NCBI GenBank assembly: GCA_029858565.1
Contig: JAOUEV010000075.1
Location: forward strand, 1-13,300
Source of the DNA: Nitrospirota bacterium
Lineage (GTDB): Bacteria > Nitrospirota > UBA9217
Length of the DNA: 13,300 nucleotides
Direction of reading: 5' to 3'
The translations under genes and the position numbers were made by a program. Position 1 is the first letter of the stretch, and the number at the start of each line of letters is the position of its first letter. Of the stretch, positions 1 to 13,300 are shown piece after piece. The notes below the pieces were generated by a model that searched no databases, was not told the origin of the DNA, and was given only the letters and a program-made list of their open reading frames with translations.

Positions 1-35
1 CCCCCTCACCCAGCCCTCTCCCCGAGGGGAGAGGA
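1..35. repeat. REP-like palindromic element (CCCCTCACCC-AGCCCTCTCCC...GGGAGAGG type); may also act as the hairpin ending trxC transcription
   Basis: Inverted arms CCTCTCCCC (15-23) and GGGGAGAGG (26-34), preceded by CCCCCTCACCCAG. This resembles a widespread bacterial intergenic repeat. It lies just past the stop of the minus-strand thioredoxin and may be cut by the window edge. Confidence 0.55.
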
Positions 36-41
36 TAAAGA

Positions 42-488
42 TTACAATCCTACAAACCTGTCCACCCACTGCAAGAATTCAAGTTTTTCCTTTGGCGCGC
101 CGTCCATCCTGCCGAGGTGGCCCCCGTTCTTGAACATGATAAAGGTCGGGGTCGCGCGGGTCTGGAAACGCCGGGACAGCTCAGGTTCAGCGTCCACGTC
201 GATCTTCAGAACCTTCAGCCTGCCCGCTTTCCAGTTGGCAATATCGTTCACCACCGGCTCGATCATCCTGCAGTAGCCGCACCATTTGGCCCAGAACTCG
301 ACCAGAAGGAATTCCGGCCATGTTGACAGCTCCCGGTCGAATGTGGCGGTCGTGCCGTTTACCGGCGCGTGGGGAACCGTCAGGGGGGTCTTGCAGGTGC
401 CGCAGTGGGGCTGTTCCGCGATGCGCGAGCGGGGGACGCGGTTCAGGGTGGAGCAGCCGGTGCAGCGGATGAGGACGGTGTCGGGCAT
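42..488 (-). CDS. trxC: Thioredoxin 2 (TrxC) with N-terminal zinc finger
   Basis: N-terminal CTGC...NR(V)P...CGTC Zn-binding motifs, VEFWAKWCGYC active site, cis-Pro loop ATPTF; 148 aa. Confidence 0.9.
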   Translation of the reverse strand: MPDTVLIRCTGCSTLNRVPRSRIAEQPHCGTCKTPLTVPHAPVNGTTATFDRELSTWPEFLLVEFWAKWCGYCRMIEPVVNDIANWKAGRLKVLKIDVDAEPELSRRFQTRATPTFIMFKNGGHLGRMDGAPKEKLEFLQWVDRFVGL

Positions 489-493
489 GGATC

Positions 494-522
494 AATATAA
501 CCTGATTACTTTTCTCGCGCAA
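494..522 (-). promoter_or_regulatory. Putative sigma70 promoter for trxC (TTGCGC-17 nt-TATATT), probably leaderless
   Basis: On the minus strand, -35 TTGCGC (522-517), a 17-nt spacer and -10 TATATT (499-494), then only 5 nt to the ATG. No Shine-Dalgarno is visible. Confidence 0.45.
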
Positions 523-783
523 AGCCGCTAAGACGCAAAGAACGACAAGGAGATCCGAAGGTGATTTTCTTGCAGAGATTCTTCAGCGCGGTCATTGCGA
601 GGAGCGAAGCGACGCGGCAATCCCGTAGTGTCTTGAACTTCTTAACTACGAGATTGCTTCGCGTTGCTCGCAATGACAGCTAAAGGGCTATGCCGCGCCG
701 GCTCCGGCTCTCACCCATGCTGAAAAATGCTCATGAGACAGGTTTTGTCTTTCTTCGTGACTTCGTGGCTTCGCGCGAGAAAA
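510..783. repeat. Non-coding inverted-repeat (MITE-like) element, about 274 bp
   Basis: The left end TTTTCTCGCGCAAAGCCGCTAAGACGCAAAG (510-540) matches the reverse complement of the right end (753-783: TTTTCTCGCGCGAAGCCACGAAGTCACGAAG). The outer 11 bp are perfect, followed by 8-nt AAG-ending subrepeats. Confidence 0.65.
591..677. repeat. GTCATTGCGAG...CTCGCAATGAC palindromic element (RPE/REP-like)
   Basis: Perfect 11-bp terminal inverted repeat GTCATTGCGAG (591-601) / CTCGCAATGAC (667-677), with an inner stem GCAATCCCGTAGT / ACTACGAGATTGC (1 mismatch). It matches the recognisable GTCATTGCGAGGAGCGAAGCGAC..GCAATC repeat family. Confidence 0.8.
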
Positions 784-792
784 AGATATTTC

Positions 793-820
793 GTTCCTTT
801 CCCCGGAGGGTAGAGGGAAC
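793..820. terminator. Imperfect hairpin downstream of the thioredoxin-like gene; possible terminator or degenerate REP
   Basis: GTTCCTTTCCCC-GGAG-GGTAGAGGGAAC, about 30 nt past the stop at 850. There is no clean U-tract directly after it on the minus strand. Confidence 0.3.
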
Positions 821-849
821 TTTTGGCTGATAACTTAATCACCATCCAC

Positions 850-1308
850 TCAATAACTGGTATAGCTGATTAGGTTCTCGATCCACTTAGCCAGTTCGGA
901 TTTTTCCTTGAACGGTCCATCCATGCGTATCACGAACTCCCCGGCCTTGTACACAAGGTAGGACGGCGTTTTCATGACCTTGAAGCGCTCGACCAGGAGG
1001 GCGTCGTGATCAAAGTCCACCTTCAGCACCTTGAGCTTTCCCGGATGCTTCACCATCAGTTCGGAGAGCAGTGGGTCCGAGATCCGGCAGAAGACGCAGG
1101 AGTTGGACGTAAAGGTGACCACCAGGGTCTCGGGCCAGTAGGAGACATCGCGGTCAAAGGCATCCTGCCGGGCGAAGATCGGCTGGCGCGGCACGGTCAG
1201 GACGGTCTTGCAGCTTCCGCAGCGGGGCTCGTGGTCGATGCGGGACGCTTCCACCCGGTTAAGGACCAGGCAATTGGTGCATCGTATCTTGATAAAATCG
1301 TTCGCCAT
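850..1308 (-). CDS. TrxC-like Zn-finger thioredoxin paralog with atypical active site (SCVFC)
   Basis: CTNC..LNRV...CGSC Zn finger; TFTSNSCVFC at the WCxxC position; KTPSY cis-Pro loop. The C-terminus RMDGPFKEKSELAKWI parallels RMDGAPKEKLEFLQWV of 42..488. Confidence 0.85.
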   Translation of the reverse strand: MANDFIKIRCTNCLVLNRVEASRIDHEPRCGSCKTVLTVPRQPIFARQDAFDRDVSYWPETLVVTFTSNSCVFCRISDPLLSELMVKHPGKLKVLKVDFDHDALLVERFKVMKTPSYLVYKAGEFVIRMDGPFKEKSELAKWIENLISYTSY

Positions 1309-1311
1309 GAT

Positions 1312-1623
1312 CTAGGTTGTCTTCGCCAGTTCTGCGATGCGCTCCTTGAGAAGAGAAATGCTCGGGACTTTCGAGAGTCGCCCGGACTCATTGGGATAGG
1401 CCCTTCAGGTTATGCCGGGTGAACCGGGCATAACGACAAGGTCTGTTCCGTTTATCCGGATGGTGGGGGAGCCTTTGATATCGAGGGCGACGGCCTCGTC
1501 GTAGGATATCCAGTGGAAGGCCGGTTCTGTCCTGATCCCCAGCTCCTTGAGCGCGATGCCCAGGTTCTCGCGCAGTTCATGATAGGAGCCGCAATGCTCG
1601 GAAAGATAACAATCGATGTTCAT
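1312..1623 (-). CDS. Small thioredoxin-fold (DUF2703-like) protein, predicted selenoprotein (UGA at 1407-1405 = Sec73), 103 aa
   Basis: The ORF track stops at TGA after ...GSPTIRINGTDLVVMPGSPGIT. In-frame continuation reads U-RAYPNESGRLSKVPSISLLKERIAELAKTT-TAG (1314-1312), ending 3 nt before the next ATG. Proteins with the GSPTIRING motif typically continue with C-R-x-Y...G....P, so the UGA falls at the Cys position. Confidence 0.82.
1364..1407 (-). promoter_or_regulatory. Putative bacterial SECIS element
   Basis: The mRNA reads UGA-AGGGCCUAUCCCAAU-GAGUC-CGGGC-GACUC-UCGAAAGUCCC. A 5-bp upper stem (1389-1385 / 1379-1375) closes an apical loop that starts 20 nt after the UGA and has G at its second position. 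A lower stem GGG/CCC is possible. Confidence 0.65.
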
Positions 1624-1637
1624 TCTTCAATAATATT

Positions 1638-1748
1638 TATCCACAGATTACGCAGATTTTCGCAGATGATAGAACCGGAAAACCCTATGATCTTCATAAC
1701 TGCTTTCATCCTTGGATGATATTGTCCGGCTGTCGTAATCTGCGGATA
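1638..1748. repeat. Short inverted-repeat element with CGCAGAT subrepeats
   Basis: TATCCACAGATTACG (1638-1652) and CGTAATCTGCGGATA (1734-1748) are a 14/15 inverted match. The left arm has three tandem (C/G)CAGAT-type units: CACAGATTA CGCAGATTTT CGCAGAT. Confidence 0.65.
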
Positions 1749-1761
1749 GAGATTCGCGATA

Positions 1762-2085
1762 TTATTTCCGCTTCTTCTCCGCAACGACATCCTCCACCCA
1801 CGACAAGGCAGCCGAAACCGTGGGGAAGCCGATGGTGCTGGTAAGAAGTATGACCGCGTGGCGGACCTCGTCGGGTTTCGCGCCCGCCAGGATCGCCCGG
1901 CGCGCGTGGGAGTGGACCGAGCCTTCGGACCGGACCGCGGCTGCGGCTGCGAGCTGGATCAGCTCAGCGGTCTTCTTGTTCAGGGGGCCGGCGGCCTTGG
2001 CGGCCTTGCCCAGGTTGTCAACGGCCTTGAGCACTCCCTTGTAGCGCTTCTGAAGCATCAGGTACTGCGTGGGGTATTCCTTCAT
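1762..2085 (-). CDS. Carboxymuconolactone decarboxylase / AhpD-like family protein (no CxxC)
   Basis: GPLNKKTAELIQLAAAAAVRSEGSVHSHARRA..AGA...EV...V.L...TIGFP pattern typical of the CMD family; SD AAGGAG upstream. Confidence 0.88.
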   Translation of the reverse strand: MKEYPTQYLMLQKRYKGVLKAVDNLGKAAKAAGPLNKKTAELIQLAAAAAVRSEGSVHSHARRAILAGAKPDEVRHAVILLTSTIGFPTVSAALSWVEDVVAEKKRK

Positions 2086-2131
2086 GGCGATCTCCTTGCG
2101 GTTCCCGGAGGAACGGATTGACGTTCAGGAC

Positions 2132-2160
2132 AATTTAGTATATGGGACGGAAATAGTCAA
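2132..2160 (-). promoter_or_regulatory. Putative sigma70 promoter for the CMD gene
   Basis: On the minus strand, TTGACT (2160-2155), a 17-nt spacer and TAAATT (2137-2132), about 46 nt upstream of the ATG at 2085. Confidence 0.6.
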
Positions 2161-2200
2161 GCATCTCCGTCAGGGGCACAGTGGCGAAGCTTTTCCCCGG

Positions 2201-3046
2201 TCATCGCGCCGGCTGCCGGGCCGCCGGGGACACATCCTCGATGGTCCGCTTTTCCTCGGAGGGCTGCAGGATGTTCATCAGTTTGCCGCCTGCCAGGAGC
2301 GCCAGCAGCAGCAGGATGCCGATCACGACCGCGATGACGAGCTTCCGGGACGAGGCCGCTTTTTGCTTCTCAGCGGCCGGGCCGGAATCGGTCTTGTCCT
2401 TCAGCTGTACTGTCGCGGCCTCGTCAGGATTCCAGAAGGCCTTGTAGACCTTGAAGGGCTCGGCTTTTCCCTTCAGCGTCGTGGTCTTGACGTACTTGAT
2501 GTAGGTCTCGTTCCTGTTCGAAAGGGCGTTCAGCGTGTCCTCGGACAGGGCGATCCCGCCGGGGTCTGCCGCGCCTTCGAACCGCGAAGCAGTGTTCACC
2601 ACGTCGCCGAAAATGTCGCTCTTTTCCACGATGCATCTGCCGGTGTGCATGCCCGCGCGGGCCAGGATCGGCGTTTTCTGCTTGTGCTCAAGGATGTAGG
2701 CGTCGATGCCCCGCTGGAGCTGGACAGCCGCGCGCAGGGCGTCCTGGGCGTTGTCGAAATAGGACAGCGTGCCGTCGCCGATGGACTTGACGAATATGCC
2801 GTGGTGCTCCTTGATCGCGGGGATGATGATGTCCTGATAGTGCTTCACCAGCAGGCGGCTGACGATGTCTCCCTGCTTGTCGGCCAGCGCGGTGGAACCC
2901 TTCAGGTCCGTGAACATGACAGTGATGACCTTGGTGAACTTGTCCTGGAAGGCGGCGTCCATCTTTGCACGGGATTCGAGCATTTCCTCCATTTCCCGCG
3001 CTTTGTCCTCGGCTGATTTCTGCTCCCTCTCCATATCGTCCGACAT
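2201..3046 (-). CDS. Class III adenylate/guanylate cyclase (adenine-specifying residues) with C-terminal TM anchor
   Basis: VMFTDLKGST (metal Asp), VKSIGDG (Lys and second Asp), SDIFGDVVNTASRFE (Asp, Asn, Arg) and LKGK. Charged helical N-terminus; hydrophobic LVIAVVIGILLLLALLAGG near the C-terminus; SD AAGGAG. Confidence 0.9.
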   Translation of the reverse strand: MSDDMEREQKSAEDKAREMEEMLESRAKMDAAFQDKFTKVITVMFTDLKGSTALADKQGDIVSRLLVKHYQDIIIPAIKEHHGIFVKSIGDGTLSYFDNAQDALRAAVQLQRGIDAYILEHKQKTPILARAGMHTGRCIVEKSDIFGDVVNTASRFEGAADPGGIALSEDTLNALSNRNETYIKYVKTTTLKGKAEPFKVYKAFWNPDEAATVQLKDKTDSGPAAEKQKAASSRKLVIAVVIGILLLLALLAGGKLMNILQPSEEKRTIEDVSPAARQPAR

Positions 3047-3058
3047 ATGCGGTCTCCT

Positions 3059-3892
3059 TTACTCTTTCCTCTTCCAGTCCCAATCAATATACCACGTGAG
3101 ATAGAACTCGAATCCCTTGGTACGCTCTTCCAGTATGGGATAATACTGCCAGGAGTAATCAGCTCCAATGCGGTACAAAGGTTTCTTGAGCTCCATGCCC
3201 ACCGCGGGTCCGCGGACATCATAATAGTCCTCAAGCTTCGAACGGGCCCGGTACCGGTACTCGGCGTAGGTATTCAGCACAAAACCGCCGGGCAGGGTGG
3301 TCCAGTCGATCCCCTGGTTGATCCAGCCCATGCCGCCGGAGCCGGTGACTCCCCGGGTATCATGGAACAGATTGAACCAGATCGCTCCCGGCAGGCCTGT
3401 TGATCCGGGAAAATGCACATCCGCATTTTTGGTCAGGTCCCATCCCTTGTATCCAGCCAGGTAGATCTCCCGGCTGGTCGTGCGGCGCGGTCCGTCGGGG
3501 TAGTTGGGCATGGTCTCCCAATAATAGTCCGCCCCGAACCTGAGGAAGTCCTTCTTGAACTCCATACCCACAGCCGGACCCTGGGCGCTGTAGTACTCGG
3601 GCTGGCGCGACCGGTCGCGGTACCGGTATTCGGCAAAGGTGTTCAGCACCACATCGCCGGGCAGGGTGACCCAGTCGATCCCCTGGTTGATCCAGCCCAT
3701 GCTCCCGGAACCGCTCAGGGTGCTCGAACTCTCGGTTACTACGCCCCAGGTGGAGCCGGGGTAGCCTTCGATCTCCCAGGCGAAAGCGCGATGCGGGAAA
3801 CAGAGCATGAGCGTGATGCATCCCAGGAAGAGGATAGTCGGCGTCATGCGCATTTCTGGGAGTTGTTCTTTTCTATGTTCAATCGATGACAT
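3059..3892 (-). CDS. Secreted, probably outer-membrane beta-strand-rich protein made of two tandem repeats of about 123 aa
   Basis: Signal-peptide-like segment (ILFLGCITLMLCFPHRAFA/WE). Two copies of MGWINQGIDWxTLPGxxVLNT(F/Y)AEYRYR...GPAVGME(F/L)KK...R(F/I)GADY.W, with alternating aromatic/polar strands. The start is uncertain: the ORF opens at 3931, the ATG at 3892 has AAGGA upstream, and ATGs at 3853 and 3847 are also possible. Confidence 0.7.
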   Translation of the reverse strand: MSSIEHRKEQLPEMRMTPTILFLGCITLMLCFPHRAFAWEIEGYPGSTWGVVTESSSTLSGSGSMGWINQGIDWVTLPGDVVLNTFAEYRYRDRSRQPEYYSAQGPAVGMEFKKDFLRFGADYYWETMPNYPDGPRRTTSREIYLAGYKGWDLTKNADVHFPGSTGLPGAIWFNLFHDTRGVTGSGGMGWINQGIDWTTLPGGFVLNTYAEYRYRARSKLEDYYDVRGPAVGMELKKPLYRIGADYSWQYYPILEERTKGFEFYLTWYIDWDWKRKE

Positions 3893-3934
3893 AGCTTCAT
3901 TCCTTAGAGCTCCCGGTGCTCTCTGCGCCAAAGC

Positions 3935-5491
3935 TCACTTCAGCGCCTCCCGGGACAAGTATATCCATTTCCGTTCCTTTCCGTAGAAGTAATACTCATC
4001 ATCCATCTTCACCACCAGGTTGTTCTGGTTCTCCGCTGCAAAGGATGTCTGCGGAATGCTGTCGATGAATGCCCGGGTGGCATAGCGGTCCGTGACAAAG
4101 GGGCTTTGCCCGGCAAAGGCCTCGATCGTGAACGCCAGGGAAAGATAGCTCGACGGCTTGTCTATGATCATGTTTCTGCCGGCCGCCCCGGTCCGGCGGT
4201 CCTTGCTGATCAGCTTCAACCCCACGGGCACGATGGTGATGCGGGGCAGGGGGATGTCGCGGAGCCCCGGCGTTTCTATGGCATTGCCGCGCACCGCCCT
4301 GCCGTGCTCTCCCGCGACGATCACCAGTACATCCCGTCCCGAGGCCGCGAGGGTCCCCATGAACCTCGAAAGGTCGTCAAGAAGGCTCTGGAGAAATTCC
4401 CGATACTGCTCGCGATTGTCCCGCTTCCACCACTCCCGGTCGTCGGTCCAGTGGGACCCGTCATGAAGGCTCACGGAATTATAGTACAGGGCGACCTTCT
4501 TCTCGCTTGACCTCAGGCGGTTCTTCCACCATTGTTCGAGCACGTCATAGTCTGCATAGACCGGCGTATCGTCGAACATGTACTTCCTGGCCTCCAGGTT
4601 CGACGGCGCAAAAGGCGCGGCGTCCAGGTGGCCCAACTGCCGGAGCTCCTGGTCGAATTTGCCATAGGTGCCGTTATGATTGCGGCTGAACCGGATCGCG
4701 TATCCCTGGTGACCCAGTCCCTTCATGAGCGAGCAGTCCCCGGGCAGGGTGTTGTACAGGTCGGCGTGCCTGCGCTGGCCGCAGTTCCCGTTCAGGAGCC
4801 TGATGGCCGCGGGATTGCTGTAAGTGGTTACGGTATTGAAGTTGGTGAACAGGAAGTCGAACTGTTTGAAGAATGGATGGTCCTGCATGCCCAGTTCCCG
4901 GAGATCGTCCCAGGCAAGGGAACAGATATGGAGGATGAGAATGTCGAAGTCCCGCGACGTTGCCTGCGGCGGCACCGGCCGGATGACACGCATGGACTCG
5001 GCATTGAAGAACGACCGGACATGGGCATCGACCTCATCAGGAGATCTCCTGCCGTGTTCGCCGGTGACGAAGACCAGCGGGATCAGAAGCAGGACTGCCA
5101 TGCCTGTTGCAGCCGATCTTCGGTACTTGCGGACAAGGAAGGACAGGACCGCGATAACGGTAAAGACCGCAAGTTCTTTCGGCACAAGGAGCCTCAGGAA
5201 GAATTGATAGAGATATTCCCGCGAAGGCATGCCGTTCTGCTGAAGCATGGTGATGGCATGCAGGGGGTCCGGAAGCCAGGACTCGCGCCAGATCAGCAGA
5301 ACAGCGATGATCATCGCCAGTGCCTGCTTTGCCATGAGCGCCAGCGTGCTTTCGCCAAAGCGCTTCGGCAAGGGGAAAACGATGAACGCGAGGAACAGCA
5401 GGTTCAGGAGCACATCAAGACGCACGTATCCCCGGTAATGGAGATAGAGCTTGGCCAAGAAGTAGAAGGTCCAGATTCCCATAGGTGTCAC
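3935..5491 (-). CDS. bcsG: Cellulose phosphoethanolamine transferase BcsG
   Basis: N-terminal TM region beginning MGIWTFYFLAKLYL; FDILILHICSLAWDDL; TTYSNPAAIRLL..CGQ (catalytic Ser); SLHDG; GEHG; GLRDIP. The start is GTG 5491 or ATG 5482. Confidence 0.93.
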   Translation of the reverse strand: MTPMGIWTFYFLAKLYLHYRGYVRLDVLLNLLFLAFIVFPLPKRFGESTLALMAKQALAMIIAVLLIWRESWLPDPLHAITMLQQNGMPSREYLYQFFLRLLVPKELAVFTVIAVLSFLVRKYRRSAATGMAVLLLIPLVFVTGEHGRRSPDEVDAHVRSFFNAESMRVIRPVPPQATSRDFDILILHICSLAWDDLRELGMQDHPFFKQFDFLFTNFNTVTTYSNPAAIRLLNGNCGQRRHADLYNTLPGDCSLMKGLGHQGYAIRFSRNHNGTYGKFDQELRQLGHLDAAPFAPSNLEARKYMFDDTPVYADYDVLEQWWKNRLRSSEKKVALYYNSVSLHDGSHWTDDREWWKRDNREQYREFLQSLLDDLSRFMGTLAASGRDVLVIVAGEHGRAVRGNAIETPGLRDIPLPRITIVPVGLKLISKDRRTGAAGRNMIIDKPSSYLSLAFTIEAFAGQSPFVTDRYATRAFIDSIPQTSFAAENQNNLVVKMDDEYYFYGKERKWIYLSREALK

Positions 5492-5571
5492 TCGTGCATT
5501 TCAGGATGCGATCCGGCCTAAAGAACAGTATTGAACCGCCACGGCGCCATGGAAGCGGGTAAATCTCCTCA

Positions 5572-6618
5572 TCACCTCGCTCTATTTTCCCATCCCCCTG
5601 TCGCGAGCAGATAAAGACTGAAGGAATAGTAAGCGTCCTTCTCGGTCTTGAGTCTTTTCCGCGCCTCTTTCAGGAGGCGTTCCGCGAGCGCCTTCTTGCC
5701 CAGTTTCCGGGCGGCAGCAGCATAGATGGCGTAGTACCCGGCGTAAGCGAGTTTGAGCGATTCGCTGTCCTTTTCCAGATCGATCCAGAGCGGCAGCCTG
5801 CCGCTTTTCTGGTAGTGCTCCAGCAGAGCTGAAACGCCCTTGGGATAGCGCGAACGGTCCTCGGACCCAAGCATGAGCAGGACGCGGACAGCATCTGCCC
5901 CGAAGTAGGGGTCCTTTCCCGGCGCAAGCGCGATCCGGTCGTTTTCCAGGACCACCCAGTTCGCAGGAAGGCCGAGGCTCCCGAAACTCGCCCCCTTGAT
6001 CAGGAACAGGCCGTCATTGCGCACCGCCTCCCAGAAGTCCGGTTGGTCCGCCCTGGCAAAGGCGCGGTATGCCGGGAAGATCAGGTACGAAGGATTCAGC
6101 ACCACGCTGTTACCGTCCGTGAATCCAAAGGCTCCGGGCAGCAGATAGGTGCGGCCGTACCGGGTGACCGCAAGGACCGAGCGGATGCTCGCGATGATCT
6201 TCCGCGCCTCCTCACGATAGTCCGGCGAGTGCCAGGCATCGCTCGCCTTGAGCAGGGCGAAAGCGATCAGGATATCGCCGTCGGTCGCATTGTTGCTGTC
6301 GAGCACCTTCCATGCATTGTCCGGCCTTTTTCCCCATTGCCAGGCGAACAGACCGTCGGAACGGACCTGGAGATTATTCTTTGTCCAGGTCCAGATCCTG
6401 TCAAAGGCGGCCCGGTCCCGGTGGATCGTTGCCAGCAACATGCCGTAACCCTGGCCTTCGGAATGGCTGATCTGGTCCTGGGCGTGGTCGATGATCCGTC
6501 CATCGTCGCTCAAAAAGGACCTCTTGTAGAGCTCCCACATCGTCCGGTCCCGTGCCTCAGCGATGCCGCAGAAGACGGCAGTAAGTACGAGGCAGAGGCT
6601 AATGGCCCGGAGTGGCAT
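5572..6618 (-). CDS. bcsZ: GH8 endo-1,4-beta-glucanase BcsZ
   Basis: Signal peptide; SEGQGYGML; FDRIWTWT; NNATDGDILIA; LNPSY; DAVRV. Overlaps the end of bcsB by 20 nt. Confidence 0.93.
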   Translation of the reverse strand: MPLRAISLCLVLTAVFCGIAEARDRTMWELYKRSFLSDDGRIIDHAQDQISHSEGQGYGMLLATIHRDRAAFDRIWTWTKNNLQVRSDGLFAWQWGKRPDNAWKVLDSNNATDGDILIAFALLKASDAWHSPDYREEARKIIASIRSVLAVTRYGRTYLLPGAFGFTDGNSVVLNPSYLIFPAYRAFARADQPDFWEAVRNDGLFLIKGASFGSLGLPANWVVLENDRIALAPGKDPYFGADAVRVLLMLGSEDRSRYPKGVSALLEHYQKSGRLPLWIDLEKDSESLKLAYAGYYAIYAAAARKLGKKALAERLLKEARKRLKTEKDAYYSFSLYLLATGGWENRAR

Positions 6619-8743
6619 CGCCCCCCCCCATCCGCTGTTTCCTGCGCTTCTTCAACCAAATATAAATGATCCCGCCGAATAGCACGATCGCCAGGGACAG
6701 CAGGATATAGTTGACGTATTTGTATTTGTAGAAGAAGTACTCGAGCTTGAACAGCGTTCCCGACGTTCCGGTATAGTAAGCCGGCCCGGCGGTCACGGCG
6801 TTCATGGTCTGCGAAGGGTCCTTGAGATTGATCAGCACCAGATCGCCCCGGACGCGGTCCTGCACCACCGGATCAAGCAGCGCCCGGCTCAATGCCGCGA
6901 CCTCCGTCACTCCGGCGCCGGTCAGCATGACCACGGATCTGCCGGTCTGGACCGGGGACTGGAACTGCATCACGATTCCCTGGTCCGGTCCGGGCGTGCT
7001 CGTCTGTCCGCTGAAGGCAAAGGTGGATTCGCTTTCCCAGTTGCGGACCACCGGGTAGGGGACGTTCTTTGCCGTGGCCAGCTTGAGCGGCGCCAGGTTC
7101 AGCAGGTCCTCGGGGATGGTCGCCACGTCGCCGAGCACGATCATCTCTCCTTTCCAGCGTTCGGGCCGTTCAAAGCTGACCGTTATGCCGAAGAGCGGAT
7201 ATCCGTTCTTCTGGCTGATCAGACCCACGAGGTTGAGCGCCGCGGAAAGGGTGTCGAAGTCCTTCCTGCTGGCGAAGATCACGGCTTCATATCCGTCGGG
7301 CCACCGGGTGACCGGGAATCCGTCGAGCATGAACAGCTCGAGCTTCGGCATCTCCACGAAATGAGGCATCCTGGGGAACTGGAAGGTGGAATTCTCGAAT
7401 ATGGTCAGGAAGAATCCCTCGGGCCGCAGGATATCGCATTCCTGCGCAACGGGATTGAGCGTGGGCTCGAAGCGGATCGTGTTGTAGCCCGGCTTGAAGA
7501 GATAGGTCGGCAGGTCGATGCGGTAGCCTTCGACGCTCTCTCCGTCCTGGTTCTCCAGGTGGATGACCCGGACGCTCCGGTCGTTGACCACGACGTTCAT
7601 GACCGAGTCAACGCGCATGCCCGCGCCATAGGCGAAGTTCAGGTTCAGCTTGGCGTACTGGTTCGGCTTCACCAGAAAGTCCGCGGGCAGACGGAAGGAG
7701 ATGTGGCGCGGATTGGGATTGAAGCCCGAGAAGGTGTGGCTGCTGAAGTTCAGCATTTTCAGCGTGTAGACCTTTTCGGTCGCAAGGATCTGCCTGCCGC
7801 CGTACTGGGAGATGTCGGGCAGCTTGAAGTCCCTGACGGTCATCTCGCTGCTCCCGGGGAAGGGAAGACTGACGTGAGCGAGCGTTTCCGACGCGAGCTT
7901 GATCTCCTCGGGCGTGTTCCCCGAGACGACCAGCAGGGCATGGCCCGGGTCGTACCCGCCGGAGAGCAATGGCAGCGGAAGGATCTTCAGATAGGGGCCC
8001 TTCACGGAAATGTTCATTCCCCGCTGCTGCAGGAACGACTCGGCATAGGCCTTGTTGGCGATCAGGACATTGTCCACTCCCGGCTGAAGCTCCCGGGACG
8101 CCGTGAACAGCACCTTGCGGTAATCGAACTTCCTGGCTATGCCCGCAGCGGCGATGGCGGTCATGGTGGCGGTGTCCGAGGCGAGGCCGGCGGTGATCAT
8201 GTGCACGCTGCCCTGCGGCATGACCCGCGGATCGAACAGGAAGTCGGAGAGCGTCGAGAGACGCATGGGCACGGGCTTCAGATCGTAGGTGAGCTCCAGG
8301 GACGAGTCGTAGAGGTTCACCGTGGTCCAGAGGTTCGGGGCGCATACCTGTTCGCACTCGGCCGCGTAGTGCTGCACCGCAACGATGTTCATCATGTTGT
8401 AGCCGGGATGCAGGATCTGAGGCGCGATGTTCAGTTGTTTCCTTCCCGACGGCGTCTTGCGGTCCAGCCGGATCTGGCCGAGCGGCTTGCCGTTCATGGT
8501 GACGAGCAGATGGGAACGGTCGCCCATCATGCTGGCGGAGTTGGCATAGTCCAGCGTCAGCACCGCCTTGGTCACGTTCCAGCGCTCAGGCACGGGCACC
8601 GCGATCTCGTACTGGCCCTGGGTGCACCGCAGGTCGACCGACGTGACCGGCGCGAGCTTGGTCAGGGGCACCTTGTAGACCTCTGCCTGGGCCGGCGCGG
8701 CCAGGCACCATGCTGCGATCGTTGCAATGATGAGCTTTTTCAT
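6599..8743 (-). CDS. bcsB: Cellulose synthase periplasmic subunit BcsB
   Basis: Signal peptide; two jelly-roll repeats ending HPGYN and KPGYN; QHYAAEC...LWT; FRLPADF; Cys at the BcsB disulfide positions; C-terminal TM followed by KKRRKQR. ATGA overlap with bcsA. Confidence 0.9.
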   Translation of the reverse strand: MKKLIIATIAAWCLAAPAQAEVYKVPLTKLAPVTSVDLRCTQGQYEIAVPVPERWNVTKAVLTLDYANSASMMGDRSHLLVTMNGKPLGQIRLDRKTPSGRKQLNIAPQILHPGYNMMNIVAVQHYAAECEQVCAPNLWTTVNLYDSSLELTYDLKPVPMRLSTLSDFLFDPRVMPQGSVHMITAGLASDTATMTAIAAAGIARKFDYRKVLFTASRELQPGVDNVLIANKAYAESFLQQRGMNISVKGPYLKILPLPLLSGGYDPGHALLVVSGNTPEEIKLASETLAHVSLPFPGSSEMTVRDFKLPDISQYGGRQILATEKVYTLKMLNFSSHTFSGFNPNPRHISFRLPADFLVKPNQYAKLNLNFAYGAGMRVDSVMNVVVNDRSVRVIHLENQDGESVEGYRIDLPTYLFKPGYNTIRFEPTLNPVAQECDILRPEGFFLTIFENSTFQFPRMPHFVEMPKLELFMLDGFPVTRWPDGYEAVIFASRKDFDTLSAALNLVGLISQKNGYPLFGITVSFERPERWKGEMIVLGDVATIPEDLLNLAPLKLATAKNVPYPVVRNWESESTFAFSGQTSTPGPDQGIVMQFQSPVQTGRSVVMLTGAGVTEVAALSRALLDPVVQDRVRGDLVLINLKDPSQTMNAVTAGPAYYTGTSGTLFKLEYFFYKYKYVNYILLSLAIVLFGGIIYIWLKKRRKQRMGGGDATPGH

Positions 8744-11043
8744 GGCAGGGACTCACTCCTTTTCATACGGGCATGGTATGCCTGCAGCCGGAGCACAAGG
8801 GCATGCAGGCGGATCCTGGCGGTTGGCAAAGCTGATTTGGCAAGGTACGCGATCCGCTCGGCGCTTCCCCGCGCTCCGCGCAGCATGAAATGATAGAGGT
8901 CGCGGGACGTGAAGCGGATGGAATGCACCGGTTTGAACCGGTCCGCAAGGATGTCGGCCCAGCGCTTGCTGTCGCCGTACACGAAATTCACGATGTCCGG
9001 GTAGGTCCTGTCGTCGAGCGCGAACTCGATGCCCATGTGGGTCCGTCCGGCCTGCTCCCTGCGCGAGCGGATGCGCGAGATGAGGTTGTGGCGGATGCCG
9101 TAGCTGTCCGTGGCCTCCACGCGCACGTCCTCGCCCAGGAGCGCGGGGAAAAGGTCGTTCAGTTCCACGCCGATGCCGGTCAGGGACAGGTCGTGGATCG
9201 TGCCCGGGATCGTGCGGTCCAGGTCGGGAAAGTACACGTCAACCGAGCCTTTTGACCGCACGCGGTGGTGCTGGCGGAGCTGCTGCCGCTCCCAAAAAGC
9301 CCCCAGCGTGATGAGCCCCAGCAGCAGGTTGTAGAGACACCACACAAAGGCGATAAAGATGACGTCGCGGAACAGGGGATAGGCCACCCACTTCACCGCA
9401 GCGAACCCGATGCCGATCAGGTTCAGCAGGCAGATCATGAAAAAGACCGTGGCCATGGGGTTCAGGTACTCGTGATCAACGGTCTTGCCCTTGGGTGTGA
9501 TCTTGAACTTGGGCTTCCGCGGGTTGAAGATCGCGGAGATGACCGCGGGCGTGAGGAAGAGCGCCTGCACGCTCTCGTAGATCTCCGAGAAGAATCGCCT
9601 GCGGTAGCGGCCGTAGAAGAAGTCCATGACTGTGAAAACGCTCAGCACGTGGGGCAGGGCGTAGGCAACGATCTGGGCCACCGAGGCGTGGTAGACCTTC
9701 TGGCCCAGGATCAGGAACAGGCCGGGCCCCAGGTAGAAGGTGAACCGGGCCAGGCAGAAGAGCCAGAAGAAACAGGCGTTGAAATAGCACATCTTCTGTT
9801 CCCAGGACAGGCCTTTTGCGAAGAGCGGGTTGTTCAGCACGAAGATCTGGACCATGCCCTGGGCCCAGCGCGTGCGCTGGACGATATAGTCGCCGAAGGT
9901 CTCGGGTGAGAGGCCGCAGATCATGGGCCGGTCGATGTACACGCTGTTGTAGCCCTTGTTGTGCAGCCGGAGCGAGGTCTCGGCGTCCTCGGTGATGGTC
10001 TCGCCCGCGATGCCGCCGGCGTCCACCAGGAACTGCCGACGCAGGACCGCGGCGGAGCCGCAGAAGTACGCGGAGTTCCAGAGGTCCATGCCCGGCTGGA
10101 TCGCGTGGTAGAACATGTCGTTCTCGCCCGGAGCGTTGGAGAAGGAACCGATGTTCTTCTCCACCGTGGTGGTGTTGATGAAGAAATGCGGTGTCTGGAC
10201 CAGGAAGAGCTTCGGGTCCTTCAGGAACCAGCCCGCGGTGTTCTTCAGGATGTCCCGGGCAGGCACGTGGTCGCAGTCCAGGAGCAGCAGCAGGTCGCCG
10301 CTGATCTTGGTCAGCGCGTGGTTGATGTTGCCCGCCTTGGCGTGTTCGTTGTTCTCCCGGGTCAGGTACCGCGCGCCCAGGTCCCGGGCGATGCGCCGGA
10401 GCTCGTAGTAGCGCTCCCAGGCCGCGGTCGAGGTCTCGGGAGCGCTCCGCCGGCTGTCCGTGCTGCCGTCGTCGAGAACGTAGACGTTCACCTTGTCCCG
10501 GGGATAGTCGATCTGCATTGCTGCGGTCACGGTCAGCTTGATGATCTCCGGATCCTCGGTGTAGGTCGGGATAAGAATATCCACGGAAGGATAGACCGAC
10601 GGATCGTCGGGCAGCGGGGCCGGCTTGCTCTCGAGCGGCCAGAGGCTGATGAACATGCCGAGGAAGTGGATCGTGAGGGAATAGCATTCGGCAAGATAGA
10701 TGAGCAGCATGCCGATCATGTCCAGCGGGCCGGTGTAGATCAGCGTGTCAAAGGTCCTCCAGAGGAAGTAGCGGAAGGAGATGACCGCGACCGTGAAGAT
10801 GAAGAGGAACCGGCCGGGCGCGTTGCCAAAGGATGCCCGGCGGTTCAGGATGATGGCAACGATAAGGAAGCCCCAGCTGAAGGTGGACTCGGCCGGGACA
10901 TTCAGGAACCGGTCCAGAAGATAGATCACCAGCACGACGCCGCCGGTCAGGAGGCCGTAGAAGGCCGCGGGACGCAGAACGTTCTCGCTAAAGGGAATGT
11001 CCTTGTGCGGGCTTTCAGTATGCAGCGCCGGACTGGGGTCCAT
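8740..11043 (-). CDS. bcsA: Cellulose synthase catalytic subunit BcsA (GT2 + PilZ)
   Basis: IPTY, LDDG, HAKAGNIN, DCDH, QTPH, FCGS, TED, QRTRW, FKITPK gating loop, and PilZ motifs RQHHR and DLSLTG. The ORF is open from TTG 11220, but its first 59 codons look non-coding, so ATG 11043 is preferred. Confidence 0.95.
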   Translation of the reverse strand: MDPSPALHTESPHKDIPFSENVLRPAAFYGLLTGGVVLVIYLLDRFLNVPAESTFSWGFLIVAIILNRRASFGNAPGRFLFIFTVAVISFRYFLWRTFDTLIYTGPLDMIGMLLIYLAECYSLTIHFLGMFISLWPLESKPAPLPDDPSVYPSVDILIPTYTEDPEIIKLTVTAAMQIDYPRDKVNVYVLDDGSTDSRRSAPETSTAAWERYYELRRIARDLGARYLTRENNEHAKAGNINHALTKISGDLLLLLDCDHVPARDILKNTAGWFLKDPKLFLVQTPHFFINTTTVEKNIGSFSNAPGENDMFYHAIQPGMDLWNSAYFCGSAAVLRRQFLVDAGGIAGETITEDAETSLRLHNKGYNSVYIDRPMICGLSPETFGDYIVQRTRWAQGMVQIFVLNNPLFAKGLSWEQKMCYFNACFFWLFCLARFTFYLGPGLFLILGQKVYHASVAQIVAYALPHVLSVFTVMDFFYGRYRRRFFSEIYESVQALFLTPAVISAIFNPRKPKFKITPKGKTVDHEYLNPMATVFFMICLLNLIGIGFAAVKWVAYPLFRDVIFIAFVWCLYNLLLGLITLGAFWERQQLRQHHRVRSKGSVDVYFPDLDRTIPGTIHDLSLTGIGVELNDLFPALLGEDVRVEATDSYGIRHNLISRIRSRREQAGRTHMGIEFALDDRTYPDIVNFVYGDSKRWADILADRFKPVHSIRFTSRDLYHFMLRGARGSAERIAYLAKSALPTARIRLHALVLRLQAYHARMKRSESLP

Positions 11044-11260
11044 TGTTGCTCTCTTCCCGGGCTTCCCGCGGCCGGCCGTCCTGGGCCGCGGAAAAGGATG
11101 GAAAACAACATGCGCTCCCGACGGCCTGACTGCGGCATGGACCAGGATGGAGCGCACTGAATACTGGAGCGTCCGCTGTCCGGGTTTCTTAAGACCACGG
11201 TTCCTGCGAACGCTTCGCAAAGATCATGCAGGGATCAAGACATTCCCTGTCCTTTCTTCG

Positions 11261-11269
11261 ATTATAACA
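11261..11269 (-). promoter_or_regulatory. Extended -10 promoter for the bcs operon (TGtTATAAT)
   Basis: The minus strand reads TGTTATAAT, a perfect -10 hexamer with a TGn extension, about 217 nt upstream of the bcsA ATG at 11043. Confidence 0.6.
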
Positions 11270-11312
11270 TAAGAGTTTTAATGCCGTGGGATTCCTGGGG
11301 ATTCCGCGGATA

Positions 11313-11321
11313 TGCTACACT
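11313..11321 (+). promoter_or_regulatory. Extended -10 promoter (TGcTACACT) for a leaderless SAM synthetase mRNA
   Basis: TG-C-TACACT, then 6 nt (TGAACC), then the ATG at 11328. No SD. Confidence 0.55.
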
Positions 11322-11327
11322 TGAACC

Positions 11328-12530
11328 ATGATAATCATCGAACCATATGGTGCGCGGCCGGTAACGGACCAGCGGGTGGAGATCGTTGAGCGCAAGGGCG
11401 TGGGCCACCCGGACACGCTTTGCGATTCCATGATGGAGGCGGTATCCATCGCGCTCAGCAGGGAATACCGCAAGACCTTCGGCACGATCCTCCATCACAA
11501 CATCGACAAGGGCCTGCTCGCCGCGGGCAGGGTGGAGAAGCGTTTCGGCGGCGGCAAGGTGACGGAGCCCATGGACCTCATCATCGGCGACCGGGCGACA
11601 TGGTCGGCCGGAAAGAAGCGTATTGACGTTGAAAAGATCGCTGTCGCCGCTGCGCAGGAATGGCTTGGCAGGAACATGCGCTTTGTTGATCCCAAGAAGC
11701 ATGTGCGCTATCGGGTCGTGCTGCGCCAGGGGTCCGAGGAACTGACGGATATCTTTTCACGCAAAGGGAAGGTCCTTGGCGCGAATGACACCTCTGCCGC
11801 AGTGGGGTATTACCCCTTAAGCCCCACGGAGCAGGCAGTGCTGGGGCTGGAGCGTTTTCTCAATTCAGCTGACTTCAAGAAGATCTTTCCCGAGACCGGC
11901 GAGGACATCAAGGTCATGGGCCTGCGAACAGGAGATGACCTGGACATCACGGTGGCCATGCCGATTCTGTGCAAGTACGTAAATTCGGAAAAAGAGTACT
12001 TTGTGCGAAAAGCGATCATCCAGCGGATCATGGAAGGTTATCTTGACAGGTTCACCAGCTTCAAGTCTGCGGCGGTCAACTTCAATACCCTTGATGTGAT
12101 TGGCAGGGATATGAACGGCATTTACCTCAGCCTGCTCGGCACCTCAGCCGAGGACGCGGACTCGGGCCAGGTGGGCCGCGGCAACCGCGTGAACGGTCTC
12201 ATCTCGTTGAACCGGCCCATGGGTACGGAAGCGGCCGCAGGCAAGAACCCCGTAAGCCATGTAGGAAAGATCTACAACGTCCTGGCCCATAGGATCGCGC
12301 AGCGCATATATAAGGAAGTAGGCGGCCTGCGGGAAGTGCAGGTGCTGCTGCTCTCGCGCATTGGCGCGCCGATCAATGAACCCCAGACAGCCTCGGCGCA
12401 GGTGCTGCCGGTCAAAGGAAAGGTGACGGGTTCGATCGTCAGAAAAGCGGAGAAGATCATGCAGCGGGAGCTGAATGGGATCGCGAAGTTCTGCGGGGAG
12501 TTGAGCAGGGGGGATTATCCGGTGTGCTAG
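11328..12530 (+). CDS. mat: Archaeal-type S-adenosylmethionine synthetase (methionine adenosyltransferase)
   Basis: EIVERKGVGHPDTLCD, ILHHNIDK, ANDTS, GEDIKVMGLR, GTSAEDADSGQVGRGNRVNGLI, EAAAGKNPVSHVGKIYN and SRIGAPINEP are motifs of the archaeal MAT family. Canonical bacterial MetK instead has ESVTEGHPDK and GAGDQG. Confidence 0.93.
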   Translation: MIIIEPYGARPVTDQRVEIVERKGVGHPDTLCDSMMEAVSIALSREYRKTFGTILHHNIDKGLLAAGRVEKRFGGGKVTEPMDLIIGDRATWSAGKKRIDVEKIAVAAAQEWLGRNMRFVDPKKHVRYRVVLRQGSEELTDIFSRKGKVLGANDTSAAVGYYPLSPTEQAVLGLERFLNSADFKKIFPETGEDIKVMGLRTGDDLDITVAMPILCKYVNSEKEYFVRKAIIQRIMEGYLDRFTSFKSAAVNFNTLDVIGRDMNGIYLSLLGTSAEDADSGQVGRGNRVNGLISLNRPMGTEAAAGKNPVSHVGKIYNVLAHRIAQRIYKEVGGLREVQVLLLSRIGAPINEPQTASAQVLPVKGKVTGSIVRKAEKIMQRELNGIAKFCGELSRGDYPVC

Positions 12531-12584
12531 GAACGCGGCGCTGACGCGCCGCATGGCGCGTCGCAGTCGAGCGCCAGGTTATTT
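12528..12584 (-). mobile_element. Integron attC site (57 bp), last of the array
   Basis: The minus strand reads AAATAAC-CTGGC-GCT(C)GAC-TGCGAC-GCGCC-ATGC-GGCGC-GTCAGC-GCCGC-GTTCCTA: R'' AAC, 5-nt spacer, L'' with one extra base pairing to L', a terminal hairpin, and R' GTT. It overlaps the stop codon of the cassette ORF. Confidence 0.85.
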
Positions 12585-13077
12585 ATCCTTCTGCTTCTTG
12601 TTTCGCTTCATACCAAGTCTTATATTGTTTGGCCCATTCAAGATTATCGGCTTTCCATTGTTTGTTAATTTGAACGCCTTCCTTCGCGTTTTTCTCCAAG
12701 CCACGATACTTTTTGAAAATTGAGAACGGCTTTATTAACCAGAAGAGCCAGTTGGGGATTTCTGTTGGTGTTTCCGAACCGTTTTCAATTGCACGGCATA
12801 CAAAATGATATGATCGTTCTTCGTCACCGCTTTTAGACCAATATCTGGCAGACAGCAAGAGCATGTCTAAATCATTCGGAAAACGGGCAAGGTATTTATC
12901 TGCATATATTATCGAATTGGCAATATCGTCGCCCCATTCATAACAATAGGCGAGCATGGCAATCGCAAAGTAATCTTCCTTGTTTTCACTCAGCATGCGC
13001 TTGCATGATTCGATGGCGGCGGGATAATTCTTAGAACCAATTGCCCTTGCTGCTTTCATTTGTTCTCGAAATGACAA
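12583..13077 (-). CDS. Integron cassette gene: hypothetical TPR-like alpha-helical protein
   Basis: 164 aa, TTG start with SD AGGAG, visibly AT-rich compared with the flank. Helical repeats (NYPAAIESCKRML; AMLAYCYEWGDDIANSIIYADKYLARFPND) look TPR-like. It fills the space between two attC sites. Confidence 0.75.
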   Translation of the reverse strand: MSFREQMKAARAIGSKNYPAAIESCKRMLSENKEDYFAIAMLAYCYEWGDDIANSIIYADKYLARFPNDLDMLLLSARYWSKSGDEERSYHFVCRAIENGSETPTEIPNWLFWLIKPFSIFKKYRGLEKNAKEGVQINKQWKADNLEWAKQYKTWYEAKQEAEG

Positions 13078-13098
13078 CGTGGCTCCTATTCAATACAA

Positions 13099-13155
13099 AA
13101 ATAACACGGCGCTGACGCGCCTCAAGGCGCGTCGCAGTCGAGCGCCAGGTTAATT
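13099..13155 (-). mobile_element. Integron attC site (57 bp)
   Basis: The minus strand reads AATTAAC-CTGGC-GCT(C)GAC-TGCGAC-GCGCC-TTGA-GGCGC-GTCAGC-GCCGT-GTTATTT. Only 3 differences from 12528-12584 in the 43 nt between the core sites, two of them in the loop. Confidence 0.88.
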
Positions 13156-13300
13156 TACTCCATGTTCCATTTGCCATCGTGGTATTTCAGTCGCTTTTGT
13201 TCTCGTGCTTCATAAGTTGCCTTAGAATAATGAGGGGAATTCACATCATGCGAATCCTTGCTGAACGATATTTCTGTTTCGCTTATCCAGTGAACATCAG
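13155..13300 (-). CDS. Partial (3' end) hypothetical gene of the next cassette
   Basis: Open frame from the window edge (...DVHWISETEISFSKDSHDVNSPHYSKATYEAREQKRLKYHDGKWNME) to TAA at 13157-13155, which abuts R'' of the attC. AT-rich; not in the ORF track. Confidence 0.6.
   Translation of the reverse strand, partial: DVHWISETEISFSKDSHDVNSPHYSKATYEAREQKRLKYHDGKWNME

Follow-up and report, generated by a model that had tools for sequence, protein, structure and literature searches.

On balance, we read the six-gene operon bcsA-bcsB-bcsZ-bcsG-orf5-cyclase as a c-di-GMP-gated cellulose system whose product is probably modified with phosphoethanolamine (pEtN) and leaves the cell via a new barrel family instead of BcsC. 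The operon lies at positions 2201-11043 of the window, the whole 13,300-nt stretch of Nitrospirota DNA analysed here. In the mechanism we propose, BcsAB would polymerise glucan and push it across the inner membrane, BcsG would decorate it with pEtN taken from phosphatidylethanolamine, and the orf5 barrel would serve as the outer-membrane exit channel, doing the job of the 16-stranded BcsC barrel. The cyclase would act as a built-in regulatory subunit in place of the membrane-tethered nucleotide-binding pair BcsE-BcsF of E. coli, probably making cAMP and using its transmembrane helix and the conserved tail on the periplasmic side to dock to the complex. The gene set points to an undescribed export route, and the main review of the field leaves open how cellulose passes the outer membrane without BcsC (PMC8892547). 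The features of the region, in the order in which the operon is read, are:

11328-12530, plus strand: archaeal-type methionine adenosyltransferase gene, divergent, upstream of the operon
11261..11269, minus strand: TGnTATAAT, candidate promoter of the operon; an extended -10-like sequence some 215 nt before the bcsA ATG
8740..11043, minus strand: bcsA, start at the ATG at 11043, 767 aa; catalytic subunit of a c-di-GMP-gated cellulose synthase
6599..8743, minus strand: bcsB, 714 aa; periplasmic co-catalytic subunit; overlaps bcsA by 4 nt
5572..6618, minus strand: bcsZ, 348 aa; GH8 periplasmic endoglucanase; overlaps bcsB by 20 nt
3935..5491, minus strand: bcsG, start at 5491 or 5482, 515-518 aa; 80-nt gap after bcsZ
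3059..3892, minus strand: orf5, start at 3892 or 3853; predicted 264-aa secreted barrel of an unnamed family
2201..3046, minus strand: cyclase, 281 aa; tail-anchored class III nucleotidyl cyclase; 12-nt gap after orf5
1762-2085, minus strand: CMD-family gene, downstream of the operon after 115 nt

The six minus-strand open reading frames are tightly packed, and the first-pass annotation described their coordinates, shared strand, overlaps and gaps correctly, along with the divergent gene upstream, which encodes the methionine adenosyltransferase. The bcsA ATG is preceded by GGGAAGAGAG and its frame is open up to 11220; the gap between bcsG and orf5 is 42 nt if orf5 starts at the ATG at 3892. 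No terminator-like site was found in any of the operon's intergenic gaps. From the spacing alone, we infer that the six genes are probably co-transcribed. The TGnTATAAT element was read directly from the sequence and was not called by a consensus promoter scan, a sigma-70-like match lies downstream of the operon at 2160-2132, and promoter-like sites in the region occur at chance level (4 found vs 2.5 +/- 1.8 expected).

The synthase genes are readily assigned. BcsA, the sole BcsA in the genome, scored 803 bits against TIGR03030, above the curated cut-off of 699.1, and bears a PilZ domain (PF07238, 39 bits), which implies gating by c-di-GMP. BcsB matched PF03170 with 383.6 bits over profile positions 4-606, so that the region contains the core of a bacterial cellulose synthase operon, a BcsA with PilZ plus an adjacent BcsB. 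BcsZ matched the GH8 family (PF01270, 218.9 bits) and scored 210.7 bits with the BcsZ model NF008305, under its cut-off of 299. The alignment of BcsA to the E. coli-type model NF008558 begins only at model position 158, indicating that the E. coli-like N-terminal domain is missing, and the first hydrophobic segment starts after about 25 residues.

BcsG is a membrane-anchored transferase of the alkaline phosphatase superfamily and a putative pEtN transferase (PF11658, 430 bits; TIGR03368, 408.1 bits, marginally under the cut-off of 410.2). In a phmmer alignment to chain 9b8v_B, it keeps the equivalents of E. coli S278 and of C243, H396, E442 and H443 (5/5 identical), the latter four of which we take to be the zinc ligands (Cys243, His396, Glu442 and His443). 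Ser278 is described as the nucleophile of the E. coli enzyme (PMC11379886). The genome also contains a phosphatidylserine decarboxylase gene, making the donor lipid plausible. A chimeric system of Rhodobacter BcsAB with E. coli BcsG reportedly did make pEtN cellulose in vivo. The account of this chimera states that no BcsF co-purified, that its authors tested for pEtN cellulose in vivo, and that cellulosic material builds up in the periplasm of the host without an outer-membrane subunit (PMC11379886).

Judged from these conserved residues and gene context, the cellulose of the operon is probably pEtN-modified, with two caveats: the N-linker of BcsG is very short, and BcsA lacks the domain that recruits BcsG in E. 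coli. In an alignment to 9b8v, residues 141-150 of the query pair with E. coli 156-205, leaving a linker of about 8 residues, whereas that of Salmonella BcsG has 47 residues, and cutting it to a few strongly reduced transfer (bioRxiv 10.64898/2026.09.23.753746). The E. coli BcsA N-terminal domain, of roughly 140 residues, is reported to recruit a BcsG trimer (PMC11379886). These points, together with the marginal TIGR03368 score, would fit a system that makes plain cellulose or another glucan while BcsG transfers the head group to a different acceptor, and Li and Romling, in a preprint, associate the loss of transfer with very short linkers and suggest that such BcsG homologues act on other substrates (bioRxiv 10.64898/2026.09.23.753746). 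The same preprint, however, still expects pEtN transfer, perhaps with restricted efficiency, from short-linker BcsG encoded inside bcs clusters, as it is here. The catalytic residues are all kept, bcsG sits between bcsZ and the barrel gene in an operon whose junctions overlap or are short, and in most long related loci it adjoins BcsA or a BcsA-like synthase. We therefore consider a plain glucan rather improbable and retain pEtN-modified cellulose as the probable product.

The usual route across the outer membrane appears to be absent. We searched the genome, which is 100% complete, and found no match anywhere to the BcsC barrel (PF05420) and none to BcsE (PF10995), whose control search succeeded in E. 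coli. BcsF (PF11120) gave no match at E <= 0.1, a search of limited power because the protein is short. Matches to the BcsQ model, which gives matches in 14/14 control genomes as well, were generic P-loop ATPases, the best being a ParA (AAA_31 228 vs BcsQ 41 bits), so a dedicated BcsQ was rejected. A search for BcsS returned no match in the genome, as did its control. The earlier description of an operon without bcsC, bcsQ, bcsE and bcsF thus extends to the genome searched, and its inclusion of the last two genes in the system is borne out by their synteny in distant relatives, where an orf5 homologue lies <=3 kb from bcsG in 61/89 related loci and the cyclase accompanies bcsB in 10 of 15. Neither of the findings that the first-pass annotation had named as counting against its reading, these subunits encoded elsewhere and a lack of synteny for the last two genes, was made.

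The candidate for the missing channel is orf5. Its product has a predicted signal peptide (cleavage between AFA and WE) and matches no Pfam or NCBIfam model and no PDB sequence at E <= 10. An AF2 model (pLDDT 94.5, pTM 0.82) places 12 strands behind the signal helix, and the two halves of the protein are 53% identical, forming two 6-strand repeats; the motifs NQGIDW and EYRYR are conserved in the family. The top Foldseek matches and most top VIA matches were outer-membrane barrels, including the BrkA beta-domain (Z 12.5), PcoB (Z 12.1, 183/198 residues, rmsd 3.9), the oligogalacturonate porin VhGalP (Z 10.9), KdgM (Z 9.5), NanC (Z 8.7) and the PgaA secretin (4y25, Z 8.2). What had been annotated as a barrel-like gene is, in its predicted structure, a signal-peptide-bearing, 12-stranded outer-membrane barrel of an unnamed family, a refinement that leaves the original call standing.

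Relatives of orf5 suggest how such a barrel might be deployed. The family comprises single-unit forms of 113-165 aa, the tandem 12-stranded form found in the window, and forms fused to TPR domains. TPR Pfam domains were present in 10/10 longer homologues, and in 18 listed representatives (688-1459 aa) the orf5 domain is C-terminal, with TPR matches in 14. In contig L024 and a genome of the same phylum (G194), the order is cyclase-bcsA-X-bcsB-bcsZ-[TPR::orf5 domain]-bcsG, with the fusion in the usual position of bcsC. Among 201 genomes sampled from the phylum, BcsB was found in 19, of which 5 had a BcsC barrel, 2 the orf5 family, 12 neither and none both; nor was a BcsC barrel found in any of 5 further genomes holding bcsAB and orf5. 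These data support, at the level of prediction, the different export route proposed in the first-pass annotation. Given the 12 BcsB-positive genomes with neither barrel, a lack of BcsC is not enough to mark orf5 as the pore. Two further observations weigh against a channel role: 12 strands make a barrel narrower than the 16-stranded BcsC and PgaA barrels, and the window copy has no TPR part, with no detectable homologue in the genome of the TPR parts of fused forms that might bridge the periplasm (18 queries gave no tblastn match at E <= 1e-6, and 4 weak matches fall on a housekeeping TPR gene).

Since the barrel tracks bcsG (61/89 loci) more closely than bcsB (15/89), its role could be linked to BcsG rather than to export as such. 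It would then be an outer-membrane partner of BcsG, with the glucan exported by another route; it might anchor or receive the modified polymer at the cell surface, or be a lipid-handling barrel linked to phospholipid head groups. In the phylum sample, 7 of the 8 barrel-bearing genomes also hold bcsG, on the same contig and within 2.6 kb. OMPLA (Z 8.6) and two lipid-A enzymes, PagL (Z 9.7) and LpxR, are also among the fold matches, and a glycerophosphodiester phosphodiesterase gene lies beside the barrel in two loci (L011 and L015). Yet neither His nor Ser is among the invariant residues of the orf5 family, and hence no hydrolase-type triad is apparent; a C-terminal fusion to TPR domains at the bcsC position fits a secretion pore rather than a lipid enzyme; and one locus (L005) has bcsABZ plus the barrel, with no bcsG found in its genome (completeness not established). 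We regard a BcsG partner as unlikely, and continue to favour an exit channel.

The last gene was noted earlier as the operon's own nucleotide-signalling gene. A cyclase is indeed present, with the signature of an adenylate cyclase and not of a c-di-GMP enzyme. The protein (PF00211, 67.4 bits) consists of a cytosolic catalytic domain, a C-terminal transmembrane helix and a short periplasmic tail in which E265 and R267 are conserved; the nearest solved chains are those of 3mr7 and the Ma1120 adenylyl cyclase. The FTD, K..GDG and DIFGDVVNTASR motifs are kept in the cyclase and in 12/13 homologues covering the region. D47 and D91, presumably metal-binding, and N151 and R155, presumably transition-state residues, are retained, and K87/D144, which we take to be the substrate pair, is of the ATP type (Lys/Asp). 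The sequence thus indicates a class III nucleotidyl cyclase with intact catalytic residues. Its gene occurs in 10/15 related loci with bcsB vs 0/27 without; the exact order bcsG-orf5-cyclase recurs on three contigs (L058, L059 and L060), and a fourth (L080) has the orf5-cyclase portion. A regulatory role is our conjecture from gene co-occurrence alone. We found no description in the literature of a class III cyclase conserved inside bcs clusters.

We consider it highly improbable that the cluster was acquired horizontally and is now a silent or decaying remnant without current function. In the relatives sample it was found in 0/24 genomes of the same family (3 of these from the same genus), and in the phylum sample BcsB and orf5 were found in 0/44 members of the family. 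Yet each of the six frames is intact and of full length, the catalytic motifs are conserved, composition is ordinary for the genome (11% of windows are at least as extreme in GC content and 30% in tetranucleotide usage), and the genes on both flanks are native to this genus.

The gene set recurs in several bacterial phyla, and a broader reading, which we offer tentatively, would join these observations. The orf5 family may be a modular outer-membrane translocon for pEtN-decorated glucans, built from a 6-stranded unit that occurs singly (113-165 aa, and would have to oligomerise), as a tandem 12-stranded barrel, or as a barrel joined to a TPR scaffold. Combined with BcsG and a synthase of the BcsA type, the family might constitute an undescribed Bcs class, with members in Nitrospirota, Elusimicrobiota, Nitrospinota and Thermodesulfobacteriota. 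Where BcsB is present, the membrane-tethered regulatory subunit would be a tail-anchored adenylate cyclase instead of BcsE-BcsF, so linking cAMP to cellulose secretion.

With some 90 related loci, the operon provides a concrete candidate for BcsC-free passage of cellulose across the outer membrane: a small barrel family without a Pfam or NCBIfam model that occurs alone, halved, or fused to TPR domains at the bcsC position. By its sequence, BcsG here lies outside its E. coli context, with no BcsE or BcsF, no recruiting domain on BcsA and almost no linker, and so bears on how pEtN cellulose is made. BcsG homologues of Nitrospirota and Elusimicrobiota have been termed "free-standing" (bioRxiv 10.64898/2026.09.23.753746); our loci revise this description, as most of these genes adjoin a BcsA-like synthase and an orf5-family barrel. 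For the engineering of modified cellulose, a system of six genes in a single operon would be a compact start.

Among described systems, the operon shares BcsA-PilZ, BcsB, BcsZ and BcsG with the type II systems of E. coli and Salmonella (bcsRQABZC + bcsEFG), of which BcsE is named as a distinguishing component (PMC8892547). Unlike type II, its genome lacks BcsC, BcsE, BcsF and a dedicated BcsQ, its BcsA has no BcsG-recruiting N-terminal domain and its BcsG almost no N-linker, and all its genes stand in one operon with two additions, the barrel and the cyclase. Type III systems, which likewise lack BcsC, are described as having BcsK but no known porin, their outer-membrane route being open, and are defined by the absence of BcsD, BcsE and BcsG (PMC8892547). 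The presence of BcsG rules out this assignment, and the operon itself includes a candidate porin gene. The cyclase has the same class III catalytic domain and key residues as Ma1120 of Mycobacterium avium and 3mr7, but it is minimal, carries a C-terminal transmembrane anchor and conserved periplasmic tail, and is encoded inside bcs clusters.

Comparisons for the barrel are more varied. KdgM, NanC and VhGalP porins, autotransporter beta-domains and PcoB have the same strand number, comparable size and the best structural matches, but share only 4-15% sequence identity with orf5, and the 6+6 repeat and NQGIDW/EYRYR motifs are specific to the orf5 family; for the KdgM/NanC porin family (Z 8.7-10.9, no Pfam or PDB sequence match), the likeness is structural only. 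BcsS (PF17036), an uncharacterised accessory of some bcs clusters, is also small, secreted, barrel-sized and bcs-linked, and appears among orf5 look-alikes in a protein atlas (score 0.93), but 0/37 orf5 family members match PF17036 at E <= 10, and an hhalign probability of 4.7% reflects signal peptides only. AlgK+AlgE, PgaA and PelB pair a TPR scaffold with a barrel, either within a single polypeptide or split between two proteins, and the orf5 family likewise has the two fused or apart. No sequence relation to these systems was found, the match to PgaA (4y25) reflects the general barrel fold, and no TPR partner for the unfused orf5 could be identified in the genome. With BcsC itself, orf5 shares no family membership (no PF05420 match; hhalign probability 0.1% against five BcsC barrels), and its model has 12 strands from two repeats, not 16, with no TPR part in the window copy. 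Like BcsC, however, it is a predicted outer-membrane barrel encoded after bcsZ, and its relatives are fused to TPR domains at the same operon position; because it is a 12-stranded barrel of this kind, TPR-fused in relatives, we regard orf5 as an analogue of BcsC.

The six minus-strand genes that the first-pass annotation had drawn at 2201-11043 were borne out as open reading frames, with overlaps of 4 and 20 nt followed by gaps of 80, at most 42 and 12 nt. So was the divergent gene upstream, an archaeal-type methionine adenosyltransferase. Profile searches gave the following assignments.

Features of the window
bcsA, minus strand: TIGR03030, 803 bits (cut-off 699), plus a PilZ domain
bcsB, minus strand: PF03170, 384 bits
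bcsZ, minus strand: GH8, 219 bits
bcsG, minus strand: PF11658, 430 bits; TIGR03368, 408.1 bits, slightly under the cut-off of 410.2
orf5, the fifth gene, 3059-3892, minus strand: no match in Pfam or NCBIfam profile searches
cyclase gene, minus strand: class III nucleotidyl cyclase, PF00211, 67 bits
11328-12530, plus strand: archaeal-type methionine adenosyltransferase, PF01941 533 bits, NF003363 643 bits
42-488 and 850-1308, minus strand: two tandem TrxC-like thioredoxin genes with N-terminal zinc ribbons

Downstream, 115 nt separate the operon from a CMD-family gene. Sites resembling promoters or terminators occurred in the region at chance level, with none in the operon's intergenic gaps by sequence scan, and judged by gene spacing alone the six genes are probably co-transcribed. 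A scan of the window against Rfam returned nothing at E ≤ 0.1, and thus no riboswitch upstream of bcsA. The methionine adenosyltransferase, archaeal in type, sits in a bacterial genome, and same-genus genomes keep the gene at 71-74% nucleotide identity. The second thioredoxin gene encodes CVFC instead of the canonical CGxC active site. Short dispersed repeats lie at 588-686, at 1-40 (the contig end), at about 12532-12582 and at 13098-13151; the ~90-nt repeat between the thioredoxin genes has dozens of matching sites in same-genus genomes (75-85% identity), and the last two of these sites flank the window's TPR open reading frame.

The window is an entire contig (C48, 13.3 kb). The genome it belongs to spans 3.92 Mb over 144 contigs (completeness 100%, contamination 0.5%) and encodes a single cellulose synthase gene. 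The annotation had noted that bcsC, bcsE, bcsF and bcsQ were missing from the operon. For the BcsC barrel, BcsE and BcsF, profile searches extended this absence to the whole genome, with controls for BcsC and BcsE positive in E. coli only and the BcsF control above its cut-off in E. coli only. The BcsQ model gave four hits, the best being a ParA (AAA_31 228 bits versus BcsQ 41 bits); this model is unspecific, with hits in all 14 control genomes. A BcsS profile found no match in the genome, its control being silent as well. BcsK was sought indirectly, by querying the genome with the TPR portions of 18 orf5-family fusions, which returned only four weak hits (E 0.004-0.007). Three of these were one TPR gene adjoining ispE, prs and rplY-like genes, a candidate that we judged to be housekeeping.

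The orf5 product carries a predicted signal peptide whose cleavage site, AxA|IEG, is common to the whole family. We rejected a lipoprotein reading (LFLGC near the N-terminus) since the family does not conserve this Cys and has as its consensus the AxA site before IEG. The two halves of the protein are 53% identical (60/114 residues, E 6e-40), and an AlphaFold2 model built on an alignment of 37 homologues (pLDDT 94.5, pTM 0.82) has twelve strands, six per repeat. Outer-membrane barrels were returned for this model both by Foldseek and by VIA, a search independent of Foldseek, at 4-15% sequence identity.

Structural matches to the orf5 model
BrkA beta-domain: Z 12.5
PcoB: Z 12.1, 183/198 residues, rmsd 3.9
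oligogalacturonate porin VhGalP: Z 10.9
KdgM: Z 9.5
NanC: Z 8.7
PgaA: Z 8.2

A Pfam scan of all 37 family members found no family, and the family profile had no match at E ≤ 10 among PDB sequences. Homology to the BcsC barrel was rejected (profile-profile probability 0.1% against five same-phylum BcsC barrels), and a protein-atlas lead to BcsS (score 0.93) was not borne out by hhalign (probability 4.7% against six BcsS proteins). The barrel fold matches, together with the lack of a family match in sequence and profile searches, indicate that orf5, as modelled, is an outer-membrane barrel of a family without a name. In the largely open-access literature searched, we found neither this family nor a cluster of the bcsABZG-barrel-cyclase type described.

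The barrel family has few members: a near-length search gave 112 clusters (90% identity), and 177 representatives out of 1.84 billion matched at E ≤ 0.001. It takes three forms. The window's form is a stand-alone double repeat of about 255-300 aa. Single-repeat proteins of about 113-165 aa make up the second (P0098-P0112, P0150 and others; loci L021-L023 and L025; genomes G039, G082, G130 and G185); the AF2 monomer of one half-size homologue has six strands (pLDDT 86), and such proteins would have to oligomerise to form a closed barrel. In the third, the barrel is the C-terminal domain of long proteins: TPR domains occurred in all ten longer homologues from a word search and in 14 of 18 listed representatives (688-1459 aa) with a C-terminal orf5 domain. 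Two proteins (P0129 and P0141) have another fusion partner, an N-terminal barrel being followed by Cds6_C NTF2-like domains. In a repeat-unit tree (alignments A1 and A3), first and second repeats did not form two deep clades; they were mixed in subclades with equal numbers of each, albeit with weak branch supports, which suggests that the two halves arose by repeated duplication or underwent concerted evolution.

Synteny was surveyed in 91 loci (21 from species-representative genomes and 70 metagenome contigs, duplicates and many short contigs included), of which 89 had a tblastn hit to orf5. In 61 of the 89 loci, bcsG lay within 3 kb of the barrel gene, and most of the 28 loci without bcsG had a flank under 1.5 kb on one side. 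Where bcsB was present (15 loci), bcsG was also found in ten and the cyclase likewise in ten. Three contigs repeat the window order bcsG-orf5-cyclase: L058, L060 and L059, the last of them with bcsZ upstream. Its orf5-cyclase part is also seen on L080, at the contig start. A BcsA-like synthase without bcsB occurred in 27 loci, with bcsG in 24 of them and the cyclase in none; this synthase is 24-36% identical to BcsA and, in the examples scanned, scored 571-629 bits with TIGR03030 (below the cut-off) and had two PilZ domains. The resulting three-gene module of synthase, BcsG and barrel (L006, L007, L013, L018, L019, L021, L022 and 20 more loci) turns up repeatedly in MAGs, those of Nitrospirota and Elusimicrobiota among them. 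In L011 (10966-12606 and 12744-13841) and L015 (10801-12474) a glycerophosphodiester phosphodiesterase gene sits between the barrel gene and bcsZ, joined in L011 by an alkaline phosphatase gene; these enzymes may process by-products of head-group transfer.

Across a phylum sample of 201 genomes, the window's included, BcsB was found in 19, BcsG in 10 and the orf5 family in 8; in seven of these eight barrel-bearing genomes, BcsG lay at most 2.6 kb away on the same contig. A BcsC-barrel hit occurred in seven genomes, five of them strong and all BcsB-positive, the other two at 26 bits. The 19 BcsB-positive genomes comprised five with BcsC, two with the orf5 family, twelve with neither and none with both, and five further genomes with bcsAB and the barrel (completeness unknown) had no BcsC barrel. 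Two of the twelve with neither (G063:C2, locus L054, and G158:C6, phylum family f10) have a ~990-aa open frame ~4 kb from bcsB with a weak BcsS-like barrel at its C-terminus (19-21 bits); in L054, the frame looks helical-repeat-like by eye towards its N-terminus. BcsS-type barrels may be a further substitute for the BcsC barrel.

The cluster is uncommon in the family to which the window's genome belongs. Neither the barrel, BcsB nor BcsG was found in 24 same-family genomes (three of the same genus), and in the phylum sample the family's 44 genomes contained no BcsB or barrel and two stand-alone BcsG genes. The latter (G170:C27, locus L044, and G105:C5) are 53% identical to the window's BcsG, with no synthase or orf5 barrel near them within the fetched stretch and an Omp85-superfamily gene two genes away. 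The flanks of the window are native (genes 71-79% nucleotide-identical in same-genus genomes) and its composition is ordinary (GC 0.605, genome windows having 0.572 +/- 0.033; a tetranucleotide distance well inside the distribution's bulk), so that acquisition by transfer is suggested by the patchy distribution only. No empty site was seen in relatives, because the two flanks sit on separate contigs there.

In an alignment with E. coli BcsG, the residues corresponding to Cys243, Ser278, His396, Glu442 and His443 are all retained in the window's BcsG. In the E. coli enzyme, Cys243, His396, Glu442 and His443 are zinc ligands. On the side of phosphoethanolamine transfer, a phosphatidylserine decarboxylase gene is present in the genome, which makes the donor lipid plausible. 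A chimera of Rhodobacter BcsAB and E. coli BcsG reportedly still produced modified cellulose. BcsF was lost from this chimera on purification (PMC11379886), and Ser278 is the nucleophile of E. coli BcsG (PMC11379886; bioRxiv 10.64898/2026.09.23.753746). On the other side, two features differ from E. coli. The window's BcsA lacks the N-terminal domain of ~140 residues that, according to PMC11379886, recruits the BcsG trimer. The N-linker of the window's BcsG (last transmembrane helix to linker helix) is about 8 residues long, versus 47 in Salmonella; the Li and Romling preprint (bioRxiv 10.64898/2026.09.23.753746) links progressive linker shortening to progressively lower transfer, and terms short-linker homologues of Elusimicrobiota and Nitrospira relatives free-standing. 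Given the recurrence of the BcsB-less module, these 'free-standing' homologues seem to be accompanied by a synthase and a barrel.

The cyclase is predicted to combine a catalytic domain in the cytosol with a single C-terminal transmembrane helix and a periplasmic tail of ~25 residues, in which E265 and R267 are conserved; among solved chains, 3mr7 and the Ma1120 adenylyl cyclase come closest to it. The window protein and 12 of 13 homologues covering the region keep the Asp residues that we take, from the class III cyclase literature, to bind metal, along with Lys87/Asp144 and Asn151/Arg155, whose roles we assume likewise. The L008 copy is degenerate. Confinement to bcsB-containing clusters suggests, from gene context, that the cyclase may be a subunit or dedicated regulator of these clusters; the target of its regulation is a matter of conjecture.

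The missing subunits, the barrel fold and the synteny support the initial reading of a bcsABZG system with a different export route and its own cyclase. The most likely role of the barrel is that of exit channel, which we infer with a modest lean in its favour. Doubt arises mainly because the barrel is tied more tightly to BcsG than to BcsB and because a TPR bridge is missing. The TPR-fused clusters also contain a conserved gene of 331-353 aa between bcsA and bcsB (L024:3257-4318; L043:5127-6122), which has no Pfam family (nor, for the L043 copy, an NCBIfam match) and is missing from the window, whose bcsA and bcsB genes overlap.

Set against 12-stranded porins, orf5 is alike in fold only. The fusion of L024 and same-phylum G194, in which the gene order is cyclase-bcsA-X-bcsB-bcsZ-[TPR::barrel]-bcsG (X being the conserved gene), has the architecture of BcsC and stands at the BcsC position. 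Our preferred description is a novel Bcs secretion variant with a canonical BcsABZ core, BcsG without BcsEF, a new family of 12-stranded barrels that probably takes the place of BcsC, and a conserved tail-anchored cyclase attached.

Follow-up and report, generated by a model that had tools for sequence, protein, structure and literature searches.

By which route does cellulose leave a Gram-negative cell whose cellulose operon lacks BcsC? In Bcs systems of types I and II, the polymer exits across the outer membrane through BcsC, whose C-terminal barrel (PF05420) stands behind 19 tetratricopeptide repeats (TPRs). Many Gram-negative cellulose producers lack this protein, and two reviews describe their outer-membrane route as unknown (PMC8892547, PMC7112194). 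The locus analysed here, a stretch of 13,300 nucleotides from a Nitrospirota bacterium (the window), contains the gene order bcsA-bcsB-bcsZ-bcsG-X. The earlier note on this DNA had put X forward as an internally duplicated, BcsC-independent export pore. Our results make it rather likely that X is a single 12-stranded barrel of two homologous halves and the outer-membrane part of a BcsC-less bcsA-bcsB-bcsZ-bcsG-X cellulose secretion system. The features of the window referred to below are the following.

2201..3046, minus strand: class III nucleotidyl cyclase with a C-terminal membrane helix (PF00211, E 1.6e-18)
3059..3892, minus strand: gene X, 277-aa precursor of a predicted 12-stranded outer-membrane beta-barrel (ORF, translation, AF2)
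3059-3061, minus strand: stop codon of gene X
3062..3406, minus strand: X repeat 2, residues 163-277, strands 7-12, end WDWKRKE (AF2 strands; 53% identity to repeat 1)
3302..3333, no strand assigned: 32-nt exact repeat, repeat-2 copy, encoding MGWINQGIDW (string comparison)
3407..3775, minus strand: X repeat 1, residues 40-162, strands 1-6 and linker (AF2 strands; offset-123 identity)
3671..3702, no strand assigned: 32-nt exact repeat, repeat-1 copy, encoding MGWINQGIDW (string comparison)
3779..3892, minus strand: X signal peptide, residues 1-38 (sequence; AF2 helix at residues 18-31)
3935..5491, minus strand: bcsG, phosphoethanolamine transferase for cellulose (PF11658, E 1.5e-128; TIGR03368, 408 bits against a cut-off of 410)
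5572..6618, minus strand: bcsZ, GH8 periplasmic endoglucanase (PF01270, E 1.3e-64)
6599..8743, minus strand: bcsB (PF03170, E 2e-114)
8740..11220, minus strand: bcsA, GT2 cellulose synthase with a PilZ domain (TIGR03030, 803 bits, above cut-off; GT2 and PilZ domains)

The bcsG gene lies directly upstream of X with a gap of 42 nt; for bcsA, translation probably starts further downstream than the TTG listed. The ATG at 3892 gives X its 277 aa; an alternative start, the TTG at 3931, would add 13 aa. The signal peptide, which had been noted before, is present and consists of a charged N-region, a hydrophobic core and AFA followed by WEIEG, before which it is presumably cleaved. In homologs of X, an AxA-like site immediately precedes the start of the repeat. 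Also present in the translation are the half ends IYLAGYKGWDL and FYLTWYIDWDW and the C-terminal KRKE given in the earlier note. The protein thus ends in WDWKRKE and lacks the terminal aromatic residue that is usual in proteobacterial barrels. In the X family the consensus C-terminus is W-Y-x-W-D-L plus two to four basic residues, i.e. an end of the WDLKK type, and the last strand of X keeps the alternating aromatic pattern.

The two halves of X, about 120 aa each, are 53% identical once aligned. When the protein was compared with itself at an offset of 123 residues, 55 of 154 positions were identical, against 8-14 at offsets of 121, 122, 124 and 125. On the nucleotide level there is a direct repeat of 106 nt (3239-3344 and 3608-3713, 86% identical). 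The two 32-nt strings named in the earlier note are indeed identical; they cannot be extended, and their offset is 369 nt, or 123 codons. By our own arithmetic, an exact repeat of 32 nt within about 830 nt has a chance of about 1e-14.

The decapeptide encoded by this repeat is the best-conserved motif of the X family. All seven degenerate codons of the 32-mer are alike in both halves (p about 0.03 from codon bias alone). In residues 61-100 the same codon is used at 20 of 27 identical residues, compared with 12.6 expected, and in residues 101-125 at 3 of 14, compared with 6.5 expected. Thus the nucleotide identity of the halves mostly reflects strong protein conservation together with codon bias. 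An origin of the 32-mer by recent duplication or gene conversion was mostly rejected, as the rise in synonymous identity is local; a short tract of X may have undergone intragenic conversion. Judged by their codons, the halves are not the product of a recent duplication.

The AF2 model of X (pLDDT 93.0, pTM 0.80) consists of 6+6 long antiparallel strands, in repeat 1 at residues 45-55, 63-77, 81-94, 103-114, 117-128 and 136-152, and in repeat 2 at residues 168-178, 186-200, 204-217, 226-236, 240-251 and 256-272. The strands are 11-17 residues long and alternate between hydrophobic and polar residues, and their outer face is lipid-like. With Foldseek the model had 34 matches in the PDB at E<=1e-3, all of them outer-membrane barrels, at low TM-scores (0.25-0.52). 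With VIA-align all of the best 50 matches in each list were transmembrane barrels. The best match listed was the copper-efflux barrel PcoB (PDB 7pge; Z 12.4, rmsd 3.6 A, 182 of 198 residues), followed by the BrkA beta-domain (Z 12.2) and OmpG (Z 12.1). Overall, the model superposed best on 12-stranded barrels. Lower scores were obtained with VhGalP (Z 10.6, 3.8 A, 181 of 210 residues), OMPLA (Z 9.7-10.4), KdgM (Z 9.4-10.0), PagL (Z 9.7), LpxR (Z 8.4), NanC (Z 8.3) and PgaA (Z 7.7). The barrels of BcsC, AlgE and PelB were not among the best 50 matches listed for the full model in either list.

X hence combines a signal peptide, 12 amphipathic antiparallel strands and structural matches to barrels, as expected of an outer-membrane barrel, but has no C-terminal beta-signal with an aromatic end. 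From the superposition with solved barrels we infer that the barrel is closed; it would lie in the outer membrane and have an open lumen. Among 12-stranded barrels, however, there are narrow and plugged ones as well as enzymes. The best-conserved residues of X (E88 94%, R92 94%, R94 98%, G109 100%, G120 98%, and likewise their equivalents in repeat 2) would face the lumen: by strand parity, conservation on the inward side is highest at Glu, Arg, Asp, Gly and some Tyr. The idea that aromatic residues guide the glucan found no support, since strand parity would place most Trp and Tyr on the lipid side.

Is X a member of a known family? Profile scans of X against Pfam (E<=0.01) and NCBIfam gave no match. 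A Pfam scan of the 53 members of family alignment A1 at E<=10 yielded scattered noise only and no family for X, and the family profile had no match among the PDB sequences at E<=10. A published description of the family was not found in a literature search that covered few subscription journals. X represents a new family of putative synthase-dependent polysaccharide porin.

Two leads to known families were followed and rejected. A BcsS cluster appeared among the ESM Atlas look-alikes of X (0.93), and BcsS, a small outer-membrane protein, resembles X in its length (226-256 aa), its signal peptide and its association with cellulose operons. Unlike X, BcsS has a canonical Y-x-G-F end and no internal repeat. 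Five BcsS sequences were drawn from 200 genomes of the phylum to which one carrier locus belongs; the hhalign comparison of A1 with them reached a probability of 4.4% over 21 columns. PF17036 was not found in X, its own genome or five carrier genomes. The second lead was the DUF481/YdiY-like family (PF04338). The single-half relative P0181 was the sole protein to pass its cut-off (24.5 bits, cut-off 21.1); X and the other 34 proteins scanned did not reach it (P0198 was sub-threshold with 12.6 bits, E 0.14), and one of the 53 A1 members had a weak match (E 0.032). With hhalign against 11 DUF481 domains drawn from 151 genomes, two-repeat forms reached a probability of 0.1% and single-repeat forms one of 29% over 46 columns.

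The genomic context of the relatives of X bears out the proposed association with cellulose synthase loci. A bcs gene lies beside the X relative in 29 of 33 genome loci, which belong to at least six phyla, and in 53 of 69 metagenome loci (30 of 31 when the locus is at least 6 kb long). The phyla represented among the 33 titled genome records include Thermodesulfobacteriota, Nitrospirota, Nitrospinota, Elusimicrobiota, Bdellovibrionota and Krumholzibacteriota. None of these records is alphaproteobacterial, and thus the X family alone does not solve the BcsK case. The loci without a bcs gene (4 of 33 and 16 of 69) are mostly short contigs or have X at the contig end; in L019, the neighbours of X are V-type ATPase genes on one side and uvrD on the other. 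In L065, X is followed by bcsG, with no bcs match upstream. A diacylglycerol kinase gene is found next to bcsG-X in L025 and L026.

Among the 27 long or atypical relatives (at least 263 aa, range 263-1459 aa; the 263-aa P0170 may be a fragment), 16 consist of a TPR array and a C-terminal X. In 7 of 15 cases the TPR part shows a weak match to the corresponding region of the BcsC model; the barrel region of that model was never matched. In L029 the order is bcsA-bcsB-bcsZ-[TPR-X]-bcsG, and in L050, L051, L052, L060, L070, L072 and L117 X likewise follows bcsB or bcsZ. N-terminal fusions to the peptidoglycan-binding SPOR domain occur in P0129, P0138 and P0188, which fits a barrel with a periplasmic N-terminus. 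The layout of a BcsC-like exporter, i.e. a bcsA operon with TPRs in front of a barrel, is therefore found in the family; X of the window has no TPRs itself, and no TPR partner is encoded in its operon.

The BcsC barrel was found in none of 11 carrier genomes, of which that of the window is 100% complete and is the only one of known completeness; E. coli, used as the control of this search, was positive. X did not match PF05420, and of the 34 families obtained for the 53 A1 members at E<=10, the 25 listed do not include it. The lack of a BcsC barrel match in the carrier genomes and the TPR fusions in the BcsC slot support the BcsC-independent reading. X shares with BcsC the operon slot, after bcsZ and next to bcsG, and its relatives share the arrangement of TPRs followed by a barrel. 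It differs in having no sequence similarity to BcsC, 12 strands instead of the 16 given for BcsC (PMC8892547), a clean 6+6 duplication and no TPRs in the window.

A TPR scaffold with an outer-membrane barrel, fused or split, is also described for PgaA, PelB and AlgK/AlgE (PMC8892547). The PgaA barrel matched the X model in Foldseek with E 3.1e-4. Unlike X, the barrels of PgaA, PelB and AlgE belong to other families and have no internal duplication; they consist of 16-18 strands. Closer to X in size are the porins KdgM, NanC and VhGalP, which have the same 12-stranded fold and superpose well, but X has no Pfam match and only 7-9% identity to them in structural alignments. These porins take up oligosaccharides, lie outside synthase operons and have no reported internal duplication. 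Porins of the KdgM type show that 12 strands are enough for a barrel to let a linear sugar chain through. PcoB, the best structural match, has 8% identity to X and an unrelated genomic context; the fold shared with it says nothing about function.

X probably replaces the BcsC barrel as the exit route of cellulose. After export by Sec, X would fold as a single 12-stranded outer-membrane barrel with its halves in pseudo-two-fold symmetry. The glucan would be polymerised by BcsA, probably receive phosphoethanolamine from BcsG in the periplasm, and leave the cell through the lumen of X, which would be lined by the best-conserved residues of the family, namely the Glu/Arg ladder of strands 3 and 9, Asp, Tyr and several Gly. 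Where related organisms have the barrel behind a long TPR array, the fusion would amount to a BcsC-like protein. The X family is thereby a concrete candidate for the outer-membrane route in BcsC-less cellulose producers.

X might also be a genuine Bcs outer-membrane barrel without being the conduit: it could anchor or dock BcsG and TPR scaffolds, or hold phosphoethanolamine-cellulose at the surface, while the polymer exits elsewhere. The link to bcsG is the tightest (bcsG lies beside X relatives in 21 of the 33 genome loci, and minimal bcsA-bcsG-X operons without bcsB exist), the SPOR and TPR fusions show the N-terminus of X engaging periplasmic partners, and with 12 strands X is smaller than the solved exopolysaccharide porins. 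However, X also occurs without bcsG (L001, L018, L030-L033), its conservation is concentrated on the presumed lumen face, and the X operons of the window and the compared loci encode no other outer-membrane candidate. Moreover, TPR-X copies the architecture of BcsC and PgaA, in which the barrel is the pore (PMC8892547). We consider such a role unlikely. Far less probable is that X handles lipids, or acts on them as an outer-membrane enzyme in the manner of PagL, LpxR or OMPLA, and works with BcsG, a consumer of phosphatidylethanolamine. The structural matches to these three enzymes and the diacylglycerol kinase gene in two loci would suit it, but plain porins reach Z-scores at least as high, and neither the TPR fusions in the BcsC slot nor the loci without bcsG fit. 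Furthermore, the only invariant columns of the X family are Trp, Gly and Gln, and a conserved catalytic set of the His/Ser/Asn type was not found in the family alignments.

X could also lie outside the membrane altogether, either as a cellulose-binding tandem beta-sandwich in the periplasm or at the surface, or as two separate small barrels in one chain; the latter had been considered in the earlier note as an alternative to a single pseudo-two-fold barrel. The wealth of Trp and Tyr and the missing terminal aromatic residue would agree with this, as would the weak matches of the single-half model to soluble avidin-like barrels (Z 6-7). Yet the full model is confident and its structural matches were exclusively transmembrane barrels, which speaks against a soluble domain, as do the length of the strands and their lipid-like outer face. 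Solved single 12-stranded barrels (PcoB, VhGalP) superpose across both halves of X, and a half of 115 aa has just six strands, so that two small barrels in tandem gained no support and the single pseudo-two-fold barrel did. We give a non-embedded X very little credence.

Single-repeat homologs, for which the earlier note had suggested a search, exist: they are about 135-160 aa long, comprise one half only and occur in bcs loci. The AF2 model of one of them (pLDDT 83.4) has six strands in a half of 115 aa; its best VIA-align match had a Z of 8.4, to parts of 8-stranded barrels, and PelBC was matched with Z 5.4. These middling matches indicate no more than a barrel-like sheet. Such proteins would presumably pair with a second copy into the same barrel. 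In one part of the repeat tree the two halves of the same protein are nearest each other, with single-half proteins nested among them. This supports a possible, if tentative, interpretation in which the X family is a living series that runs from half-barrels to complete ones: proteins with six strands and a mature length of about 115 residues would form outer-membrane barrels of two or more chains and would have been duplicated into 12-stranded chains more than once, or kept alike by conversion.

We know of no two-chain 2x6 barrel. If this interpretation is true, X would be the first 2x6 outer-membrane barrel from nature and the clearest example of a barrel that grew by duplication of a whole half. 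Together with the bcsB-less operons, the X family would then delineate a minimal system in which three genes suffice to make cellulose, modify it and export it across the Gram-negative envelope; bcsA-bcsG-X could serve as a compact export module for engineering modified cellulose. Growth of barrels by duplication, with homo-oligomers as early barrels, is an idea found in a survey of 138 solved barrels (PMC6340704, Franklin et al. 2018), and the proposed series resembles multi-chain barrels such as the YadA-type trimeric autotransporters and TolC in this respect. The internal repeats reported in that survey are all single or double hairpin shifts; X differs from them by its whole-half 6+6 duplication at about 50% identity and by its extant single-half relatives. 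The family hence offers a barrel with two clearly homologous halves alongside living single-half relatives, a combination not found in that survey (PMC6340704).

The operon of the window may extend beyond X. The nucleotidyl cyclase gene follows 12 nt downstream and is probably co-transcribed with X. It is co-conserved with bcsG-X in many loci, and a cyclase adjoins X or bcs genes in 10 of the 33 genome loci (tblastn) as well as in several metagenome loci.

The product of gene X is very likely a 12-stranded outer-membrane barrel built from two homologous halves. An AlphaFold2 model, made with a 53-sequence alignment, was obtained with high confidence (mean pLDDT 93.0, pTM 0.80). After the helix of the signal peptide it shows twelve long strands; each repeat contributes six, in the same topology. 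All 34 Foldseek matches in the PDB at E<=1e-3 were outer-membrane barrels. They were headed by 12-stranded autotransporter beta-domains and included KdgM, VhGalP, LpxR, intimin/invasin, Tsx, PcoB and the polysaccharide porin PgaA, with modest TM-scores (0.25-0.52). A VIA-align comparison with 48,161 representative chains gave PcoB (Z 12.4; 182/198 aligned at 3.6 A), BrkA (Z 12.2), OmpG (Z 12.1), VhGalP (Z 10.6; 181/210 aligned at 3.8 A), KdgM (Z 9.4), NanC (Z 8.3) and PgaA (Z 7.7), and re-examination of Foldseek's top 1000 was consistent with this ranking. Single 12-stranded barrels superpose over both halves of X, so that the model represents a single barrel rather than a pair. Closure of the barrel and the size of its pore are inferences. 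By strand parity most Trp, Tyr, Leu and Phe lie on the lipid-facing side, and the best-conserved residues line the presumed lumen: Glu and Arg forming a ladder on strands 3 and 9, together with Asp, Tyr and several invariant Gly.

In the window, X belongs to a cellulose operon with the upstream order bcsA, bcsB, bcsZ, bcsG.

Features of the window
Upstream of X, minus strand: bcsA, GT2 and PilZ (TIGR03030, 803 bits)
Upstream of X, minus strand: bcsB, same strand as X
Upstream of X, minus strand: bcsZ, GH8
Upstream of X with a 42-nt gap, minus strand: bcsG (PF11658, E 1.5e-128)
3059-3892, minus strand: X, open reading frame of 277 aa counted from the ATG
2201-3046, minus strand: class III nucleotidyl cyclase whose C-terminus bears a membrane helix; 12-nt gap to X, on its downstream side
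11328-12530, plus strand: S-adenosylmethionine synthetase of the PF01941 type (E 4.7e-160), beside bcsA and divergent
42-488 and 850-1308, both minus strand: two adjacent thioredoxin-2-like genes, each with an N-terminal zinc ribbon
1762-2085: CMD-family (AhpD-like) gene

No BcsC is encoded in the window. The profile of the BcsC barrel (PF05420) picked up the E. coli control but nothing in the whole source genome (100% complete, 144 contigs) or in ten further genomes of uncertain completeness that encode an X relative.

The association with bcs genes extends to the relatives of X. GTDB species genomes contain 33 such loci, from Thermodesulfobacteriota, Nitrospirota, Nitrospinota, Elusimicrobiota, Bdellovibrionota, Krumholzibacteriota and unclassified MAGs. 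Scored by tblastn with the Bcs proteins of the window, a bcs gene adjoins X in 29 of them and bcsG in 21. Of the four others, three have X a few hundred bases from the contig end, and in the fourth (L019) X is flanked by V-type ATPase genes and uvrD. Among 69 more loci from metagenomes a bcs gene adjoins X in 53, and in 30 of the 31 that are at least 6 kb long. Pfam annotation of 99 neighbouring ORFs confirmed three layouts: bcsA-bcsB-bcsZ with (cyclase-)bcsG-X; a minimal bcsA-bcsG-X without bcsB; and bcsA, a membrane protein of no assigned family and then a single-half X.

X relatives also occur fused to other domains. Among 27 long or unusual relatives from an exhaustive search, 16 consist of a long TPR array with X at the C-terminus, three (P0129, P0138, P0188) carry a peptidoglycan-binding SPOR domain at the N-terminus, accompanied in one case by TPRs, and two (P0124, P0142) end in a Cds6_C/NTF2-like domain; an even number of barrel strands would place it in the periplasm. 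Of 15 fusions, 7 have TPR parts with a weak match to the corresponding region of the BcsC model; the barrel region of that model was matched by none of the 15. Locus L029 reads bcsA-bcsB-bcsZ-[TPR-X]-bcsG, X follows bcsB or bcsZ in L050, L051, L052, L060, L070, L072 and L117, and in L065 X is followed by bcsG. TPR-X in L029 and similar loci thus has the operon place and the architecture of BcsC.

Fold, bcs context and TPR fusions together support the proposal of the earlier note that X is a duplicated barrel acting as a BcsC-independent cellulose pore, and X probably takes the place of the BcsC barrel as the cellulose exit. Its operon slot and TPR fusions suggest that it would work like the barrels of BcsC, PgaA and PelB. 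Its predicted fold looks like that of the KdgM-type 12-stranded sugar porins. The exit route through the outer membrane in BcsC-less cellulose systems is called unknown in two reviews (PMC8892547, PMC7112194).

A sequence kinship with BcsC or KdgM was rejected, as no Pfam model matched, and the same holds for BcsS (no PF17036 match, hhalign 4.4%) and, after profile and hhalign comparison, for DUF481. X had no match among Pfam and NCBIfam models, and a profile of 53 relatives found nothing among PDB sequences at E<=10. A word-index search yielded 117 clusters at E<=0.001 out of 365 candidates, none with a precomputed Pfam domain and all named ones "hypothetical" save P0062, labelled 'stress response protein SCP2'; the exhaustive search gave 102 representatives. 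No description of the family was found in the literature covered, which was incomplete. X represents a new family of a known functional kind, and its history of duplication is unusually clear. Beyond the source genome, the profile matched only 1 of 40 relatives in the same lineage and 0 of 24 of the same family; the sole match (G039:C98:36708-37091, L035) is a single-half copy broken by one TAG stop. This patchy presence suggests horizontal acquisition of the operon.

The span given in the earlier note coincides exactly with the reading frame of X, and the repeat was found as described previously, including the signal peptide, the endings of the halves and the KRKE tail. Positions 3302-3333 and 3671-3702 are identical over 32 nt at an offset of 369 nt, not extendable either way, and lie within a 106-nt direct repeat of 86% identity. 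Comparing the protein with itself at an offset of 123 residues yields 55 identical pairs over 154 positions, and neighbouring offsets yield 8-14; once aligned, the halves are 53% identical. The 32-mer codes for MGWINQGIDW, and no motif in the family is better conserved. Both halves use the same synonymous codon at 20 of 27 sites in residues 61-100 (12.6 expected), but at only 3 of 14 in residues 101-125 (6.5 expected). Since synonymous identity is elevated only near the 32-mer, the nucleotide identity can be put down to tight constraint on the protein together with codon bias, to which a short conversion tract may perhaps add; the duplication is not young. In a survey of 138 solved barrels, the repeats found were hairpin shifts only (PMC6340704).

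Complete genes of about 135-160 aa with a signal peptide and one repeat, the single-repeat homologs sought in the earlier note, do exist; they occupy 7 of the 33 genome loci, likewise adjoining bcsA and bcsG. An AlphaFold2 model of this form (pLDDT 83.4) has six strands in the topology of each X half, with only middling structural matches. To our knowledge six strands cannot close any known type of outer-membrane barrel, so that pairing of single-half proteins into one barrel would be the natural inference. Within 53 two-repeat proteins the mean likeness of the two halves was 0.60, compared with 0.49 for the same half between proteins. In a FastTree tree of 106 halves and 20 single-half proteins, unrooted and without support values, repeats 1 and 2 form separate clades in the X clade, whereas in another clade the halves of each protein are sisters, with single-half proteins nested among them. 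Such a pattern would arise if duplication and loss had happened repeatedly, or else by concerted evolution.

Several loci differ in their further equipment. The examined stretch of the minimal loci L002, L010, L015, L017, L021, L025 and L026 lacks bcsB, and several minimal loci have a BcsA with two PilZ stretches; a BcsB-less cellulose synthase would be unusual in diderm bacteria. In L025 (9961-10788) and L026 (10300-10824) a prokaryotic diacylglycerol kinase gene and then mscL directly follow bcsG and single-half X, which would fit recycling of diacylglycerol after BcsG takes phosphoethanolamine from phosphatidylethanolamine. BcsG had no match in the single-half loci L030-L033. In L030 X directly follows bcsA; L031-L033 encode between the two a protein of 470-515 aa that may be a different polymer-modifying enzyme and whose sole family match is PMT_2 (GT-C-like), in L031. 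The PF01941-type S-adenosylmethionine synthetase beside bcsA in the window is the form typical of archaea. Of the 33 genome loci, 10 have a homolog of the cyclase (45-84% identical) adjoining bcsG-X or bcsA, as do several metagenome loci; a cyclase of the cAMP/cGMP (adenylate/guanylate) type is kept in an operon otherwise under c-di-GMP control through the PilZ domain of BcsA.

Follow-up and report, generated by a model that had tools for sequence, protein, structure and literature searches.

Distal end of a probable CALIN-type integron cassette array in an uncultivated Nitrospirota bacterium

The right-hand end of the window (the whole stretch of 13,300 nucleotides analyzed here, which belongs to contig C48 of a draft genome) is very probably the distal end of a short CALIN-type array of integron cassettes, without an adjoining integrase and mobilized in trans. 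Its two 57-bp repeats, attC a and attC b, are genuine integron attC sites, and cassettes 1 and 2, both read on the minus strand, each consist of one ORF followed by its own attC (Table 1). The assignment draws on the anatomy and covariation observed in the sites, the organization of the arrays, the integrases of the genome and the cassette boundaries found at the crossover. Both integron cassettes and attC clusters that lack an integrase are textbook material, and the array, here in an uncultivated Nitrospirota bacterium, is of a well-known kind. Its attC sites depart from the usual anatomy in carrying a base-paired central spacer.

The two attC sites and their cassettes

A repeat search of the window returned the pair 12532-12584 and 13103-13155, with 92% identity over 53 nt and a start-to-start spacing of 571, and by hand count the full 57 nt (12528-12584 versus 13099-13155) are identical at 50/57 positions. 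Both repeats fold into imperfect hairpins with DNA minimum free energies of -18.3 to -20.9 kcal/mol (z -3.8 to -4.3), and 0/200 shuffles folded equally well for either of them. Each overlaps the TAA stop codon of a minus-strand ORF, at 12583-12585 in the 164-aa ORF and at 13155-13157 in the one cut off by the contig end. These observations bear out the preliminary description, made from the letters of the window, which had reported two near-identical 57-bp imperfect palindromes 571 bp apart, each over the end of an ORF. The AT-richness that it gave for the ORFs is equally apparent in the body between the repeats, with a G+C content of 41-46% versus 50-67% in the rest of the window and 57% genome-wide. 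The leading core of the cassette had been said to be complementary to the R'' of its own attC, and the match is exact: minus-strand GTTATTT (13105-13099) is the complement of AAATAAC (12584-12578). The length of 57 bp, judged earlier to be at the small end for attC sites, lies inside the range of 57-141 bp given in passages of PMC5027507. The recombining bottom strand is the plus strand of the window and the top strand is its minus strand.

Table 1 Features at the right-hand end of the window. Coordinates are those of the window unless a contig is named.
Feature	Position	Strand	Description
S-adenosylmethionine synthetase gene, archaeal-type	11328..12530	+	Flank outside the element; PF01941, 533 bits
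attC a	12528..12584	-	57 bp, last site of the array; on the + strand R' box AAC 12532-12534, R'' box GTTATTT 12578-12584 with GTT 12578-12580
Cassette 1	12534..13104	-	571 bp, AA^C crossover to next; 27-nt leader with AGGAG, ORF and attC a
164-aa ORF	12583..13077	-	TTG start; small TPR-like protein
attC b	13099..13155	-	57 bp; on the + strand AAC 13103-13105, GTTAATT 13149-13155 with GTT 13149-13151
Cassette 2, 3' part	13105..13300	-	Whole cassette 742 bp, ends 546 nt past the window, at C124:673
223-aa ORF, last 47 codons	13155..13298	-	No known family

The 164-aa ORF has weak Pfam TPR matches, under the cut-offs, and 16 homologues at 57-89% identity, and the 223-aa ORF has three homologues besides itself. 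The S-adenosylmethionine (AdoMet) synthetase gene is convergent to the cassettes, with a single nucleotide between its TAG stop codon and the AAC of attC a. A consensus scan, which may not suit the host phylum, found no sigma-70-like promoter facing the cassettes; the cassette ORFs would be expressed by read-through from upstream.

According to passages of PMC5027507, the conserved stretch of attC is limited to AAC in the bottom-strand R' and GTT in R''. In our alignments the two A-T pairs are kept in 13/13 sites of the source genome and in 42/42 sites of relatives, and the third pair is C-G in 12/13 and 36/42 sites, respectively, the remainder being U-G. Across the 13 sites of the source genome 93.6-94.6% of cells are paired and 7 pairs have changed on both sides, and across the 42 sites of five other genomes the values are 94.9-95.2% and 8-10 pairs, while the slid-partner control gave a pairing of only 28-53%. 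In one of two possible registers, the 3' arm, which lies opposite AAC, leaves a G, an A/T and a T unpaired, each separated from the next by 3 bp. Numbered from the outer end of R'', these extrahelical bases fall at positions 16, 20 and 24; the numbering rule was inferred from passages of PMC5027507 and the count is our own. The same passages describe G16, an optional base at 20 and T23/24 on the arm opposite AAC, with a 6-bp stem from the first to the last.

The central spacer is where the sites differ. Passages of PMC5027507 describe an unpaired spacer of 5-6 bases per arm between the R and L boxes as "usually" present and state that recombination by IntI1 is lowered by a paired spacer. In the window's sites only 2 bases per arm are unpaired, as a 2x2 loop, and the next 5 spacer positions form a covarying stem with GC/CG swaps. 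Because the unpaired spacer is described as "usually" present, we treat the paired one as a variant and not as an exclusion. The 3' arm also contains an internal near-repeat and therefore a second register exists around the L box. This register is the more stable one, with a 5-bp apical stem and a 6-nt bulge; it lacks the 16/20/24 pattern but fits about equally well, and compensatory changes are seen in both registers. Set beside the attC sites (59-base elements) of integron gene cassettes, in particular the short sites of mobile integrons (57-70 bp) and three-EHB sites such as VCR2 and attC-oxa2, as described in parts of PMC5027507, the sites of the window are alike in their AAC and GTT ends, their imperfect hairpin, their extrahelical G, A/T and T separated by 3 + 3 bp, their 57-bp length, their overlap with the end of a single ORF and their A/C crossover, whereas the covarying spacer stem with its 2x2 loop, in place of 5-6 unpaired bases per arm, and the more stable second register set them apart from the sites described there.

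Covariance models were built from the source genome's own sites and therefore show membership of this family and not agreement with a general attC model. With the window's two sites left out, model R2 scored attC b at 64.5 bits and attC a at 63.5 bits on the plus strand, the next best score in the window and C124 being 18.1 bits, on the opposite strand of attC b. An Rfam scan of 12300-13300 at E <= 10 yielded just two matches, both at chance level and neither of them to an attC family.

Integrases, cassette boundaries and the upstream end of the array

Two integron integrases (IntI) are encoded elsewhere in the genome, on C137 and C128, with scores of 391 and 361 bits against a curated cut-off of 265. 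Each gene is adjoined by attC in the canonical divergent orientation, and from their coordinates the intI-attC orientation is the same in the relatives G014 and G009. Both contigs are short, with an intact intI and an array that runs off the contig end. The attC architecture proposed in the preliminary description thus holds for the AAC/GTT ends, the hairpin and its covariation, the position at ORF ends, the arrays in the genome and the presence of these two integrases. In both integrases, which are long forms, the N-terminal part contains a second SAM-like domain. A gene on C26 was also considered as a third integron integrase and set aside as a Xer-like recombinase, with a score of 194 bits, under the same cut-off of 265, and without the middle of the IntI model; it is followed by an IS91-family transposase.

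The ends of the cassettes were placed with the crossover between A and C of AAC described in passages of PMC5027507. In the related cassette of L049, likeness to cassette 1 starts at GTT and spans the ribosome-binding site, the TTG start, the ORF and the attC. A cassette 1 homologue with 61% identity lies between attC sites in a named Nitrospirae MAG, with DNA likeness from GTT on, and runs X2/X3 contain cassette 1 at 100% (92 + 151 nt), the flank differing from exactly 12532. On C82 a 98.9% copy of the 5' part of cassette 2 follows another attC, and this copy matches cassette 2 exactly as far as GATTAA and then diverges. As judged from these alignments, the likeness of independent copies of cassettes 1 and 2 to those of the window breaks off at the AAC/GTT crossover site, a comparative observation in line with a putative integrase recombination at A^C of AAC, and the source genome's integrases probably act on attC a and attC b. 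A signature of cassette circles, agreement of all four variable R'' bases with the beginning of their own cassette, is seen in 4/15 adjacent pairs, the window's included, versus 11/365 non-adjacent pairs (permutation ~1e-4). On the opposing side, 10/15 adjacent pairs have a poor agreement between R'' and R', at 1-2 of the 4 bases. An exact-pattern scan of metagenome contigs for the junction of cassette 1 with attC b gave 0 matches, an uninformative result as close records are possibly missing from the set. In the public runs, examined as contigs, neither an excised circle nor a deletion was seen.

Upstream of the window the array could end in either of two ways, at an attI-like relic on contig C124 or at a third attC beside ordinary chromosomal DNA on C82, and the chances are about even. 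C48 shares an exact 127-nt overlap with C124, and among all 288 contigs its terminal 127-mer is present at one other contig end only, that of C124. The 223-aa ORF continues in frame into C124, and a Logan contig extends from 13123 to a point 546 nt outside the window. Beyond this point C124:677-849 is 85% identical to the region of C137 between its first cassette and intI, and the crossover triplet of this attI-like region is AAT, not AAC. A model search of C124 found no further attC and tblastn found no IntI remnant; the attI-like relic runs straight into a two-component system. Two other features of C124 were considered and rejected. GATTAAC at C124:780-786 resembles a cassette 2 start (6/7 match), and the C82 copy sets the boundary at C124:673; by our own estimate ~0.4 such chance matches are expected in that stretch. 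The AT-rich hairpin at C124:805-859 was weighed as a degenerate attC, and it has no AAC/GTT geometry and scores 7.9 bits; its 3' half falls outside the part common to C137.

Cassette 2 is present twice, with a G/A difference at 13173 and two differences in C124:490-673; given the two copies, the assembly cannot choose between C124 and C82. The depth of cassette 2 is 23.9 versus 12.5 for cassette 1, about twofold, and a second downstream junction is present, so that the window may continue in C82, which ends in the copy of the 5' part of cassette 2. On this route the array would number three attC sites and lack an attI relic, and the other copy of cassette 2 would be the one headed by the relic on C124. 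The 127-nt end overlap shows assembly-graph adjacency only and is compatible with this route; the status of C124 as the sole contig end with the terminal 127-mer of C48 and the frame of the ORF across the join speak against it. We hold the C82 continuation to be nearly, if not quite, an even chance. Past its one attC, C82 carries a Y1 transposase accompanied by REP-like repeats, as well as a PIN/HicB pair and core genes.

On both routes the integrase is lacking, as no IntI match was found on C48, C124 or C82. It is therefore improbable that a complete and longer integron has its far end in the window, with its intact intI and further cassettes hidden upstream by assembly breaks. This reading would account for a contig that terminates within a cassette, for the two intact intI genes on short contigs with arrays running off their ends, and for the ambiguous assembly graph around a two-copy repeat such as cassette 2. 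However, the 5' end of cassette 2 occurs on just two contigs, both without an adjoining intI, C124 leading from its relic directly into the two-component system and C82 from one attC into its transposase, its PIN/HicB pair and core genes. The preliminary description had suggested a search for intI and attI to the right of the window: an attI-like region was found on one possible continuation, C124, and an intI on neither. The clustering of at least two attC sites with no integrase nearby, two sites 571 bp apart with an inferred contig join, and the lack of an integrase adjoining either route thus lead us to a small CALIN-type array. A sedentary chromosomal integron in the sense used in parts of PMC9024848, with more than about 10 highly similar attC sites beside intI, would contrast with the 2-3 sites found here. 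Accordingly, the expectation that the array continues past 13300 as a sedentary chromosomal integron or a CALIN stands for the CALIN type, with the array ending after cassette 2, and not for the sedentary one.

We propose that the plus (bottom) strand, when single-stranded, would fold into an imperfect hairpin at each attC. Since no integrase gene is adjacent, one of the two integrases of C137 and C128 would have to act in trans to excise and insert the cassettes. The array would halt 1 nt past the stop codon of the convergent AdoMet synthetase gene and on its upstream side would comprise cassettes 1 and 2 only and then end; on the C124 route, the integrase gene would have been lost from its ribosome-binding site onwards, leaving the attI-like relic. 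For a reconstruction of the empty site, 11 AdoMet synthetase loci of relatives (55-72% protein identity) were inspected and no attC was found there. The neighbours on C124 were not found within ~1.3 kb downstream of these 11 loci either, the synteny being too weak to reveal a pre-insertion site.

attC sites across the genome and its relatives

The further copies of the repeat that the preliminary description had proposed to look for do exist. Its 26-nt core occurs 4 times with <=3 mismatches in the 3.9-Mb genome (reversed control, 0), and the covariance model finds 29 related attC sites at E <= 0.001. Thirteen of these lie in four arrays. The other 16/29 strong sites do not share an array with a second strong site and are found singly or at contig ends; on C18, C19 and C41 some stand alone inside long contigs. 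A dispersal of single copies, as with REPs, had been named as what would speak against attC sites, and the outcome is therefore divided, the 13/29 sites in arrays favouring attC sites and the 16/29 others the reverse. In each of the 16 inter-attC intervals examined the top strand holds the longest ORF, and the G+C content of the intervals is 37-45% versus 57% genome-wide.

REP/BIME elements mobilized by a Y1 (RAYT-like) transposase are likewise short, G+C-rich intergenic palindromes in many copies, and the sites outside arrays, the many loci with such sites in well-assembled relatives and a part of attC b that is terminator-like by consensus scan would all suit dispersed palindromes or transcript-end hairpins with no tie to integron recombination, but this reading is very improbable, as the family is strand-asymmetric (73.8 vs 19.4 bits), bounded by AAC/GTT and tied to single ORFs and to IntI, its orientation beside intI is fixed here and in agreement with the coordinates in G014 and G009, 16/16 inter-attC ORFs lie on one strand, cassette copies cease to be alike at the AA^C crossover, and the genome's real REP-like repeat, beside the Y1 transposase of C82, differs in sequence.

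Comparison with known integrons and implications

Sedentary chromosomal integrons have lineage-specific attC sites, as in the Vibrio superintegron. The attC type described here is family-wide too, with model matches in 16/18 other genomes of the same taxonomic family versus 1/12 outside it, and its cassettes are likewise poor in function annotation and mostly of no known family. In contrast, the locus has 2-3 sites, and in the source genome the arrays mix two attC types and the sites are scattered over many loci. The term CALIN was reportedly first defined by Cury et al. in 2016. In passages of PMC9024848 it denotes clusters of attC sites without an integron integrase, following IntegronFinder, and CALINs are proposed to be degraded integrons. 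The present array, with at least two close attC sites and no intI on either continuation, fits this proposal, and its C124 continuation differs in that it retains an attI-like region, which shares 85% identity with the one in an intact integron of the same genome. The same passages note that draft genomes inflate CALIN calls, and the source genome is a draft; they list only two CALINs for complete Nitrospirota genomes in RefSeq (2022). Parts of a preprint (bioRxiv 10.1101/2022.02.06.479319) already report integrons in Nitrospirota and describe attC likeness as tracking taxonomic origin.

The integron system of the source Nitrospirota family could be a structural variant, defined by a paired spacer, two exclusive registers and long-form integrases, a suggestion that we make tentatively and consider unlikely as a whole. 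If it were true, the stable free hairpin would be one register and the canonical G16/N20/T24 would be presented by the other. If, in addition, both traits were linked, the site may act as a conformational switch that needs remodelling by the integrase, and the geometry of the synapse may differ from that of IntI1 and VchIntIA, which are poor handlers of paired spacers.

In itself the array is of little importance. It is a clean in silico case of cassette movement, with one cassette found at an attI-like and at an attC junction in the same genome, and it illustrates that, in metagenome-assembled genomes of this sort, contigs break where a cassette is repeated. The family-wide, paired-spacer attC type could serve to test the generality of the rules derived from IntI1 and Vibrio, and could also probe the sensitivity of general attC models.

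The repeat pair and its attC structure

The window corresponds to the complete contig C48 (13,300 nt) of a 3.9 Mb genome in 144 contigs. Left of the repeats it carries two thioredoxin genes, a cellulose synthase operon (bcsA, B, Z, G) and an archaeal-type AdoMet synthetase gene, the stop codon of which ends 1 nt ahead of the AAC in attC a. The preliminary description had claimed near-identical palindromes 571 bp apart at the stops of AT-rich ORFs, and this was borne out. A repeat finder recovered the pair with this spacing (see table), attC a and attC b are identical at 50 of 57 bases, each repeat overlaps the TAA stop of a minus-strand ORF, and the G+C content is 41-46% between the repeats and 50-67% in the remainder of the window. 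Hairpin folding of both copies gave z values of -3.8 to -4.3 against shuffled sequences, none of 200 shuffles being equal. The claimed circle complementarity is likewise exact, the minus-strand GTTATTT (13105-13099) being the complement of AAATAAC (12584-12578).

The window also contains a direct repeat in a minus-strand ORF that has no Pfam match and sits between a cyclase-like gene and bcsG; its product appears to be an internally repeated protein. An inverted repeat lies between the tandem thioredoxin-2-like genes.

Positions of the features (window coordinates unless a contig or an examined stretch, L, is named)
Feature	Position	Strand	Remarks
attC a	12528-12584		57 bp
attC b	13099-13155		57 bp
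Repeat pair (repeat finder)	12532-12584 / 13103-13155		53 nt, 92% identity, spacing 571 nt
Cassette 1	12534-13104	-	571 bp, 164-aa ORF
Cassette 2	13105 to 546 nt past window	-	742 bp, 223-aa ORF
Direct repeat	3239-3344 / 3608-3713		106 nt, 86% identity, 369 nt apart
ORF with direct repeat	3059..3931	-	290 aa
Inverted repeat	510-548 / 745-783		39 nt, 82% complementary, arms 196 nt apart
Thioredoxin-2-like genes	42..488 and 850..1308	-
Integron integrase, C137	L017:1164-2558	+	464 aa
Integron integrase, C128	L016:1620-3053	-	477 aa
Recombinase and transposase pair, C26	L015:61-2259
Strong attC by this pair	L015:3160-3227
attI-like region, C124	677-849
Near-palindromes, C124	L031:790-815		also in matching parts of C137, C40
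Third attI-like region, C40	L056 (C40:41000-49340), about 3845-4150
REP-like repeats, C82	L027 (C82:31000-37843), 4898-6491		three, about 32 nt
TTCTACACCTTC cassette start	C67:1-113; C137:1-91; C69 about 879; window 13103		at 13103 as a loose end in run X1

Searching the genome for further copies, as the preliminary description had suggested, with nhmmer and a covariance model of the attC family (R1) led to the identification of at least 36 relatives of the window sites, spread over the whole genome, at E <= 1 and at least 29 at E <= 0.001, 150 of about 2,400 first-look candidates having been scored. Common to the family are AAC...GTT ends and a conserved core; in the stem adjoining the ends the sequence varies between sites and complementarity is kept. 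Over 13 sites of this genome 93.6% of cells are paired, with both-side changes at 7 pairs, and sliding the partners by 1-3 columns as a control left 30-41% paired. In 42 more sites, drawn from five further members of this genome's taxonomic family, 94.9% of cells were paired and 10 pairs had both-side changes. The sites are strand-asymmetric (attC b, 73.8 bits on the plus versus 19.4 on the minus strand). Because circularity was to be avoided, a second model, R2, was built with attC b and attC a left out; these two score 64.5 and 63.5 bits on it, and everything else in the window or in C124, one of its two possible continuations, 18.1 bits or less. The attC-family model of the genome search finds sites in 16 of 18 further genomes from the taxonomic family versus one of 12 from other families in the phylum, this last match being weak.

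As described by Nivina et al. 2016 (PMC5027507), the attC bottom strand carries 5'-AAC-3' in R', cut between A and C, and the arm facing AAC bears extrahelical bases, usually G16, a conserved T23 or T24 and sometimes a third at 20, with a 6-bp stem between the outermost two; usually 5-6 bases per arm are left unpaired in the central spacer, and sizes range from 57 to 141 bp. The window's plus strand has AAC in its 5' arm, and its surplus bases fall in the 3' arm. This identifies it as the bottom strand and predicts cassette ORFs on the minus strand, where they were found. In the register with 94.6% pairing the surplus consists of G, A/T and T, with 3 bp between neighbours, and by our own count from the outer end of R'' these bases occupy positions 16, 20 and 24. 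The thermodynamically favoured fold is an alternative register, where the same 5' bases find their partners in a near-repeat farther in; it has a 5-bp stem at the apex and a bulge of 6 nt. Changes in the first base of the shared 5' stretch are accompanied by changes in both candidate partners (one register, GC 10, AU 1, UA 1 in this genome and GC 33, UA 3, AU 1 in relatives; the other, GC 10, AU 1, CG 1, UA 1 and GC 31, UA 3, AU 2, CG 1, GU 1). Whereas an unpaired central spacer is usual in published attC sites, those of the window have only a 2x2 loop, the rest being a covarying stem.

A second attC type, with the core TGAG-GRGCG ... CGCGAC-YCWCTCGA, occurs on contigs C36, C67, C104, C137, C143 and C60. 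The two types have in common a T-N-A-N / N-T-N-G-A box and an extrahelical G, and they are intermixed within the same arrays.

Integron integrases and arrays in the genome

The integron-integrase model scored 391 bits on C137 and 361 bits on C128 (curated cut-off 265). It exceeded the cut-off in none of 14 control genomes and in 8 of 31 genomes, every one inside the family. Beside each integrase is an attC site whose strand agrees with the classical divergent layout; the one on C137 is of the second type and the one on C128 of the window's type. Arrays were found on C67 (7 sites), C38 (5), C60 (4) and C36 (3). In all 16 inter-site intervals the longest ORF is read from the top strand, in most cases taking up the whole interval, and inter-site G+C is 37-45% versus 57% for the genome. 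If a cassette was once circular, its start should complement its own R''. Agreement of the cassette start with all four variable bases of R'' is seen for 4 of the 15 adjacent pairs (that of the window included) and for 11 of 365 non-adjacent pairs; one remaining adjacent pair matches at 3 of 4 bases and ten at only 1-2. A permutation test on the summed matches gave about 1e-4.

Both integrases are long forms, extended at the N terminus by about 150 conserved aa in which the SAM-like domain PF13495 is matched a second time. This extension is common to at least 175 public proteins, mostly of 460-490 aa, many of them labelled integron integrase and from Nitrospirae, Thermodesulfovibrionales or Deltaproteobacteria MAGs; in relatives, most IntI reading frames span 480-525 aa. 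In a limited literature search we found no paper on long-form integrases or on a paired central spacer. C26 encodes a Xer-like tyrosine recombinase that scores under the IntI cut-off and, immediately after it, an IS91-family transposase (474 bits); this pair adjoins a cassette with a strong attC.

Movement of the cassettes

A homologue of the 164-aa ORF (61% identity) was found in the MAG Nitrospirae bacterium GWC2_57_13, flanked by attC sites of the same family in the same relative strand and also with a TTG start. The DNA likeness between the two cassettes starts at the GTT of the upstream site and spans the ribosome-binding site, the ORF and the attC; the upstream attCs are mutually unlike. 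Two other public runs, X2 and X3, which are probably the same data deposited twice, have contigs that match cassette 1 at 100% over 92 and 151 nt, with a flank unlike the window's starting exactly at 12532, and soil run X4 contains 253 nt of the 164-aa ORF with 3 differences. For cassette 2, the end of contig C82 holds the first 184 nt at 98.9% behind a different attC; the two copies agree through GATTAA and diverge at the next base, which is the integrase cut point. Each of the two cassettes has moved as a unit whose limits fall at the cut site. The cassette 1 protein is TPR-like by weak, sub-threshold matches and has 16 homologues; that of cassette 2 has no family and 3 homologues.

One cassette start (bottom strand ...TTCTACACCTTC/AAC) stands behind at least four different attC sites, so this cassette is multi-copy, and several contigs probably break at it for that reason.

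Continuation beyond 13300 and standing of the array

The preliminary description had the array continuing past 13300, and so it does. The last 127 nt of C48 are the first 127 nt of C124, the sole such link for either end when all contig ends were compared, and across the overlap the ORF stays open, encoding a 223-aa protein and having a ribosome-binding site of its own. A model search of C124 gave no additional attC. Its attI-like stretch is 85% identical to the C137 stretch from the first cassette to the intI start and 77-78% identical to a third copy in C40; in the related genome G015 about 500 nt separate the same stretch from the core integrase match downstream of it, a gap that the long-form N-terminal extension would fit. 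Owing to this likeness to integrase-upstream stretches we read it as an attI/promoter region. The junction triplet is AAC in C137 and C40 and AAT in C124. The shared region is followed by AAGGAGG and the integrase start in C137, and in C40 by AAGGAGG and no more of the integrase than residues 4-42; in C124 the likeness ends ahead of the ribosome-binding site, with no IntI remnant, and a two-component system lies beyond.

The C40 locus, where a restriction-endonuclease-like gene (PF22558) follows and attC-like sites lie on either side, is another decayed integron platform. Two near-palindromes in the attI-like region, TTCTGTAATATCCAGAA and, just ahead of the integrase ribosome-binding site, AATATTCC-AAAA-CGGAATATT, are possible operators or binding sites for the integrase.

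In the likely source run, read depth was 23.9 for the cassette 2 contig versus 12.5 for the cassette 1 contig and a second downstream junction was present; cassette 2 is therefore in two copies, one headed by the C124 relic and the other by the C82 attC. The join of C48 to C124 is not certain, as contigs cannot tell which copy precedes the window's cassette 1. Upstream of its attC, C82 carries no integrase; a Y1 transposase with REP-like repeats, a PIN/HicB pair and core genes were found there. Of the intI and attI looked for to the right, an attI-like region was found on C124, if that join holds, and no integrase on C124 or C82. On either continuation the array is two cassettes and a dead attI or a third attC, without its own integrase.

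The REP-like repeats of C82 (GTAGGTCGGGTA...ACCCGAC) flank the PIN/HicB-like pair and the Y1 (IS200-like) transposase just upstream of the attC, in what looks like a RAYT-type arrangement.

The IntegronFinder 2.0 paper (PMC9024848) defines attC clusters without an integron integrase as CALINs, puts forward degraded integrons as what they are, and cautions that their count is inflated in draft genomes; in RefSeq complete genomes it found only two in the phylum. A preprint (bioRxiv 10.1101/2022.02.06.479319) states that Nitrospirota is among the phyla with sequenced integrons and that attC likeness follows taxonomic origin. The window array belongs to an already known kind of element. Its sites have the structure recognised by integron integrases, and the genome encodes two such enzymes. 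The C137 and C128 integrases would act in trans on attC a and attC b, recombination between attC sites would yield circles holding cassette 1 (571 bp), cassette 2 (742 bp) or the two joined, and expression of the cassette ORFs would depend on transcription from upstream.
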